Program-made: the position numbers and the translations under genes
In this document: positions 1 through 64,000 of the stretch, piece after piece
How positions within the stretch are numbered: the stretch's first letter is position 1
Layout: each line of letters starts with the position of its first letter
The notes under the pieces: generated by a model
Told to the model about the DNA's origin: nothing
Database searches by the model: none
What the model saw: only the letters and a program-made list of their open reading frames with translations
NCBI GenBank assembly: GCA_963796275.1
Contig: CAWCKY010000006.1
Span: 672,001 to 736,000 of the forward strand
Direction of reading: 5' to 3'
DNA from: an uncultured Acidobacteriota bacterium
GTDB lineage: Bacteria > Acidobacteriota > Blastocatellia > RBC074
DNA length: 64,000 bases

Positions 1-765
1 ATCTGGATCACGTTAATCGCCTCGGTATTGCTGATCATATCTTGCGCTACCACCCAGAGCCGGTTCGCCTCCGTCGCCAATGAGCCGGCCGCGCAGGCTC
101 CCGCGGTGCCGGCTAAAAAGCCGATCTATGAATCGCGCGCCGAGCATGATCCCGATGGAATCGGAAAATTCTACCTCGGCCGCGAAATCTCACACGTCAT
201 GGGCCACGCGGGGGCTGAATGGCTGGAACGCCCCGACCGCGAAGAGACCGAGCTCCCCAAAAAGGTTGTCGAAAATATGAACCTCCGCCCGACTGACGTC
301 GTGGCTGACGTGGGAGCGGGCACCGGATATTTCACTTTCCGTATGAGTCCGTTTGTGACGCAAGGCAAAGTTTATGCAGTCGACATCCAATTGGAGATGC
401 TGGCCCTAATCGAGGCGCGCAAGAAAAAGTTCAATGCCGAAAACGTCGTCACAATATTGGGTTCGGAGTCTGACTCGACGCTGCCGAAAGGTGCGATCGA
501 TGTGGTACTGCTCGTCGATGCGTATCACGAGTTCTCTTATCCGCGTGAAATGATGGAGAGCATCGTCAATGGGCTCAAACCCGGAGGGCGCCTAATTCAG
601 ATTGAATATCGAGGGGAGGATCCGACGGTGCCCATAAAAAAACTGCATAAGATGACGGTTGCTCAGGCGCGCAAAGAGATGGCCGAGGTCGGATTGGTCT
701 GGAAAGAGACCAAGAATTTCCTCCCGCAGCAACATTTCATCGTTTACGAGAAACCGGCAAAATAA
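1..765 (+). CDS. Class I SAM-dependent methyltransferase with lipoprotein-like N-terminus (probably 5'-truncated by the window)
   Basis: Motif I VADVGAGTG, AVDIQ and VDAYHE; the frame is open from base 1; hydrophobic stretch ending LLIISC. Confidence 0.85.
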   Translation: MWITLIASVLLIISCATTQSRFASVANEPAAQAPAVPAKKPIYESRAEHDPDGIGKFYLGREISHVMGHAGAEWLERPDREETELPKKVVENMNLRPTDVVADVGAGTGYFTFRMSPFVTQGKVYAVDIQLEMLALIEARKKKFNAENVVTILGSESDSTLPKGAIDVVLLVDAYHEFSYPREMMESIVNGLKPGGRLIQIEYRGEDPTVPIKKLHKMTVAQARKEMAEVGLVWKETKNFLPQQHFIVYEKPAK

Positions 766-855
766 TTGGGGAACCGCGAACGGCAGTGGGCGAGGCTCCA
801 CAATAGCCGATTGATAAAGAACTCGCCCGCCCTTTTGCCTGCGTAACATCTTACG

Positions 856-2088
856 ATGTCTCTCAGTTACGGCGAATTCGCGCGCATGATTTATGGCACC
901 GGCGTCCTATCTGACCCTTGGCTCGGCGGTAGAGAAAGGTTTCGGCTAAACAGCGCCATTCTGACGCGCGAACAGGCGGAGGCCCTGAAAATTGCCGCTG
1001 AGCGCATCGGCCTGATCTATCACGAATTAATCCAGATAGTCCTCAGGCATCCTGAATTACTCGATAGTTTTTTCGATCTCACGCCATGGCAAAAGGCGAT
1101 GTGGCTCGCCTCGGAAGGGCGCTGGCATGGGATCGCGCGCGTTGACCTGTTCATATGCAGTGACGGCGGCGTGCGCACCTGTGAGATGAACTCCGATACG
1201 CCATCGGGCGAGGCGGAGGCCGCGTTGCTCAATCAACTGCTCCATCGATTTTATCCGGATACAGAAGACCCGAACGAGGAGTTAGAAGAGCGGTTTTGCC
1301 GGATGCTCGCCGCATCACATCAAGGGAAAGCTCTCAACAGGATCGCGATAATTTATCCGACCGATCTGCCTGAAGACCTGAGCATGATCGCGGTTTACAA
1401 AAGTTGGCTCGAATCGCGTGGATGTAAAATCGTTCTCGGTTCCCCTTACAATCTAGGTGTTGACAGCCAAAAACGCGTGACAGTTATGGGCGAAACAGTG
1501 GATTTGATCATTCGCCATTACAAGACGGATTGGTGGAGTGAACGTGAAATCGTCTGGGCCAATCAAGCTCCATACGCCGACCCCGACCCACTGGAACGCG
1601 AATTGACACTTCTGCTCGAAGCGGAGCGCGATGCCAGGGTAACGGTAGTCAATCCATTCGGCGCGGTCGTGACGCAGAATAAGAAGGCGATGGCCCTGAT
1701 GTGGGAGCGGCGCGAGTTGTTCGCTGAACAGACCCGGTCCTGGATAAACGAATATATCCCGGAAACCCGCCGCTTGACCTCTCACGATATCGAACATCTC
1801 GACCAGGATGGATGGGTATTGAAATCCGATTACGGCTGCGAAGGAGACTCGGTTGTTTGTGGGCCGTTCGTGAAACCGAGTGATTGGCGGCTCTCTCTGG
1901 CCACCGTAATTCCGCAACATTGGGTGGCTCAACGATTTTTCGAGGTAGAGCCGGCGGATGATGGCTTGCTGCCGAATTACGGCATCTACTTGATCGGCGG
2001 GCGTGCGGCGGGCTTCTATACCAGGCTTTCAGCGAAGGCGACTGATTACAGGTCGGTGACGGCGGCCACTTTCGTCAAAGGCGGATAA
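856..2088 (+). CDS. Glutathionylspermidine synthase-like ATP-grasp protein
   Basis: ARVDLF, EMNSDTPSG, QNKKAMALMW and WVLKSDYGCEG motifs typical of the GSP_synth family. Confidence 0.8.
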   Translation: MSLSYGEFARMIYGTGVLSDPWLGGRERFRLNSAILTREQAEALKIAAERIGLIYHELIQIVLRHPELLDSFFDLTPWQKAMWLASEGRWHGIARVDLFICSDGGVRTCEMNSDTPSGEAEAALLNQLLHRFYPDTEDPNEELEERFCRMLAASHQGKALNRIAIIYPTDLPEDLSMIAVYKSWLESRGCKIVLGSPYNLGVDSQKRVTVMGETVDLIIRHYKTDWWSEREIVWANQAPYADPDPLERELTLLLEAERDARVTVVNPFGAVVTQNKKAMALMWERRELFAEQTRSWINEYIPETRRLTSHDIEHLDQDGWVLKSDYGCEGDSVVCGPFVKPSDWRLSLATVIPQHWVAQRFFEVEPADDGLLPNYGIYLIGGRAAGFYTRLSAKATDYRSVTAATFVKGG

Positions 2089-2207
2089 CATTTTAAATTT
2101 TACATTTTAAATTTTACATTTTTTGTCATTGAAGAGAAGATATGCAGCTCCATCAATGACACATGAAAATCTAAAATCTAAAATCTAAAATCTAAAATGT
2201 TATCCGC
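2081..2207. repeat. Long hairpin made of inverted heptamer arrays (ATTTTAA/ATTTTAC)n ... (AAAATCT)n; possible bidirectional terminator
   Basis: 15-bp perfect outer inverted repeat 2081-2095/2193-2207; inner stem GTCATTGA/TCAATGAC; lies between convergent genes. Confidence 0.75.
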
Positions 2208-2230
2208 TCAGCGTTAAATGATTACTCACC

Positions 2231-4567
2231 CTACCGTTCCAACTTGATTCGCACCCCGCCTCTCACCATTCGCGGCATTCCCAGGGTTTCCAGGGGCGTG
2301 CGCGCAACAGCGAACCTTTCATCGAACAGGTTCTGTACGGCGATAAAGAGTTCGAAGTTACGTTTGATCGGGCGGGCAACCATTACATCGATCACCGCGA
2401 AACTGCCGAGCGGCAACCGGTTCTGATCATCGTCGAATTGCATGCCGGCGGCTCGAAATTGAACCGCCGCCGTCGCGTATTTAGGATTCGAGTAGAGGGT
2501 CTGAAATGTGAATTGATGGCGCGGGACCTGAGGTATCAACAAACCTTCGAGATTCGGGTCTTGCGGCGCGCGCCGCACGGTAGCTTCTGAAAACAGATAA
2601 CCCGTCGTGATGCTCCAGTAGTTCGAAACGATAAATTCGCTTTCAGCCTCGATACCCAGAGAGCGTGTGCGGCCCAGATTACGGCGCTGGCGTGTGATCA
2701 GAGATGGGGTGACCGAGATCGTGAAATTGGAGATCGGATTGACGGTCTCAGTCCAATAGCCGGTCAGTCGCGCATTCACGCGTCTCGTCCAATTCCAATT
2801 AGCCCCGATCTCCCCTCCGGTTAATCGCTCGGAAGTCAGCCTTTCGTTGGCCAGCGTGAGCGCGTTTCCGACTCTGAATGCCCGATAGAGTTCGTTGAGC
2901 GTCGGGGCCCGGAAAGCCCGGTATGCTGAAGCTCGAAGCGCCAATTGCTCTGTCGGGCGATAGGTCAGAGTGAGACGCGGGCTGAATGCATCTGTCGATC
3001 GGGGTTCGAAGAAAAGAGGGCGGACGGCGCCGGTCGAGAGACTCGTTTCGACTGAAGACGCCGAAGAATCGCGCCAACTATCTATGCGCGCGCTCGCCGC
3101 AAGCTGCCATCGAGGCGAGATGCTGAACAGGTCTTGCGCGAAAACTCCGAAGCGCCTCTGTCTTCCGCCGGCGCTCACGAACGCCGTGGGATTGCCGGCG
3201 GCGTAGCCGGTCTCATCGCTCGTGCCGCGTACACCGCGCACATCGACTCCGGCCACGAACAGGTGCCTACCGAAACTTGGACGGGACCAGTTGAATGAGA
3301 GGCCCGCATCGCGAGACGGGACGAATTGAAGGCGCGTGAGCGATTCAGAGTTGCGATCCGCCGCTACCGCTGTGAAGCTTTGATGGAATCGCTGCTGATT
3401 GGCGAATATGACGAGATTCCAGTTGCTGCCGTCGGAGGTTCGAGCTCGCACGCCGGCGGCTGCCGATTCGGTCGCCGTATCATTACGCTGCAGCCTCGTA
3501 CCATTGCGCCGGTCTTCATCGAAGAGGGCGCCGCGGGCAAAGACGGTGTTTTCACTACTCCAGTTTTGATCGAGGCGCAGAGTAAGCACGCGGTGTTTCG
3601 ACGTCGCTTCTTCGTCAGCCACCCCTCGAAGTTCCGGTGCGATTATGAAATAACCATCGGTGTCAAACGACTCGCCCGAGACAGCAATGCCGAGGCCTTT
3701 CCATCGCTCGCTCGCGAAGAACGAGAGATCGCGCGTGTCGCGCGTGCCGTAGCTCGCCTCGAAATCCATTGCGCCCCGTGATGGAGGCCGCGTGAGGAGA
3801 TTGATCACGCCGCTCAGAGCATCAGAGCCATAGAGATCTGACGAACCCCCGCGCATAAGCTCGATGCGATCTACGGCCGTGCGAGGCACGCGGTCCCAGT
3901 AGACCCACCCGCCGAATGCATCGTTCAATGGCACGCCGTCCGCCAATACGAGCGTGCGGCTGGCTCCGCTGGCTCCGGCGCCGCGCAGTGAGACTCCCTG
4001 AGTAGTGGGATTGGCGACGATGCTGCTCGAGCGGCGAAAGATGCTGAATCCGGGGACCTGGCGCAGCAGATCGTCGAGCGTCTGCGCCCCGGCGCTGTCG
4101 ATGTCTCTCGCATCGAGCAGCGAAACGCTGGCAGGTGCATCGATCAGTCGAATCTCGGCGCGCGCCGGAGTAACCGTTATCTCATCCGATATCCCGCCCG
4201 TCTCGAGCGTAATTATCAAATCCAACTGCGAGTTCTCGCCCTGATTTGAAGGGATGGTTACGCGCCGTGAATGCTGGCCGAATCCTTCGGCTGTGATGCG
4301 TAATTCGTAATCGCCGGCAGGCAAAGATTCGAGGACAAACTTCCCGTCCGCGTCGGTCGTAGTGTCTTGTATGTTTTGATGGCTCGATGTCGCCGAAACC
4401 CGCGCATTTTTGATCGCATCACCCTGCTTGTCGGTGATGCGCCCGGTGATGCTTCCGCGGTTGAAAGTGGCGGGTTGCTGGGCCGGGGCGGTGACCGTCA
4501 ACAGACAGAAGGCGAAAAAAATAAAGGCCAGTCGATGCCATTTGTACTTCAAATATTGGAATATCAT
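2231..4567 (-). CDS. TonB-dependent receptor with N-terminal carboxypeptidase-regulatory-like domain
   Basis: Signal peptide, GSITGRITD domain, plug motifs (LRQVPG, RIELMRGGSSDLYGSDALSGVINL), FRAPTLNELY, C-terminal NLFD. Confidence 0.92.
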   Translation of the reverse strand: MIFQYLKYKWHRLAFIFFAFCLLTVTAPAQQPATFNRGSITGRITDKQGDAIKNARVSATSSHQNIQDTTTDADGKFVLESLPAGDYELRITAEGFGQHSRRVTIPSNQGENSQLDLIITLETGGISDEITVTPARAEIRLIDAPASVSLLDARDIDSAGAQTLDDLLRQVPGFSIFRRSSSIVANPTTQGVSLRGAGASGASRTLVLADGVPLNDAFGGWVYWDRVPRTAVDRIELMRGGSSDLYGSDALSGVINLLTRPPSRGAMDFEASYGTRDTRDLSFFASERWKGLGIAVSGESFDTDGYFIIAPELRGVADEEATSKHRVLTLRLDQNWSSENTVFARGALFDEDRRNGTRLQRNDTATESAAAGVRARTSDGSNWNLVIFANQQRFHQSFTAVAADRNSESLTRLQFVPSRDAGLSFNWSRPSFGRHLFVAGVDVRGVRGTSDETGYAAGNPTAFVSAGGRQRRFGVFAQDLFSISPRWQLAASARIDSWRDSSASSVETSLSTGAVRPLFFEPRSTDAFSPRLTLTYRPTEQLALRASAYRAFRAPTLNELYRAFRVGNALTLANERLTSERLTGGEIGANWNWTRRVNARLTGYWTETVNPISNFTISVTPSLITRQRRNLGRTRSLGIEAESEFIVSNYWSITTGYLFSEATVRRAPQDPNLEGLLIPQVPRHQFTFQTLYSNPKYATAAVQFRAAGMQFDDDQNRLPLGSFAVIDVMVARPIKRNFELFIAVQNLFDERFAVARTPLETLGMPRMVRGGVRIKLER

Positions 4568-4674
4568 CAGTTCTAAGCCACCAGTTGGATATTTCTAAAA
4601 TGTTCAGTGATAATCTGCTGCGTTCACTGAAAAAGCAAGTTTCTTTTGCGACGGTGAAGGCCAAAGGGAACGCT

Positions 4675-7393
4675 ATGAATAGCCGGGTTCTGAATATATT
4701 TGTCGGACTGTATTTCCTGTTGATGTTCGTCAATGCGGCGGCTGGAGCCTATCAGACGGTGCGTTCCTGGAAATCATACGATAATGCCAGCGATCCGGGT
4801 TGGCGCGTCGAACCATGGACCGGTCGCATGCGGGTCAGGGCAATCGAATCCGATGCGCCTTCTGCCAGCCCATTGCGAATCGGTGATGAGATTGTGAGCA
4901 TCAACAGCAAACCCCTGGATAACCCTTACAATGTTTTCAAGCCATTCGAGAGCATTCCGCCGGGAACTACGTATCAAATCACCATACGACGCGATGGGCA
5001 AATACTTGATTTCACTTTGAAGACCAGACCGTTTCCCCGGATATTGATGGCGATCGGGCAGATGTGGTCGATCGTTATTCCGGCCATTTTACTGGTTTCC
5101 GGATTCGCGTTATTTCTATTTAGTATCTGAAGATAAATTAGCGCTGCTTCTGGCATTGATGTTCTGCGCGCTGAGCGTAATTTCCAGCATGAGACCGGTA
5201 ACTGGCATATGGCAATGGTTGGCGGCCATTCTGGCATTGGCGCCATATCTTGGCTCATTATTCTTACCGATATTTTTGCATTTCTTCCTTCTGTTTCCTG
5301 ATCCGAAAGGGCAGTTGTCACCATTGCTGCGGAGGTATCCCCGGTTCGAATGGTATCTTTATATTCCGTACCTGCTTCTTATTTTTTCAACCGTAGGAAT
5401 TTGGGCAATCCTATCGTTATTCTCTCCGGGTTTGGTTGATAGCTGGAGACCGAAGTTTAAATGGATCGGGCACCTCTGGAATATCGCGGGATTCGCCTAT
5501 ATCATCGGCGGGCTTGTTTCGCTGCTGATCAATTATCGAGAAACCAGCCACGCGTTGCGTCGCAAGACGCGGGTTGTCGTAGCGGGCAGCCTCGCTGGAT
5601 TATTACTGCCGATGTTGCTCGTACTGGGGGTTGAGTTATTAAACCGCTTTTTTTCGGTTAGCGAGGCCCTTCTGATCTGGCTTTTCCTGGCGGCGGTATT
5701 GGTCTTCCCTCTTTTTCCCTTGTCATTCCTGTATGCCATTATTCGGCACCAGGTGATTCCCGTAAGAATTATCATCCGCCGCAGCCTGCGCTATCTCTTC
5801 GTCCGCCAGGGATCGGTTCTGCTCGAACTGATCGTCGTCGCAGCGGTGTTATCGCTGCTTTTGATATATATCTTCGCGCGGATGCAAATAAGCCATCTGG
5901 CAGTCGGGATCATCTCAGGCGCTGTTGCGATAGCCGCCTGGCAGATCACTCAGTGGCTCCACTATAAGGTTATTGCGCCGGCGATCGATCGCGCCTTCTT
6001 TCGGCGGGCGTACAGCGCGCAGCTGATCCTATCCGAGTTGAGCCAGGCGCTGCGCGTGATGTCAGAGTGGCGGGAAGAGGCGTGGGCATTCGTCAGTATG
6101 AAAATCCAGGAGGCGTTACAGACAGACAATGTCACCATCTTCATACGCGACGATAAATCGGGCGATTATCCGTGCGCTGTCTCATCGCATTATTCCGACA
6201 ATGGCCAGATGGCAGCCGGTTCATCCCCATACATGAAGATGCCAGCCAGCGTGTTGCATCGTCTGACTGAGTCCTGGCGCCCACTGGCGGTCGATTTCGA
6301 AGACTCGAAGTCCTGGGCTTTCACGCTAGACGCTCAAGAGAGTAAAGCCTTAAGGCAGATTCGCTCCGCCTTGATTTTGCCCATCGCGACCAAAGATCAG
6401 TTGATTGGCGTCATCTCGCTCGGGCCGCGATTGGGCGATCTTCCCTTTTCGCGTGAGGACAGGGATCTGCTCGGAGCCGTTGCGGCTCAGCTCTCGTTCG
6501 CTATTGAGAATGCGCAACTCGTTCGGCACAAGGTCGAAGAAGAGCGTATGCGGCGTGAGCTCGAGTTCGCATCCGAAGTGCAGCGGCGCCTCTTCCCGCA
6601 ACGTCCGCCGAAACTCGCACAGCTGGAACTCTGTGGCATCTGCCATCCGGCGCGCGACGTGGGAGGCGATTACTACGATTTTTTGGAACTTGGAAACGGG
6701 CAGCTCGGTATTGCGGTGGCGGATGTCTCCGGCAAAGGCATCTCAGCCGCGTTGCTGATGTCGGTCATACAGGCATCGCTGCGCGCGCAAGCGCCCAAAG
6801 CGAATGGGCAGATGACTGAGTTGATCGCTTCCATGAACCGGCTGCTTTGCGAATCGACGGGTGCCAACAATTATGCGACGTTTTTCTATGCGCTGCTCGA
6901 CTGGAACGCGCGGCGTATGACCTATGTCAATGCCGGACATAACCCGCCGATCCTGGTGCGCGCCGGCGCGCGGGCAAATTCGCAGAATTTCACCAATGTC
7001 GCCAGCGTTGCGAACGGCGTTATTGGGGATAATGGGGCCGCATCTGTCATTTCCACGCAAACAATAGCCCAGGCTTCACCTTCCGAAGAGCCGATCAGTT
7101 TTCTCACTACCGGTGGGCCCGTCATCGGGCTGCTCGAAAATTGCGTCTACGAAAACCACACAATCGAACTGCGTTGCGGCGATGTGCTGGTCGCCTATAC
7201 AGATGGTTTGAGCGAAGCCAGAAATCCCGAGGGCGAGGAGTTCGGTGAAGAGCGCCTGGCGCAATTAATTGCCGATATTTCGGAACTGACTGCCGATGAA
7301 ATGCGCGAGCGGATCATCGCGAACGTACGCGAATGGCAGAAAGATTCGCCCCAGCACGACGATATGACGATGGTGATTGTGAAGGTGAAATAA
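4675..7393 (+). pseudogene. Membrane PDZ + GAF + SpoIIE/RsbU (PP2C) phosphatase, split by a 1-nt frameshift near 5119 (real lesion or assembly error)
   Basis: ORF 4675-5130 encodes a PDZ domain (LRIGDEIVSIN) and a TM helix; ORF 5156-7393 has TMs, GAF, GGDYYDF, ADVSGKG, YTDGL, DDMT; deleting one T at 5119-5121 fuses them. Confidence 0.8.
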
Positions 7394-7512
7394 GAGAAGC
7401 GATTCGCCGCAAAAAACAAAAACACATCAAAAGTAAAAATGTAAGAAGATAAATACCCTTACTGTCCTTGGTATTTTTTGTGTGTTTTGGTGACTGTTGT
7501 GATGAACCTTTC

Positions 7513-8241
7513 TCATTGCTTTTCCAGCAGCGGCTCCAAAACGCGCCACACATTTTCCGTCATTATCTTCTCACCTTCGGCATTGGGGTGGATTCCGTCC
7601 GGCTGATTGAGCTCCGCTTTACCGCCGACGCCCTCCAGCACGAATGGAATAAACGCCACGTTGTATCGTTTCGCGAGATCGCGGAACACCTGGCGATATG
7701 CGCGCGTGTACTCTTCGCCCAGGTTCGGCGGCGCCTCCATACCCGCCAGGATCACCGTCACATCACGTGATTGAGCGCGTTCGATTATATGCGCCAGGTT
7801 CTTCTTCATCTCTGTCACCGGCTGGCCGCGAATCGCGTCGTTGCCGCCGAGCTCCAGTATCAGATACCTGGCGTTACCCTCGAGCGCCCAGTCGATTCGC
7901 CGCACGCCTCCCGCGGATGTGTCACCCGAAACTCCTGCATTTATCACGCGGTACTGGTATTTTTTCTCGTCGATCTTTCGTTGTAATAAGTTCGTATAAG
8001 ATTGCTCCTCGCTCAGCCCATACCCGGCAGTCAGGCTATCACCGAACGCGACGATTGCCGGCAAATCGTCCGTCTTTGCCGGTGAAACAGCGGTCGCAGG
8101 TGCATTTTTGGTCTCCGCCAGAGAACTGTTCTGGGCCTCGGGCGCATTCGATTTTTGACAATTGGCGCCGGCCAGGACGACCGTCAGAAGTATAAAAAAT
8201 TTACAAATAAGCGATTTGAATTTGTGATCGACAACGTGCAT
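7513..8241 (-). CDS. tesA: Arylesterase / acyl-CoA thioesterase I (SGNH/GDSL), lipoprotein
   Basis: FGDSLTAG, NAGVSGDT, ELGGND, DGIHPN; divergent from a ybbA/ybbP-like pair; start set at ATG 8241 because the longer ORF runs into a MITE. Confidence 0.88.
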   Translation of the reverse strand: MHVVDHKFKSLICKFFILLTVVLAGANCQKSNAPEAQNSSLAETKNAPATAVSPAKTDDLPAIVAFGDSLTAGYGLSEEQSYTNLLQRKIDEKKYQYRVINAGVSGDTSAGGVRRIDWALEGNARYLILELGGNDAIRGQPVTEMKKNLAHIIERAQSRDVTVILAGMEAPPNLGEEYTRAYRQVFRDLAKRYNVAFIPFVLEGVGGKAELNQPDGIHPNAEGEKIMTENVWRVLEPLLEKQ

Positions 8242-8258
8242 ATTGCTCTTTGGTCTAT

Positions 8259-8489
8259 GAGTGCAAATAAAAGTCATTGAATCAACGTTTTCAGTCCTGA
8301 GCGACAAAGGCGCGGGATGTTTATAGAACTCGTTCTCCCACATCTCACTAGCTCCGGAGGAGCGGCATATGAATGCTTATATGTCGCTTCTCCGGAGCTA
8401 GTGAGACTTGGAGAATCGGGTGCTATATATCGGGCTCCTCCGGAGCCAATCAGAATTGTTGATAATAATCGGCATTAATTTGCACAGTC
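8259..8489. mobile_element. MITE-like element, copy 1 (degenerate ends)
   Basis: Ends GAGTGCAAATAAAAG...AATTTGCACAGTC; internal AGCTCCGGAGGAGCG/CTCCGGAGCT palindromes shared with the copies at 25639 and 35255. Confidence 0.75.
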
Positions 8490-8612
8490 CCCGTTATATT
8501 TAATAATTACGGGAAATAATAAACGGGAACGCATGCGCTCCCGGTACATCGTTAATCGTCGCAATAACGGCGTAAACGACTTCTCAATAATTTATACTAC
8601 TCGAAGAATAGC

Positions 8613-9326
8613 ATGATTCAATTGGCAAATGTTTCGAAAGTCGTCACTAGCGGCGGCGAACAGTTGACGATTTTACATTCTCTCGATCTGCAGATTCCAA
8701 GCGGACAATTCATTTCAGTCATCGGACCATCGGGAAGCGGAAAATCGACGTTGCTCGGGCTGATCGCCGGACTCGACGCGCCGACTTCGGGCGAGATAAG
8801 GCTCGACGGTAAGGATATTACCAGGATGGGGGAAGATGACTTGGCCGAACTGCGCGGCGAGCTCATCGGCTTCATTTTTCAGTCATTTCATCTCATCCCA
8901 TCGCTGACGGCTTACGAAAATATTCTGGTGCCGATGGAGATAATGGGCGTCAGCAGGGCGCGCGCACGAGCCCAGGCCCTGCTCGACGAGGTTGGATTGC
9001 ACGAACGCGGGCATCATTATCCATCGCAGCTTTCCGGCGGAGAACAACAGCGCGTCGCCATAGCGCGCGCGTTCGCCAATGATCCACAGATACTACTGGC
9101 GGATGAGCCGACGGGGAATCTCGATTCGAAGAACGGATCCCATATTTTCGATCTGCTTCTCAAGCTCAATCGCGAACGCGGCACGACGCTTCTGCTCGTA
9201 ACGCATGATCAACACCTGGCTGGCCTGGCCGACCGCAAGATAGCGCTCAGTGACGGAAGGATAGTGGAAGATATCGAATCACAGACTTCGCGGTTGATTA
9301 CTTGTGAATTAGAACAAAACTCATAA
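8613..9326 (+). CDS. ybbA: ABC transporter ATP-binding protein (YbbA/LolD-like)
   Basis: [27 protein letters not shown]; synteny with tesA and a YbbP-like permease. Confidence 0.9.
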
Positions 9327-9433
9327 CGTAAATCGGAATGGAACAAAGGCGTAAATTTGCAAAAAATGTTTAAATAGCCTGGGATGTCGCTCTTTTGCCA
9401 TTTTTTGCCTTTATTGTTTCCCATTGCAATTCA

Positions 9434-11965
9434 ATGAAATTCATCATCAACCTCGCTTATCGTGAAATGCGCGCCTCGTGGCACCGGCTGCTCTTCTTCT
9501 TCATCTGCATTGCCATCGGAGTGGGCTCGATCGTCAGCCTTCGTTCGTTAGTCCAGAACATCAGGACGGCTGTCGGGCGCGAATCGCGCTCGCTTCTGAC
9601 GGCGGACGTTCAGGTCTCCACCAATAATGCGTGGAACCCTGAAACCAGGGCGGTGATCGAGAAATACTTCCAGTCTCCGCTCGTCGAGGGACACACGGAA
9701 GTCATTGACACCATGACCATGATGCGTTCGCTCAATGAGATGATCGCCGCACCGAAGATGGTCGACGTGAAAGGCGTGCAGCGCCAATTCCCGTTTTACG
9801 GTGAGATGGTGCTGGGCGATGGACAGCGATTCTCTCACGACTTGTTCAAAGACCGAGGAGTTCTGGTCAAACCCAGCCTGCTCACCTCCCTCAATCTGAA
9901 GATCGGCGACAAGGTGAAGATCGGCACACTCGATTTTACAATCCGCGGCGTGATCGAGCGCGAACCGGGCAATACGATGAACGCCTTCACGCTGGCGCCC
10001 CGCGTCATGATCGATTATGACGATGCGACGGCGGCCGGATTGACCAATATGGGCAGCCGCGCTCGTTATCGCATCCTGTTCAAGACGCGCGAGGGGCAGA
10101 TGGAGCCTCTCTTCGAGCAGTTGCGCGGCGATCTTAAGTCGCAGCGGCTGGTCAACGTCCGGTCATTCCGTTACTCGCAGGACCGCCTCAGCGAATCGCT
10201 CACGCGCGTCGAAGATTACCTGAGCCTCATCGGGCTCGTCATTCTCGTCTTGGGAGGGATCGGCATTTCGAGCGTCACCCGTGTCTTCATACAACAGAAG
10301 ATGAAGACTATCGCTATCCTCAAATGCCTGGGCGGTAATAACCTGCGCGTGCTGGGAGCTTACCTCGCGCAGGTCCTCACGCTGGGGCTCGCCGGAAGCC
10401 TGCTCGGGTTGCTGCTTGCGCACATCTCCGCTCTTTTGTTGCCCAAATACCTGGCCGGCTTCATACCATTCAACGTCGAGTTCGGCTTGACCTGGCAGGC
10501 GTCGCTGCAGGGGCTCGGCCTGGGATTCATGATCGCATTGCTCTTCTCGCTCGTACCGTTGCTGGAGATTCGCCAGATCAGGCCGATTCTTGTGCTGCGC
10601 AGCCTCGCGCCGGAGAAGAAAATCCGGTTCGATTGGGTGAGGATCTTCGCCGGATTGATCGTCGTCATCTGTTTGCTGGCACTTGCAGGCTGGCAGGCCG
10701 GTTCCCTCAAAGTAGGCGGCATCTTCCTCGGAGGGCTCGTCAGCATGACGATCGTCCTGAATTGCGCGGCGACGGCATTGATCAAATTTTTACGCGGATT
10801 ACGACATATACCGTCTTTCGTACTGCGGCAGGGAATCAACAGCCTCTATCGCCCGGGCAACCAGACGCGGATCATCTTGATGGCAGTGGGACTGGGCGTC
10901 TTTCTCATAGTCGCCGTCCGTTCGCTGCAGCTCAATTTGCGCAACGAATTCAGCCTGGATCTCGACGCCGTCCGGGCAGACCTGTATATGATCGACATTC
11001 AGAAAGACCAGCGCAGCGGCGTCGAAGAGATCATCACGAAGTACACGGGAAAGCCGCCTCAGCTCATCCCGACCATCCGCGCGCGCATCGCCGCCATCAA
11101 TAACAACGAGGTCAATCTTGATCGCCTGCAGCCCAATGAGAATCGAGGTATGCTCGGGCGCGAATATATCCTGACTTATCGCCCCTACCTCGAGGATTAC
11201 GAAGAAATTCTCGCGGGCAAATTCTGGGATACTTCGCCGGGCGCTGAGCCGGAGGTCTCCATCGAGGAACTGCTGCACAACGAACTAAACTTGAATGTTG
11301 GCGATCTGATGACGTTTTCCATTCAGGGGCGCAAGGTTACGGCACGAGTCACCAGCATCCGTCGGGTAGACTGGCGCAATGCCCGCACGGGATTTCTCGT
11401 CGTCTTTCGGCCGGGGGCCCTCGATGAAGCGCCGGCCGTTTATATCAGTGCCATCAAAGGTCCAGCCCAAGCCAGCCAACGGTCGCAATTTCAACTCGAA
11501 TTGGTGGACCGTTATCCGAATATATCGGTGGTCGACGTACAGGACATCATCGAAACCGCGCGCGGCATTATCAACAATGTTATGCTCGCGGTAAGTTTTG
11601 TCGGCGGGTTCGTCCTTTTAAGCGGCCTCCTCATCCTGATCGGTTCGATCGCAATGACCAAATTTCACCGGCTCTACGAATCGGCGATTCTCAAAACTCT
11701 CGGGGCGAAAAAGAAGGTGATCGTTTTCACGCTCCTCATCGAGTATGGCATCCTGGGATTGCTCGCTGGGCTGCTCGGATCTGCCGCGGCCATCGCACTG
11801 ACCTGGGCGATAAGCGAGTATGCATTGAGGATCAGCTGGCAGATCATTCCCTCGGTCAATCTGATAGCTCTTGCGGCGACCTCGATTTTGGTGATATTGG
11901 TAGGCGTGCTTTCGAGCTGGGATGTCATGATTAAAAAGCCGCTGGGAATCTTACGATCCGAGTAA
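9434..11965 (+). CDS. ybbP: ABC transporter permease, FtsX/MacB type (YbbP-like)
   Basis: Two FtsX-like halves (IAILKCLG, AILKTLGA), about 840 aa, follows the ATPase. Confidence 0.85.
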   Translation: MKFIINLAYREMRASWHRLLFFFICIAIGVGSIVSLRSLVQNIRTAVGRESRSLLTADVQVSTNNAWNPETRAVIEKYFQSPLVEGHTEVIDTMTMMRSLNEMIAAPKMVDVKGVQRQFPFYGEMVLGDGQRFSHDLFKDRGVLVKPSLLTSLNLKIGDKVKIGTLDFTIRGVIEREPGNTMNAFTLAPRVMIDYDDATAAGLTNMGSRARYRILFKTREGQMEPLFEQLRGDLKSQRLVNVRSFRYSQDRLSESLTRVEDYLSLIGLVILVLGGIGISSVTRVFIQQKMKTIAILKCLGGNNLRVLGAYLAQVLTLGLAGSLLGLLLAHISALLLPKYLAGFIPFNVEFGLTWQASLQGLGLGFMIALLFSLVPLLEIRQIRPILVLRSLAPEKKIRFDWVRIFAGLIVVICLLALAGWQAGSLKVGGIFLGGLVSMTIVLNCAATALIKFLRGLRHIPSFVLRQGINSLYRPGNQTRIILMAVGLGVFLIVAVRSLQLNLRNEFSLDLDAVRADLYMIDIQKDQRSGVEEIITKYTGKPPQLIPTIRARIAAINNNEVNLDRLQPNENRGMLGREYILTYRPYLEDYEEILAGKFWDTSPGAEPEVSIEELLHNELNLNVGDLMTFSIQGRKVTARVTSIRRVDWRNARTGFLVVFRPGALDEAPAVYISAIKGPAQASQRSQFQLELVDRYPNISVVDVQDIIETARGIINNVMLAVSFVGGFVLLSGLLILIGSIAMTKFHRLYESAILKTLGAKKKVIVFTLLIEYGILGLLAGLLGSAAAIALTWAISEYALRISWQIIPSVNLIALAATSILVILVGVLSSWDVMIKKPLGILRSE

Positions 11966-12014
11966 TAAGAGCGGCGAGCGGTACTGATTGTTTCGTATAT
12001 CCATGGGAGAAATT

Positions 12015-13130
12015 ATGAAAAAATTCGGTCTCGCCGGTCTGTTATTTCTCCTGCTCTTTTCCCTAAGTCTTATAGGGCAACCGGGGCGTGAAGCTGCGGT
12101 GGAGGAGAAACACCTGCTTTATGTCGCTTCGCCCGGCATTCGCAATTACGTCGAATACGGCGGCGTCGGCATCCTGGTCTTCGATATAAAGCAGGGCTAC
12201 AAGTGGGTTAAACGGATTCCCACCTGGGACGTGCCTGAAGGGACGCCGGCGGAGAACATTAAGGGCATCGCGGCGAATCCAAAAACGGGCAAACTTTATC
12301 TCAGCACGCCCAAGCGGCTCGCCTGCTTCGATCTAATCAGTGAAAAGAAGGTTTGGGAGAAAGAGTACGAGGGTGGTTGCGACCGTATGGCTTTGTCGCC
12401 CGACGGTAAGAAATTGTTCGTGCCATCGTTTGAAGGACCGCACTGGAATGTCGTCGATGCTCTGAGCGGCGAAGTGATCAAAAAGATCGAGACCAATTCC
12501 GGTGCGCATAATACGATCTGTTCCCTCGACGGTTCATCGGCTTACCTCGCCGGACTGAAATCTCCTTTGCTGCCTGTGGTCGACACCAAGACTTATGAGA
12601 TCATCAAACGTGTCGGTCCGTTCAGTAATTCGATCCGCCCGTTCACGGTCAATGGCAGCCGAACCCTCGGTTTCGTCAATGTCAATGAACTTTTGGGGTT
12701 CGAGGTGGGAGATTTGACGTCGGGGAAAATGCTTCATCGGGTCGAAGTCTCGGGTTTCCAGATGGGAAAAGTGAAGCGTCACGGCTGCCCGAGCCACGGA
12801 ATCGGATTGACGCCGGATGAGAAAGAGCTGTGGCTCTGCGATGGGTTCAACGAGCGGATGCACATCTTCGATGCTGCCCAGATGCCGCCCAAGCAGATGA
12901 TGAGCATCAAACTGCGCGAGCAGCCCGGCTGGATATCATTCAGCCTCGATGGCAAGCACGCCTACCCGTCGACGGGCGAGGTAATCGATATCGAGAGCAA
13001 GCGAATAATCGCGGCATTAACCGATGAGACCGGCAGGCAGGTCCATAGCGAGAAGTTACTGGAGATCGTCTTCGCCAACGGCAAACCGGTTCGCAGCAGT
13101 GACCAATTTGGACTTGGGCGGAAGCGATGA
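12015..13130 (+). CDS. Secreted YncE-like beta-propeller protein
   Basis: Signal peptide; repeated blade motifs (MALSPDGKKLF, GLTPDEKELW, SFSLDGKHAY). Confidence 0.75.
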   Translation: MKKFGLAGLLFLLLFSLSLIGQPGREAAVEEKHLLYVASPGIRNYVEYGGVGILVFDIKQGYKWVKRIPTWDVPEGTPAENIKGIAANPKTGKLYLSTPKRLACFDLISEKKVWEKEYEGGCDRMALSPDGKKLFVPSFEGPHWNVVDALSGEVIKKIETNSGAHNTICSLDGSSAYLAGLKSPLLPVVDTKTYEIIKRVGPFSNSIRPFTVNGSRTLGFVNVNELLGFEVGDLTSGKMLHRVEVSGFQMGKVKRHGCPSHGIGLTPDEKELWLCDGFNERMHIFDAAQMPPKQMMSIKLREQPGWISFSLDGKHAYPSTGEVIDIESKRIIAALTDETGRQVHSEKLLEIVFANGKPVRSSDQFGLGRKR

Positions 13131-13165
13131 GATTTTCCGCTTAAAATATATATAGGGGGCTAAAC

Positions 13166-13801
13166 GTGAAATCGCCAAAAGTAATATTCGTTCTAATAAG
13201 CATACTCTGGTACTGTGCTGTCTGCCCGACTACCTACACAGCACCCGAACCGACGATGACAACTGACGAACGATCCAAAGTGATCAAATATTTGAAAGAT
13301 TCTCGGCAGGAGACGCTGGATGCGCTTGAGAAGTTGAGCGATGAACAGTTGAAATTTAAGGCGACGCCGGAAAAATGGTCGATCCTCGAAGTCGCCGAGC
13401 ATATTATGCTTGCCGAAGGGCTTCTCTTCGGCGCAGTTGATAGGGCCTTAGCGAACCAGCCCAATCCTGAATGGGAGACGAAGACGAAGGGCAAGACGGA
13501 GTTTCTTGAGAAAGCGATAGTCAGTCGTGATAGAAAAGTTCAGGCGCCCGAGGCCATCGTGCCTTCGGGCAAATTATCACGAGCCGAATTAATTGCAAAA
13601 TATAAAGAGGCTCGTGGAAAGACGTTGAAGTTTGCCGAAGAGACTCAGCTACCAGTGAAGTCTCATACTTTAGATCATCCGTTCCCGATATTCGGTACGC
13701 TGAACGCCTATCAGTGGCTGATCTATGTGCCGCTGCACAACATGCGCCACAACCAGCAGATTGCCGAAGTGAGATCGAACCCTAACTTCCCGAAGAACTG
13801 A
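13166..13801 (+). CDS. DinB-family (DinB_2) protein with N-terminal signal
   Basis: WSILEVAEH ... HNMRHNQQI His triad. Confidence 0.8.
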   Translation: MKSPKVIFVLISILWYCAVCPTTYTAPEPTMTTDERSKVIKYLKDSRQETLDALEKLSDEQLKFKATPEKWSILEVAEHIMLAEGLLFGAVDRALANQPNPEWETKTKGKTEFLEKAIVSRDRKVQAPEAIVPSGKLSRAELIAKYKEARGKTLKFAEETQLPVKSHTLDHPFPIFGTLNAYQWLIYVPLHNMRHNQQIAEVRSNPNFPKN

Positions 13802-13930
13802 TCGCAATTCTCCGGTTTTCACGGAAGCGCAGTCTTGCTGTTTTTTTGATCCGCTAACGATCGCTTTCCAAACAGACTCTAAACACAACAGCCAGCCGGG
13901 CTGGTAAGACCCTCCATTTTCAGCAGATTT

Positions 13931-13968
13931 ACGTGGCAGCCTGGGACAATCGCGAGGCAGGCTGCCAC
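13931..13968. promoter_or_regulatory. Candidate sigma-54 enhancer (bEBP binding sites) upstream of usp
   Basis: ACGTGGCAGCCTGGGAC is 16/17 identical to 17780-17796 upstream of sulP; inverted partner ending CTGCCAC. Confidence 0.6.
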
Positions 13969-14021
13969 GCGATTAAAACCGTTGCTCTTGATTGTCTTGG
14001 AGTTAGCGTTCGCAGCTCCGC

Positions 14022-14037
14022 AGGCATCATAGTTGCA
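14022..14037 (+). promoter_or_regulatory. Sigma-54 (-24/-12) promoter of usp
   Basis: AGGCATCATAGTTGCA: GG-N10-GC with TTGC, about 100 nt before the ATG. Confidence 0.6.
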
Positions 14038-14138
14038 AACTCGTAACACTGATATCAGACATCGAATCAGATGGAGATACCAAATCGCTACCTACGGCGA
14101 ATTTAAGAAAAGATTGTTGTGATTTGAAGATTTGAAGA

Positions 14139-15065
14139 ATGAAAATCCTGATCAGTTACGACGGTTCATATCACGCAAAAGCCGCGCTCAAAGATTTGCT
14201 TAAGGCCGGGCTGCCGGTCGAAGCTCAGGCGGTAGTAATATCCATACCTAAATTCTCCCTTGCGGAAAGCTCAAAATCTGAGAGGAATAGCCGAAAGGAA
14301 GGGCCGGGTTGTTCGGAAGAAGAGGTTGAAGACGCGGCGGCGATGGCCAAACAAGCGAGCGATATTATTCGGGAAAATTTTCCGGCCTGGGAAGTTCGCG
14401 CCGATCTGGCGGCAGGTTCAGCTGCCCGCGTGGTCGCGAAAAAGGCCAGGCAATGGGATCCTAACTTAATCGTGCTAGGTCTGCAGGACAGCGCGGAGTA
14501 TGGCCGCCCTTATTTCGGCGACGTCTCACGCCGCATCGCCATAGAAGCGAAATGCTCGGTTCGCCTGGCGCGCGGATTTAACGCCGAGACCGATGAAGCG
14601 CCGCGCGTTCTGCTATGCGTGGATGGCTCGCCTTATACTGAGGCGGCAGTTTACGCGGTCGCATCACGCGACTGGCCCAAAGGCACGGATGTACGGATCC
14701 TCACGGTGGTAAATCCGTTTGACTATTCAATCCCCGAGTTTTTGGATAAAGCTATTGAACGTGCCAAATCATTCCACCGCATTATCGCCAATGAACTTGA
14801 TCGCACCCCGGCCTTCATATCCTCCGTCGTCGAGAACGGAGAGCCGGAGAAGGTCATTCTGAGAATAGCCGAGGAGTGGAAACCTGATTGTATCTTTCTC
14901 GCTCCCCGAAAACGGAGCCGGTTCAGCCGTTATCTGTTGAGCGGGGTCACGGGAACCGTCGTGTCCCAGGCCAAATGTGCGGTCGAATTGACGCGCATCG
15001 TGAAGCCGGGTGACCATAACGATTCGTTTCTGCGCGCGCTCGCTACCTCGCCTGTCTTCGATTGA
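14139..15065 (+). CDS. Universal stress protein, tandem USP domains
   Basis: MKILISYDGS and RVLLCVDGS domain starts; GDVSRRIAIEAKCSV and SGVTGTVVSQAKCAV ends. Confidence 0.88.
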   Translation: MKILISYDGSYHAKAALKDLLKAGLPVEAQAVVISIPKFSLAESSKSERNSRKEGPGCSEEEVEDAAAMAKQASDIIRENFPAWEVRADLAAGSAARVVAKKARQWDPNLIVLGLQDSAEYGRPYFGDVSRRIAIEAKCSVRLARGFNAETDEAPRVLLCVDGSPYTEAAVYAVASRDWPKGTDVRILTVVNPFDYSIPEFLDKAIERAKSFHRIIANELDRTPAFISSVVENGEPEKVILRIAEEWKPDCIFLAPRKRSRFSRYLLSGVTGTVVSQAKCAVELTRIVKPGDHNDSFLRALATSPVFD

Positions 15066-15138
15066 TAGAGTGGAAGAAACTCACCGGAAACATTCCGCAA
15101 TCACAGCACACCACTCTTCCTCTACCGTACCAAGAAAA

Positions 15139-15213
15139 TGTTATTAGTTATTAGTTTTTAGTTATAGTTGCTGAACGAGACAGCTCAGCTAAAAACTAGA
15201 ACTGAAATTAACT
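15139..15213. repeat. Inverted heptamer arrays (TTATTAG/TTTTTAG)n ... (AAAAACT/GAACT)n
   Basis: tgttattagttattagtttttagttatagttgctg ... cagctaaaaactagaactgaaattaact. Confidence 0.6.
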
Positions 15214-15215
15214 GT

Positions 15216-15400
15216 TCTTCGCCGCGTTAGCGGCGGTTGATTGTAGCCGTGGGTTTTAACCCACGGAAGTCTTGAAGGATATTCCCGCGTCGCGTTAGCG
15301 ACGCCTGAATTCAACCGTCGCTGACGCGACGTGAAAAAATCTACCGCCACCGTGGGTTAAAACCCACGGCTACAATCAACCGCCGCTGACGCGGCGAAGA
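15216..15400. mobile_element. REP-doublet (REPIN-like) palindromic element
   Basis: 51-bp terminal inverted repeats (15216-15266/15350-15400, 1 mismatch) containing GTAG-CCGTGGGTTTTAACCCACGG; inner inverted pair CGTCGCGTTAGCGACG/CGTCGCTGACGCGACG. Confidence 0.8.
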
Positions 15401-15837
15401 GGCTTGCCGCTGACGCGGCGAAGAGGCTTGCCGCTGACGCGGCGAAGAGGCTTGCCGCTAACGCGGCGAAGAGGCTTGCCGCTAACGCGGCGAAGAGGCT
15501 TGCCGCTAACGCGGCGAAGAGGCTTGCCGCTAACGCGGCGAAGAGGCTTGCCGCTGACGCGGCGAAGAGGCTTGCCGCTGACGCGGCGAAGAGGCTTGCC
15601 GCTGACGCGGCGATGAGGCTTGCCGCTGACGCGGCGAAGAGGCTTGCCGCTGACGCGGCGATGAGGCTTGCCGCTGACGCGGCGAAGAGGCTTGCCGCTG
15701 ACGCGGCGATGAGGCTTGCCGCTGACGCGGCGAAGAGGCTTGCCGCTGACGCGGCGATGAGGCTTGCCGCTGACGCGGCGAAGAGGCTTGCCGCTGACGC
15801 GGCGAAGAGGCTTGCCGCTGACGCGGCGAAGAGGCTG
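15382..15837. repeat. Tandem array, 19 x 24 bp (GCCGCTGACGCGGCGAAGAGGCTT)
   Basis: Units counted directly; no spacers; units 4-7 carry TAAC, units 10/12/14/16 carry GATG. Confidence 0.97.
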
Positions 15838-15977
15838 ACCAGTCACAAAATATTATTGGTTTTTAGCCGCGTTGTGTGAACGGAGCATGACGCAAGTGGG
15901 GCGACACCAAATGGATGTGAGTAAAATTCATCCATTGCGCGCCGCCCTGTGCTGACGAACCGATCAAATCGAGCCGC

Positions 15978-17564
15978 TCAATCCCCGGACGCTTTCGCCA
16001 GAGCGATGTGTGCTTGAGTTTGACCGGCAGCTTCGCGCTTTTGATAACGTTGCTGCAGGTCTTCCCAGGGGACCGATGCCTGGCCTCCGCGAGCGATATG
16101 CTGTTTCCGCCAGTTCGCGATCAAGTCGAGACAGGCGTGGTCAATATAACTGAGAAGATCAACCTCAAGAACGACTTTTGTTCCCGACGGGATAGATTCC
16201 AGTGCCGCCGCCAGTTTGGGCAACCGGATGAATGTCGCGGCGCCGTTCAGGGAGACGGTCGTAACATTGTTCGGCGGCTCTGTCTGTATATTCACCTCGA
16301 GGTGAGAGAATGTGTAGAACAATTTGAGCAGAGCCAGTCCCAGCCCCGTTAACACGCCGAACAGCAGGTTCGTCGCCACGATGCCGACGACGGTGGCGAC
16401 GTAGATGGCGACTTCGGCCTTTCCATATGGCTTCAGTTCGCGCACGGCTTTCGGGGACACCAGCTTGAATCCGGTGTAGACCAGAATCGCGGCCAACGCC
16501 GTCGTCGGAATTTTGCCGAGCAGGGATGGCGCGAGCATAACCAGAACCAGAATCCACGTGCCGTGCATGATGGCTGACAAGCGCGTCTTAGCCCCCGCCT
16601 CGACGTTCGTCTTGCTGCGGACGATAACGCCAGTCATCGGCAGCGCTCCGACCAGCCCGCAGAGAGCGTTTCCAATCCCCTGCGCAAATAGCTCCCGGTT
16701 GTAATTCGTACGCTCGCCCTGATGCAAACGGTCAACGGCGGCGGCGGAAAGCAATGTTTCCGCGCTGGCGATAAAACACAGAGCCAGCGCTGATCCGATC
16801 ATGGAACCATTCAACATATTGCCCAGCGATTCCGCTGTCGGCATTCGAATGACGCTCAGCAGATCGCCGTCAATGTTGACGTATTTGATCGGCATCTGGA
16901 AGGCGGCTGACACGAACGTCATGAGCAAGACCGCGACGAGCGGCGCCGGGATGAGCTGCAGTTTTTTCGGCGTATAACTCCAGGCGAAGATGATTGCAAT
17001 CGTAATGATACCGACGAGCGCAGCCAGCTGATGCGACGAACCATCGGGCGGCACGAGGCCTTTGTAAATCGATGCGGGGATCGAGAACAGGTTCTGCAAC
17101 CCGGATCCCCGCGGGCCGTCGTCCACCAGGACGTGAAACTGGCTGGCTATGATCAATACGCCAATGCCCCCCAGCATGCCCTGAATTACCGCGGGCGAGA
17201 TGGCGCGAAACCATTGCCCCACCCGTGATACTCCCATGATCGCCTGAACTATCCCCGCGAATAACAGGATCGGCCCCAGCATCCCGATGCCGTGCTGGTT
17301 GATTATTTCCCAGACAAGCACGCTCAGCCCAGCCGCTGGACCGCTGACCTGTAATGGGCTGCCGCAAATAAAGCCGACTACGATCCCGCCAATTATCCCC
17401 GTGATCAAACCAAGTGCGGGAGGCGCACCGGAAGCAATGGCGATTCCCATGGACAAGGGAAGCGCGACAAGAAAAACTACGATTGAAGAGAGAAAATCTT
17501 TGATAAAAGTGGCGCGAAAATTTGTTTTGTTATTTGATTCTTTAACCGAACTTAGTCGAGTCAT
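15978..17564 (-). CDS. SulP/SLC26 family inorganic anion transporter
   Basis: VALPLSMGIAIASG, QVSGPAAG, SAETLLSA, PMTGVIVRS; C-terminal STAS-like domain. Confidence 0.92.
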   Translation of the reverse strand: MTRLSSVKESNNKTNFRATFIKDFLSSIVVFLVALPLSMGIAIASGAPPALGLITGIIGGIVVGFICGSPLQVSGPAAGLSVLVWEIINQHGIGMLGPILLFAGIVQAIMGVSRVGQWFRAISPAVIQGMLGGIGVLIIASQFHVLVDDGPRGSGLQNLFSIPASIYKGLVPPDGSSHQLAALVGIITIAIIFAWSYTPKKLQLIPAPLVAVLLMTFVSAAFQMPIKYVNIDGDLLSVIRMPTAESLGNMLNGSMIGSALALCFIASAETLLSAAAVDRLHQGERTNYNRELFAQGIGNALCGLVGALPMTGVIVRSKTNVEAGAKTRLSAIMHGTWILVLVMLAPSLLGKIPTTALAAILVYTGFKLVSPKAVRELKPYGKAEVAIYVATVVGIVATNLLFGVLTGLGLALLKLFYTFSHLEVNIQTEPPNNVTTVSLNGAATFIRLPKLAAALESIPSGTKVVLEVDLLSYIDHACLDLIANWRKQHIARGGQASVPWEDLQQRYQKREAAGQTQAHIALAKASGD

Positions 17565-17580
17565 ATTCTCCTCAGAAAAT

Positions 17581-17641
17581 AGTTTTTAGTATTCAGTTTT
17601 CGGCTGCTGGGTCGGCAACCGAAAACTGAACACTGAAAACT
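17581..17641. repeat. Inverted heptamer-array hairpin in the sulP 5' UTR
   Basis: agtttttagtattcagttttcgg ... ccgaaaactgaacactgaaaact. Confidence 0.65.
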
Positions 17642-17679
17642 TCACATACACCTCTCCCGAAGAAGCCGTGAGAGGAAGG

Positions 17680-17694
17680 GCAATCTGCGTGCCG
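17680..17694 (-). promoter_or_regulatory. Sigma-54 promoter of sulP
   Basis: Minus strand CGGCACGCAGATTGC, near-consensus TGGCACG-N4-TTGC. Confidence 0.72.
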
Positions 17695-17768
17695 ATATTT
17701 ACGAGATTGATGGGACTGGGTTTGTCTACGTTGGTGAGAGAGAAATCATAAAATCAGTTGTGGTTATT

Positions 17769-17796
17769 TTGCCACGTTGACGTGGCAACCTGGGAC
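17769..17796. promoter_or_regulatory. Candidate bEBP enhancer upstream of sulP
   Basis: Perfect palindrome TTGCCACGT-TG-ACGTGGCAA about 75-100 bp upstream of the -24 box; overlaps the motif shared with usp. Confidence 0.62.
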
Positions 17797-17817
17797 GGCG
17801 CCGGATTTTAGATGTGA

Positions 17818-19188
17818 TCAGTTTTCCTGAGGGCCAGGATCATTTTGGAATTCATCGAGTTTGCGATATAGGGTTTTGCGATCGAGGCCGAGCAATTCGG
17901 CGGTGCGCGTTTTATTGCCGCCGGTTTTCCGCAGCATTTCCAGGATGTAATCGCGCTCGACTTCGCGCAACGTAAGATCGCGATCGCTCGAGCGGGCGAT
18001 AAAGGCGGCGGCGGCGCCATGATTTTTCACGCGTTCCGGCAGTTCATCGGGTGTGAGCCTAGCCCCTGGCGCAAGAGTGACCGCGCGCTCGATGGCGTTT
18101 TCCAGCTCGCGCACATTCCCCGGCCACGAATAGGAGGTCAGAATCGCCAGCGTTTCCGGCAGAACATCGAGGGGTTGGCGGCCCAACGATTCGGCCAACT
18201 TGACGACGAAGTGTTCGACCAGCAGCGGAATATCGTACGGACGCTCGCGCAACGCGGGCAGGCGCATCTGAATGACATTCAAACGCCAGAACAGGTCTTC
18301 GCGAAAACGCCCTTCGCGCACTTCTTCTTCCAGATCACGATTGGTCGCGGCCACAACGCGCACATTGACTTGCTGTTCGGCGTTCGCCCCGACCCGGCGG
18401 ATTGTGCCTTCCTGCAAAGTACGCAATAGTTTCGGCTGCACGAGCAATGGCAGATCGGCGATCTCATCGAGAAAGATCGTTCCGCCGTCTGCCGTTTCAA
18501 AAAGCCCGGCTCGCGCCTGTTTGGCGCCGGTGAACGCCTGCCCCGTATGCCCGAACAGTTCCGACTCCATCAACTCCGCCGGAATCGCCGGACAATTGAT
18601 CGGGACGAACTGTCCAACCCGGCCAGATTGTTCGTGGATGGCTCGCGCCACCAGCTCTTTGCCGGTGCCGGATTCGCCGGTGATGAGCACCGTGCTGGAC
18701 CCTCCCGCGGCGCGCGCGATCAGATCGAGCAGTTTGCGCATCGGTAGCGAGGCGCCGATGATCCGCGTTTGCGCGGAATTTATTTCCCTGCGCATCCTCG
18801 TCTGTTCGCGCAGCAGGGCGGTGCGCTCCAACGCCTGCTCAACCGCGGACAACAACTCGCCGGCCTGAAATGGTTTGGTAATGTATTGATGCGCACCCGC
18901 CTTAACCATCTCGACGGCGTGCTCCACCGAACCGAAGGCGGTGATGACGATCACCGGCGCTTCGGCGCGAGCGGCGCGGACCGCGAAAAGAATTTCGTCG
19001 CCTTTGACGCCAGGCATTCGAACATCGGTGATCACCAGGTCGAGCATCTCGCGCTCATCCTTGATCACCTTCAAGGCCGCATGGGCATCGGAATGAGATA
19101 CGGTTTCGTAGCCGGTGTCTCCCAGAATTTCGCCCAGCATCTCCCGCATGTCATGGTCGTCTTCCACTATCAACACGCGCTCCTTCAT
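17818..19188 (-). CDS. Sigma-54-dependent response regulator (NtrC/AtoC family)
   Basis: REC domain (TDVRMP), [34 protein letters not shown], Fis-type HTH. Confidence 0.95.
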
Positions 19189-20693
19189 TGAACCATGCTC
19201 TCCTTTTCCGTCGAATTCGCCGGCGTAATCGCATCCTCCGCGAGTTGAAGATAAACGGTGAAAGTCACCCCTTCCTTCTCGTTATTCTTCACATCGATCC
19301 ATCCGTTATGTTCTTCGACGATGCGCCGGGAGACGGGGAGGCCGAGCCCAACCCCGCTGCCGACATCCTTCGTCGTATAAAACGGATCGAAGAGGAAAGG
19401 GAAATTTTCTTCTTCGATCCCGGTCCCGGTATCGGATATCCGAACCGCCAGATAACGTACTCCGTCCTTTTCTATCAAGTCAGCATCATAATCAATGTAC
19501 AGACGACCGCCATCTGGCATGGCGTGAATGGCATTCACGATGAGATTGATGAAGACCTGACGGAGAAACTCGCTGTCTCCGCTTATTCGCGCATCCCGCT
19601 CAACTTCGAATTCTGCGACGATTCGAGCGGGTTGCAATTTTGTCTCAAGCATCTCCAGCGTACTGGAGATCAACTCATTCAAATCAACTACCCCGCGTTG
19701 AATATTGTAAGGTCGCGCCAGATGAAGCAATTGCTTGACGATGTTTGTAATGCGCTCGACCTGGGTGAGAATAATCGTTGCGTTGCGTCGCCGTCGCTCT
19801 TTGGAGTCAGCCGGATCCTGCAAAATCTGCTCGGCGCGCACCTCGATCACGTTCAGGGGAGTCCCGATCTCGTGTGCTACGCCGGCCGCCAGCCGCCCCA
19901 CCGAAGCCAGATTTTCCGTGTGCCGTAATTGACGTTCGAGCTGCAAACGCTGTTCCATCTCGCGCGCGGCATTATTCCGCTGCTCTTCCAGGTTATCGGC
20001 CATACGGTTAAATTCTCTTTCCAGCATAGCGAATTCGTTATCGTTGGATGGCACGATCACACGGTAATTGAGGTCTCCGCGCCCGAGCGCCCGGGCGCCT
20101 TGTAACAGCTCGCCAATCGGCCGCAGGACGCTGTAGCGGGTGACCACGATCACGACAAAGATAATGGTCAGGAACAACATGAGTGCGAAGAAGACGATTT
20201 CGCGGCGGGCGCGGGCATAATCTTCCTTGATAAAAACCATATGCAGCGCGATCTCGAAAACTCCCTCACGCTCCGCACCGACGTTGATCGGCATTAGAAT
20301 TGAGAAGACCTCCTGGTCATCGATCACTCGCCGGATCTCAATCGTCTCGCCCGTCGCCAGTACGCGATTGAGCTCCGCCGGGAACTTGATCTCATCGGCC
20401 ACCAATTCATCCGAGACCATAGTCACCTGGCCGTCATTCGAAAAGAGAACCACCCCGTAAATGCGATGGTTGTCGCTCATCCGGTCGATCAACTCCTGAG
20501 CGTCAGTCTGTTTTCCCACCCGATATAATCGCTCGAGCGCGATCCGCAGAGTGACCGCATGAGCCAGCACTTCGCTGCGCATCGCTTCTTCTAGCGCTTT
20601 CTCCCGCTGGCGCAAAATGAAGTACCCGCCGGCGCTCATCACAACGCCGACGGCAATGGTTAATATAAAGATGAGTCGTGCGCTTGTCTTCAT
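19185..20693 (-). CDS. HAMP-domain sensor histidine kinase
   Basis: Two TMs, [13 protein letters not shown]-box, N, G1 (DTGTG), F and G2 (GVGLGL) boxes; 4-nt overlap with the regulator. Confidence 0.95.
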
Positions 20694-20749
20694 CTTCGTC
20701 GCCTACTCTAACGTTGTTTATCTTCCCTGATCATTCTCGTCAGTTTTGA

Positions 20750-22066
20750 TTATAATTTTATTTTACCGAGCATCTCATAAATCCAGAGCAACGCCGCGTT
20801 CATCATCTGCTCGCCCGCGCCGACCGCGACCGGAGAGACCTGTTTGTCCGCACCATAGCCGCCCTCGGCCACGGCTTCGATGGTCGGGAAGTACTGATGA
20901 TATCCGTTGCAATAGCCGAAGAAGAAGAGCTGCCCGACCCGCGCGCGCTCTTTCAAGCGGATTGCGTGGTTGCTGAAAAATTCTCCCGAAATGCCGACCA
21001 GGGCGATCTCCTTATTGATCAACGCGACGGTCAGCCGGGGGCGCACGCCATCCGCATACTCATCAACGTAATTCGGGATCAGCTCGCGGAAGAACGCTTT
21101 TTCATAGATCCCTCGCACGAAGGAATTGCCGAAATCGACGCGCGAAGGGAAACTGAACCGCTCTTCCCTGATTTGCAGTAACGGTTTGGCGACAGTTTGT
21201 GGCGTCAGGCCCATCGCGAGTTTCACGGCTTCTTTGCCCAGCCTCTGGCCGAATGCCTGATAGCCTTTTTCTTCGCCTCTGTTGTCGTCAACCGATTGAT
21301 CGCCGGCGGCGCCCTGCATAAATATCGTGTGCGCGCCGGTGGCCTTTTCGATTTCATTCTTCATGGCGCCGACATAATCGGCCGAGAACTTCAGTACCAA
21401 TGCCTGAATCATCGTCGGATGGGCGGTGAAATTCACGAGGATTGAAAGCGGTTTTCCATTTTGCTCATCGATGCGCATGATAGCCAGCTCGCGATCGCTC
21501 GGCTTGTTCTGTAATTTCGAGTGCCTGTTGCGATTGAACCCATCGAGCTGAACCGATCCAACGGCGATCTTCGCGGGCACGAGCTTCTTATCGGCTTCCA
21601 GAATTGCCGCGATGATCGCCTCTTCCATTTCCTTGTAGTAGCGCAGCGAAGCGTCAAAACGGCCCCTGCCTTTGCCAGTCTCATCGGACAGTTCAAGCAC
21701 CGGGCCGTGATGCGTATGCGAACCGGCGATAAATGAATACTCGATTCCGGCTTCTGCTTTGATCCTTTGGCGGATGCGTACGAGCGAGGCTTCGGCGGGG
21801 GAGCGCCCGAGATCGAGGCCGACAATCGCGAGTTTTCGGTCACCTGTCTGAATGACCAGCGCGTCGGCTGAGAGCGGATCGAGGGTGCCGATAGAGAGTC
21901 GATCGTGTCTCGCGCCGTAGCCCCACATCGGAACCGGCTCGCGCGGCGTGATATCGCGGCGGGCCGAGCCGGCTCTTATTTCCTGAGCTTCAACTGCGGG
22001 GATGACCGCAAAGATCGCGAAAACGATTAACAGAGCGCGCATAGATAGTTTGAACATATGCTCCAA
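20750..22066 (-). CDS. Neutral/alkaline ceramidase N-terminal-domain family hydrolase, secreted
   Basis: DITP..PMWGY, GSHTHHGP, NFTAHPT, SADY, QGAAGD. Confidence 0.75.
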   Translation of the reverse strand: MEHMFKLSMRALLIVFAIFAVIPAVEAQEIRAGSARRDITPREPVPMWGYGARHDRLSIGTLDPLSADALVIQTGDRKLAIVGLDLGRSPAEASLVRIRQRIKAEAGIEYSFIAGSHTHHGPVLELSDETGKGRGRFDASLRYYKEMEEAIIAAILEADKKLVPAKIAVGSVQLDGFNRNRHSKLQNKPSDRELAIMRIDEQNGKPLSILVNFTAHPTMIQALVLKFSADYVGAMKNEIEKATGAHTIFMQGAAGDQSVDDNRGEEKGYQAFGQRLGKEAVKLAMGLTPQTVAKPLLQIREERFSFPSRVDFGNSFVRGIYEKAFFRELIPNYVDEYADGVRPRLTVALINKEIALVGISGEFFSNHAIRLKERARVGQLFFFGYCNGYHQYFPTIEAVAEGGYGADKQVSPVAVGAGEQMMNAALLWIYEMLGKIKL

Positions 22067-22397
22067 TCGAACCGGGTTTTTGAAACCAGATCCTCTGTCG
22101 CGTAGCTCACAAGAGCGCAGCGATCGCGCTGCCAGAACTGATCTCAGTCACGCTTTATGGCCTTCGAAAAATAAAAGCAACCACGCGGTTCCGGTAGCGT
22201 AGGGCAGTCCTGCTAGACATTTTTCTCTCCTTACCGCATACGCATATCGATTCTACGGTCACGTTTGTGTCTGCTCCGGCTCGTGATTGCGTATATTTTT
22301 AAAGACCATAGATGCCAGGTTAAGATGTGTTGCCGCTGATCGGCAGCAAAGTTGCAGTTCAACTAACCAACCTCAATCAATTGCTGTTATTTTTCTC

Positions 22398-23294
22398 CTA
22401 GAGCCCCGCCATTCTTTCGAATATCCGCAGCAGACTCTGTGTACCGTCATCGCCGCGGCCTTCGGCTTCGACGGCCGCGAATAGTTGACGCGCCAGTGAG
22501 GCAGTCGGCAGCGGGGTATGATTCGCGTCGGCCGCCTCGAGCACCAGGCGCAAATCTTTCTGCTGCAAACGAACCATGAACGCCGGTTTGAAATCGCGCT
22601 CTATCATCTTCTTTCCCAGGATATCGAGCGCCCAGGAATTGGCTGCGCCGCCGGTCAGAGCCTGATGCAGCGTTGCCAGGTCGAGGCCGGCTTTGGCCCC
22701 GAAGGTCAATGCCTCGCAGACGGAGAGCATATTGACCGCGGTCATAATCTGATTGCAAAGCTTGGCCGATTGGCCGTTGCCCGCAGGTCCGAAGTGCGTG
22801 ACGCGCTTGCCCATTGCCTCCAGGACCGGGCGCGCGCGTTCGAGAGCCTTGGCGTCGCCTCCGACCATAATCGTCAAAGTCCCCTCGATCGCTCCTTTCT
22901 CGCCCCCCGAGACCGGCGCATCGAGCCACTCCAGGCCTTTGGATCGCGCTTCTTCAGCCAGTTCGCGCGTTACCTGGGGCGAGATAGTGCTCATATCGAT
23001 AATGATCGTGCCGGGTTTCGCCGACGCGAATATCCCATTGTCGCCTCGTGCGACGGCGATGACATCGGGTGAATCCGTGACGATGCTGATGATGACCTCA
23101 CTTAGGGCGGCCACTTCTGCCGCGGAGCCGGCGGCATTCACTTGACCGAGCGATGAATTCTCGGCGGTAAATTTTTCAGCCTTGCCCGGTGTACGCGTTG
23201 CGACCTTCAAATTGAACCCCGCTCTGAGCAGATTACGAGCCATCGGAGCGCCCATAATTCCCAGGCCGATCAACCCAACTTTGCTAACTTTCAT
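22398..23294 (-). CDS. Beta-hydroxyacid dehydrogenase (2-hydroxy-3-oxopropionate reductase-like)
   Basis: GLIGLGIMG, DAPVSGG, KLCNQ, KDLRL. Confidence 0.88.
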   Translation of the reverse strand: MKVSKVGLIGLGIMGAPMARNLLRAGFNLKVATRTPGKAEKFTAENSSLGQVNAAGSAAEVAALSEVIISIVTDSPDVIAVARGDNGIFASAKPGTIIIDMSTISPQVTRELAEEARSKGLEWLDAPVSGGEKGAIEGTLTIMVGGDAKALERARPVLEAMGKRVTHFGPAGNGQSAKLCNQIMTAVNMLSVCEALTFGAKAGLDLATLHQALTGGAANSWALDILGKKMIERDFKPAFMVRLQQKDLRLVLEAADANHTPLPTASLARQLFAAVEAEGRGDDGTQSLLRIFERMAGL

Positions 23295-23602
23295 TTTCTA
23301 TTCTCCTTTGCGACCAAAAAACGAATAGGCGAAGAGGATGCGAGCAGGAGATATCTGCGTTCTCACCCGTTCTCTTCGGTCTAACGCGTTTTAGTTTGAT
23401 TCTCCAGTGAGACGTGCATGATCGAGACATCAAGATGGCGACTATGTTAAATTGTCCTTCTCACTTTCCAATCGACCAAGTAATAATAATTAGGAAAGAC
23501 GGAACCCGATCCATCATCAGGTCGCCATGGGGAGTCAAGTTCCTGAGCGCCGAATCATAACGCAATTGACATTTGGCGGAAAGGCTCAATAGGAGGAAGC
23601 AT

Positions 23603-25636
23603 ATGCGTAGTCTCATCTCTTCGTTACTCGTGATTGCGCTGGGACTGGTAGTCTTTGCGCAGTCGAAACAGCGTCTACTCGATAAAGATACTTTCATGGA
23701 GATGGAATCGGTTGGCAATCCGGCGATTTCATCCGATGGTAGATCGATCATCTTCACCCGCACCTGGGTGGATAAATCGAAGGATCAATATCGAAGCAAC
23801 CTATGGATCATCGATGTCGACGGCTCGCGCGTGCGTGAACTCACGAGCGGCGCGCGGAACGACAGTTCTCCGGTATGGTCTCCGGACGGCAAGCGGGTGG
23901 CCTTTCTATCCGATCGTGACGGAACCAACCAGCTGCACGTGATGTGGATCGACACGCGCGAAATGGCACAGCTCACACGGCTCGAACAGGCGCCGAATAA
24001 TATCGATTGGTCGCCCGATGGGAAATACATCGCATTTACTTCATCAGTGCCGGACAATGACCCGGTGCTGTCGGTGAAACTGCCTGAGAAACCAAGAGGT
24101 GCGGAGTGGGCCAAGCCGGCGGTCGTGGTCGACCGTCTGCAATGGGCGTCGGATGGGCGCGGTCCCTTGGCGAAAGCGAATACGCACGTCTTTGTGATCG
24201 ATGCGACTCTCGGAGGAACTCCGCGCCAGATCACAAGCGGCAAATACAATCACACCAGCTTCGATTGGTCTGCCGACGGCAAGACTATCTATATTTCCGG
24301 CACTCGCAAGCCGGAAGCCGAATACCTGCGCAATGATAGCGAGATTTATGCGGTTGATCCGGCAACCCTCGCAATCAAGCAGTTGACCGATCGTAAGGGG
24401 CCCGACACCAACCCGGAGACCTCGCCGAACGGCAACTGGATCGCGTACTCCGGCAACGACGATAAACTATTCACGAATCATGTCGGCAGCATCTATCTGA
24501 TGGACAAGCAGGGGGGCGGCAAACGTCTGTGGGCGACAGACCTGCTCAGCTCGCCGCAAAACCTGTCTTGGGCAGCCGACAGCTCGGGGGTCTATTTCAC
24601 CGTCGAAGAGAAAGGTTCTTCGCACATCTATTTCGTTGCACTCGATGGAAAAAAGCGCAAAGTCACGGATGGTGTACAGATACTCAGCGGCGTGTCGCTC
24701 TCGGCCGGCGGACAGGCTGCCGTCGTCCGCACGAGTTTTCAAGCGCCCGGCACACTCGTTACTTTCAATTTAAAAGATGCGGCCAAGATGACCGAACTGG
24801 TGGACGTGAACAGCGATGTGCTGTCAAATGTCAAACTCGGTGAGGCCGAAGAGCTGTGGTTCACATCGAAGGACGGCCTGAAGGCTCAAGGGTGGCTCGT
24901 GAAGCCCGCGAATTTCGAAGCGGGAAGGAAATACCCGATGGTGCTGTGGATTCACGGCGGACCATGGTCGATGTATTCGGTCGCATGGAACTGGGCCTTT
25001 CAGAACTTCGCGGCGAATGGTTATGCGGTATTGTATACCAATCCGCGGGGTTCAACGGGCTACGGCCAGGATTTCGTCAATGGCATTCAGTATTCGTATC
25101 CCGGCAAAGACTACGACGATCTGATGGCTGGGGTCGATGCTGCGATCGCGAAGGGGTTCATCGACGATAAGAACCTTTTCGTCTGCGGAGGCAGCGGCGG
25201 CGGCGTGCTGACCGCCTGGATCGTCGGCCACACCGATCGATTCGCGGCGGCCGTTTCGATGCGTCCGGTAATCAACTGGCATTCATTCGTCGGAACGACC
25301 GATGGGGCGAGCTGGTACCATCAATTTCAAAAGCGCCCCTGGGAAGACCCGATGGAATTCGCGGTGCGCTCACCGCTGCATTATGTGGCGAATGTCAAAA
25401 CGCCGACGATGGTGATGACGGGCGAGGCTGACCTGCGCACGCCGATGGGGCAGAGCGAAGAATATTATCGCGCGCTCAAGATGCTGAAGAAAGAGACATT
25501 GCTTGTGCGGATGCCGGATGAATTCCACGGATGGCGGCGCCCCTCGCATCAATTGCTGCAGCAACTCTATCTGCAGGCCTGGTTTGAGAAGCATATGCGA
25601 AAAGATGCGGCGAATGCCAAAGCAGCGAGTAATTAA
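23603..25636 (+). CDS. S9 family peptidase (acylaminoacyl/dipeptidyl peptidase) with PD40 propeller
   Basis: Signal peptide, WSPDGK repeats, IHGGP, GGSGGG nucleophile, D(LRTP), H; SD AGGAGG. Confidence 0.92.
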   Translation: MRSLISSLLVIALGLVVFAQSKQRLLDKDTFMEMESVGNPAISSDGRSIIFTRTWVDKSKDQYRSNLWIIDVDGSRVRELTSGARNDSSPVWSPDGKRVAFLSDRDGTNQLHVMWIDTREMAQLTRLEQAPNNIDWSPDGKYIAFTSSVPDNDPVLSVKLPEKPRGAEWAKPAVVVDRLQWASDGRGPLAKANTHVFVIDATLGGTPRQITSGKYNHTSFDWSADGKTIYISGTRKPEAEYLRNDSEIYAVDPATLAIKQLTDRKGPDTNPETSPNGNWIAYSGNDDKLFTNHVGSIYLMDKQGGGKRLWATDLLSSPQNLSWAADSSGVYFTVEEKGSSHIYFVALDGKKRKVTDGVQILSGVSLSAGGQAAVVRTSFQAPGTLVTFNLKDAAKMTELVDVNSDVLSNVKLGEAEELWFTSKDGLKAQGWLVKPANFEAGRKYPMVLWIHGGPWSMYSVAWNWAFQNFAANGYAVLYTNPRGSTGYGQDFVNGIQYSYPGKDYDDLMAGVDAAIAKGFIDDKNLFVCGGSGGGVLTAWIVGHTDRFAAAVSMRPVINWHSFVGTTDGASWYHQFQKRPWEDPMEFAVRSPLHYVANVKTPTMVMTGEADLRTPMGQSEEYYRALKMLKKETLLVRMPDEFHGWRRPSHQLLQQLYLQAWFEKHMRKDAANAKAASN

Positions 25637-25638
25637 CT

Positions 25639-25868
25639 GAAGCGTGTGCGAATTAAACAGTCTCGCATCTCAGCGCCGGAGGCGCATAATGTCTATAGCT
25701 CACGATCCTAACCATAACCTGAGCTCCGGAGGAGCCACATATGAATGCCTGCCTGTCGCTCCTCCGGAGCTCGTGAGGCTTTGGTGATCGTATATATAAA
25801 CAGCACGCGCCGCTGGCGCTCAGGTCCGAAAATGCTGATTCCAATTAACTTTTATTTGCACAGTCTTC
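25639..25868. mobile_element. MITE-like element, copy 2, with 8-bp target duplication AATTAACT
   Basis: Ends GAAGCGTGTGCGAATT...TTTATTTGCACAGTCTTC; direct repeats at 25631-25638 and 25869-25876. Confidence 0.85.
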
Positions 25869-25966
25869 AATTAACTTGCCTTCTCAGGGATTAACTGAAC
25901 TTTAAATAGCTGCGTCTAGCTCACGCTATGAGTTTAACGATGCCTGCGTCTGCGTGATTTTTCAGG

Positions 25967-26599
25967 ATGAAGCATATTATTTTACTCGGCGACTCGATCT
26001 TCGATAACAAGGCTTATGTGAAAGGCGGGCTCGATGTTATTACACATCTGGGCGGGAACATCCCCGCTGAGTGGAGGGCGACACTTCGAGCAGTCGATGG
26101 CAGCACGGTTGAAAACGTAAGAAGCCAGGCTTGCGATCTGCCCGCTGATGCAACACATTTGATCGTCAGCGCGGGGGGAAATGATGCGCTTTTTCAAGCT
26201 GATATATTACAGCAGAAAGCCGAGTCGAGTGCAGAGGTGCTGAATAAACTGGCTGATATTGCCGCAACGTTTGAAAGTCATAACCGCGAGATGCTACGTG
26301 GTTTGTTGGCACTGGGAAAGTCGACTGCTGTTTGCACGATTTACTATCCGAGAATACCGGATCCATCGATACAGAAAATTGCGGTAGCTGCGCTCACAAT
26401 CTTCAACGATGTGATAATCAGGCAGGCCTTTCTGGCCGGCGTACCATTAATCGACCTCCGTTTAGTCTGCAGTGAAGAAACTGACTATGCCAATGAGATA
26501 GAGCCTTCGGAAGCGGGTGGAAGAAAGATTGCTGAGTCTATTGTACGTTTAGTCAAAGAGCATAATTTCGATAATCGCAGAACAGAGGTTTATATTTGA
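25967..26599 (+). CDS. SGNH/GDSL hydrolase
   Basis: LLGDSIFDN, SAGGND, ANEIEPS. Confidence 0.8.
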   Translation: MKHIILLGDSIFDNKAYVKGGLDVITHLGGNIPAEWRATLRAVDGSTVENVRSQACDLPADATHLIVSAGGNDALFQADILQQKAESSAEVLNKLADIAATFESHNREMLRGLLALGKSTAVCTIYYPRIPDPSIQKIAVAALTIFNDVIIRQAFLAGVPLIDLRLVCSEETDYANEIEPSEAGGRKIAESIVRLVKEHNFDNRRTEVYI

Positions 26600-26638
26600 T
26601 CATCGCGCCTAACAGGCTGGGAAAGGACCGAAACGAGA

Positions 26639-27463
26639 ATGAAATTGTTAGAGGGTAAATCAGCAATCATCACCGGCTCCGGTCGGGGCATCGGCCGCGC
26701 CATTGCAGTTCTCTTCGCACATCACGGCGCGCACGTTGTCGTCAATGACGTCGACGGGGAGCTGGCCGAAGGCGTCGCCAATTCGATCAATGCGGCCGGG
26801 GGCGTTGCTACGACATGCGTTGGCAGCGTAACCAGATACGATTTCCCCTATCGCATCGTGAGAACAGCGATCGAAAATTTCGGCAAACTCGATATTATCG
26901 TCAACAACGCAGGCTACACGTGGGATGCGGTAATCCAGAACATGACGGACGAGATGTGGGAGGCGATGATCGATGTGCACCTTACCGCACCATTCCGGAT
27001 TATCCGTGCCGCCGAGCCCTATATGCGCGAGATTGCCAAGCAGGAGATCGCCGAAGGCAAGCGCGTCCATCGAAAGATCATCAATGTCTCGTCCACTTCA
27101 GGAGTCGCCGGCAATGCGGGACAGGCAAACTACGCGGCGGGAAAGATGGGCGTGGTTGGCTTGACGAAGACGATGGCGAAGGAATGGGGGCGGTACAACA
27201 TCAACGTCAATGCAGTCGCTTATGGATTTATCGAAACGCGACTGACTGCTGCCAAGGAAAATCAACAGCCGGCGGAGATCGGCGAAAATCGCATCCAGCT
27301 CGGTATTCCGGAACAGATGCGCCAGACGGCAATGCAATTCATTCCGCTCGGGCGTTCCGGCACGCCGGAGGAAGCTGCAGGGCCGGTCCTGTTTCTCGCC
27401 TCGTCGTTAGCGGATTATGTTACCGGACATGTTTTATTGGTTACCGGCGGATCGTATTTATGA
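26639..27463 (+). CDS. SDR oxidoreductase (3-oxoacyl-ACP/CoA reductase-like)
   Basis: TGSGRGIG, NNAG, YAAGK. Confidence 0.9.
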   Translation: MKLLEGKSAIITGSGRGIGRAIAVLFAHHGAHVVVNDVDGELAEGVANSINAAGGVATTCVGSVTRYDFPYRIVRTAIENFGKLDIIVNNAGYTWDAVIQNMTDEMWEAMIDVHLTAPFRIIRAAEPYMREIAKQEIAEGKRVHRKIINVSSTSGVAGNAGQANYAAGKMGVVGLTKTMAKEWGRYNINVNAVAYGFIETRLTAAKENQQPAEIGENRIQLGIPEQMRQTAMQFIPLGRSGTPEEAAGPVLFLASSLADYVTGHVLLVTGGSYL

Positions 27464-28635
27464 AACCACTTGATGGAATAACCGTTCTCGACCTCACTCG
27501 TCTATTGCCCGGCGCAGTCGCGACGATGATGCTCGGCGATTTCGGCGCGGATATCATCAAAATCGAAGAGCCCGGACTCGGTGATCCAGCGCGCCAATCG
27601 CGTGCGGGCATCAAACAGCCGGGCGCTTACTTTCTCGCCACCAATCGCAACAAGCGCAGCATCGCCATCAATCTCAAACAACCGGCAGGACGGCAAATTT
27701 TTCTGGAACTGGCGAACAAAGCCGATGTCGTCGTTGAAGGATTTCGACCCGGCGTGATGGATCGATTAGGCATTGGCTATGAAATTTTGAAAAAACTCAA
27801 TCCGCGACTGGTTTATTGCGCGATCACGGGTTATGGACAGGATGGGCCATATCGCGGGAATGCCGGGCACGATATCAACTACATCAGCATAGCAGGTCTG
27901 CTCGGTGTAAATGGAATGGCAGACGGGCCGCCGGTAATTCCCGGTGTGCAGATCGCCGACCTCGCGGGTGGCAGCATGCACGCGGTGATCGGCGTTCTTC
28001 TTGCCTTACAAGCTCGGGAACGGACGGGCGAAGGTCAGATGGTCGATGTCTCGATGATGGACGGATCGCTGGCGATGATGTTCGTCCCGTTTGCGGCATA
28101 TCTCGCCAACGGCGCGCAGCCACAAAGGGGCGCCCAAGGCTTGTCGGGACGTTACGCGTGCTACCAGGTTTACCAGACAAAAGATGGGCGTTTCCTCGCG
28201 CTCGGCGCGCTCGAGCCGAAGTTTTGGGTGAATGCCTGCCGTGTCCTGGGGCGGGAAGATTTGATCGAGAGACAATTTGTCGATAACGAGCAGCCGGAAT
28301 GTATTCGCGCACTATCCGACATTTTTCAGACGAAGACCGCACGCGAATGGCTCGCGGCATTTGAAGGCGTGGACACCTGTATCGCCCTCATCAAAGATCT
28401 CGCGGAGATGATCGACGATCCGCAGGTAAAGCATCGAGGGTTGATCGCTGAGATTGAACATCCAGAATCGGGAAGGATCAAACAGATCGCTCCAACTGTG
28501 AAGCTATCGGCAACGCCGGGCGAGATGCGATCGCCGCCACCGCTGCTTGGTGAGCATACGAGCCAGGTGTTGAATGAGCTTGGATATTCCGATGACACCA
28601 TAAAAAAGCTTTCGCGTGATGGTGTGATTGGATAG
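27460..28635 (+). CDS. CaiB/BaiF family (class III) CoA-transferase / racemase
   Basis: DLTRLLPG, NRNKRS, EGFRPG, GHDINY, ADLAGG; ATG overlaps the SDR stop. Confidence 0.9.
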   Translation: MKPLDGITVLDLTRLLPGAVATMMLGDFGADIIKIEEPGLGDPARQSRAGIKQPGAYFLATNRNKRSIAINLKQPAGRQIFLELANKADVVVEGFRPGVMDRLGIGYEILKKLNPRLVYCAITGYGQDGPYRGNAGHDINYISIAGLLGVNGMADGPPVIPGVQIADLAGGSMHAVIGVLLALQARERTGEGQMVDVSMMDGSLAMMFVPFAAYLANGAQPQRGAQGLSGRYACYQVYQTKDGRFLALGALEPKFWVNACRVLGREDLIERQFVDNEQPECIRALSDIFQTKTAREWLAAFEGVDTCIALIKDLAEMIDDPQVKHRGLIAEIEHPESGRIKQIAPTVKLSATPGEMRSPPPLLGEHTSQVLNELGYSDDTIKKLSRDGVIG

Positions 28636-28647
28636 ATGGAAAATTAC

Positions 28648-28766
28648 AGTTTGGAGTTCAGTTTGGAGTTCCGCTTTCAGGCGGTCTTCACATAACCATC
28701 GTTATACGAGATTCCAATCGCTTAAAGACCGCCTGAAGGCGGAACTCCGAAACGGAACTCCAAACT
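28648..28766. repeat. REP-doublet hairpin (GGAG-type) with symmetrically duplicated ends
   Basis: agtttggagttc-agtttggagttccgctttcaggcggtctt ... aagaccgcctgaaggcggaactccg-aaacggaactccaaact. Confidence 0.75.
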
Positions 28767-28782
28767 AACCGAGGAGTTGAAG

Positions 28783-29811
28783 ATGAAAGCTGCCGTTTTG
28801 CATTCATTCGCAGAACCATTAGTTATAGAAGAAGTCGCCACGCCAGCGCCTGGTCCGGGCCAACTGTTGATCAAAGTCGCCGCTTGCGGCGTCTGCCATT
28901 CGGATTTGCACCTGGCATTGGGCGAATGGGATTTACTAAGACCGATTACGAAATTGCCATTAATTCTCGGTCACGAAGTCGCCGGCACAATCGAGGCGGT
29001 CGGCGATGACGTGACAGGTTTTGCCATCGGAGATCGCGTCGGAGTGCCCTGGTTGCACTACACCTGCGGCGAATGCGAGTTTTGCTCGAACGGCCGAGAG
29101 ACTCTGTGTTTGAAGCAACAAGTAACCGGATGCACCGTCGATGGCGGGTTCGCCGAATTCGTCAAGGCAAATGCCAGCCATACTGCGAAGCTTCCTGCTG
29201 AATTGAGTTTTGAAGAAGCCGCTCCGCTGCTTTGCGCGGGATTGACTGTTCACAATGCGATGAAGAGATGCGGCGTGGGTGCGGGGCAAAAAATTGCGAT
29301 CTTCGGGATCGGCGGACTTGGCCACCTCGCGATCCAACTGGCAAAGGCCAGGGGCGCGCAGGTGATCGGCGTCGATATCGCCGACGACAAGCTTGAACTG
29401 GCGCGAGAATGCGGCGCGGATTTAGTAGTTAATGGCGCGACGACACAGGCCTACAAAGAGATAAAGAAGATCAGCGGGGGCGGAGCACACGTCGCTATGG
29501 TGACCTCGGCGTCTCGCGCCGCCTATGAAACCGCGCTGCGTTCGTTGCGGCGGGGCGGAACTCTTTCGGTCGTGGGTATGGCGCCCGATCCTATCAGCGT
29601 TTCAACCGTATCGTTGGTGTCGGGTGAGTATAAGATCATCGCTTCCGCCGTTGGAACGCGAGAAGATCTGCATGAGGTGTTGCAAATAGCCGCCGAAGGC
29701 AAGGTTAGATGTAAGATCGAGATGAAAGAGTTGGCGGAAGTCAATGGAGTAATGAGCGATTTGAAGGAAGGCCGGTTGGTTGGGCGGGTGGTTTTACGCA
29801 GCAAATTTTGA
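28783..29811 (+). CDS. Zinc-dependent alcohol dehydrogenase (AdhP-like)
   Basis: CHSD, GHE, CGECEFC, CAG, GIGGLG. Confidence 0.92.
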   Translation: MKAAVLHSFAEPLVIEEVATPAPGPGQLLIKVAACGVCHSDLHLALGEWDLLRPITKLPLILGHEVAGTIEAVGDDVTGFAIGDRVGVPWLHYTCGECEFCSNGRETLCLKQQVTGCTVDGGFAEFVKANASHTAKLPAELSFEEAAPLLCAGLTVHNAMKRCGVGAGQKIAIFGIGGLGHLAIQLAKARGAQVIGVDIADDKLELARECGADLVVNGATTQAYKEIKKISGGGAHVAMVTSASRAAYETALRSLRRGGTLSVVGMAPDPISVSTVSLVSGEYKIIASAVGTREDLHEVLQIAAEGKVRCKIEMKELAEVNGVMSDLKEGRLVGRVVLRSKF

Positions 29812-29884
29812 GAAGGACTGACCACAAAAGCATAGAAATGATCACAGAAGATGCGATTTCCGTGCTTTTGTGGTCGTCGCACGC

Positions 29885-31405
29885 TCAAACCAATCTGCGA
29901 TGCTCACTGAAGGCTGAGCCCAGATCGCGTACCAAGTTATCGTGCAAAGCCTGCATCTTCCGATATACCGACACTCGCTCAGCATCAGGTCTGGTCCGCG
30001 TTTGTTCGTCGAGAGCTACGTAGCGGCTGCAGAGGTCTTCAATACTGGCGGGATCACTATTGTTTTTGCGATAAGCCCACGCCGCTTGAATGGCTGCACC
30101 TGCAGCTGCCCCTTCTTCATTCTTTACGCAGACAACCTCGGCATCGAAGACGTCTGCGAGAATCTGCCGCCATACACTGCTCTTCGAGCCGCCGCCAGTC
30201 GCTCTTATTTCGCGCGGTCGAATCCCCAGCTCGCGCAATCGATTCAAGCCGTAATTTAAACCGATGGTCGTCCCTTCCATCGCCGCCCGCGCGAAATGAG
30301 CGATGGAAAACGTCCTGTCACGCAGGCCGAAGTAAACGCCCGTCCCATCCGGCACGTTCGGCGTGCGCTCGCCCTCGAAGAAGGGAATCAACATCAGTCC
30401 ATCGTTGCCGGCGGGTGCCGATGCCGCGGCTGCCGATAAATCGTCATGCGATAGATTGAAACGCTCGCGGACCATCTCGGTTGCAACAGTGACGTTCATC
30501 GTGCAGACGAGCGGCAGCCATCGCCCTGTCGAATCGCAGAAGGCCGCGACCTCTCCTTGCGGATCTATCACCGGCCTCGAGGAGCAGGCATATATCGTCC
30601 CGGATGTGCCGAGGCTGACCGTGACGGTTCCCTCGCGTACGTTGCCGGTGCCGATGGCCCCCATCATATTGTCACCGCCGCCCGAGCTGACAATGACCTT
30701 TTCACTCAGGCCCAACTCATCGGCCCGGTCCCGACTGAGCCTGCCTGCGATCTCATCCGATTCGATCAACGGCGGAAGCATTTCGATTACTGCCGGATCG
30801 ATCGCGCTTATCGCCTCGCGCGACCATTTACGACTGCGGATATCGAGCAAGGCCGTTCCCGAAGCGTCGCCGTATTCCATGGTTTTGCGCCCGGTCAGGA
30901 AGAAATTGATGTAGTCGTGCGGCAACAAGATCCAGCGCAGCTTTCTGTAGTTCTCCGGCTCGTTTTTTTTGAGCCAGAGAATTTTGGACGCGGTGAAGCC
31001 TGCAGGTATGCCATTCCCGACGGCCGCAATCGTTTTATCCAGCCCTCCCAGCTTATCGATGATCTCTTCGCATTCAAGGCTCGTGCTTGTGTCGCACCAG
31101 AGTTTGGCAGCACGAATGACCCGATCGTTTTGGTCGAGCGCGACAAAGCCGTGCTGCTGTCCCGAAACGCCGATGCCCCGCACCTCGTTGCGATCAATGC
31201 CCGATCGGTCGAGCACCTCTTTGATCGTCTCGCGCACAGCCTCGATCCATCCCTCCGGGTGCTGCTCCTTGTAGCCCGCGGGAAGACCCTCGATCAGGTC
31301 ATACGATCTGCTCGCGCTTCCGATAATCTCTCCGCTCGCCCCATCGAGCAGGATCGTTTTGGTGCTCTGTGTGCCGCTGTCGATGCCAATGAAATATTCG
31401 CTCAT
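29885..31405 (-). CDS. xylB: Xylulokinase
   Basis: GIDSGTQSTK, SGQQHG, AKLWCD, GGGDNM, SLGTSG, GERTP. Confidence 0.88.
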   Translation of the reverse strand: MSEYFIGIDSGTQSTKTILLDGASGEIIGSASRSYDLIEGLPAGYKEQHPEGWIEAVRETIKEVLDRSGIDRNEVRGIGVSGQQHGFVALDQNDRVIRAAKLWCDTSTSLECEEIIDKLGGLDKTIAAVGNGIPAGFTASKILWLKKNEPENYRKLRWILLPHDYINFFLTGRKTMEYGDASGTALLDIRSRKWSREAISAIDPAVIEMLPPLIESDEIAGRLSRDRADELGLSEKVIVSSGGGDNMMGAIGTGNVREGTVTVSLGTSGTIYACSSRPVIDPQGEVAAFCDSTGRWLPLVCTMNVTVATEMVRERFNLSHDDLSAAAASAPAGNDGLMLIPFFEGERTPNVPDGTGVYFGLRDRTFSIAHFARAAMEGTTIGLNYGLNRLRELGIRPREIRATGGGSKSSVWRQILADVFDAEVVCVKNEEGAAAGAAIQAAWAYRKNNSDPASIEDLCSRYVALDEQTRTRPDAERVSVYRKMQALHDNLVRDLGSAFSEHRRLV

Positions 31406-31487
31406 AAACACCTACGATATTGGTGACCGGAGGCTGAGGCGACATATCGATAGCTCCCATCCTCAACCTCCAATCCCAGCCCAGTTC

Positions 31488-32330
31488 TCAGCTGGGACTG
31501 ACAAACGTATTTTTCAGCGTCCCAACCTTGTCAATAACTACTTCAAATACATCTCCGTCTTTCAGTAATCTCGGCGGTTTGCGAAAAACGCCCACACCCT
31601 CGGGCGTCCCGGTTGCTATGACGTCGCCTGGTTCCAGCGTGATCGCCTGCGTGATGTAGCTGATTAAATATGCGACGCCGAAGATCATCATTTTCGTATT
31701 CGACGACTGCATCACTTCGCCATTCAATATCCCTTCGATTTTCAGCGATTGTGGATCGGGGATTTCGTCCTTGGTCGTAATGAACGGGCCAAGCGGAGCG
31801 AAGCCGTCAAGGCCTTTCCCGCGCACCCATTGGCCATCGCTGAATTGCAGGTCGCGTGCGCTGACATCGTTCAAACAGGAATAGCCGAATACGTATGAGA
31901 GCGCGTCGGTTTCGCTGACTTTGCTTGCGCGCCGGCCGATTACGACTGCGAGCTCGGCTTCGAAATCGATCTGTTCGCTGATTGAATGCAGGCTGACAGG
32001 CGCATTGTGGGCATTCAACGCGTTGGGAAATTTGGTGAAGAGCAGCGGCGATTTGGGCGGTTCGTTGCCTCCCTCGGTCGCGTGTTCCTGGTAGTTTCGT
32101 CCAATTGCAATGACCTTACCCGGATAGACCGCCGGCAGATATTCCACAGCATCCAGCGCGAACGCCGATTTCGATGTGATGTTTTTCGCCGCGTGGAGCG
32201 CCGGCGATCCCGCTCTGATCAGCGAAAGCATGTCGGGGGCTATTTCGCTGATATCTACCAATACCTCACCTTTGATCAGGCCAAGACGAGTTCCTTCGAG
32301 TGTTTTCGTTCTGAATTGTGCAAGTTTCAT
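31488..32330 (-). CDS. Fumarylacetoacetate hydrolase family protein
   Basis: IGRNY, DFEAEL, NDVSARD, GDVIATGTP. Confidence 0.9.
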   Translation of the reverse strand: MKLAQFRTKTLEGTRLGLIKGEVLVDISEIAPDMLSLIRAGSPALHAAKNITSKSAFALDAVEYLPAVYPGKVIAIGRNYQEHATEGGNEPPKSPLLFTKFPNALNAHNAPVSLHSISEQIDFEAELAVVIGRRASKVSETDALSYVFGYSCLNDVSARDLQFSDGQWVRGKGLDGFAPLGPFITTKDEIPDPQSLKIEGILNGEVMQSSNTKMMIFGVAYLISYITQAITLEPGDVIATGTPEGVGVFRKPPRLLKDGDVFEVVIDKVGTLKNTFVSPS

Positions 32331-32371
32331 GAAATAGTCCTTGAGTTAATTGGTAATAGGAATTACGCGCG

Positions 32372-33379
32372 TTACGACTCAGCAGCCTCGAGTCTGCGCC
32401 TTTGAAATTCATCGAATGTTACGGCGAGCACTATGACTGCGCCGATGACTATCTTTTGGACGAAGGGAGAAATCTGCAGGAGATTTCCGCCGTTCGCCAG
32501 AACGCCCATGATCAATGAACCGATGATCGTGCCGACTACTGTACCCTGGCCGCCGCTCAAGCTGCCGCCGCCTATGACGACGGCGGCGATCACATTCAAT
32601 TCATAGCCCTCACCCGCATTCGGCTGGCCGGTGACGGTTCGCGATGTTTCGATTGCCCCGGCGAGCCCGCTCAGCGTGCCGAGGATCAGGTAATAGAGTA
32701 TCTGGTAGCGCGACACGCGGATGCCTGCGTAACGTGCGGCTTCAATATTGCTCCCCATCGCATAACAGTAGCGGCCGAGCTGGGTATTGCTGAGCGCGAA
32801 ATGCACGATCAGCGCGAGCGCCAGGACGAGCAACAGAGGCAAAGGGATGAAACCCAGTAGATTGCGTTCGGCCAGGTATCCGGCTGCCGCCGGCAGACCG
32901 GCTTCCGCCTGTCCATCGGAGATGTACAATGCCAAACCTCGATAAATCCCCATGGCACCGAGCGTCACAATGAATGCCGGTATTTTGAGCGCTGTAATTG
33001 CTGCTCCATTGAGAAAACCGCAAACGGTCCCGACAGCAAGGCAGACGAGAAATCCCACAATTACCGGCGCACCTCCAGTCATCGCTATTGCGCCGAGCAC
33101 GCCCGACAGCCCGACGATCGAGCCGACCGATAGATCGATCCCACCCGAGACCATCACCATGGTCATCCCCATCGCCATAATCGTGATCACTGCGGTCTGG
33201 CGCGCGATTGCCGCCAGATTGCCGGGTGTGAGGAACTTCGGATCGTTGCCGAGTACGGCAAACTCACAGAGGGGGATGAGCGCACAAAGTGCGATTAAAC
33301 TGATGAAAGGGAGGAAGCGTTTAGCCCAATCACTCAGTTTCCAGTTGCCGGCTTCCAGTTTCCAGTTTTCGGTTTTCAG
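32372..33379 (-). CDS. Sugar ABC transporter permease (RbsC-like); start uncertain
   Basis: GGIDLSVG, FIVTLG, YELNVIAAVVIGG; the frame stays open upstream of the track start (first TM KRFLPFISLIAL) with no ATG/GTG/TTG; CTG at 33379 taken as provisional start. Confidence 0.85.
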   Translation of the reverse strand: MKTENWKLEAGNWKLSDWAKRFLPFISLIALCALIPLCEFAVLGNDPKFLTPGNLAAIARQTAVITIMAMGMTMVMVSGGIDLSVGSIVGLSGVLGAIAMTGGAPVIVGFLVCLAVGTVCGFLNGAAITALKIPAFIVTLGAMGIYRGLALYISDGQAEAGLPAAAGYLAERNLLGFIPLPLLLVLALALIVHFALSNTQLGRYCYAMGSNIEAARYAGIRVSRYQILYYLILGTLSGLAGAIETSRTVTGQPNAGEGYELNVIAAVVIGGGSLSGGQGTVVGTIIGSLIMGVLANGGNLLQISPFVQKIVIGAVIVLAVTFDEFQRRRLEAAES

Positions 33380-33561
33380 TGTTTTCTTCCTAGTTGCGGC
33401 TCGCTACTCACTTTGAGTAGGGTTTTTTTCAATACAGTTCTGCTGGCCACGCGGCAGCAAAACAGTATTTCAAATATCGGTATTCAAGATGAACGACCCG
33501 AGGGTTTCCAGTTCCCGGTTCCAGCTGGTAGATCATGGTGCATCAAAAGGCAAACGGGAAA

Positions 33562-35064
33562 CTATTCTTCAACGGCGGCATATTTCAAAATTTCTTCCTG
33601 TGTCGTTTTCTTAGCATCGAGTTCTGCCACCAAATGGCCCCGGCGCATTACCAGGATGCGATCGGCCATTCCTATCAGTTCGGGCAAATCGGAAGAGACT
33701 ATAACTATCGCCGCGCCCGCTTCGGCGAGTTCATTGATCTCGCGATATATCTCCGATCTCGCCGCCACATCGACTCCACGGGTCGGCTCATCGAGCAGGA
33801 AGACCTGCGAATTGGCGAAGAGCCAGCGCGCGAGCAACGATTTCTGCTGATTACCCCCGCTCAGGCGGCCAACGATCTTCGCCGGCGACGCAGGCCTGAT
33901 GCCCAGCTTCCGAATATATTCGCCGGCGGCTCTGGTTTCGAGCTTGTGTTGTAACCGGCCGCCTCTGATCAGCGCGCGCACGTTGGCGAGCGTGATGTTG
34001 GTTGAGAGTGGAAGGTTCAGGCAAAGCCCGGTGCGCTTCCGGTCTTCAGTCAACAGGCTCAGTCCGCTCTTGACGGAGACGTTAGGCCGGGCGAGCTCGA
34101 TTTTTTTCCCGTTGATCTCGATATCGCCGGTCGCCGCGCTGTGGGCGCCGAAGATGGCCTCGGCGACCTCGGTGCGTCCCGCACCCGCCAAACCCGCGAT
34201 GCCGAGGACTTCGCCGCCACGCGCTTCGAAGCTGACATTCTCAAATTTCGGCGGGCGGGAGAGGTTCCGTATGCGCAATTTCACCTCGCCGGGCTGCGCC
34301 TTGCGGGGAGGGAATATCTCTTTCAATGCTCGACCCGCCATATGCCGAATCGTCTCATCGGTCGATATCTCGCCCCACCCGCCGACATAGACTACACGGC
34401 CATCGCGCAGGATCATCAAACGATCGGCAATACTATTGAGCTCTTCCAGTCGATGCGAGATGTATATGATCGCGAGGCCGCGCGCTTTCAGACCGCGGAT
34501 CAGCCGGAAGAGCTCTTCGACTTCGTGTGAGGTGAGTGACGAGGTGGGCTCGTCCATGACTATCACTCGGCGCGCTTCCACGACGGCGCGCGTGATTTCG
34601 ACTAGCTGGCGGTCGGCCGCGCTCAGGCGCCCGAGCCGCGTTCGCGGATTGATATTAAAACCGTAATCGTCGAGCAGTACCTGCGCGCGGGCGTTGAGCT
34701 CACCGCGATTGATATAACCGATCGGTGCGAGCTTGAGCGGCTCGCGTCCCAGAAAGATGTTTTCGGCAACGGTGAGATGTGGAGCGAGCGACAATTCCTG
34801 ATAGATCATCGCAATGCCGGCCGCGAGGGCATCGGCGGGGCGAGCGAAATTCACGGGGTTGCCTTCGATCACTATCTCGCCGGCATCGGGGTGATGGACG
34901 CCGGATAGGATTTTCATGAGCGTGGATTTTCCCGCACCGTTTTCACCAACTAGCGCTATGACTTCGCCCGTACGCGCCGACAGGTCGACATCGGCAAGTA
35001 CAGTGTTGCCGGCAAATGATTTGGTGATGCCGCGCATTTCCAGCGCAGGACTACTGGTGCTCAT
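33562..35064 (-). CDS. Sugar ABC transporter ATP-binding protein (RbsA-like)
   Basis: [29 protein letters not shown]. Confidence 0.95.
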
Positions 35065-35254
35065 GTCGAAAGGTCAGAGGAAAAACAAAAAGGCAAAAAA
35101 AACAAAATATAGAAAGGAAAGTATGAAACAAAGCCGATGCTGCCGGGCTTTTTGCCTTTTCTGCTCCCGGTTGCTCATTGTCCCGTTTGTTCCGTCGCCC
35201 GGTTTCCCCGATTATCCCCGATGCCCGTTGCCCAGTTTTTCCCCTTATTTAAGT

Positions 35255-35501
35255 GAGGATTGTGCAAATAAAAGGTCAATTGAATCAACATAATCGCACC
35301 TGAGCGCCAGAGGCGCGGGATGTTTATAGTTTTCGATCACGCAAATCTCGCAAGCTCCGGAGGAGCGATATCTGAATGTTTATATGTCGCTCCTCCGCCG
35401 GAGCTTGTGACGAATCTTGTCATCAAAGCTATAAACATCAGACTCCTCGGGAGCCGATCAGAAACCATTGGCTACAATCAACTTTACTTTACACAGTCTT
35501 C
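35255..35501. mobile_element. MITE-like element, copy 3, with 8-bp target duplication ATTTAAGT
   Basis: Ends GAGGATTGTGCAAATAAAAG...CTTTACACAGTCTTC; direct repeats at 35247-35254 and 35502-35509. Confidence 0.85.
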
Positions 35502-36459
35502 ATTTAAGTAATTGGAGAATTTCCGGCGTGTCCATATTCTCCTTGGTTAACAATTTCACCCCTGTGTCAATACGTTTTTGCGGTTCCTTACCGCTGAGTT
35601 TCTCGACCACAGTCTTCACGCCATCGTAACCCATCCTAAATGGATTTTGTAACACCAGGGAATCGATTGCGCCTTCCTTGACGTTGTTGACGAGATCGGG
35701 AGTGGCGTCGAAACCGACCAGCACGACCTTGCTGGCGAGGTTTCGTTGGCGGATAGCGCGAACTGCACCGACCGTCGATGATTCGTTGGAGGCGAACATC
35801 CCGTTGAGGTCGGGGTGAGCGGTCAGAATATCTTCAGCGGCCTGAAGCGATTTGGACGCGCTGGCCTCGCCGTAGAGGAATTGTGCGATCTGGATGCCGG
35901 GAAACTGTTCTTTGATCGTCGCTTCGAATCCCTCTTCGCGTTCATCTGTTGAGACCGAGCCTTTCTTGACCCCAAGGATTGCGACCTTGCCTTTGCCGCC
36001 GAGTTTCTCTCCCATGCGTTTGGCCGCTACCACGCCTCCTTCGCGGTTATCCGTCGATACATATGACAGGTAGTTCTCCGTCGAAATACCCGAGTCGAAG
36101 ATCGTCACGGGTATCCCTTCGCGTTGCGCCCGTTGGACCATCGGTACCAGGGAATCGCCGTGTGACGGGGCCAGAACGATACCGTCGACCTGCCGGTTGA
36201 TGGCGTCCTCGACGATATTGATCTGACCGGCTATGTCGGTCTCCGACGCTGCACCTTTCCAGTTGATTTCTACGTTGAGGTCCTGGCCCGCGGCGTCTGC
36301 CCCGGCTTTGACCGATAGCCAGAATGAATGCGAAACGCCTTTGGGGATGACGGCGATCACTTTTTGGGATTTGTTAGCTGCGTTTCGATTGCATGCGGTA
36401 ATGATCAGGAGGGCAAAGAGTGAAAGGGTAATCAGAATCGCGAGATTTCTCTTTTTCAT
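35500..36459 (-). CDS. Sugar ABC substrate-binding lipoprotein (RbsB-like)
   Basis: Lipobox ITAC; IAVIPKG..FW, VSTDN, VGFD, QNPFRMG. Confidence 0.92.
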
Positions 36460-37625
36460 ACGAGGACAACTACTCCTTTGATGAAATCCGCACCGAAGCG
36501 GTCATTCGCGAAAACCTGCGGAACCTCCTCGAGCGTGCGGTAGCGGTGAGTGATAAGTCGGGAAACATCGATCCGTCCTGTGCTCAGTAGTTCGAGCGAT
36601 TTACGATAGGTGCTGGATCTGCCGTCTGCTTCAAACTTACCCGAGGCTCCTATCGGAGCGATGAGCGTCGGCTCCAAAAACTGCACATTATTGAGCACGC
36701 CCAGGTCAACGCCGTGATGGCCATGCCCGTAAAGGAGCACCGACGCCTGTTTGCGCAGCAGCCCCGGCATCTGTTTGAACAATTGAGCGATGCCCGCCGA
36801 TTCGATCAAATAATGTATCCGTTCGCCATGTGTCAGGTCATTCACGGCCTCGATCAGATCCGTAGTGGCCGGATCGATCACCGTCGCGCCGTATGCGGCG
36901 GCCAACTCGCGGCGTTTTACATTCGGTTCGGTCACTATGAGAAGTCCATCGAAGCCGATGACGTTGCGCAAATATTGAATGAAGAAAAGACCCGCAGGTC
37001 CGGCGCCGCAAATCAGGACCGAGCGGATAGGCCTTTCACCGTTGAACCGATAGCGGCCCGGCGTTTTCATCATCGTTTCGCTGGAATGGATGACGCAGCC
37101 GAGCGACTCGACCAGGGCGGCCCGGTCCGGCGGCAGATCGCTCTCGATCTTCACGGCATTGACTGCGGGGACGGCAATATAGTCCGCCAGCGCTCCCTGC
37201 AGGCCGGTGATGCCGTGCTCGGCGTAGTTAGCACATTGATGTGAGTCTCCGGTCAGGCAATATTCACACAACGCGCTTTCGCCGCGGCTCACGCAGCTCA
37301 ACCCCTGGTCCACTACGACGCTATCGCCGACCTGCAAATCCCCCACTCCGCTTCCCGTTTCAATAACTCTGCCGCAGAATTCGTGGCCGAGTATCTGCGG
37401 TTGTTCATCAAACGGAATCAGGCGGCCTCTCGCATCGCTATTGTAATTGGCGCGGCCTTCATATATGTGAAAGTCTGTGCCGCAGAAACCTACGCCTCCG
37501 ACCTTGAGCAGGACCTGGTGCGGTAACACTTGAGGTATGGGGATCTCGCGCAATTCCATCTTCTGCGGTGCAGTGACGGCCAATGCGCGCATTGACGACT
37601 TATGGTTTGATGTTCGGTCAGTCAT
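36456..37625 (-). CDS. Zinc-binding polyol/sugar dehydrogenase (MDR family)
   Basis: CGTD, GHE, CEYC, GAGPAG. Confidence 0.85.
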
Positions 37626-37736
37626 TTTGGCCTTCTTATAGCGGGAAATCAGTACCGCGAGCGGTAGCGACGAGATTCCACTAGTTGTTGATTGATGGAG
37701 AACTCGCTGCGATACCGATTGTATCGCCCTCCACCA

Positions 37737-38744
37737 TTAAATATCGAGTTCGCTCGCGTCCAGCCTGCCTTCTTTTTGCAATTGTCTGAACCGATCGATT
37801 GTCTCCCTGACACCGCGGGCCAGAGAGGTATGAGGCACGCCGCCGAGGGCTTTCACTATTGCCGCATCGTCGAGCTCCGAGGGTATCGCGAGCGGCGTAT
37901 CGATGAAGGTGATCGTTCCTTTCGCTGCCGGAATTATTTTTTCGATCTCTCTGACGACATCGGCCATGTGGACCGTCTCGCCGTGGGAATTGAAGACATG
38001 CGCGCCTGGCAAATCTGATTTCGCCGCCAGGATGAAAGCATCGGCGCAATCGGCGACATACAGGAAATCGGTTCTGCCTCCGAAACGGATGTGGAACGGC
38101 CGGCCCAGACAGGCGGCTTTCATCGCCTTGGTAGGGTCCGATGTCATTCCAGTGTCGCGCCCGACACCGTATACTGTCAAAGGGCGCAAGCCGACGCTGC
38201 TGATGCCATCGTCGAGGAAAAAGATGCGCGCGTTATCTTCGTTGCATCGTTTAAAAGCACCGTAATGCGTGTTCATTCCGCCGGCGTCGGTTTCAACCGC
38301 GGCGCGGCGTTGTTCCGGTTGCCCCGGTTGCTCCGGCTGACCCTCGGCGCCGAAGACAGCGGCTGAGCTGGCGTATACGACTTTGGTCACCTTTCCGCCG
38401 GATTTTTTCGCTGCTTCGAAGATGTTGATAGTTCCAACGACGTTGATCAGCGCCCCGAGCCGCGGGTCGGAGCGGCAGGCCGGGACCTGAAGCCCGGCGA
38501 GGTGAATGATTTTGGTGACGCGATGCCTTTCCACTGTTTGCGAGAGGAGGTTGGCATCGGTGATATCGCCTTCGATGAACACCGGACGCGCGATTTCGTC
38601 TTCGTCCATTATGAGCTGCAGACGCTGCGGGTCGGCGCTCCTGTCGAAAATTACAACGCCCGCGTCTTCAGCGAGCAATCTTTTTACTACCCAGGCGCCG
38701 ATAAAACCGTGCGCGCCGGTCACTAGATAGATCGGTTGAGACAT
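37737..38744 (-). CDS. NAD-dependent epimerase/dehydratase (extended SDR)
   Basis: TGAHGFIG, HLAG, ASSAAV, YGAFK. Confidence 0.85.
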   Translation of the reverse strand: MSQPIYLVTGAHGFIGAWVVKRLLAEDAGVVIFDRSADPQRLQLIMDEDEIARPVFIEGDITDANLLSQTVERHRVTKIIHLAGLQVPACRSDPRLGALINVVGTINIFEAAKKSGGKVTKVVYASSAAVFGAEGQPEQPGQPEQRRAAVETDAGGMNTHYGAFKRCNEDNARIFFLDDGISSVGLRPLTVYGVGRDTGMTSDPTKAMKAACLGRPFHIRFGGRTDFLYVADCADAFILAAKSDLPGAHVFNSHGETVHMADVVREIEKIIPAAKGTITFIDTPLAIPSELDDAAIVKALGGVPHTSLARGVRETIDRFRQLQKEGRLDASELDI

Positions 38745-38991
38745 CGATATCGCCTTATCAGTAAGATTGCGGTAAACCCGGATGCGGTCCTTGGGACGAC
38801 GAATAATAGCAAAGGTCAGGCGGAATTGGGAATGCTGCACATAGTCGATGCAGGTTTGCAGAACTGAAAAGTAATATGTTATTCATTGGTTGCCTCCAAT
38901 GGATAAATTGTCAGGGATCTGACTGGTTCTAGAATTTCTATCAGGAAAAATCGGCGACGGACCGAGTGTCCGTTGAATTTTGGAGAGGACA

Positions 38992-39855
38992 ATGCGATTT
39001 GACCGCTCGAATGCAGTTCTATTTTTTATACTTCTCTCTATCTTCGTCCATTACGGTTGTTCCAAGTCTTCCGGGACTTCCACCGCCACACTGCCAACTT
39101 CTACGCCGGAACCTCCATTGCCCGAAGTTGGCCCCATGATCAAACGGATCGCGACGCAGGACGGTTGTCGGGATTTCACCGCGGTCATGGTCATGACAAC
39201 TCTAAACGAAGACAGTAAAAAGGATCAGGTAGAATTCAAAATACAGCGTCAATATTCGGCCGATCGCGTATCGACGTTTCTTTCGGTGCTCGCCCCACAC
39301 GAGGAGATAGACAAGGCATTACTCGCATTTGAGCGGCCGGATCAGGCGACGCAGGCCTTCTCATATCTTCCCGGATTAAGGAAGCTCAGCAAGCTCAATT
39401 CGGAAAAACAGATCAGTTTTCACGGCGCTAAGGTCACAGTCCAGGAGCTGCTCGGAATGGAACTCGATCAGTACACGCATGGCACGGGCGAACGCATTAT
39501 GAAAGGAGAGGAGGCGTTAATAAAAGTCGAATTTAAAGAGAAACCATACCTTGGATTGGCATTCCCGCGCATCGTCGGCCATTTCCGTGAAAGAGACGAG
39601 CAACCAATAGGATTTGAACTTTACGATTTGCGCAATGAGTTACAGAAGAGAGTCGAAATCCAAGAGGTCAAGCTGATCGAAAATCGCCAGACGATCACAA
39701 AAGTTATGATCGATGACCTAAGCCAGAAGCTCAGGGTCCAACTTCAAACTTTGAAAATCGCATACGATCGCGGGCTTCCGGAAAGCCTTTTCACCGAGAA
39801 ACACCTGATAAATTTTATTAGCAATGCGGGTCGCAAACTCGACCAGGACAAATAG
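38992..39855 (+). CDS. LolA-like outer-membrane lipoprotein-sorting family lipoprotein
   Basis: Lipobox YGC; SYLPGLRK and GLPESLFT motifs; adjacent to MMPL. Confidence 0.65.
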   Translation: MRFDRSNAVLFFILLSIFVHYGCSKSSGTSTATLPTSTPEPPLPEVGPMIKRIATQDGCRDFTAVMVMTTLNEDSKKDQVEFKIQRQYSADRVSTFLSVLAPHEEIDKALLAFERPDQATQAFSYLPGLRKLSKLNSEKQISFHGAKVTVQELLGMELDQYTHGTGERIMKGEEALIKVEFKEKPYLGLAFPRIVGHFRERDEQPIGFELYDLRNELQKRVEIQEVKLIENRQTITKVMIDDLSQKLRVQLQTLKIAYDRGLPESLFTEKHLINFISNAGRKLDQDK

Positions 39856-42216
39856 GTGAGTAAATATGTAGTTCGCCATCCTTATCTGATCATCGCCGCC
39901 GTGATTCTTCTCACCGTTTTTTTCGGCGTAGAATTGCGGCGCGGGATAGTTCTCAATGTCTCGCCGCTCGGGTTCGTAAGGCAGGGGAGCCAGGAGAGAG
40001 TTGATTTTGCGGAGGCGCGTAAAATTTTCGGACCTGATGATTACCTCGTCCTTGCGGTCGTGGCCGATGATATTTTCTCCCCCGAAAATCTCGCGAAATT
40101 GCGCGACCTTCACGGAAACGTGGCGCGCACGGGCGGGATCACAGAAGTGCTCAGCTTGATCAACGTCCCTTACGCGCGCAGCGTTAATGGAGTGGTGGAG
40201 GTAGACAAGCTCATCCCGCCGGTGGGAGCAAACGATAGGCTCGTGGCAGAGGCCCGCGCCGTCGCCACGACCGATCGTCTTTACTCAGGTAATATTGTCT
40301 CCGAGGATGGGCGCACCGCTGCCTTGAACATCCTGCTTAACCCTGATTTTCCGACTCACAAGCGCCACGAAATTACCGGGCAGATATACAGGCTCGCGCG
40401 CAATGCCGGGTTTGAGGCGGTCTATTTTGCCGGCGATCCATTTACGCAGTGGCGCTGCACCGAAGCGATAAAGAGCGACCTGCTGCTATTTTTCCCCCTC
40501 ACTCTCGCCTTCATTGCTCTGCTCCTCTGGCTCTGCTTCCGTTCGTTTGTGGCTGTCGTCCTGCCGCTCGGCACAATCGCCATCGGGCTCCTCTGGTTGA
40601 TGGGGTTGATGGCTCTACTGCAGGCGCACTTCACCGTACTCGCATTGATGCTACCCACCCTGATGCTGGCGATCGGCTGTTCATACATGATCCACGTCAT
40701 TAATCAGGTCGGTATTGTGGAAGCGAGGGCGAATGAACTGGGGAATGGAGGAGCTACGGAGGCAAAGGGACAAGGGGGCAAGGGGTCGCTCCCTCCTGCT
40801 ACGTCCAGAGTTGAAGAGGCGATGCGGTTTATCACGCTGCCGGTCGTCGTTTCGGCGCTGACGATCATCGCGGGATTTCTGTCGCTGGCATTCACTCATA
40901 TACCGTCGATCCGCACGACCGCCATTTTTGCCGCGATCGGTGCGGCGTTCACGATGCTTCTATCGTTGACCTTCATTCCGGCGGTGCTTGTTCTGCTGCC
41001 ACGCCGGGCGGCGGCATTTCGTGTCGGACTGACGGGTAATATGTGCAAGCTCCTGGGGGAGACGGGCCGGTGGGCCACATCACATCAAACCGTACTCTAC
41101 ATTGCGACGGTCATCATCATAATCGCCAGCGTCGTCGGGATGACGCGCATTAATATCGATATTGATTACTTCCATTTCTTCAAACCCGCCTCGGAGACGA
41201 GCGTCGGTCTGGCTCAGATCAATCAGCGGTTATCGGGCGCCGTGTCATTCGAAATAATTGTCGAGGGGCAGCGCGCGGACGCAATGGAAGACCCGAGGGT
41301 GCTCGGGCGTATCGCGGAACTACAATCATTCGCCGAAAGCCAGCGAGGCATTGACGGGCAGGGAATAGACCGCACGATTTCGATCGTCGACTTCGTCAGG
41401 CATCTCAACCGGGCGTTTCATGACAACGATCCTCAGCATTACGCGATACCCGCCGATCAGAAAGTGGTGGCGGAGTTGCTCTCGGACCGCGATCAAATGC
41501 GTGGATTTCTCTCCCCGGACGGCCGCACGGCGCGCATCCTCATCCGATCGAACCTGACTGGATCGCACGCGATGGCTTACGTTGTTGCTGAAATAGAGAG
41601 GCGCGGAAGAGAGCTGTTGCCCGACTGCCGCGTGCTGGCTACCGGAACCTTCGTCCTCTTGAACAGCACTTCGGATGAGATCGCCGGCGAACAGTTGCAG
41701 AGCGTAACGATCGCCCTCATCGCGATCTATATCGTGTTATCCATACTATTCAGCTCATTGCGTGTGGGGCTGACGGCGATCGTGCCGAACCTGATTCCGG
41801 TGCTCTTCTTTTTCGGTTTCATGGGTTGGCGCGGAATACCTTTGAATCTGACGACGAGCCTCGTCGCGAGCGTGGTGCTCGGATTGGCGGTGGACAACTC
41901 GGTGCAATTCATCGTGCGGTTTTGCCGCGTCCAGGCCGAATCTGCAACACTGCGCGATGCCATCATCCAGAGCATGCGTTTGTCCGGCCGGCCGATTATT
42001 TATGCCAATGTCGCGCTGGCGGCTGCCTTCACAATATTTGCTCTCTCAAATTTCGAGCCCATCAGCACCTTCGGTTTGCTCTCGGCGGTGACGATTATCG
42101 GGTGTCTGGTCGAGGATTTGGTGCTATTGCCGGCTCGCCTGACGTCGCCGATCTTCATGACTATAAAAAAAAGCAGAGCGGCGCGCGAAATGACACCTCA
42201 TCGAGAAACTCAGTAA
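39856..42216 (+). CDS. MMPL/RND family transporter
   Basis: Two six-TM halves; FRSFVAVVLPL, LTIIAGFLSL, GLAVDNSVQF. Confidence 0.88.
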   Translation: MSKYVVRHPYLIIAAVILLTVFFGVELRRGIVLNVSPLGFVRQGSQERVDFAEARKIFGPDDYLVLAVVADDIFSPENLAKLRDLHGNVARTGGITEVLSLINVPYARSVNGVVEVDKLIPPVGANDRLVAEARAVATTDRLYSGNIVSEDGRTAALNILLNPDFPTHKRHEITGQIYRLARNAGFEAVYFAGDPFTQWRCTEAIKSDLLLFFPLTLAFIALLLWLCFRSFVAVVLPLGTIAIGLLWLMGLMALLQAHFTVLALMLPTLMLAIGCSYMIHVINQVGIVEARANELGNGGATEAKGQGGKGSLPPATSRVEEAMRFITLPVVVSALTIIAGFLSLAFTHIPSIRTTAIFAAIGAAFTMLLSLTFIPAVLVLLPRRAAAFRVGLTGNMCKLLGETGRWATSHQTVLYIATVIIIIASVVGMTRINIDIDYFHFFKPASETSVGLAQINQRLSGAVSFEIIVEGQRADAMEDPRVLGRIAELQSFAESQRGIDGQGIDRTISIVDFVRHLNRAFHDNDPQHYAIPADQKVVAELLSDRDQMRGFLSPDGRTARILIRSNLTGSHAMAYVVAEIERRGRELLPDCRVLATGTFVLLNSTSDEIAGEQLQSVTIALIAIYIVLSILFSSLRVGLTAIVPNLIPVLFFFGFMGWRGIPLNLTTSLVASVVLGLAVDNSVQFIVRFCRVQAESATLRDAIIQSMRLSGRPIIYANVALAAAFTIFALSNFEPISTFGLLSAVTIIGCLVEDLVLLPARLTSPIFMTIKKSRAAREMTPHRETQ

Positions 42217-42308
42217 TGGAAAACGGCTCGCCTGAAAGGCGGGGCGGGGAAAAACAGGGAAAAAAATAGCAATAGACTAAAGAAGATCTTTTATGCTTCT
42301 TTTATTAA

Positions 42309-43238
42309 TTATACCGTTTGTTTCCCATTAAAGTCGCTGACTTTATCAAATGTACGTACGACTTCAGCCATTTCGAATCTATTATTTATTTCGTGAGTGA
42401 CCTCCCACGCCTGACGATCGCGCAACAATGCCGATAACAGCATCGTGTGCAGGCCGTGGCCCGATCTGGAGGCTCGCACGTGGCCCAGAATCGGCATCCC
42501 GCACAGTGCCAAATCGCCGATGATATCCAGGATCTTGTGCCGCACAAATTCGTCAGCGAAACGCAGCGGCTCGCGATTCAAGACCCCGTCCCGCGTGAGA
42601 GCGATGGCGTTATCAAGCGAACCTCCGCGCGCCAGACCGTTCTGCTGCAATAACTCCACCTCTTCGACAAATCCGAAGGTCCGCGCCGGCGCCACCTCCG
42701 ATTGATAATTGCCGTTGATAAAAGCTATTTCGCGGCGCTGGAGCCCGATCAGCGGATGATTGAAATCGATCTCGCAGGTGATGCGGAATTCCTCGGCCGG
42801 CTCGATCGACATCCTGCGGTTCTTCTCACTCACTTCGACTCGTTTGAGAACCCGCAGGTATCCGCGCGGAGCCTCTAACTTAACGATTCCGGCACCTCTG
42901 ATTAACTCAACCCACCTCCGGCTGCTGCCATCGAGGATCGGTACTTCAAGAGAATCGACGTCGATTAGTGCATTATCTATGCCGCACCCCGAGAGCGCTG
43001 ACAGCAGATGCTCGACAGTCGAAATCATTACCCCCGATTTCATCAGCGTCGTGGCGTAGCTCACGTGCGCCACGTGCTCCGGTGCGGCGGGAATCTCGAA
43101 GTCGTTCAGATCGGTCCGGCGAAAAACGTATCCTGTGTATGCGGGCGCAGGCCTTACCGTGACTTTGACGGGAGAGTTTGAGTGAAGCCCAGTCCCGCTT
43201 GTACTGAAACTCTCGCCGATCGTGGTTTGCTTGCTCAA
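42309..43238 (-). CDS. lpxC: UDP-3-O-acyl-N-acetylglucosamine deacetylase
   Basis: GTGLHS, TVEHLLSAL, PILDGS, ARTFGF, RHKILDIIGDL, GH. Confidence 0.97.
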   Translation of the reverse strand: MSKQTTIGESFSTSGTGLHSNSPVKVTVRPAPAYTGYVFRRTDLNDFEIPAAPEHVAHVSYATTLMKSGVMISTVEHLLSALSGCGIDNALIDVDSLEVPILDGSSRRWVELIRGAGIVKLEAPRGYLRVLKRVEVSEKNRRMSIEPAEEFRITCEIDFNHPLIGLQRREIAFINGNYQSEVAPARTFGFVEEVELLQQNGLARGGSLDNAIALTRDGVLNREPLRFADEFVRHKILDIIGDLALCGMPILGHVRASRSGHGLHTMLLSALLRDRQAWEVTHEINNRFEMAEVVRTFDKVSDFNGKQTV

Positions 43239-43347
43239 TCGATTGAACCTCTGAAAAAAATTATCAATAAGGCGTATCTAATTCCTTAATGACCAGGAAT
43301 TCCTTATGACCAGGGCTCAGGGCGTGGGGCTTACTGTTTATCTTATG

Positions 43348-43363
43348 TGCAATATCCGAGCCA
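43348..43363 (-). promoter_or_regulatory. Sigma-54 promoter of lpxC
   Basis: Minus strand TGGCTCGGATATTGCA (GG-N10-GC), about 110 nt upstream of the start. Confidence 0.65.
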
Positions 43364-43471
43364 CCTCCCATTGAGACAATAAGTGCTTGTTACACAATGA
43401 TTATGATTATTGAGTTGCTAAGTGATGTGGTTCAGCGGCAACAAGGAGATCGGGGTATTGTTGCAAATCAG

Positions 43472-43508
43472 CAAAAATAGAGGCTGCGGATGGCGTCGAT
43501 CCGCAGCC
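43472..43508 (-). terminator. Intrinsic terminator after rpsU
   Basis: 10-bp stem GGCTGCGGAT/ATCCGCAGCC followed on the minus strand by TCTATTTTT. Confidence 0.6.
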
Positions 43509-43548
43509 GTGATTTGGGAAAAAATTGATTAAACGCAGGCGATTGTAA

Positions 43549-43746
43549 TCACTCAATCACTCGGCGGTATTTCTTGCGGTTGCGTTTACGTGCGAGCGCC
43601 GATTTGAGGCGGCGCTTTTCGCCAGGAGGAACATAGAAGGCGTGTCTCTTCACTTCGCGAATAATGTCTTCCTGTTGCACTTTACGCTTGAAGCGACGGA
43701 GAGCGCTTTCGAGCGTCTCGTTATCGCCAAGCTTGACTTCTGCCAC
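43549..43746 (-). CDS. rpsU: 30S ribosomal protein bS21
   Basis: ESALRRFKRKV..II.EVKRH.FY.PP. Confidence 0.95.
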   Translation of the reverse strand: MAEVKLGDNETLESALRRFKRKVQQEDIIREVKRHAFYVPPGEKRRLKSALARKRNRKKYRRVIE

Positions 43747-44022
43747 TCGGTAATCACCTGCCTTTCAATTACTGCAAAAGATATTCGCCTTGAGATGCTG
43801 ATGGGATTGGGATATGACGCCGTGAAGGGGTTGTCAGCAATCAAGAGAAGTACAAGAATAAACTTTCACCAGTGGTGGCTGCAAGTGGCGGGCGGGCTCC
43901 TTTCAAGTTTTTTTATTCAAGTGTAAATTTAGCGCTTCATTCAAGAAAAAGCGGCGAAGTGACTGGCGTGGAAAATTTCGCTGTGGGAAAACAATGAAGA
44001 GAAGTGGCGGCAGGAAAAATAG

Positions 44023-45291
44023 ATGAAGGTATTTGTCATCGGTTCGGGAGGACGCGAGCACGCGCTGGTGTGGGCGCTTCAACGCAGTCGGCAAGTGAAA
44101 CAGATTTATGCGGCGACAAGCAATGCGGGGGTGCAAAAACAGACGCTGCGAGCCGCTGTCGATCCGCAACAAACCGGCGCGTTCGCCGATTTCGCCGCGC
44201 GCGAAAAGATCGATCTCGTCGTCGTCGGTCCCGAACAGCCGCTCGTCGACGGCGTGGCTGATCTCTTATCAGACCGGGGAATAGCGGTGTTCGGGCCGTC
44301 CCGGGCAGCTTCCCGCCTGGAGGGCAGCAAAATATTCGCCAAAGAATTCATGTCGCGGCACGGCATACCGACGGCGCGATATCGCATCGTCGAGTCGCCG
44401 GAGGAAGGGCTTAAGACCATCAGCGACGGAACATTTCGGTTTCCCCTCGTGCTGAAGGCGGATGGGTTGGCGGCCGGCAAGGGCGTCATCATTGCCGAAG
44501 ATATAGAGCAGGCGCGGAGCGGGCTTCGGGAACTGCTGGTCGATCGTAAACTCGGCGATGCCGGCGCGCGCATCGTCATCGAAGAGCACCTGACGGGTCG
44601 CGAGCTCTCATATCTGGTCTTCAGCGACGGCGAGAGTTATGCTGCGATGCCGGTCGCGCAGGACCACAAACGGGCATTCGATGGGGATCGCGGCCCGAAT
44701 ACCGGAGGGATGGGGGCATTTTCGACTCCGCGCTTGCTCGATACCGGGCTCGAAATCCGCATCCGGCGCGAAATTGTCGAACCGACGCTGGGAGGCGCGC
44801 GAAGCTCGGGCTTCCCATTTCGCGGTGTGCTCTACTGCGGGCTGATGGTTACAGAAGATGGGCCGCGAGCGCTCGAATACAACGTGCGTTTCGGCGATCC
44901 GGAGACGCAGGCGATTTTGCGCAGGCTGGACGGCGATTTCGCCGAAATCGCCTGGAGCGTTGCGCGCGGAGAACTGCACCGCGTGAACCCGCGGTGGAGC
45001 GAGGAGTCGACGACCTGTGTGGTGATGGCTTCGGCGGGTTATCCCGGGGATTATCCGACAGGGAAGACCGTCACGGGGATCGATGATGCTGAAAAACTCG
45101 AAGGGGTCGTCGTCTTTCACGCGGGCACCAGGCTAACCGATACAGGCGCTGTCGAAACGGCCGGTGGGCGAGTGCTCGGCGTTACCGCGCGTGCGGCAAC
45201 GCTTGAACGGGCAACAGCACAAGTTTACGACGCCCTGAGTCGTATCCATTTCGATGGAATGTATTACAGGCGGGATATCGGAACAAAATAG
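44023..45291 (+). CDS. purD: Phosphoribosylamine--glycine ligase
   Basis: GSGGREHAL, KADGLAAGKGV, QDHKR, GPNTGGMG, EYNVRFGDPE. Confidence 0.97.
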   Translation: MKVFVIGSGGREHALVWALQRSRQVKQIYAATSNAGVQKQTLRAAVDPQQTGAFADFAAREKIDLVVVGPEQPLVDGVADLLSDRGIAVFGPSRAASRLEGSKIFAKEFMSRHGIPTARYRIVESPEEGLKTISDGTFRFPLVLKADGLAAGKGVIIAEDIEQARSGLRELLVDRKLGDAGARIVIEEHLTGRELSYLVFSDGESYAAMPVAQDHKRAFDGDRGPNTGGMGAFSTPRLLDTGLEIRIRREIVEPTLGGARSSGFPFRGVLYCGLMVTEDGPRALEYNVRFGDPETQAILRRLDGDFAEIAWSVARGELHRVNPRWSEESTTCVVMASAGYPGDYPTGKTVTGIDDAEKLEGVVVFHAGTRLTDTGAVETAGGRVLGVTARAATLERATAQVYDALSRIHFDGMYYRRDIGTK

Positions 45292-45502
45292 TTTTTAGTT
45301 TAGTTTTGCTACGGAAGACTATTGGTATTACGGTCGACTGAAAAACTGAAAACTAAAAACTGAGAACTGAATTGCTCAGCCTCTTCGCCGCGTTAGCGGC
45401 GAAGAGGCTGAGCAGTTACTTTAGTTTTTAGTTTTTAGTTGAGGTCTTGATCGGTAACTAAAAACTAAAAACTAAAAACTAATAACTAATAACTAATAAC
45501 TG
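45290..45502. repeat. Two inverted heptamer-array hairpins flanking a perfect 19-bp-stem palindrome (45373-45414)
   Basis: (AGTTTTT)n...(AAAAACT/AATAACT)n twice; TGCTCAGCCTCTTCGCCGC-GTTA-GCGGCGAAGAGGCTGAGCA. Confidence 0.85.
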
Positions 45503-45521
45503 ATTCCTAAGGAGAAATGAT

Positions 45522-46322
45522 ATGGCAACAAAACAGGCGGATGCCTCAATGATAACGCCGTCCCAGCCCTTCCGAATGCCTACACCGCCGGCTTTCGCGA
45601 ACGTTTCGGAGGAGCGGCTGCACCGCAAGCAGCGGATGGCGGCTGCATTCCGCCTCTTCGCAAAATTCGGTTTCGATGAAGGGGTTGCCGGTCACATCAC
45701 TGCTCGGGACCCCGAAAAACCCGATCATTTCTGGGTCAATCCGTTCGGGATGGACTTCAGCCGGATCCGCGTCTCCGATCTCATTCTCGTAAATCACAAA
45801 GGCGAGGTCGTCGAAGGCGATTGTCCCGTCAATACGGCTGCCTTTGCCATCCACTCGTCGGTCCATGCGGCGCGGCCCGATTGTGTCGCAGCGGCTCACG
45901 CGCACTCCATGTACGGAAAAGCCTGGTCTGCGCTCGGACGGCTGCTCGAGCCGATAACGCAGGACGCCTGCGCTTTCTATGAAGATCACTCTGTCTTCCA
46001 CGATTATACGGGTGTCGTCTACGATCCGGCGGAGGGACGGCGTATCGCAGATGCGCTCGGAGGCGGCAAAGCCGTCATATTGCGAAATCACGGATTGCTG
46101 ACGGTCGGTAAATCCGTCGACGAAGCGGCGTGGTGGTTCATCACGATGGAGCGCAGTTGTCACGCGCAACTCCTCGTTGAGGCTGCCGGCGAGCCCCAGC
46201 TGATCAGCCACGAAAACGCCAAGCTCACGTCTTTGCAAGTGGGATCGACCATCGCCGGCTGGTTCCAATTCCAACCGCTCTGGGATCGAATTACAAAGGA
46301 GCAACCGGATTTGTTCGAGTGA
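45522..46322 (+). CDS. Class II aldolase/adducin family protein
   Basis: AGHITARDP, FWVNPFG, AFAIHS, AHAHS, LRNHG. Confidence 0.9.
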   Translation: MATKQADASMITPSQPFRMPTPPAFANVSEERLHRKQRMAAAFRLFAKFGFDEGVAGHITARDPEKPDHFWVNPFGMDFSRIRVSDLILVNHKGEVVEGDCPVNTAAFAIHSSVHAARPDCVAAAHAHSMYGKAWSALGRLLEPITQDACAFYEDHSVFHDYTGVVYDPAEGRRIADALGGGKAVILRNHGLLTVGKSVDEAAWWFITMERSCHAQLLVEAAGEPQLISHENAKLTSLQVGSTIAGWFQFQPLWDRITKEQPDLFE

Positions 46323-47192
46323 TCAGGCGGCTTCTTTTATGACCACATCGCCCCCCGCCGTCTTTTTCGGCCAATCGATGAGACGGATATTTTTGGCGAG
46401 GCCCAGTTTTTTCAGCACCCAGATGCCGTACCAGTTGATGTCGACCTCGTACCAGACCAGACCGTGGCGCGCCGCGGCCGGGTGCGCGTGATGGTTGTTA
46501 TGCCAGCCCTCGCCGAAGCTTATCAGCGCGACCCACCAGTTGTTGCGCGAATCGTCGCGCGTCTCAAATCGCCGGCTTCCCCAGTAATGAGCGGCCGAAT
46601 TGACGAACCATGTCGCGTGCCACATAAAGACGATCCGTACGAAGACGCCCCATAAAACGAAGCTCCAGCCGCCGATCAGTAATAAAATGGCGCCCAGCGC
46701 AACCACGGTCATGAAATGCCAGCGCGATAGCCAGATATAAAATCGATCTTTCGCCAGGTCTGTCACGTAGCGTGTGAGATGTTCGACTTCGCGATGCAGC
46801 GAATCACCGTTGAGCATCCAACCCATATGTGACCACCATAACCCGTCGCGCGGCGTATGCGGGTCGCCCTCCCGCTCCGTGTGCGCGTGATGAAGCCGGT
46901 GCATCGCAACCCAGGCGATCGGACCGCCCTGAAGTGAGAGCGTGCCACAGATCGCCAGAAAATATTCGAGCCATTTGGGAGTCTTCATACCTCGATGTGT
47001 CAGGAGTCTATGATAGCCGATGCCTATCCCCAGGCTTCCTCCGATCCACATTATGAAGATCGCTGTGGCCAGTGCCGTCCAACTGAAATTGAAAAGCGCG
47101 ATGACGGCACACGCGTGAAAGATGAACATGAAGATCATTGAAGACCAGTTGATCCCTCCACTGCGATGTTTAAAGGTATCTTCGTTTTGCAT
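46323..47192 (-). CDS. Delta-9 acyl-CoA/acyl-lipid fatty-acid desaturase
   Basis: His boxes [20 protein letters not shown]. Confidence 0.93.
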
Positions 47193-47665
47193 TCTTCTCC
47201 TCAGGTAATGGTTTTCTGTCGGTTAGATCGGATAGCTTACCCCGGCAACTGAAAACCATTTTTTGTTTCGAGCGTTTCAAGCGCGCCACACGAGCGACAT
47301 GAGTTTTCTGAATTTAGACACTAATGCTCGGGATTTTTGCGATTTGAGCTGAATCTTAACAACCCCGTAAATCCTGTCTAAAGTTAATCGTTGATAATTT
47401 CGTCTTTAGTTCTTTCGAAATAGAGGGAGATAGAATCCTAACAGGCTATGGGAATTTTGTGTGTAATAGTTGTGTAATCTTTGTCATTGTGGATATCCAC
47501 AGACGAATGACGCGGTAACCCTGTAATCAAGCAGAAGGAAGACGCCTCACGCAGCTAAATTAAAGATGGGAAGATACGGATAAATCATTTGCCTCCGCAC
47601 TGTTATGGCTTCTAGTATAGGCGGGCCATCGCAGCGGACCGGTTAAGTCAATGTAATACTTTCTG

Positions 47666-48571
47666 GTGAATTCAGTGAAGGGACGCGAAAAGCAAAATAA
47701 AAAGTTTCAAAAATTACGTGATAAATACTTTTGTAACATATTACATGAATCTCACATTCACTCGATCAGAGGATTCGGAACGCTATCCATAGCTCTCAGC
47801 ATTATTCTATTCAGCACATTCATGTCTGGTTGTTGGAAATCGTCCGAGGCCAGGATTGAGAAGATAAAAAAAAATACCTCATCCCTGGCAAGTTCTGACG
47901 GTGATAGCGATGGGATTCCCGATGCGGCGGAGTTGCTCACATATGACGATCGCGCGAGTTTCCGGAGCTGGTTCACCAGCATCGCCGAAATGCAATTTTA
48001 CCAAGTGAGCGATGCATGGACCGAAGAACAGCGCGATTGCGCCGGTCTGGTAAGATTCGCCTGGCGCGAGGCATTACGGCGGCACGACAGGCTCTGGTTT
48101 CAGGCGATGGGTGAAGGTTATGAAGCTGTCGCGCCCGATGTGCGCGCTTACACGCTCGACCGCTGCCCGCTCGGCGAAAAACTATTTCGCATCGATTTCG
48201 GATCATATGCGGAGAACGATACGAGATTCTCCGAGTTCGCCGACGCTCGCACGCTGAAAAACCATAACACCGTATTTATCGGCCGTGATCCTCGGAGAGC
48301 GCAGACCGGTGATCTGCTCTTCTTTCATCAACCGTGGGTGCAGAAGTTCCCCTATCACGTCATGATCTATCTGGGGGCTGCGCGCCATGCATCTGAGGGC
48401 GCTACCGATTGGATCGTCTATCACACCGGTTCCTCAAACACGCCTGGAGACGAAGGGGAGGTGAAGAAGGTGAGACTTTCCGCGTTAAATCGCCATCCTG
48501 ACAAACGTTGGAGGCCGGTTGAAAAAAATCGCAACTTCCTGGGTATCTATCGCCTCAAGATTTTGGAGTGA
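47666..48571 (+). CDS. DUF1175 (YfaT-like) protein; start uncertain
   Basis: QRDCAGLVRFA, GDLLFF, HVMI, YHTG, W.P...N.NFLGIYRL; lies upstream of alpha-2-macroglobulin. Confidence 0.8.
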   Translation: MNSVKGREKQNKKFQKLRDKYFCNILHESHIHSIRGFGTLSIALSIILFSTFMSGCWKSSEARIEKIKKNTSSLASSDGDSDGIPDAAELLTYDDRASFRSWFTSIAEMQFYQVSDAWTEEQRDCAGLVRFAWREALRRHDRLWFQAMGEGYEAVAPDVRAYTLDRCPLGEKLFRIDFGSYAENDTRFSEFADARTLKNHNTVFIGRDPRRAQTGDLLFFHQPWVQKFPYHVMIYLGAARHASEGATDWIVYHTGSSNTPGDEGEVKKVRLSALNRHPDKRWRPVEKNRNFLGIYRLKILE

Positions 48572-48635
48572 ATAATGAACTGCAACTGTCTATTGCTCAA
48601 TTTCCAAGTGAGGCTTCGCAAGGAGGGAATCAAAC

Positions 48636-51600
48636 GTGTTTCAAACTAACTCTCATTTCCTCTCCCCCCGTTTTCTCCGTAGTTTGTCTTCTCTGATCGC
48701 GTATCTGCTCATCTTTGTGGCAACCGGCACTCTGGCGACAGTTCGGATGCGGGCGCAGGAGCAGCAACCCGCCCGAGCCGTCGCCTCGCCGCAGCCGGTC
48801 CCCGCTGTGAAGCCGCGATTCTCTCTCTGACCAACCGCACCTATTCATCTGATGAGAAGGCGCATCTTTACGTATCTTATCAGGGAATAAATTCTCTGGA
48901 TTTCCGCCTCTACCAGGTCAACGACCCGTTCAAGTTTTTCAGACAGCTCAATAATCCACATCAGATGGGCGAACAGGACCGGGAAGGCGTTGCCGCGATC
49001 GCGGCGGCGATAGATCGCGAACCATCGATGCTGGAGCGGGTGCGCTGGTTCAAGCGATCGGTTCACTCCACGGTCAAGAACTATTTCCGCAGCCAGCTCC
49101 GCACCGAAGCCCGGGTGGCCTTCAACGGCCGCTTCCGCTCCGGCGATTCGTTGCCGCTCGATTATGCCGAGTACGCCAGCTTGCCGTTTCTCAATCAGGA
49201 TCAACTTAGAGCGCGCTGGCGCCAGACGCTGCCCGATCTCGCGAATGAATACGACACCCGGGTAATAACGCTCGATCAACGCGAGCCGGGCGTTTATCTG
49301 GTCGAAGCGGTGAACGGCAATCTGCGGGCGTATACCCTTGCGGTCGTAACCGATCTGACGATGATCACCAAGACCTCCAAAGACGGCGAATTGATCGTTT
49401 TTGCGGTCGACCGCGAATCGGGAGTCCCGCGGAGAGGCGTCAAGGTGCAGGTCGTCAGAAATGCGAGGGTGCTCGCGCAAGGGTCGACCGATCGAGCCGG
49501 GCTTCTTCGCACTAGCATTCCCAAAGACTCGAAGCAATCGACTCCAGGGGTCCGGAATGATGACCGGAGAGGCACCGCCGGAACGGAAGATAATCTCATC
49601 ATGGCACGGGGCGAAGGCGGGTTCGCAATCTCCGACATCAGTCAATACTACTTCGGATGGAATGAAGATTACGAAGAGAGGTATTCACAGAATTCAGCAT
49701 ATTACATTTATACGGAGCGACCGATCTATCGCCCCGCGCAGAAAGTCTATTTCAAGGGCATAGTTCGGCGCATGGGAGAGGACGGTTATAAAAAATTCGA
49801 TGCGAGCGCCGTCGATGTCTCTATCACCGATCCGGAGGGAAATAAAATATTCGATGGAGAAATGCCGCTCACTCAGCGCGGCACTTTCAACGGCTCGATC
49901 GACATCGCCGCCGGGGCTCCCCTCGGAAGTTACGACATCGTTGTCAAAATCAATGCCGTAACGGTTGCGACCGGGAACTTCGCGGTAGCTGAATATAAAA
50001 AGCCGGAGTACAAGGTCAAAGTCTCGACACCTAAGCCCTATGTTCCGGTAGGGGAGAAGACCAAATTTACCATCGAGGCGAAGTACTTTTTCGGTGAACC
50101 GGTCAAGAATGCCGATGTGACTTACTACATCTATCGCTCACGTTATTACAACCGGTGGTGGAGCGACGGCGAAGATGACGGCATCGGCGCAAGCAACGAG
50201 ATGGATGAAGGGGACGGTGGAGATTACGGGTACGGCAACGATCTGGTGAATCAAGGGGAGGGCAGACTCGGAGCCGACGGCCGGATGGAGATCGAGTTCA
50301 AGGTACCACAATCGGATCCCGAATCCCGATGGGACTACGCCTATCGGCTGGAAGCTCAGGTGACCGATTCGGCGCGAAGAACGATCGATGGCAAAGCAAG
50401 TTTCGTTGGGACGCGCGGCAACATCGTCGCCAATGCCACCCTGGAAAAATATGTCTACAACCAGAACGACAACGCGCGGATCAAAATCAAGACGGCAGAT
50501 TATGAAGGTCGCCCCGTCAGGGCGAAAGTCACGCTCAAATTCGAATCGGTGAAGTACGAACAAAGGAATAAAGAAGCAAATAACTACGACTACGTACAGA
50601 TCAAAACGGCTCTATCTTCGGCAGACGTCACGACCAATACGGAGGGCGAAGCCGCTTACGACTACAAAGTGCCCGTCGTCGGTTCAATCTACATCAGCAC
50701 CATCGTCGATGAGGGTGGAAAGAAAATCTTTTCGAATAGCGATTTCATTTATGTCACCGACAGCAACAACGGGTGGGCGGATACGGCAGCGGTTAATTAC
50801 AACTCGGTCAAAATAATCACGGACAAGAAGAGCTACAGGATCGGCGAAAAGGCGCGCATGCTGGTGATGCTCCCGACAGACAAGGCTCACCTGCTCGTCA
50901 CCGCCGAGCTCGCGAAAGTGATGGAGGCCAGGCATATTTTTGCTGAAGGGCGTGCAGTCAGCTTCGATCTGGAGATCAAAGAGAGCTATTCGCCCAATTT
51001 TTACCTGAATATCGCCTACGTTAAGGACGGTGAGTTGCACGACCACAGTAAAAGCATCGTGGTCCCGGCGCGCGACAAGTTCTTGCAGATCGAGGTCCTG
51101 CCCGATAAGAAACAATATAAGCCGCGCGATCCGGCATCCTACACGATCATTGCCCGCAAAGCAGATGGGTCGCCCGCCCCGGGGGTAGAAGTGAGCCTGG
51201 GTGTCGTCGACGAGGCGATTTACAGCATACGCCAGGATACTTCGGGCGACATCCGCCGGGCATTTTACGGTACGCGCTATAACAACGTCTTGACGGGTTA
51301 CTCCAGCCAGTACAATTTCACCGGTTATTCTGGCAATAAGGCAATGGAACTTGCACAGAAAAAGCGGTCGTATCAGCTCGCCGATTTCAAGGATGATAGT
51401 CAGTATGCCGAACCGACAATCCGCAAGGATTTTAGGGACACGGCGTTCTGGCAGCCCGGGGCGGTGACCGGGGATGACGGGAAAGCCACGGTGAAGTTCA
51501 ACCTCCCGGATAATCTGACGACCTGGCGCGCGACCGCACGGGCCGTCAGCGCGGATTTGAAGGTGGGGTCGAAAGTAGACCTGGTGCTCTCGCGCAAAGA

Positions 51601-53533
51601 TTTAATCCTTCGCCTGGAGACTCCGCGCTTTATGACCGAAGGCGATGTCGTCACGATCTCCGGAATCGTACACAACTATCTCGATGCTGATAAATCCACG
51701 CAGATCGAATTGAATGTCACCGGCGCCAATCTGCTCGACCCCGCTCAACAGACGGTGACTATAACGAGACAGGGAGAGCACCGTATCGACTGGCGCGTCT
51801 CGGCTACCCAGGCCGGCGAAGTGAAATTGCTGGCGAAGGCGAAAACCAGCACCGAATCCGACGGCATCGAACTGCCGCTGGCGGTTGTACCCTCCGGATT
51901 GAAGCGGACTCTGGGGAGCGCGGCGGCGATTTCTAAGGAGGACGACGAACAGACTTTCTCGCTCGATCTCCCGGCCGATTCAAATACACAGGCGCGGACG
52001 CTGCGTATCGAGGCCGCGCCATCGATCGCCGGGTCGCTCTTCGGCGCACTCGATTACCTGACAGGATATCCTTACGGATGCACGGAGCAGACTATGTCGA
52101 GTTTCTTGCCGAACGTCATCGTCGCGCAGACATTGAAAGACGTGAAGTCGGCTTCGATCCGCGCGACCAACGATCTGCCGAAGAAAGTCCAACGAGGTCT
52201 CGAGCGGCTCTACGACTATCAGCATTCCGACGGAGGCTGGGGCTGGTGGAAGGATGACAAGACCGATCCGTTCATGACCGCATATGTTGTCGACGGACTG
52301 ATCATGGCTCGCCGGGCAGGTTTCCAGATCGAGGACTATCGCTTAAAAAACGCCCGCGAGAAGCTCAAACAAATGCTCGATGCGGGAAAATTGGAGGACG
52401 GTAAAGCGATCGATCCAGAATCGCGCGCTTATCTCGTCTACGCGTACGGCCTCAGCGGGGACGCGGATGCGCGCTATGTCAACCAACTGTTTGAGAAGCG
52501 CGGCGAGCTGCAGCCGTATGGCAGAGCGCTCCTTGCACTGTCGCTCAAGCTGCGAGGGGATCAAACCAGGGCGATGAAAGTCGTCGGCGAACTCGAGCGT
52601 TCCGCCAGTGCCACAATATTCGATGCGCACTGGGAATCGAAGAGGCGCCCGATGCTCGATTTCATGGAGGAGGCCGACGTCGAGGCGACGGCCCTTGCCA
52701 TCAAGGCCCTCGCAACGATCAATCCGGACAGCGATCTGCTGCCGAAGGCGGCGCGCTGGATGGTCGCCAATCGACGCAACGGTTATTACTGGGATTCGAC
52801 CAAGCACACGGCCTTTGCGATTTACGGTCTGACCGATTACGTCAAGGTGAGCAAGGAGCTGGCGGCGGACTACACGGTCGAGGTTTATCTCAACGACGAA
52901 CAGGTCCTCGCCAAACGGGTCACCGCTGCGGAAGCGGCGGGCGGGCAGACGTTCGTTTATGAGCGAAACGGCGCGGCATTGGGAGGTACGAACAGGCTTA
53001 AAGTCGTGAAGCGCGGGAAGGGCGTACTCTATGCCTCGTCGACGCTCGAGTACTACACCAGCGGCGACAACATCGCGGCGCAGTCAACGCCGAGCCTGAG
53101 CATGACGCGCGAGTATCTACGATTGGCGGTTGACGATGAAGCGGGAAAGTGGTCGATCGGGCCGCTCGAGGGACCATTGCGGTCGGGAGATTTGATCGTC
53201 GCGCGCTTGAAGATCAAGGGCGCGCGCGGTCAATACATTATGATCGAAGATCCGATTCCCGCCGGATGCGAGCAGGTCGAGCGGGTCAGCGGGATCGATC
53301 TCAACAATACCGACGACCGATGGTCTGACTGGTATAGCAGGCGCGAATTCCGCGATCAGCGGACGGTATTCTTCCTCGATTATTTCGACGGCGATACGAC
53401 TTTCCAGTATGCGATGCGCGTTCAGGTGCCGGGCGAATTCAAGGTGGCTCCGGCCCGCGCCGAGTTGATGTATCAGCCGGCGGTCCAGGCCAATACGGCT
53501 AATATGAAAATGAACATCTTGGATAAAAGATGA
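48636..53533 (+). CDS. Bacterial alpha-2-macroglobulin; signal-peptide segment separated by a frameshift at 48820-48828
   Basis: YTERPIYRP, EYKKPEY, VDEAIY, LPDNLTTW, thioester YPYGCTEQ, DGGWGWW, EDPIPAG; ORF 48636-48830 supplies the signal peptide. Confidence 0.9.
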
Positions 53534-53561
53534 ACTCCGGGAGGGGCCCACAGGTATACCT

Positions 53562-54380
53562 ATGATAAAAGATGTCTTTGCATCGATCTGGGCGGCGGCG
53601 CGCAAGATAATTACCAACTGGGGCGCATTATTAATTTCGTTTCTCCTCTATGCGGCCTTGCAAAGCGTGCTTTATCTGCTCATCACGACGCGCGAAGCGA
53701 CGCTGCTCCAAATATTATTGACTTTCGCTCTGCCGCTGGTCGCGCTCATCCTATTTTTCACACTTCAGGCGTTGGGGCTGAGTTATATACGAATCGGAGT
53801 CGGACCCGGGTACCTGCTGAAGCGCGCATTGAAGGACTGCTGGAAGCTGTTGTTAATGAGCGTTCCCCTGATATTGCTAGCTTGGCTGATCATTTACTCA
53901 ATCGGTACAACCGAAAACCGTCTATTGAATCAGATCTCCGACGCCGCCCAGGCATCGGGGAGGTGGAAGTTGACGGCACTCAACTGGGCTCGCATGTTCC
54001 TGCTCTATTTCGCGCTACCCCTGATCGCGATTCATCTATGGATATCGACACTGCACGAAGGTGTCGGCGCCGCCATCAAAAGCATCGGGCGCAGCGTCGC
54101 TCGCGCATTCTCGCCGCGATCAATGTTAATTTACCTGCTGGTCGTCGCAGTATTCGGTGCCATATCATATTTCCTGTTCTTCACCAAAACGCCGGTTGCC
54201 AATCAATGGGCGGAGTTGTGGTTGTTCGGCACGCGATTGGCCATGGCATTGGTATCCGTATTTCTGGGATGGCTGCTCACTCTGGGATCGCTGGCGGAGT
54301 TGACGGCCCATTGGGCAATGAGCGAATTGGAATCCGTGCCGCGAGCAGTAACCGGCGAGTCTTCAGCGTCGACCGAATAA
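53562..54380 (+). CDS. Multi-pass membrane protein of unknown function
   Basis: About six hydrophobic helices; operon position; stop overlaps the next ATG. Confidence 0.7.
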   Translation: MIKDVFASIWAAARKIITNWGALLISFLLYAALQSVLYLLITTREATLLQILLTFALPLVALILFFTLQALGLSYIRIGVGPGYLLKRALKDCWKLLLMSVPLILLAWLIIYSIGTTENRLLNQISDAAQASGRWKLTALNWARMFLLYFALPLIAIHLWISTLHEGVGAAIKSIGRSVARAFSPRSMLIYLLVVAVFGAISYFLFFTKTPVANQWAELWLFGTRLAMALVSVFLGWLLTLGSLAELTAHWAMSELESVPRAVTGESSASTE

Positions 54381-57121
54381 TGAAACGCGCGATAGGCATC
54401 AAGAAAATAAGTAATGAGCTCAAGGCGCCGGAGGCGCATCCCGCCAGGGGTATCTGCTGGGTTTATATCACAGGATATATCCTGGGCATTTTTCTTCTGT
54501 CATCGTGTGCGAAGCATGAACCTTCACCACCCACATTTTCACGCGATTCCGCGGGTGATAACGATGATTCGCTGCAAAAAGCCGCAACCGACGCACTCGG
54601 TGATCGGGAAGGCGCGGTAATCGTTATCGACCCGAACACCGGTCGATTGCATGCAGTCGTCAACCCACGCCTGGCTTTCGAACAAGCCTTTCCTCCCGGT
54701 TCGGCTATTAAGCCTTTTACGGCGCTCTCCGCCATGCGTGCCGGGTTAGTTGACCGCGGAACTGCCCACTTGTGCCGGACGCGCTATGAACGTGGAGGAT
54801 TTACGATCGTCTGCGCTCACCGGCGAAGCGCCTCGCCATTCGATCTGCCGCATGCCCTGGCATACTCCTGCAACGATTATTTCGCGCAGGTCGGCGAGCG
54901 CCTGAGCCAGGGCACGTTCAATGCGACGCTCAACCGTTTCGGCTTCGGCGCGCGCACCGGCGTGAGCGCCAACGAGGCGGCAGGCGTCCTGCCGCGCGGC
55001 GAATGGCATGTCGCCTCGGCGCTCGGCGAAAGCGAGAGCCTGTTAGTTACGCCGATCCAGTTGATGGCTGCTTACACCGCGCTCGTCAACGGCGGCCGCC
55101 TCTACCGCCCGCAGGTCAGAAACAGGCGGGATGTACTTCCATCGGCTCATCTGAACATCGTCCCGATACACCGCGCCGCACTGATCGAGGGAATGCGCGG
55201 CGCGGTGAAATACGGGACAGCTGGGACAGCCGGGCTCGGGAGATTGCCGTCATATGTTTTCGGCAAGACCGGGACCTCGACATCGAGCAACGGTTTCCGG
55301 ACACAGGGCTGGTTTGTCGGTTTTTTAGCTGATGGTGATTCAGCCGAAGCTCCGCGCGAAGATCAAATCAGGCTCGGCGTACTGGTTTTTCTCAAACGGG
55401 CGCACGGATCACAATGCGCAGAAGTGGCGGGAAAGATTTTCGATTACGGATTGCGGATTGACGGCTTGGGAGAAAAAGATGCGGGAAAGGGGAGTCGGGG
55501 CGATGAAATAAATTCGCCCAGTCGTGCGGTCGCTTCCAGTCCGCCATTCGCTATCCACCATCCTCAAACAGTAAGTGTTCGTTCGATCAGCGAGAAGCTC
55601 ACGCGCGAGCTGCCATTGGAGGAGTACCTCATTGGAGTGCTCGAAGCCGAATCCGGCGTGGAAGTCGAGCCCGAGGCTTTGAAAGCGCAGGCCGTCATCA
55701 GCCGGACTTTCGCGCTGAGGAATACCGGGCGACACGAGCGCGAAGGATACGATTTTTGCAGCACGACGCATTGTCAGCGCTTCGTCTACTCAAAAAAACA
55801 ATCGAACTCAGCGCGCCGTCGCGCCGTCGAAGAGACTATGGGTGAAGTCCTGCAGGATGGGATGGGCCAACTCGTCGACGCATACTTTCATGCTGCCTGC
55901 GGAGGTGTGACGGCGAATATCCGGGCATTGTGGGGCAGTCCCTCGCCTTCTTACCTGCGCGGCGTGCGCGATGATTTCTGCGCGACGATGCCGCATTATC
56001 GCTGGACACAGACTATTCCGGCCGCGCAGTTGGTTAAAGCGTTGAAGAGCGATGCGCGCACGGACATCGGACCGGAGATCAATGCGATTCTCGTCAGGAA
56101 ACGCGACGCGACGGGAAGGGCCGAGTTGCTCGCACTCGAGGGGGTGCGCCGCCGTCTTGTCAGTGGATGGGATTTCAAGATTATCGTCGGTCGCAGCCTG
56201 GGGTGGCAGATGATCAAGAGCTCTCGTTTTGATGTCTCGCGTTCAGGCGGAGACTTCGTCTTCCGCGGCAGCGGCTTCGGTCACGGTTTGGGTTTGTGCC
56301 AGGAAGGCGCCCACGCCATGGCGAGCCGCGGGATGAATTATCGGCAGATCCTCAAGCATTATTTTCCCGGCACACGGGGAATGCGCGACATGCGGAGCAG
56401 ACGAAGCATGCTGGACGGCAAAGACATGCGGGACACGATGAAATTGTTGGTGAGTTTCCCGGGTGGTCCCGTATCCGGGGATGCTGGAATAATCGACCGG
56501 AAATCGCAAAGGGGAAGTTGGAAACTGATAGCGAGCGAGAACTTTCGTGCGAGTTTCTCCCGTGAGGCAGATAGGCGATCGGTTGAAAATGTATTACGGC
56601 TGCTTGAAGCCGCGCGCACAGACCTGTTAAATCGGCTGCAAATGGCGTCGGTCCAATTGCAGGAATCGAAACCATTCGAGGTTGTGATTCACGAAACCAC
56701 GGCAGATTTCATCACCGCTACCGGTCAATCGGGACTGGCCGCCGGAGCGACGCGTGAAAGGCGAATCGAGTTGCAGCCCTTGACCATCCTAAGGAGGCGC
56801 GGCATTCTCGATTCGACCCTGCGTCATGAATTGGCGCACGCTGTCATTGAAGTATTGAGCGATGGCCGCGCGCCCCGCTGGTTGTCGGAAGGTTTGGCGA
56901 TCTACGTCGCGGGTGAAGGCGCAGCGATGTCGCGCATCGCCGAAAAACAGCGGCTAACGCGCGAGGAATTGGAACGGAAGCTATCGCGGCCCGCTCCGGC
57001 AAAGGTCATGCGCGAATTGTACGCGGCGGCATATCGCCAGGTCATAGCTATGATTCGGTCGGAGGGTGAAGATATCGTCTGGCGGCTCGTAGCTGAAGCG
57101 CGTAATTCGTCCCTGGTTTAA
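54380..57121 (+). CDS. Fusion lipoprotein: PBP transpeptidase + SpoIID/LytB + HExxH metallopeptidase-like domain
   Basis: SAIK, SCN and KTG motifs; EEYLIGVLEAE, EALKAQAV, CSTTHCQ, GFGHGLGLCQ, ILKHYFPG; RHELAH..WLSEG; TAATG coupling at 54378-54382. Confidence 0.85.
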   Translation: MKRAIGIKKISNELKAPEAHPARGICWVYITGYILGIFLLSSCAKHEPSPPTFSRDSAGDNDDSLQKAATDALGDREGAVIVIDPNTGRLHAVVNPRLAFEQAFPPGSAIKPFTALSAMRAGLVDRGTAHLCRTRYERGGFTIVCAHRRSASPFDLPHALAYSCNDYFAQVGERLSQGTFNATLNRFGFGARTGVSANEAAGVLPRGEWHVASALGESESLLVTPIQLMAAYTALVNGGRLYRPQVRNRRDVLPSAHLNIVPIHRAALIEGMRGAVKYGTAGTAGLGRLPSYVFGKTGTSTSSNGFRTQGWFVGFLADGDSAEAPREDQIRLGVLVFLKRAHGSQCAEVAGKIFDYGLRIDGLGEKDAGKGSRGDEINSPSRAVASSPPFAIHHPQTVSVRSISEKLTRELPLEEYLIGVLEAESGVEVEPEALKAQAVISRTFALRNTGRHEREGYDFCSTTHCQRFVYSKKQSNSARRRAVEETMGEVLQDGMGQLVDAYFHAACGGVTANIRALWGSPSPSYLRGVRDDFCATMPHYRWTQTIPAAQLVKALKSDARTDIGPEINAILVRKRDATGRAELLALEGVRRRLVSGWDFKIIVGRSLGWQMIKSSRFDVSRSGGDFVFRGSGFGHGLGLCQEGAHAMASRGMNYRQILKHYFPGTRGMRDMRSRRSMLDGKDMRDTMKLLVSFPGGPVSGDAGIIDRKSQRGSWKLIASENFRASFSREADRRSVENVLRLLEAARTDLLNRLQMASVQLQESKPFEVVIHETTADFITATGQSGLAAGATRERRIELQPLTILRRRGILDSTLRHELAHAVIEVLSDGRAPRWLSEGLAIYVAGEGAAMSRIAEKQRLTREELERKLSRPAPAKVMRELYAAAYRQVIAMIRSEGEDIVWRLVAEARNSSLV

Positions 57122-57123
57122 GC

Positions 57124-57333
57124 ATGAATAATACGGATGACGAAGATGAGAATACGCAGACTACCATTAACACGACTGCATACCGCCCGCCCGAGGAGAT
57201 CGCCGCTGACGAGTTGCGCTGCGTGCAGTGCGGTGCTCCCGTGCCGAATATAGCGTGCGGACGGATCATGCCATGTCGATCGTGCGGGTTTCCCTATCCT
57301 TTGGGCGATTGCTCGGATTATGCGGAAAATTGA
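57124..57333 (+). CDS. Small Cys-rich zinc-ribbon-like protein
   Basis: CVQCG...CGRIMPCRSCG...C; starts 2 nt after the preceding stop. Confidence 0.6.
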   Translation: MNNTDDEDENTQTTINTTAYRPPEEIAADELRCVQCGAPVPNIACGRIMPCRSCGFPYPLGDCSDYAEN

Positions 57334-57443
57334 TCCTGCCTGAATTTGTTCTGAGAGATCAGCCAGCAGCGTTCAACAGCCATCAAAAAGCGACCTGATG
57401 CCTCCCGATAAGCTTGACTGAACAATCCTAGCTTTGAAATACA

Positions 57444-57473
57444 TTGACAATCCCACAGCAAGCCGTGTATAAA
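57444..57473 (+). promoter_or_regulatory. Candidate sigma-70 promoter for the cys leader and operon
   Basis: Perfect TTGACA, 18-bp spacer, TATAAA. Confidence 0.5.
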
Positions 57474-57674
57474 GACCCTCTTGTGTAGAAATGAGACGAT
57501 ACTTTCTTGAAAAGTACCGAACAAACATAAAAGAACAGATACTGAAGAACAGATACTGAAGACACGAACACATAATGACAAACTACACAAGATACGAATA
57601 CACGAGTAACGAATATAAGAATATAAGAAGTTACGAAAACAGAAGTAACGAATACAGAAGAAAGCAGGTATAAA

Positions 57675-57821
57675 ATGTCACGATCAACGCGATCAGAAAG
57701 ACTAATGCTCTTACCTGATACAGGGCTTAGTAGACGGCCCGCAGAATTCTCTTTTAGTCTCACCTCGATTCTTTCCTGCCAAATCGCCTGCTCCTGTTGT
57801 TGCTGCTGTTGTTGTCGCTAG
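57675..57821 (+). CDS. Poly-cysteine leader peptide (48 aa), candidate attenuator of the cys operon
   Basis: MSRSTRSERLMLLPDTGLSRRPAEFSFSLTSILSCQIACSCCCCCCCR*, translated by hand; seven consecutive TGT/TGC codons; AGGT before the ATG; 158 nt upstream of sir. Confidence 0.8.
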   Translation: MSRSTRSERLMLLPDTGLSRRPAEFSFSLTSILSCQIACSCCCCCCCR

Positions 57822-57825
57822 CCTC

Positions 57826-57854
57826 TCGATTGCAGTTCATATTTCTGCAATCGA
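57826..57854 (+). promoter_or_regulatory. Hairpin immediately after the leader stop codon
   Basis: Perfect 10-bp stem TCGATTGCAG/CTGCAATCGA, 9-nt loop, no U-tract. Confidence 0.55.
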
Positions 57855-57979
57855 TCTCAATCCCAAAAAATTAACTAACTTAAGTTTGCCGGTTGAATTG
57901 TATTCGATCAGGTGAGCAGGTTCAGAATGCAGCCTTTAATTGGTTGCCGAATCGCGTATTCGCGTTTGCGGAGACGACT

Positions 57980-59566
57980 ATGAAAGAGAACAAGGTCGAA
58001 CGACTGAAAATTGAAAAAGACGGCCTCGACGTGTGGCAGGACATTGAGCGTTATGCGCAAACGGGATTCGACACGATCGATCCCGGCGACATGGATCGCT
58101 TCAAGTGGTATGGCCTTTATACCCAGCGACCCGTGGAAGACGGTCGCTTCATGATGCGCGTAAAGGTGCCCAATGGAATCATCAGCGCCGAGCAGCTCGC
58201 GACTATCGGCTGGCTTTCACAGGTTTATGGACATTCCACCGGAGATATCACGACGCGACAGGGAATTCAGATTCACCATCTGCGCATCGAAGATATTCCG
58301 CATGCCATCAACGAATTGAAGAAGGTCTCCCTAACCACGCAGGAGGCCTGCGGCGATGTCGTACGCAATGTCGTCGGGTGCCCGCTGGCGGGGATCGATG
58401 ACAATGAGATCATCGACGCCTCGCAACTGGTGGATCAGGTTGTAAAACAGTTCATCGACAACCGCGATTTTTCTAACCTGCCGCGCAAATTCAAAATTTC
58501 CATCACCGGCTGCACCCATCAATGCGCGCAACACGAGATCAACGACGTCGGCCTGGTCGCCGTCACCAATAATGATGGGGAGGTCGGGTTCGATCTCTGG
58601 GTCGGCGGCGGACTCGGCGCGAAGCCGTATCTGGCCAAACGTCTCGGGGTCTTCGTCTGGTACGACGAAGCGGTCGAGGTCATCACGCGCATCGTCGAAA
58701 TCTTCCGCGACCACGGTTACCGGGACGACCGGCGCAAGGCGCGTCTGAAGTTTCTGGTAGCCGATTGGGGCGTTGAAAAGTTCCGCGATGAGCTCGAATT
58801 ACGGTTGGGACGCAAGCTCGATGACGGTCCTCAAACAGATGTTCCTGAAATTCAAAAACGCGATCACACAGGCGTCTATGAACAGCGCCAGTATGGGCTG
58901 TATTACATCGGCGCGGCTGTGCTGCGCGGCCGGATTTCAGGCGAGCAGATGAGCGCGGTAGCGGGACTGGCTCGGCGTTATGCGAACGGGCGCATTAGAT
59001 TGACCAACGCACAGAATCTGATCGTGCTCGACGTGCCGGCGGAAAACATCGTTACGCTGAGCAACGAGCTGGCACTGCTCGGTCTCGATCCTTATGGCTC
59101 GCCATTTCGCCGCGGTACGGTCTCGTGCACGGGCCGCCAGTTCTGTAAGCTGGCCGTCGTCGAGACCAAAGAGCGCGCAGAGGAGATCATTCTTTACCTG
59201 GAGCAGACTAACCCGGATTTCAGCGATGACATCCGCATCAGCGTGACCGGCTGCGTCAATTCGTGTGCGCAGTATCAGATCGCCGATATCGGCCTGGTCG
59301 GGGTGAAAGGGCAGGAGAATGGGGCAGAAGTCGACTTTTTCCAGGTCCACCTCGGCGGGCATCTGGGGCAGGGAGCGGCGTTCGGGAGAAAAATCTCCAA
59401 ACGCGTCCGGGTCGAGGAGACCAAATTTTATATCGAGCGGGTTCTCCGCACTTACCGTTCGCAGCGGCGGGCGGGAGAACTGTTCTATCAGTTCATCGCG
59501 CGCCACGATGCGAGAGCATTGGAGATGATCGATGAGCTGGAGAGCGTAGAGATGGCCGCTGTATAA
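57980..59566 (+). CDS. sir: Ferredoxin-dependent sulfite (nitrite/sulfite family) reductase
   Basis: KWYGLYTQR, ITTRQ, LPRKFK, CTGRQFC, TGCVNSC siroheme/4Fe-4S ligands; sulfite specificity inferred from operon context. Confidence 0.88.
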   Translation: MKENKVERLKIEKDGLDVWQDIERYAQTGFDTIDPGDMDRFKWYGLYTQRPVEDGRFMMRVKVPNGIISAEQLATIGWLSQVYGHSTGDITTRQGIQIHHLRIEDIPHAINELKKVSLTTQEACGDVVRNVVGCPLAGIDDNEIIDASQLVDQVVKQFIDNRDFSNLPRKFKISITGCTHQCAQHEINDVGLVAVTNNDGEVGFDLWVGGGLGAKPYLAKRLGVFVWYDEAVEVITRIVEIFRDHGYRDDRRKARLKFLVADWGVEKFRDELELRLGRKLDDGPQTDVPEIQKRDHTGVYEQRQYGLYYIGAAVLRGRISGEQMSAVAGLARRYANGRIRLTNAQNLIVLDVPAENIVTLSNELALLGLDPYGSPFRRGTVSCTGRQFCKLAVVETKERAEEIILYLEQTNPDFSDDIRISVTGCVNSCAQYQIADIGLVGVKGQENGAEVDFFQVHLGGHLGQGAAFGRKISKRVRVEETKFYIERVLRTYRSQRRAGELFYQFIARHDARALEMIDELESVEMAAV

Positions 59567-59692
59567 GTCTGAATTACAGCAGCCAATGTTCTTCGTGAGC
59601 GTTTTGTTTATGGCGATCATTGATGAGACATAGTTTGTAACCCTGCTTGTCACATCCGAAAACAAGCAGAAGAAGGAGGGAAAGATACTGAA

Positions 59693-60856
59693 ATGAGTTT
59701 AATTGATCCACACGGGGGGAAACTGATTGACCGGGAATTGCGCGGGGCAGAGCGCGAAGCGCTGCTGCGAGCATCGGTGAAAATGCCGAGTATTTCGGTC
59801 AACGCACGTGCTGAGGCCGACCTTGAGCTTATCGCATCCGGCGCGCTATCGCCGCTCGAAGGATTTATGGGCGAAGCGGATTACGTTTCGGTCAGAGACA
59901 ACCGGCATCTGGCGAACGGATTGGCCTGGACGATACCCGTCACCTTGTCGGCCACCGATGATGTGAGCGGAACCCTGCACACCGGCGATGATGTTGCTCT
60001 GCGCTCGCGCGATGGGCGATTGGTCGCCGTGCTGCATCTCGCCGAGATTTTCAAATATGACAAAGCGCTCGAAGCCCAGCAGGTGTACCGGACTACCGAA
60101 GAGAAGCATCCAGGCGTGAACGCGATTTATGGGCAGGGCGATTATCTGCTCGGAGGCCGCGTCAGTCTGATCGAAGCGCCGAACCGCCAGGAATTCGGGC
60201 CTTATCGTTTTTCGCCGCGGGAGTTGCGAGCGCTCTTCACCGAGCGGGGTTGGAAGAGCGTCGTCGCCTTTCAGACGCGCAACCCGGTGCATCGGGCGCA
60301 CGAATATATTCAGAAATGCGCGCTTGAGACCGTCGACGGGTTGCTGTTGCACCCCCTCGTGGGCGAGACGAAAGCCGATGATATCCCGGCGCCCGTTCGG
60401 ATGCGGGCATATGAAGTGATCATCGAGCATTACTACCCGGTCTCGCGTACTCAACTGGCCGTGCTGCCGGCTGCGATGCGCTATGCCGGGCCGCGTGAAG
60501 CCATCTTTCACGCGATCATCCGCCAGAACTATGGTTGCTCGCATTTCATCGTCGGGCGCGATCACGCGGGGGTGGGCAATTATTACGGAACATATGACGC
60601 GCAGCGAATCTTCGGCGATTTCGCACCGGGCGAGTTGAAAATCACCCCGATGTTTTTCGACAACACCTTCTTCTGCCGCAAATGCGATGGAATGGCTTCG
60701 GCCAAAACCTGCCCGCACGATCCGGACAATCACGTCAGTTTGAGCGGCACCAAAGTCCGCGAAATGCTGGCGCGCGGAGAAGTACCTCCGTCTGAATTCA
60801 CGAGGCCGGAAGTGGCATCGGTTTTGATCGACGCGCTGAAGGTCGTTGGAGTGTAG
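59693..60856 (+). CDS. sat: Sulfate adenylyltransferase
   Basis: FQTRNPVHRAHE, MRYAGPREA, FIVGRDHAG, SGTKVR. Confidence 0.97.
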   Translation: MSLIDPHGGKLIDRELRGAEREALLRASVKMPSISVNARAEADLELIASGALSPLEGFMGEADYVSVRDNRHLANGLAWTIPVTLSATDDVSGTLHTGDDVALRSRDGRLVAVLHLAEIFKYDKALEAQQVYRTTEEKHPGVNAIYGQGDYLLGGRVSLIEAPNRQEFGPYRFSPRELRALFTERGWKSVVAFQTRNPVHRAHEYIQKCALETVDGLLLHPLVGETKADDIPAPVRMRAYEVIIEHYYPVSRTQLAVLPAAMRYAGPREAIFHAIIRQNYGCSHFIVGRDHAGVGNYYGTYDAQRIFGDFAPGELKITPMFFDNTFFCRKCDGMASAKTCPHDPDNHVSLSGTKVREMLARGEVPPSEFTRPEVASVLIDALKVVGV

Positions 60857-60857
60857 T

Positions 60858-60947
60858 CAGTTTACAGTTTACAGTTTTCAGTTCTTAGCTCTCAGATGCG
60901 AACTAAAAACTAAAAACTGCAAACTGAAAACTGCAAACTGAAAACCG
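60858..60947. repeat. Inverted heptamer-array hairpin between sat and tRNA-Cys
   Basis: (CAGTTTA/CAGTTTT)n ... (AAAAACT/CAAACTG/AAAACTG)n. Confidence 0.8.
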
Positions 60948-60952
60948 AATGG

Positions 60953-61024
60953 GGCGGTGTAGCCAAGTGGTAAGGCGAAGGTCTGCAAAACCTTTATTCG
61001 CCGGTTCGATTCCGGCCGCCGCCT
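60953..61024 (+). tRNA. tRNA-Cys (GCA), CCA not encoded
   Basis: Acceptor GGCGGTG/CGCCGCC with U discriminator; D arm GCC-AAGTGGTAA-GGC; anticodon arm AAGGT-CTGCAAA-ACCTT; T arm GCCGG-TTCGATT-CCGGC. Confidence 0.96.
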
Positions 61025-61051
61025 CTCATTAAGGAATTAAGGAAAGGATCA

Positions 61052-61618
61052 ATGTCAAAAGGTTTTACGCTTTGGTTTACCGGATTATCAGGGGCAGGGA
61101 AGACGACGCTGACAAATGCGATTTTGCCGCATCTGCTCGAGCGAGGCGTCAGGGCCGAAGTTCTTGACGGGGATGAGGTGCGCACCAACCTGAGCAAAGG
61201 GCTCGGGTTTTCCAAAGAAGATCGCGATACCAACATCCGGCGGATCGGTTACGTCGCCCGCTTGCTCTCCCGCAATGGCGTGGGGGTGATTGCGGCGGCA
61301 ATCTCGCCTTACCGCGAAATCCGCGACGAGGTGCGGCGTTCCATCCAGTCAGATGGCGCGGCTTTTGTCGAAATTTATGTCACTGCGTCGCTGGAGGCAT
61401 TGATAGAACGCGACGTGAAGGGGCTGTACAAGAAAGCTCTGGCGGGTGAGATAAAACAGTTCACCGGCGTAAGCGATCCTTACGAACAGCCGAACAATCC
61501 TGAGCTGGTCATCGAAAGCGATAAGGAGACAGTCGCCGAGAGCGCGACGAAGATCATCGTCACTCTCGAGAAGCTCGGGTTGCTGGCATCGAATCAGAAA
61601 TTGGGAGCGATGATATGA
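61052..61618 (+). CDS. cysC: Adenylyl-sulfate kinase
   Basis: [32 protein letters not shown]. Confidence 0.97.
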
Positions 61619-62427
61619 AACGGGGAAAGGTTTATCTGGTTGGCGCGGGGCCGGGCGATCCCGGTCTACTGACGCTCAAGGCGAGAGATCTTATCGCCGC
61701 AGCCGATTGCATCATCTACGACTATCTGGTCAACCCGAAGATTCTGGAACACGCGGGGCCGCGCGCGGAATTTATCTACGTCGGCAAACGCGGGGTGGAG
61801 AGCTCGTGGACGCAGGCTGAGATCAATCGCCTGCTGGTTGAAAAGGCCGGGGAGCATTCAGTAATCGTCCGGCTCAAAGGCGGCGATCCTTTCATTTTCG
61901 GGCGCGGCGGGGAGGAGGCGGAGATGCTGGTCGATTCGGGAGTGGAGTGGGAGGTCGTCCCGGGAGTGACTGCCGGATCATCGGTCGCCGCATACGCGGG
62001 GATACCCATCACGCATCGCGGGTTGAGCAGTTCGGTCGCTTTTGTGACGGGCCACGAAGACCCGGCGAAACCGCAATCGGCGATCCGGTGGGAGCATTTG
62101 GCTAACGGCGTCGATACGCTCGTCTTTTTTATGGGCGTGGCGCGCGCCCGGGAGATCGCGGAACGGCTCGTGGAACACGGCCGCAGTTCTGAAACGCCCG
62201 TCGCTGTAGTCCGCTGGGGAACTTACGATCACCAGGAGACTTACATAACCACGCTCGCAAACCTGGCGGACCTGACCGCCCGCGAGCAAGTCGCTTCGCC
62301 CGCGCTTATCGTGGTTGGAGATGTGGTTAAGCTTCATGAGAAGTTGCGGTGGTTTGAGGAACTGAAAGAGGTTCCGTTCGCTCATCGCAACTTCCCTAAT
62401 CCATTTTTGGAGGCGCTGGCGGGATAA
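61615..62427 (+). CDS. cobA: Uroporphyrinogen-III C-methyltransferase
   Basis: [32 protein letters not shown]. Confidence 0.95.
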
Positions 62428-62428
62428 G

Positions 62429-62470
62429 CGCACACGGGGCACGGGGCACGGGGCACGGGGGCAAACGGGC
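62429..62470. repeat. GCACGGG heptamer tandem repeat
   Basis: cacacggggcacggggcacggggcacgggggcaaacggg. Confidence 0.7.
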
Positions 62471-62565
62471 GACAGGGAAGAATGACCGAGATCAAACGCG
62501 ATTTTTCGCCTGCCGTCTGAATATCTCCTGAGGCTTCTTCGCCCGGTCACAAAATCTGTAATCGA

Positions 62566-63216
62566 ATGCGCTACTACCCTATTTATCTCGACCTGAAAGA
62601 TCGCGCCGTCCTGGTAGTCGGTGGAGGGGCGATCGCTGAAAGCAAAGCGCAGCAACTTAACGAGGCGGGCGCGCGGGTTCGAGTTGTAAGTCCAACGCTT
62701 ACACCGCTGCTTTCCGGATGGGCGGCGCGCGGAGTGATCGAGCATGTTCCCGGCCGCTTCAAAGAGGATGATTTGAAAGATGTTTATCTTGTCATCAGTG
62801 CCGCGGATGATCAGGCGGTAAACGAAGAGGTGGCGCGACTCGCCGCGGAGCTTGGATTGTTGATAAACGTCGTCGATCAGCCCCCGTTGTGCAATTTCAT
62901 TACTCCGGCACTGGTGACGCGCGGCGATCTGCAGGTCAGCGTATCGACCGGAGGAGGCAGCCCATCGCTCGCGCAGCGCGTTAAGCGGGAAGTCGCCGCA
63001 TCGATCGGCGAAGAATACGGCGAGTTGCTCAAAATTGCCGCCGAGATGAGGGTTGATGCGAAACAACGAATACCGGATTTTGAGAGACGGCGCAAAGTTT
63101 TACACGAGTTTGTCGAATCAGAAGCGCTGGATCTGATCCGCGCGGGAAAATACGAAGAGGCTCGTGAGCTCGCGCGTTCGTTATTGGAAGCCAACGGCGT
63201 GCGGACGGTAAGGTAG
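62566..63216 (+). CDS. sirC: Precorrin-2 dehydrogenase / sirohydrochlorin ferrochelatase (CysG N-terminal/SirC-like)
   Basis: YYPIYLDL, VVGGGAIA, NVVDQP..C.F..PA, STGGGSP. Confidence 0.88.
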   Translation: MRYYPIYLDLKDRAVLVVGGGAIAESKAQQLNEAGARVRVVSPTLTPLLSGWAARGVIEHVPGRFKEDDLKDVYLVISAADDQAVNEEVARLAAELGLLINVVDQPPLCNFITPALVTRGDLQVSVSTGGGSPSLAQRVKREVAASIGEEYGELLKIAAEMRVDAKQRIPDFERRRKVLHEFVESEALDLIRAGKYEEARELARSLLEANGVRTVR

Positions 63217-63286
63217 GTTGTCCAACGCGGAGAGCTTCCCTGAAGCAAATACATTAATCACGATATTTTCAGCGGAGGAGGAGAGA

Positions 63287-63991
63287 ATGATCGATAGCCT
63301 GGAAGAGCTGGCGGAAGTTGAAATAGACCAACTGGCGCAGCGTTTTGAATCGAGCAGCGTTGAAGAAATCCTCGAATGGGCGGTCGACCGATTCGCGCCG
63401 AGTCTGGTAATGACATCGAACTTCGGCGCCGAAGGCGTGGTCGTCATCGATAAGCTGGCGCGCGTCGCGCCGCACGTCCCCGTCATTTATCTTGAAACCG
63501 GGTTCCAGTTCGGCGAGACGGACCAGCTCAAAGAGAGAATTCGCGAACGCTACCGGATTAATATCGTCGAACAACGCGCGGAGTTGAGCGTCGTCGAACA
63601 AAACCGGCTCTATGGCAAGAAGCTTTACGAGCGCGATCCGGACCTGTGTTGTCGCATACGCAAGGTCGAACCGCTCAAGCAGGCGCTCAGTGGATACGAT
63701 GGCTGGATCGCGGCGCTGCGGCGGGATCAGTCGCCGTCGCGGGCGAACATCGGCGTGGTCGAATGGAACGCGCGCCATGGGCTGGTAAAAATCCATCCTC
63801 TTGCCGCCTGGACGCGCCGCGATGTATGGGATTACATAATGAGCAATAAACTGCCTTATCATCCGCTTTATGACGATGGTTATGCGAGCATCGGTTGCAA
63901 ACCCTGCACGCGCCGAGTGGTTGCCGGCGCGCATGAACGAAGCGGTCGGTGGGAGGGGCAGGGCAAGCTGGAGTGCGGTATTCATCTCTGA
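63287..63991 (+). CDS. cysH: APS/PAPS reductase (Fe-S type)
   Basis: CCRIRKVEPL, SIGCKPCT, RSGRW, ECGIH; SD GGAGGAGG before ATG 63287 (alternative TTG at 63218). Confidence 0.93.
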   Translation: MIDSLEELAEVEIDQLAQRFESSSVEEILEWAVDRFAPSLVMTSNFGAEGVVVIDKLARVAPHVPVIYLETGFQFGETDQLKERIRERYRINIVEQRAELSVVEQNRLYGKKLYERDPDLCCRIRKVEPLKQALSGYDGWIAALRRDQSPSRANIGVVEWNARHGLVKIHPLAAWTRRDVWDYIMSNKLPYHPLYDDGYASIGCKPCTRRVVAGAHERSGRWEGQGKLECGIHL

Positions 63992-64000
63992 GATGCAAAA

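Follow-up and report, generated by a model that had tools for sequence, protein, structure and literature searches.

A conserved poly-cysteine leader ORF before the sulfate-assimilation operon of Blastocatellia as a candidate ribosome-mediated cysteine sensor

Runs of cognate codons in leader peptides, such as those of the his, trp, leu and thr operons, are the signature of ribosome-mediated attenuation. Free tryptophan is the signal in the E. coli tnaC-tnaA system, where the nascent TnaC peptide senses it at the stop codon. Sulfur assimilation is controlled by CysB in Proteobacteria, by CymR, S-box or T-box in Firmicutes and by poly-Cys short ORFs (sORFs) in mycobacteria. For the Acidobacteriota, a phylum dominant in soil and for the most part uncultured, a literature search found nothing in print on the control of sulfur assimilation, in agreement with the initial annotation of the locus studied here, which knew of no description of such a leader in this lineage.

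According to the accessible text of the report on mycobacteria, poly-Cys sORFs attenuate Cys operons in these bacteria (the 'Cys ribulon', Ms5788A, Rv2334A; Canestrari et al. 2020, 10.1101/834739), as the initial annotation had also stated. Rho has been proposed to act at terminator-less actinobacterial Cys leaders, with tnaC-tnaA as the analogy (PMC1262725, accessible part). The uORFC-8-2 motif upstream of cysS in Rhodobacterales, a uORF with tandem Cys codons, was read as a ribosome-mediated Cys-tRNA sensor (PMC8632094, accessible part).

The window, i.e., the whole stretch of 64,000 nucleotides that was analyzed, contains a leader ORF upstream of sir. It resembles the mycobacterial sORFs, as far as the accessible text describes them, in its C-terminal Cys run, its position as an unannotated first cistron before a cysteine-pathway operon, its conserved non-Cys residues, the lack of an intrinsic terminator and its occurrence at more than one locus per genome (here sir and cysM; CysO-CysM-Mec is also a mycobacterial target). 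By the same text the mycobacterial sORFs are leaderless, whereas the leader described here appears from its sequence to be SD-led, with a promoter-like site 67-201 nt upstream; it also differs in the length of the ORF (39-56 codons) and of the spacer (125-302 nt) and in the phylum, and a pairing between Cys tract and SD, although predicted in the MFE fold for the window, does not rise above background across 16 leaders. The uORFC-8-2 motif, in the part of its description that is accessible, has two Cys codons only and a U-tract terminator, and controls a tRNA synthetase gene, not sulfate assimilation. With tnaC-tnaA the locus shares a leader ORF, a terminator-less spacer of about 200 nt, a C-rich tract by the stop codon and the proposal that a ribosome held at the leader end keeps Rho off; here, however, the signal would be the supply of Cys-tRNA (a hungry codon), and the role of Rho is putative. 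Unlike trpL, hisL, leuL, thrL, pheL and ilvL, this leader has shown no conserved terminator/antiterminator pair, is two to three times longer, and is followed by a hairpin that has the wrong logic for a terminator. The locus has the general layout of a leader peptide, a short ORF between a candidate promoter and the first gene with a run of codons for the end product, together with traits of the tnaC type, namely a tract by the leader stop that looks rut-like in its composition and a long spacer devoid of a terminator. Most likely it lets ribosomes report a shortage of cysteine, as a switch whose kind is known but whose terminator-less form is unusual.

The leader ORF and its conservation

The features of the locus are collected in Table 1. 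Re-reading of the sequence confirmed the ORF as initially annotated, with nine Cys of which seven are consecutive; its translation is MSRSTRSERLMLLPDTGLSRRPAEFSFSLTSILSCQIACSCCCCCCCR followed by the stop. CGC (Arg) and TAG come directly 3′ of the run, and two extra Cys codons lie upstream of it at 57777-57779 and 57789-57791. The leader had been placed directly before sir-sat-cysC-cobA-sirC-cysH, and Pfam confirmed all six genes, the last four as APS kinase (cysC), TP_methylase (cobA), NAD_binding_7/CysG (sirC) and PAPS_reduct (cysH). This conserved first cistron of 48 codons had been overlooked by gene callers.

Table 1. Features of the leader region and the operon (coordinates are those of the window)
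Feature	Coordinates	Strand	Basis or detail
Candidate promoter	57444..57473	+	Sequence reading; TTGACA 57444-57449, 18-nt spacer, TATAAA 57468-57473
A-rich repetitive 5′ untranslated stretch	57480..57674	+	Sequence reading
Leader ORF, 48 codons, C-terminus CCCCCCC-R-stop	57675..57821	+	ATG 57675, TAG 57821
N-terminal block, CTC TTA CCT GAT (L-L-P-D)	57708..57719	+	Conserved in group 1
C-rich, G-poor tract, candidate rut site or anti-SD reservoir	57735..57794	+	Base composition; inside leader ORF
Seven-Cys-codon run, proposed stall site	57795..57815	+	TGT TGT TGC TGC TGT TGT TGT
Hairpin H1, 10 bp, 9-nt loop, no U-tract, 4 nt 3′ of stop	57826..57854	+	Fold vs. shuffles
Hairpin H2 in spacer	57884..57917	+	-14.1 kcal/mol, z = -4.0, 0/200 shuffles as good
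sir ribosome-binding site	57970..57982	+	Sequence reading; GGAG 57970-57973, ATG 57980-57982
sir, ferredoxin-type sulfite reductase	57980..59566	+	Pfam PF01077, PF03460 (NIR_SIR)
sat, ATP sulfurylase	59693..60856	+	Pfam ATP-sulfurylase
tRNA-Cys (GCA) gene, between sat and cysC	60953..61025	+	tRNA gene found in operon
cysC, cobA, sirC, cysH	61052..63991	+	Pfam

Cys-codon runs are rare in this genome. In the six frames of its 9.46 Mb, runs of at least seven codons occur twice and runs of at least six codons three times, and two of these three adjoin cysteine-pathway genes. The third, a seven-codon run (C6:907439-907459), has neither a start codon nor a sulfur-gene context. A search of Rfam in E-value mode with positions 57000-58300 returned zero matches, and in 5.8 billion clusters no protein with 26-84 residues shared words with the leader peptide. 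Profiles of both leader groups (see below), run with nhmmer against the whole genome, matched the window's own copy and bare Cys runs only. Of the public sequencing runs listed as containing the stretch none was an RNA run, and the DNA runs had small shares only.

Orthologous sir genes were present in 16 of the 87 genomes of the family set (Blastocatellia). In 14 of these 16, an ATG-to-stop ORF of 39-56 codons that ends in three to eight Cys codons finishes 128-341 nt before the sir match; of the other two, one has its Cys run out of frame with its ATG, and in the other the contig is too short. Two metagenome contigs contain two more versions of the leader; one metagenome scan yielded 3 close loci only. 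As the leaders, from about six genera and some metagenome contigs, are related to one another, these counts overstate their independence. No ORF with a terminal Cys run was found in the examinable outgroup sir loci, 64 labelled Actinomycetota and 75 from distant metagenomes (0/139), and runs of at least four Cys were absent from all nine loci of other families of the class.

What is conserved over the 17 leaders compared is the Cys run, a stop zero or one codon later (16/17) and a purine-rich motif upstream. The middle of the peptide drifts, and there the base composition alone is retained. The in-frame runs of orthologues vary between TGT and TGC, which is what the check proposed initially for the regions upstream of sir in related genomes was to look for; the earlier argument had been that the mixture of synonymous codons reflects selection on Cys and not a slipped microsatellite. 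The TGT:TGC ratio is 82:41 over the 17 leaders and 1227:2508 (33% TGT) in the long frames of genome G000; UGU is therefore preferred 2:1 in the leaders, opposite to the genome usage. Readings of the run as poly-Leu or poly-Val in the other frames were rejected, because only the Cys frame has a conserved ATG and a stop right after the run.

All 17 leaders also have an N-terminal block, in two versions located at equal distance from the ATG: W-x-x-S-G-x-S-P in group 2 (ten leaders) and, in group 1, R-L-P-D (five) or the related P-L-L/P-R-D (two). The block is almost invariant in nucleotides (AGT GGC AGT TCA; TTA CCT), with TTA CCT retained in six of the seven group-1 leaders and TTA CTC in L005, which points to RNA at least as much as to peptide. 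Two candidate partners of the block were discarded. In group 1, the duplexes predicted with the 5′ UTR or the spacer were long and bulged and lay at broadly comparable distances, but no helix was common to them. A 10-bp match in the window between 57710-57719 and 57907-57916 is missing from the nearest relative and was treated as chance.

Upstream region, C-rich tract and spacer

The promoter-like site of the window lies about 200 nt 5′ of the leader ATG and was missed by a simple scan because the last base of its -10 hexamer is A. TTGACA-N17/18-TATAA(A/G) occurs 67-201 nt 5′ of the ATG in six of the seven group-1 leaders, and TTGACA...TGTAAA in three of the ten of group 2. The A-rich 5′ repeats are peculiar to the window's genome. 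An SD-like purine-rich AGCAGG (57663-57668) precedes the window's leader ATG by 6 nt, and most of the 17 leaders have a purine-rich block of the GAAAGCAGG / GAAAGAGG / AAGGAG kind 6-12 nt 5′ of the ATG.

The leader had been noted as pyrimidine-rich at 57747-57780, and this was borne out by the composition before the Cys run. The 60 nt 5′ of the window's run have 38% C and 15% G, a C-minus-G excess in the top 1.2% of the 60-nt windows of the genome. The same tract has 33-48% C and 7-22% G in 17 of 17 leaders, and in 16 of them its excess is within the top 0.1-2% of G000 windows. Its pyrimidine share per codon position is 45-95% across the 17 leaders, and at least 55% for all but one of 51 values.

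The untranslated spacer between the leader stop and sir is variable in length (125-302 nt), and the sir ribosome-binding site is GGAGAYGAYTATG-like in L001, L002, L107 and L108. Folding confirmed the 10-bp hairpin without a U-tract that had been reported after the stop (H1; 57826-57835 pairs with 57845-57854; -14.4 kcal/mol, z = -5.8, 0/200 shuffles as good). A hairpin 4-10 nt past the stop is found in all seven group-1 leaders, with sequences that differ and z from -1.2 to -5.0 (MFE vs. shuffles); group 2 has it only weakly or inconsistently. From its position, H1 would stay folded as long as a ribosome is paused in the Cys run, and one that has reached the stop codon would melt it. H2 is retained by RNAalifold in group 1 with two compensatory pairs (alignment columns 236-265). 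On the other hand, the imperfect hairpin proposed initially over the sir SD (57947-57971) turned out to be a weak local fold (-13.7 kcal/mol, z = -1.1, 27/200 shuffles as good).

The window's leader has no site of the hairpin-plus-U-tract type. A conserved terminator is absent from the 17 leaders, three of which have a single weak site at non-homologous places. In 20 kb of the window 20 terminator-like sites were found and 20.8 were expected from shuffles; as such sites are not above shuffles, an absent U-tract is less telling here than in E. coli. RNAalifold on eight group-2 leaders gave practically no consensus structure (3 pairs), no consistent switch emerged from equilibrium folds of whole leaders in which a ribosome was masked, and no conserved alternative pairing of the antiterminator type was seen in MFE folds, RNAalifold or masked-ribosome folds. 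A relay of weak helices (H1 3′ arm with 57925-57932; 57930-57935 with 57942-57947; 57941-57949 with the SD) was considered and dropped, since 7 sequences are too few to judge it.

A probable cysteine sensor and its possible output steps

The leader is quite probably a ribosome-mediated cysteine sensor in which a stalled ribosome turns on the sulfate operon. The evidence that suggests this is the conservation in the family, the negative outgroups, a conserved run beside a drifting peptide middle, the UGU bias, the cysM locus described below and the precedent of the mycobacterial poly-Cys sORFs. The N-terminal block counts against it, as no simple codon-sensor model requires such a block. Of the original proposal that stalling on Cys codons switches the operon on, the sensor part withstood the comparative test, and the SD-overlapping hairpin cited in its favor did not reach significance. 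The sole job of the leader peptide would be to be translated. Transcription would start at the promoter about 200 nt upstream, and a ribosome would load at the SD-like motif and read the leader. With Cys-tRNA(Cys) scarce, it would wait in the seven-codon run just before the stop, mostly wobble-read UGU, and the waiting ribosome would switch on sir-sat-tRNA(Cys)-cysC-cobA-sirC-cysH; with cysteine plentiful, it would terminate and depart. If so, operons regulated by cysteine could be recognized in metagenome-assembled genomes from this leader's sequence, and the leader would be evidence that a Cys-codon sensor arose again in a terminator-less form and without leaderless translation.

Given such a sensor, the output step may tentatively be seen as a Rho-dependent attenuator like that of tna, and Rho-dependent termination is slightly favored over unmasking of the SD. 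The stalled ribosome, with others queued behind it, would cover the C-rich, G-poor tract at the leader 3′ end, so that Rho could not load and RNA polymerase would not be stopped in the spacer. After normal termination the tract would be naked and Rho would abort the transcript. The lack of a conserved terminator, the C-rich tract at all codon positions in 17 of 17 leaders, the long variable spacer and the rho gene present in the genome argue for this step, as does the precedent of Rho at the actinobacterial Cys leaders, within what the accessible part of PMC1262725 describes. Against it, the C-rich tract sits inside the translated ORF, its CU-richness could equally serve as anti-SD, and the stable, partly conserved H1 and H2 of the window's subgroup resemble an RNA switch more than a Rho landing zone.

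The same sensor might instead act on translation, which is somewhat less likely here; the accessible text of 10.1101/834739 describes this mechanism as experimentally demonstrated for Ms5788A of mycobacteria. Part of the uORF 3′ end, when free, or else the pyrimidine tail behind H1 would pair with the sir SD, and a ribosome on the Cys run would block the pairing; translation of sir would also shield the mRNA from Rho. In six group-1 leaders RNAalifold found one long-range helix, YUCC(U)KC (57772-57779) with G(C/A)GGAG of the sir SD, with one compensatory change (G-C to U-A) in L107/L108, although these two are closely related and the change is a single event. In the MFE fold, the window's leader has its last Cys codons paired with GCGGAGACGAC. 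In group 2, freeing the 3′ part of the uORF lowers the share of the SD predicted to be unpaired from a mean of 0.53 to 0.37, with a drop in eight of nine leaders. In the window's subgroup the SD is predicted to be about 70% paired for either ribosome placement (unpaired fraction 0.27-0.34). UCUC, UUUCC and UUCCC motifs are found 3′ of H1 in most leaders, and in L107 and L108 they are predicted to pair with the SD, but the predicted partner varies among leaders, and the best uORF:RBS duplex ranges from within the run to 84 nt upstream. For the Cys run and the sir RBS, the duplex energy does not stand out from that of other 30-nt windows of the same locus (16 leaders; fraction of windows as good 0.04-0.88, median about 0.4), and the CU tract is only a little ahead (median about 0.19).

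Other explanations fit the observations less well. The conserved N-terminal block and an ORF that, at 39-56 codons, is long for a leader peptide would suit a small functional Cys-rich protein co-expressed with the operon, for instance one that buffers thiols or metals or carries sulfur. Yet it would have to tolerate a freely varying middle and a run that ranges from 3 to 8 Cys among orthologues, it has no relative in the cluster search, its block points to RNA as noted above, and the ORF is always the first cistron before sir, all of which makes this reading improbable. Still more improbable is a classical attenuator of the trp/his type, with H1 or another spacer hairpin as an intrinsic terminator with a poor U-tract. 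A strong hairpin does come right after the leader, and canonical U-tracts seem uncommon in the window. However, the logic would be inverted, as the geometry suggests that H1 as a terminator would shut the operon off in starvation; the hairpin-plus-U-tract search gave no better than the weak matches mentioned above, and no conserved partner for the H1 3′ arm was found by reading the group-1 spacers or in the RNAalifold consensus. Finally, the run is a simple repeat, and the C6 run shows that one can occur with neither start codon nor sulfur genes. A functionless chance ORF on a slipped TGY/CTG repeat is nevertheless very unlikely, close to negligible, given the comparative data: the frame is conserved over about six genera with differing codon orders, and none of the 139 examinable outgroup loci has such an ORF.

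A second poly-Cys uORF and the operon tRNA-Cys

A second poly-Cys uORF, absent from the initial annotation, was found in the same genome at cysM-mec-cysO/moeZ. Of 29 cysM loci of the family, 22 have retained this uORF (unpublished genome excluded). In most of the family it overlaps the cysM start, an oddity of its own. With uORFs at sir and cysM, the genome appears to share the multi-locus (ribulon) organization of the mycobacterial poly-Cys attenuators.

A wider reading, unlikely when all its parts are taken jointly, would give the Blastocatellia a 'Cys ribulon' of two unlike terminator-less devices, the sir leader and the cysM uORF. At sir, the ribosome queue behind a Cys stall in the long SD-led leader would cover the C-rich tract and block Rho, and the N-terminal block, at its fixed distance from the start, would set the loading or spacing of the queue. 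At cysM, where a short uORF overlaps the main start, a hungry UGU-U could shift ribosomes +1 into the cysM frame, so that CysM would be produced precisely when Cys-tRNA runs short. The operon tRNA-Cys would, in this genus, also be co-regulated by the sir leader, and the sensor would control the amount of the tRNA that it reads.

The tRNA-Cys gene inside the operon had been left out of the earlier gene list. If the sensor reading holds, a sensor of Cys-tRNA would here control a tRNA-Cys gene, which would be an oddity. In eight other operons no such gene was found; it occupies the equivalent place in the same-genus genome G002, and in G013 a tRNA-Cys lies 1.3 kb past sat.

The leader ORF and the operon behind it

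Re-reading of the window bore out the short ORF that the initial annotation had proposed upstream of sir (hereafter the leader): it has 48 residues and a C-terminal run of Cys codons. The sulfate-assimilation genes assigned behind it were confirmed by Pfam. A promoter-like site and the sequence AGCAGG, 6 nt 5′ of the leader ATG, indicate that the ORF belongs to a long 5′ leader rather than to a leaderless mRNA. No Rfam match was obtained across 57000-58300. The 5′ untranslated stretch (57480-57670; about 195 nt) is A-rich and holds many short direct repeats (acagatactgaag twice, aatataag twice, gtaacgaata). The counterpart stretches in relatives are much shorter; two of these, L002 and L107, have long perfect A/T-rich palindromes made of ACGAAA-type repeats immediately 5′ of the promoter instead.

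Features of the leader region, the operon and the second poly-Cys ORF (window positions unless another sequence is named)
Feature	Coordinates	Strand	Remarks
Gene 5′ of the leader	53882-57121		1079-residue protein, penicillin-binding transpeptidase and SpoIID domains
Promoter-like site	57444-57473	+	TTGACA-18-TATAAA, from sequence
Leader ORF	57675-57821	+	ATG to TAG
N-terminal block	57708-57719	+	
Two extra Cys codons	57777 and 57789	+	in leader ORF
Cys run	57795-57815	+	seven consecutive codons, TGT TGT TGC TGC TGT TGT TGT, then CGC and stop
Hairpin H1	57826-57835 with 57845-57854		in leader-sir spacer
Hairpin H2	57884-57917		in leader-sir spacer
sir	57980-59566	+	Pfam
sat	59693-60856	+	Pfam
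Inverted repeat	about 60856-60945		long, A/T-rich, 5′ of tRNA-Cys gene
tRNA-Cys(GCA) gene	60953-61025	+	between sat and cysC; not in initial gene list
cysC	61052-61618	+	Pfam
cobA	61615-62427	+	Pfam
sirC	62566-63216	+	Pfam
cysH	from 63218	+	Pfam
cysM uORF	L186:4136-4237 (G000 C6, about 392635-392736)	minus	ends ...CYASTKCCCCCC and stop, six terminal Cys codons; overlaps cysM start

The 10-bp hairpin lacking a U-tract noted earlier 4 nt past the leader stop (H1) was found again, with a folding energy of -14.4 kcal/mol and z = -5.8 (none of 200 shuffles matched it). H2 also scored well above shuffles (z = -4.0). The hairpin previously drawn over the sir Shine-Dalgarno sequence (SD) did not exceed them (z = -1.1, 27 of 200 as good).

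Conservation and anatomy of the leader

Cys-codon runs are rare in the window's own genome (G000). Across all six frames of its 9.46 Mb there are only two runs of at least seven codons and three of at least six, namely the sir leader, the start of a cysM-like gene, and one without start codon or sulfur context. The last (C6:907439-907459, locus L187) has seven Cys codons (YCYCYYCCCCCCC, then stop), with neither an in-frame start nor a nearby sulfur gene, and is probably nothing more than an intergenic low-complexity repeat.

A search for the sir protein covered 41 relatives at first and later all 87 family genomes, 16 of which have it. The conservation of the Cys run expected upstream of orthologous sir genes was found: in 14 of these 16 genomes an ORF runs from ATG to stop over 39-56 codons and has 3-8 terminal Cys codons, its stop falling 0-1 codon past the run and 128-341 nt 5′ of the sir match. 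At L023, from a 73%-complete assembly (G055), the run CCCCCMCCRCC before a stop is present, and the ATG and N-terminal block W-x-x-S-G-x-S-P stand in another frame owing to a 1-nt length difference from the nearest relatives, L008 and L024; this locus is either an assembly error in the MAG or a decaying leader. Locus L025, with only 285 nt upstream before the contig end, falls outside the judgeable set. In the named collection, record titles give these loci as Acidobacteriota or Blastocatellia, with one labelled otherwise, and a metagenome scan added two leader versions (L107 and L108) plus one identical copy.

Farther away the feature was not detected. A terminal Cys-run ORF occurred at 0 of 64 Actinomycetota-labelled sir loci with at least 397 nt upstream (of 66; about 50% identity), with an internal CCC at one locus. 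Cys runs were seen at 0 of 75 distant metagenome sir loci with at least 220 nt upstream (of 77; 36-59% identity), and runs of at least four Cys at 0 of nine loci belonging to the class's other families, one of which has an ORF ending ...CCCR and stop 451 nt upstream. The leader is a real, conserved feature; the 17 distinct versions come from about six genera and metagenome contigs and are kin rather than independent trials. Operon make-up behind it differs among relatives (L218-L227): sir-sat-cysC-cobA-sirC-cysH in G008, G021 and G024, sir-cobA-sirC-cysH, with sat and cysC missing, in G007 and G053, and sir-sat-cysC-cysH in G003 and G058.

The leaders form two groups, group 1 (seven, the window's subgroup) and group 2 (ten). 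In most of the 17 a purine-rich, SD-like block precedes the ATG by 6-12 nt, and TTGACA-17/18-TATAA(A/G) lies 67-201 nt upstream in six of seven group-1 leaders. In all 17, a conserved N-terminal block starts at codon 9-13, at a fixed distance from the ATG, in two versions: W-x-x-S-G-x-S-P in group 2, where the nucleotides AGT GGC AGT TCA hardly vary, and R-L-P-D or a related form in group 1, with the rare Leu codon TTA in 7/7. No conserved pairing partner for this block was found in the 5′ UTR or the spacer. Over the 60 nt leading up to the run, C is frequent (33-48%) and G scarce (7-22%) in all 17, with pyrimidines at 45-95% per codon position (50 of 51 values at least 55%), and the encoded amino acids are not conserved. 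Against G000, used as background for all 17 leaders including those of other genomes, the C-minus-G excess of 16 leaders is among the highest 0.1-2% of all 60-nt windows, and that of L005 ranks at 7.5%. All seven group-1 leaders have a hairpin 4-10 nt past the stop; its sequence differs between them, and z runs from -1.2 to -5.0. Group-2 leaders show it weakly or inconsistently. Between the leader stop and the sir ATG the spacer varies from 125 to 302 nt. A hairpin plus U-tract is not conserved among the 17, there being none in the window and one weak site each, at unrelated places, in three.

Probable cysteine sensing and candidate output steps

Leader Cys codons are biased to TGT (82 versus 41 TGC), whereas the long frames of G000 contain 1227 TGT and 2508 TGC. 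Since its three tRNA-Cys genes are GCA, UGU is read by wobble. A cognate-codon run that ends the first cistron before the pathway operon, keeps its frame as the rest of the peptide changes and favors the slower codon makes it likely that the leader is a ribosome-mediated sensor of cysteine.

A ribosome reaches about 12-13 nt past its A-site codon. With this reach, a ribosome whose A site is on one of the run's Cys codons, whichever it may be, comes at most to the foot of H1, and one at the stop opens 6-7 of its 10 pairs. H1 would therefore be intact in starvation, and by this geometry it was ruled out as a terminator of the biosynthetic operon.

Given a sensor, Rho-dependent output of the E. 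coli tnaC type is slightly favored, although only tentatively. Such a model fits a conserved C-rich and G-poor tract, which a stalled ribosome and the queue behind it would cover, a long spacer with no terminator, and a genome that has rho. Unmasking of the sir SD, as in mycobacteria, is the slightly less favored output. RNAalifold of six group-1 leaders joined YUCC(U)KC (57772-57779) to the SD by a single long-range helix that shows one compensatory change, and in the minimum free energy fold of the window's leader the last Cys codons are paired to the SD. However, the Cys run pairs with the ribosome-binding site no better than with other windows, and the best SD partner differs from leader to leader. 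Folding with and without a ribosome-covered segment, as proposed earlier, speaks for unmasking in group 2, where mean predicted SD accessibility falls from 0.53 to 0.37 with the 3′ part of the uORF free (a drop in eight of nine leaders), and against it in the window's subgroup, where predicted accessibility stays at 0.27-0.34 at every ribosome position. The two outputs can act together, because untranslated sir would itself invite Rho.

The feature is very probably a cysteine sensor of a kind already known. One study predicted poly-Cys leaders for the cys operons of Mycobacterium, Propionibacterium and Bifidobacterium, reported no terminator for them and proposed Rho (PMC1262725); in M. smegmatis such leaders were shown to act as translational attenuators (10.1101/834739). 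A two-Cys uORF with a terminator upstream of cysS is reported in Rhodobacterales (PMC8632094); in the accessible text of a 2026 M. tuberculosis paper, regulatory cysteine codons are named only in a figure legend (PMC13236596). One source calls Acidobacteria attenuators unannotated (PMC2965389), and in agreement with the initial annotation our full-text literature search found no description for Acidobacteria. As far as we found, the form is new and unpublished for the phylum: an SD-led ORF of 39-56 codons with a conserved N-terminal block, a C-rich tract and a post-stop hairpin, no terminator, a tRNA-Cys gene in the operon and a sister uORF overlapping cysM.

The tRNA-Cys gene and the cysM uORF

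G002, of the same genus, has a tRNA-Cys gene at the same place and G013 has one 1.3 kb past sat; none was present in eight other family operons examined. If the gene is co-transcribed, a Cys-tRNA sensor would control tRNA-Cys supply.

The second poly-Cys uORF overlaps cysM by 35 nt, and a JAMM/Mec-like and then a ThiS-MoeB-like gene follow (CysO-CysM pathway). The uORF's conserved C-Y-A codons contain the ATG of cysM, which precedes the run by 12-15 nt. A Cys run occupies this position at 23 of 30 family cysM loci examined (22 of 29 leaving out the unpublished G004), and in the remaining seven the CysM N-terminus is shorter. Stalling here would put a ribosome almost at the start of cysM, so the logic would be unlike that of the sir leader. 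The uORF might act by occlusion or by reinitiation, or hungry UGU-U codons might shift ribosomes by +1 into the cysM reading frame.

Follow-up and report, generated by a model that had tools for sequence, protein, structure and literature searches.

In one clade of the Blastocatellia, a functional, supernumerary tRNA-Cys gene is, with an estimated probability of about 0.55, part of a cysteine-controlled sulfate-assimilation transcript. The case analysed here comes from a 64,000-nucleotide stretch of DNA of an uncultured Acidobacteriota bacterium (the window), in which a poly-Cys leader is followed by the genes sir-sat-tRNA-cysC-cobA-sirC-cysH. Attenuation measures charged tRNA, and the amount of tRNA is usually taken as constant. 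In this operon the cognate tRNA gene belongs to the putatively regulated unit itself, and the arrangement is kept in 25 genomes. In this group of soil acidobacteria the cell probably makes extra cysteine tRNA upon cysteine shortage. If transcription bears this out, it would be a natural case in which tRNA supply and amino-acid synthesis are co-induced and both act back on one ribosomal sensor. No description was found in the literature of a tRNA-Cys gene within a cysteine or sulfate operon, nor of a leader-controlled operon that contains the gene for its cognate tRNA.

The tRNA gene occupies positions 60953–61024 of the + strand (72 nt). It is the sole tRNA that ARAGORN reports in the window (tRNA-Cys(gca), 60953–61025, + strand). 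The Rfam tRNA model (RF00005) matches 60953–61024 at full length (model positions 1–71) with 69.5 bits against a gathering score of 29 (E 4.7e-14), and nothing but this tRNA scored above threshold when Rfam was run over 57000–64000. The anticodon loop comprises seven nucleotides, CUGCAAA, with GCA and U33; the discriminator is U73, and U6 and G67 form a wobble pair. The GCA anticodon and U73 are identity elements for CysRS. Both programs thus bear out the canonical tRNA-Cys(GCA) of the original prediction, and the sequence agrees with its placement 27 nt before the cysC ATG and with the lack of an encoded CCA, as CTCATT stands directly 3′ of the discriminator. The missing CCA was considered as a special feature and rejected: about half of the genome's tRNA genes (approximately 24 of 47, by a loose test) are without it, and 21 of 25 orthologues of the operon gene encode it.

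Whether this was the sole tRNA-Cys gene or an extra one was answered by a whole-genome count. The 9.46-Mb genome holds 47 tRNA genes, among which Cys(GCA) alone occurs three times; Met-CAT has two genes and the 42 other anticodon species have one each. The operon gene is therefore an extra copy, one of three Cys(GCA) genes; the genome has a single cysS. Two of the 47 tRNAs are embedded in this manner. An earlier suggestion was that the leader senses the tRNA produced from its own operon. That the cognate tRNA-Cys would be the molecule sensed still stands; with three copies in the genome, the leader would sense the pooled tRNA-Cys and not the product of this gene alone.

The whole operon can be followed on the + strand. 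The only + strand site with at least 10 of 12 consensus matches in 57300–64000 is a candidate sigma70-type promoter at 57444–57473 (TTGACA, 18 nt, TATAAA; 11 of 12 matches in a hexamer scan). It had been missed by the first scan because that scan demands T at position 6 of the −10 hexamer. Beyond it lie a purine-/A-rich 5′ leader with short tandem repeats (57480–57674; TRF arrays at 57531–57562, 57611–57629 and 57626–57660) and the poly-Cys sORF. The first enzyme gene, sir, belongs to the sulfite/nitrite reductase haemoprotein family (NIR_SIR, NIR_SIR_ferr; listed ORF 57893–59566, probable start ATG 57927). Its identity is assigned from context, the best NCBIfam matches being NirA/sir-type models that stay under their cut-offs. 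The adjoining sat gene (59693–60856) encodes sulfate adenylyltransferase, with Pfam ATP-sulfurylase and PUA_2 domains and 555 bits to NCBIfam NF003166 (cut-off 387). Past the tRNA, cysC (61052–61618) encodes APS kinase (Pfam APS_kinase, 207 bits) and is followed by a cobA/SUMT-type tetrapyrrole methylase gene of the sirohaem branch (61615–62427; Pfam TP_methylase). The last two genes are a sirC/CysG-N-type precorrin-2 dehydrogenase/ferrochelatase gene (62566–63216; Pfam NAD_binding_7, Sirohm_synth_M and CysG_dimeriser) and cysH, for (P)APS reductase (63218–63991; Pfam PAPS_reduct; NCBIfam NF002537, 263.7 bits, cut-off 154). The tRNA had been described as dividing the operon into sir-sat and cysC-cysH. 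The upstream half is as described, and the downstream half is larger, comprising cysC-cobA(SUMT)-sirC-cysH.

The packing around the tRNA is tight. The sat stop lies 96 nt upstream, and the 27 nt between U73 and the cysC ATG (61025–61051, + strand) serve as both tRNA trailer and cysC 5′ UTR. This segment contains AAGGA-type, SD-like repeats and the TRF array ATTAAGGA at 61028–61044. The sat–tRNA spacer holds a long imperfect hairpin (60857–60941, + strand) built of inverted heptamer arrays, CAGTTTA repeated 3.7 times facing AACTGAA repeated 7 times. The arrays are also found by TRF, and the predicted fold has an energy of −27.4 kcal/mol (z −5.6). As a dedicated element the hairpin was rejected: the heptamer repeat of which it is a copy recurs in intergenic sequence throughout the genome, with 864 blastn-short matches, and Rfam returned only sub-threshold microRNA chance matches for it. 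A stabilising role is possible. The tRNA had been noted to have no obvious promoter or terminator of its own, and consensus scans of the surrounding + strand, on a consensus that may not suit Acidobacteria, likewise gave no sigma70-like promoter and no hairpin-plus-T-run terminator. Under the same reservation, a promoter hexamer scan of the + strand over 57900–64000 gave no site with at least 10 of 12 matches. The first promoter and terminator scan performed at chance level: it gave 3 promoter-like sites where 3.1 were expected, and 6 terminator-like sites where 7.6 were. A promoter within the 3′ end of sat is conceivable. The geometry strongly implies that sat, tRNA and cysC are co-transcribed, and an independent transcription unit would hardly fit into such tight packing. 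A search for sequencing runs listed nine, none of them recorded as RNA.

The poly-Cys leader that had been predicted upstream of the operon is real. Its sORF (57675–57821, + strand) has 48 codons and a stop and ends in CSCCCCCCCR. It contains 10 Cys codons, seven of them consecutive at 57795–57815, and the tract stops one codon before the stop codon. Of 16 loci from relatives, 12 have a leader of the same architecture on the operon strand, with 44–69 amino acids and 4–8 C-terminal Cys, and in the first set the poly-Cys leader was present at all seven tRNA-bearing loci with enough upstream DNA. Three Cys-rich leader sORFs were found in the window's genome. Just 3′ of the leader stop, a 10-bp hairpin is predicted by folding (57826–57854, + strand), after which the sequence reads CAATCCC and enters an A-run. 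With no U-run behind it and no + strand terminator predicted there, this hairpin does not qualify as a classical intrinsic terminator. As the window's leader has no U-tract terminator, it may control translation of the first gene and not transcription. In the minimum free energy (MFE) fold (z −3.14), a segment upstream of the probable sir start (57914–57921, + strand) forms eight base pairs with 57786–57793, the Ala-Cys-Ser codons at the 5′ edge of the Cys run, and might thereby sequester the SD sequence. Comparable long-range pairings occur in the MFE folds of relatives. In nine genomes, duplex energies between the region of the Cys tract and the last 38 nt ahead of the first gene's start were set against 300 mononucleotide shuffles; between 18 and 238 of the 300 shuffles did as well. 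SD sequestration at the window's leader could still operate, and has no statistical support from this comparison.

Conservation of the position in relatives, on which the original prediction had been staked beforehand, was found. The family set consisted of 87 genomes of the class Blastocatellia, 67 of them with cysC. In 25 of the 67, spread over five genera (g1, 3/3; g5, 8/8; g3, 1/1; g12, 11/22; g2, 2/7), cysC is preceded on its own strand by a tRNA-Cys gene no more than 400 nt away. These adjacencies were tallied by eye from two tables, and all 25 were then confirmed on sequence. At least two tRNA-Cys genes are present in 24 of these 25 genomes, whereas 32 of the 42 cysC genomes without an adjacent tRNA have at most one tRNA-Cys match. 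Spacing is short on both sides: sat and the tRNA are no more than 20 nt apart in 12 of 25 genomes, with spacers down to −10 nt, and the tRNA-to-cysC spacer is 24–76 nt in 23 of 25. The remaining spacers of the latter kind are 325 nt in G019, where they include a hairpin with a T-run, and 212 nt in G060. The tRNA is absent from G003 and G017 although both lie inside the clade; these are losses. The orthologous tRNAs retain GCA in every case and U73 in 24 of 25, and U33 is kept in all inspected junction tRNAs save that of G060, which has G33 and C73. Among 14 operon copies, 97.3% of cloverleaf cells are paired and five pairs carry double changes; the covariation score was reached by none of 500 shuffles. 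By this comparison the fold is under purifying selection, its stems being kept through compensatory changes.

A second locus in the same genome, outside the window, adds to this picture. At locus L047 the second extra tRNA-Cys gene follows sbp-cysT-cysW and is directly preceded by a conserved Cys-rich sORF with an intrinsic terminator. Besides this sORF, L047 shows an alternative pairing and a hairpin that ends in a U-run, which completes the attenuator set, and the sORF is preceded by a purine-rich stretch resembling the window's 5′ leader. The tRNA-Cys genes of this type (type B) keep GCA, and most copies keep U73. Their position 33 is G in eight copies from seven genomes; one genome has C there and three have U. 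U33 is near-universal in decoding tRNAs. The operon type is distinguished from type B and from the housekeeping copy by G26/A27 and by differences in the variable loop and T stem. A recurrent element beside tRNA-Cys genes gave no match in Rfam. In 12 genomes a tRNA-Cys gene lies 3′ of a DUF1684 gene, and these DUF1684-linked tRNAs stand behind poly-Cys sORFs. No DUF1684 gene was found in the window's genome, and the family is represented by two structural-genomics entries, both named 'uncharacterized protein'. By inspection, at least 36 of the family's 87 genomes have a tRNA-Cys gene that follows sat, DUF1684 or cysT-cysW.

The proposed sequence of events is as follows. (i) Transcription from 57444–57473 would proceed through the leader sORF, sir, sat, the tRNA, cysC, cobA, sirC and cysH. 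(ii) RNase P would cut at the tRNA 5′ end and RNase Z after U73, and a CCA-adding enzyme would finish the CCA-less copy; the genome encodes RNase P RNA, RNase Z, RNase E/G, a CCA-adding-type enzyme and Rho. (iii) With the tRNA released, the mRNA would be left as two pieces, sir-sat and cysC-to-cysH. (iv) When cysteine is scarce, ribosomes would stall on the Cys run and the operon would be expressed, yielding more tRNA-Cys along with the pathway enzymes. (v) The extra tRNA-Cys should help the single CysRS to capture scarce cysteine for translation; we know of no proven benefit of extra tRNA that stays uncharged during starvation. (vi) Once cysteine returns, the larger tRNA-Cys pool would give higher Cys-tRNA levels and faster translation of all Cys-rich leader sORFs, a negative feedback with quicker shut-off. 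We infer such a feedback loop through the operon-borne tRNA, and the inference gains support because the second locus pairs a Cys leader and terminator with a tRNA-Cys. Leader control exerted at translation only would weaken the loop unless polarity follows: if the leader acts on translation of the first gene alone, tRNA output would track it only via polarity or mRNA decay.

Other functions of the gene have to be weighed against this one. The cloverleaf could have been selected as a punctuation element, cut by RNase P and RNase Z between sat and cysC so that the stabilities or translation of the two halves are uncoupled, with the tRNA as a by-product. This is unlikely as the main explanation. 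In its favour, the tRNA is always exactly at the sat/cysC junction, RNases P, Z and E/G are encoded, and in G001 and G002 the sat TAG stop forms tRNA nucleotides 8–10, which makes cleavage and an intact sat message mutually exclusive. The paralogs at related sulfur loci that lose U33 while keeping the cloverleaf fit the same idea, as do the aberrant G060 copy and a second tRNA-like gene in G018 that has G73. A long hairpin in the sat–tRNA spacer, found in 11 of the 13 genomes with a spacer of at least 54 nt, could cap the upstream fragment; these hairpins, however, are copies of the genome-wide repeat and are absent where spacers are short. The near-invariant U73 and U33, the invariant GCA and the CCA encoded by most orthologues go beyond what a cleavage signal needs, and the operon copy accompanies a real rise in tRNA-Cys gene number. 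Punctuation and decoding are compatible functions and not mutually exclusive.

It is less likely again that the gene is a passenger, a duplicated tRNA-Cys in a permissive intergenic site that is mildly useful or neutral and is expressed from its own promoter or by constitutive read-through, with no tie to cysteine. The same intergenic sites do gather junk-like repeats, both heptamer arrays and a MITE-like element, and some clade members have lost the tRNA. Chance settlement sits poorly with the recurrent association of tRNA-Cys genes with sat, with DUF1684 behind poly-Cys sORFs and with cysT-cysW behind a Cys-rich leader and terminator, as it does with the selected fold and with the fact that Cys(GCA) alone reaches three genes in the window's genome. 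Spacers of −10 to 20 nt also give a promoter no intergenic room. Least probable, and very improbable for this gene, is a cysteine carrier outside the ribosome: paralogs charged by CysRS that supply or hold cysteine apart from translation, for example with DUF1684, or that act as regulatory tRNAs. Precedents for such roles are the cell-wall tRNA-Gly of Staphylococcus and the tRNA-Other of Bacillus cereus. Type B would suit the role, as it keeps GCA and mostly U73 yet is often without U33, and so would the 12 genomes with a tRNA-Cys behind DUF1684. The window's own tRNA (type A), however, is fully canonical, its operon has no transferase gene, and DUF1684 is both missing from this genome and without known function.

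The regulated, decoding tRNA-Cys remains the preferred reading, and it can be extended tentatively to the whole regulon. In the extended form, which is possible and on balance doubtful, tRNA-Cys supply would be a regulated output of the cysteine-starvation regulon, with dedicated paralogs wired into loci with Cys-rich leaders: one co-transcribed between sat and cysC, and type B directly behind a leader with its terminator. What the attenuator senses would in that case be the aminoacylated state of the very kind of molecule whose synthesis it turns on, which would make a tRNA loop that regulates itself in a cellular genome. Type B might be a poorly decoding cysteine carrier or decoy, possibly acting with the adjacent DUF1684 protein or with the outer-membrane protein gene.

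Parts of this arrangement have known counterparts. Mixed tRNA-mRNA operons of Escherichia coli include thrU-tyrU-glyT-thrT-tufB, metY-nusA-infB and secG-leuU. As in the window, tRNA and protein genes share a strand; in E. coli they form one transcription unit from which RNase P and other nucleases free the tRNA, cutting the mRNA. The E. coli tRNAs are housekeeping molecules at the head or tail of translation-factor operons and have no amino-acid link, whereas the present case, known from sequence, is a spare cognate tRNA in mid-operon of its own amino acid's biosynthesis, behind a leader that would sense that aminoacyl-tRNA. The classical leader-peptide transcription attenuators are those of the trp, his, thr and leu operons. 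There, too, a run of regulatory codons lets the ribosome report the level of the cognate aminoacyl-tRNA. L047 has the full set of attenuator parts; the window's leader differs in having no U-tract terminator. Mutants in hisR with less tRNA-His derepress the his operon. The amount of tRNA thus sets the attenuator's switch point, so an operon-borne tRNA would be a feedback element; the classical attenuators control enzymes or synthetases, not the sensed tRNA itself. In animal mitochondria, tRNAs lie between ORFs with little or no spacer, and their excision by RNase P and RNase Z defines mRNA ends; the stop codons overlapping the tRNA in two genomes here are comparable. Unlike mitochondria, the bacterial operon has a single extra tRNA, cognate to the pathway product, and no genome-wide processing system. 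Punctuation of animal mitochondrial transcripts by tRNAs is addressed in PMC5716156 and PMC5474008.

The leader itself has its closest parallel in mycobacteria. Poly-Cys leaders are treated in two publications (bioRxiv 10.1101/834739; PMC1262725), and the former reports experiments establishing mycobacterial poly-Cys sORFs as cysteine sensors of a 'Cys ribulon'. The systems share an sORF with a C-terminal Cys run before cysteine or sulfur genes, several such loci per genome, and a predicted pairing of Cys tract and SD sequence, although the pairing is no better than shuffles here (bioRxiv 10.1101/834739). They differ in phylum, and the acidobacterial sORF is probably not leaderless, with approximately 200 nt between the predicted promoter and the ATG at 57675. 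In the accessible text tRNA-Cys figures solely as what is sensed and nowhere as part of an operon (bioRxiv 10.1101/834739).

If transcription confirms the arrangement, several questions become testable: how the dosage of a tRNA sets the point at which an attenuator switches, whether a cell short of one amino acid increases the matching tRNA so as to compete for it, and whether tRNA excision is used to partition operon mRNA in bacteria. The tRNA-Cys paralogs without U33 and the uncharacterised DUF1684 family are places where new sulfur-related biology might be found in these abundant soil acidobacteria. When 185,579 species genomes were scanned with a pattern restricted to spacings like those of the known loci, 111 stretches were returned. 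Ten of these have sat-tRNA-cysC, only in this clade, and are 74–86% identical to the window's proteins. The other 101 were rejected, being a tRNA-Cys followed by chance P-loop-like words and not the arrangement. One of the ten is titled as a Heliomicrobium MAG and groups with Blastocatellia rows; its label is doubtful.

The single tRNA gene of the 64-kb window is a tRNA-Cys(gca) on the + strand, placed at 60953–61025 by ARAGORN; against 60953–61024 the Rfam tRNA model scores 69.5 bits (gathering score 29, E 4.7e-14). The surrounding genes, all on the + strand and assigned by Pfam/NCBIfam, are sir (NIR_SIR family, 57893–59566), sat (59693–60856), cysC (61052–61618), a cobA/SUMT methylase gene (61615–62427), a gene for a sirC/CysG-N-type protein (62566–63216) and cysH (63218–63991). 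The tRNA gene starts 96 nt after the sat stop, and 27 nt separate its discriminator, U73, from the cysC ATG. The original prediction of a tRNA-Cys(GCA) between sat and cysC, on the same strand and 27 nt before the ATG, is therefore borne out; its layout needs one correction, as the distal segment is cysC-cobA-sirC-cysH. A candidate, near-consensus sigma70-type promoter (TTGACA, 18 nt, TATAAA) is located at 57444–57473 (+ strand). No + strand promoter site scoring at least 10/12 was found by consensus scan across 57900–64000, nor did a terminator scan find a hairpin-plus-T-run on either side of the tRNA gene, in agreement with the earlier view that it has no obvious promoter or terminator of its own. 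Just 5' of the operon, at 53882–57121, a long ORF encodes penicillin-binding-protein transpeptidase and SpoIID domains. About 1.2 kb 3' of cysH, just past the window end (737233–738012 of contig C6), is a gene for an ABC-transporter permease of the CysT/CysW/ModB kind. In at least five relatives a gene with a similar match (34–37% identical to the query) is found a few kb past cysC, in the direction of cysH; given this recurrence, the operon may run on into a transporter gene.

Upstream of sir lies the poly-Cys leader sORF (57675–57821, + strand, 48 codons), with the C-terminus CSCCCCCCCR. Of 16 loci from relatives, 12 have a poly-Cys sORF of 44–69 codons ahead of the operon, with its 4–8 Cys codons at the extreme C-terminal end; all six tRNA-bearing loci of that set are among the 12. 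The gene order in most genomes is leader-sat-tRNA-cysC. The hairpin after the window's leader carries no U-run. In the minimum-energy fold, 57786–57793 at the 5' edge of the Cys run pairs with 57914–57921, just before the probable sir start; in relatives' folds, the partner of CUCC-UGUUGU is ACAAC...GGAG, located at the first gene. Translational attenuation by poly-Cys sORFs has been demonstrated in mycobacteria (bioRxiv 10.1101/834739). The predicted leader/first-gene pairing resembles those attenuators, whereas the duplex energies here are no better than those of shuffles.

The window's own genome, G000 (9.46 Mb, 7 contigs, 54% G+C, 94.7% complete, 5.2% contamination), holds 47 tRNA genes by ARAGORN. 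Of the anticodon species, 42 are represented by one gene each, Met-CAT by two and Cys-GCA alone by three, so that the window's tRNA-Cys is an extra gene and not the sole one. CCA is encoded by both other tRNA-Cys copies and, as predicted, is missing from the window copy. By a loose test it is present in 23 of the 47 tRNA genes; since about half lack it, its absence here is unremarkable. A CCA-adding-type nucleotidyltransferase is encoded in the genome, as are one cysS, RNase P RNA, RNase Z, RNase E/G and Rho. Under a crude test, in which same-strand ORFs of at least 150 aa end within 150 nt upstream and start within 100 nt downstream, two of the 47 tRNAs are embedded: the window tRNA-Cys and a tRNA-Gln.

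The sat–tRNA-Cys–cysC position is kept in relatives. In an initial sample, CysC was found in 31 of 41 genomes and a tRNA-Cys just 5' of cysC in 7 of 30 loci scanned. Across the family, a close CysC occurs in 67 of 87 genomes (G000 included), and 25 of these 67 carry a same-strand tRNA-Cys within 400 nt upstream of cysC, a count made by eye from cysC places and all tRNA-Cys hits and then confirmed on sequence at 25/25 loci. Among members with cysC, the tRNA precedes it in genera g1 (3/3), g5 (8/8), g3 (1/1), g12 (11/22) and g2 (2/7), and in none of g16, g6, g15, g17, g11, g13, g7 and g9. The g3 member, G004, is an unpublished assembly on which no conclusion rests. At least two tRNA-Cys genes are present in 24 of the 25 genomes with an operon copy; in G019 the operon tRNA fell under the E-value cut-off of one search and was seen in another, and G004, just 70% complete, gave one match. 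At most one match was obtained in 32 of the 42 cysC-bearing genomes without an adjacent tRNA. These counts mark the operon copy as supernumerary. A Sat+CysC tree of 20 loci places all 13 tRNA-bearing rows in one 15-row group (support 81/80, with poor resolution within it), which also takes in the tRNA-less G003 and G017; the five rows outside also lack the tRNA. This tree requires at least three gain/loss changes, such as one gain plus two losses. A pattern scan (tRNA-Cys anticodon and T arms, then a P-loop word within 70–100 nt) that covered 185,579 species, each by a single genome, returned 111 stretches. Only 10 have sat-tRNA-cysC, each 74–86% identical to the window's proteins, and five of these are assemblies already among the family genomes. 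At least six of the 10 bear a Blastocatellia or Blastocatellales title, and a further one, labelled Heliomicrobium, clusters with them in the tree. Within reach of the scan pattern, the arrangement is confined to this clade.

The main argument for co-transcription is the tight packing of the genes. Between sat and the tRNA lie −10 to 197 nt, and 12 of 25 genomes have at most 20 nt there; the sat frame of G001 and G002, both of the window's own genus, stops at a TAG formed by tRNA nucleotides 8–10. The tRNA-to-cysC spacer is 24–76 nt in 23 of 25 genomes. With spacers this short cysC could hardly be transcribed without the tRNA, and from this geometry we infer that the two are probably co-transcribed. 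A passenger gene expressed on its own, which such packing disfavours, is improbable; the two longer spacers are those of G019 (325 nt, including a hairpin with a T-run) and G060 (212 nt, beside a tRNA with G33 and C73).

The operon copies also keep the form of a tRNA. Across 14 of them, 97.3% of stem cells are in standard pairs and five pairs have changed on both sides, with a covariation score reached by none of 500 shuffles. GCA is kept in 25/25 copies, U73 in 24/25, and CCA is encoded in 21/25; most share a G26/A27 signature absent from the housekeeping copies. Our preferred reading, at a probability of roughly 0.55, is a functional extra tRNA-Cys. The gene would be transcribed together with the cys operon, RNase P and RNase Z would free the tRNA from the transcript, and a CCA-adding enzyme would put on its CCA end. 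Pathway and tRNA-Cys supply would then go up together, with feedback onto the poly-Cys sensors, as the original prediction supposed. That the tRNA serves mainly as punctuation for transcript processing is unlikely, if less so than a passenger gene. A non-ribosomal or regulatory role is very improbable, and would better fit type B, the paralogous tRNA-Cys lineage at other sulfur loci. Mixed tRNA–mRNA operons, leader-peptide attenuation, poly-Cys sORFs and tRNA punctuation are already known. The literature search returned no cognate tRNA gene within a leader-controlled biosynthetic operon of its own amino acid; the tables and supplements of bioRxiv 10.1101/834739, outside that search, could bear on the claim.

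The sat–tRNA spacer holds a long imperfect hairpin of inverted heptamer arrays (60857–60941, −27.4 kcal/mol, z −5.6). Heptamer arrays occupy several intergenic sites of the window, and the 60857–60952 spacer has 864 short matches genome-wide. The sites are 2088–2198, 15140–15169, 17617–17641, 33334–33380, 45337–45501 and 60858–60949; units include AACTGAA, CAGTTTC, AACTAAA and ATTTTAA, often in inverted pairs that form long hairpins. We take these arrays to resemble the heptamer STRR repeats of cyanobacteria. Long spacer hairpins also occur in 11 of 13 relatives with spacers of at least 54 nt (z −2.7 to −10.2), built from unrelated repeats, and in none of the genomes with short spacers. They are read here as repeat DNA settling in a permissive site; possibly the hairpin could also cap the 3' end of a sir-sat fragment once RNase P has cut. 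Next to tRNA-Cys genes in several genomes stands a recurrent conserved element: some 50 nt that include CCGTAGCTGGTGCTTAGTTGATGG, then a hairpin and a 3' arm with partial complementarity. In the coordinates of the excised loci, it lies at L047:2400–2527 and L162:2820–2910, between tRNA and cysC in L036, and in the sat–tRNA spacers of L203/L204; it occurs once elsewhere in G000 (contig C3, about 1114443–1114492, L049). Rfam gives no match to this element, possibly a small repeat of the MITE-like type. A tandem array at 15382–15836 of the window holds 19 copies of a 24-nt unit (GCCGCTGACGCGGCGAAGAGGCTT), with 97% identity.

The second extra tRNA-Cys of G000 lies on contig C6 at about 1,419,027; sbp-cysT-cysW ends some 420 nt ahead of it, and the gene that follows encodes a CarboxypepD_reg/outer-membrane barrel protein. 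It has G33, and is the one tRNA of 47 without U33. Directly 5' are a Cys-rich sORF ending in CCCCPCSCLCLGLQRIEPDSRE and a predicted intrinsic terminator (L047:2150–2602, contig C6 about 1418650–1419101, outside the window). Relatives have the same locus at L208:2860–3115, L189:1280–1546, L209:115–405 and L182:1–202. In G104, G085 and G106 a Cys-rich sORF (7–10 Cys, C-terminal E-[PT]-D-[LS]-R-E) and terminator precede the orthologous tRNA; the G081 contig begins inside the locus, with the last sORF codons and terminator present. The terminator stem is paired in 60/60 cells with one compensatory pair (shuffle control 59/500, weak at five sequences). In folds that omit the 3' arm of the terminator, four of five sequences pair the 5' arm with the final codons of the sORF. 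To judge from these features, the locus is organised like a classical attenuator standing ahead of a tRNA-Cys gene.

Type B tRNA-Cys (D-loop AAAUGGGAA) always keeps the GCA anticodon; at position 33, seven genomes have G (eight copies), one has C and three have U. Its loci are L047:2528–2602, L162:2691–2765, L182:130–202, L189:1474–1546, L193:2593–2667, L206:3023–3097, L186:1231–1304, L214:3078–3148 and L207:3061–3135. A second, more diverged tRNA-Cys-like gene often follows 3'.

In further family genomes a tRNA-Cys follows sat but is distant from cysC. In 12 it follows a gene of the uncharacterised DUF1684 family (within 60 nt of the protein-match end in 11 of 12), with a poly-Cys sORF upstream in most; G000 has no DUF1684 gene. 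These loci are L183:5165–6195, L184:2236–4229, L162:1618–2765, L192, L193, L206, L207, L210–L212, L214 and L215, and in three genomes the module also holds a beta-carbonic-anhydrase-like gene. Among the loci inspected, a tRNA-Cys stands inside a sulfur or cysteine locus in at least 36 of 87 family genomes. A third G000 poly-Cys sORF, of 33 codons ending in six Cys, directly precedes genes for PALP (cysteine-synthase-like), JAB and fused ThiS-ThiF-rhodanese domains (L216:681–3937, contig C6 about 389480–392736, minus strand). This locus probably encodes a thiocarboxylate-type route to cysteine, headed by a leader of the same kind.
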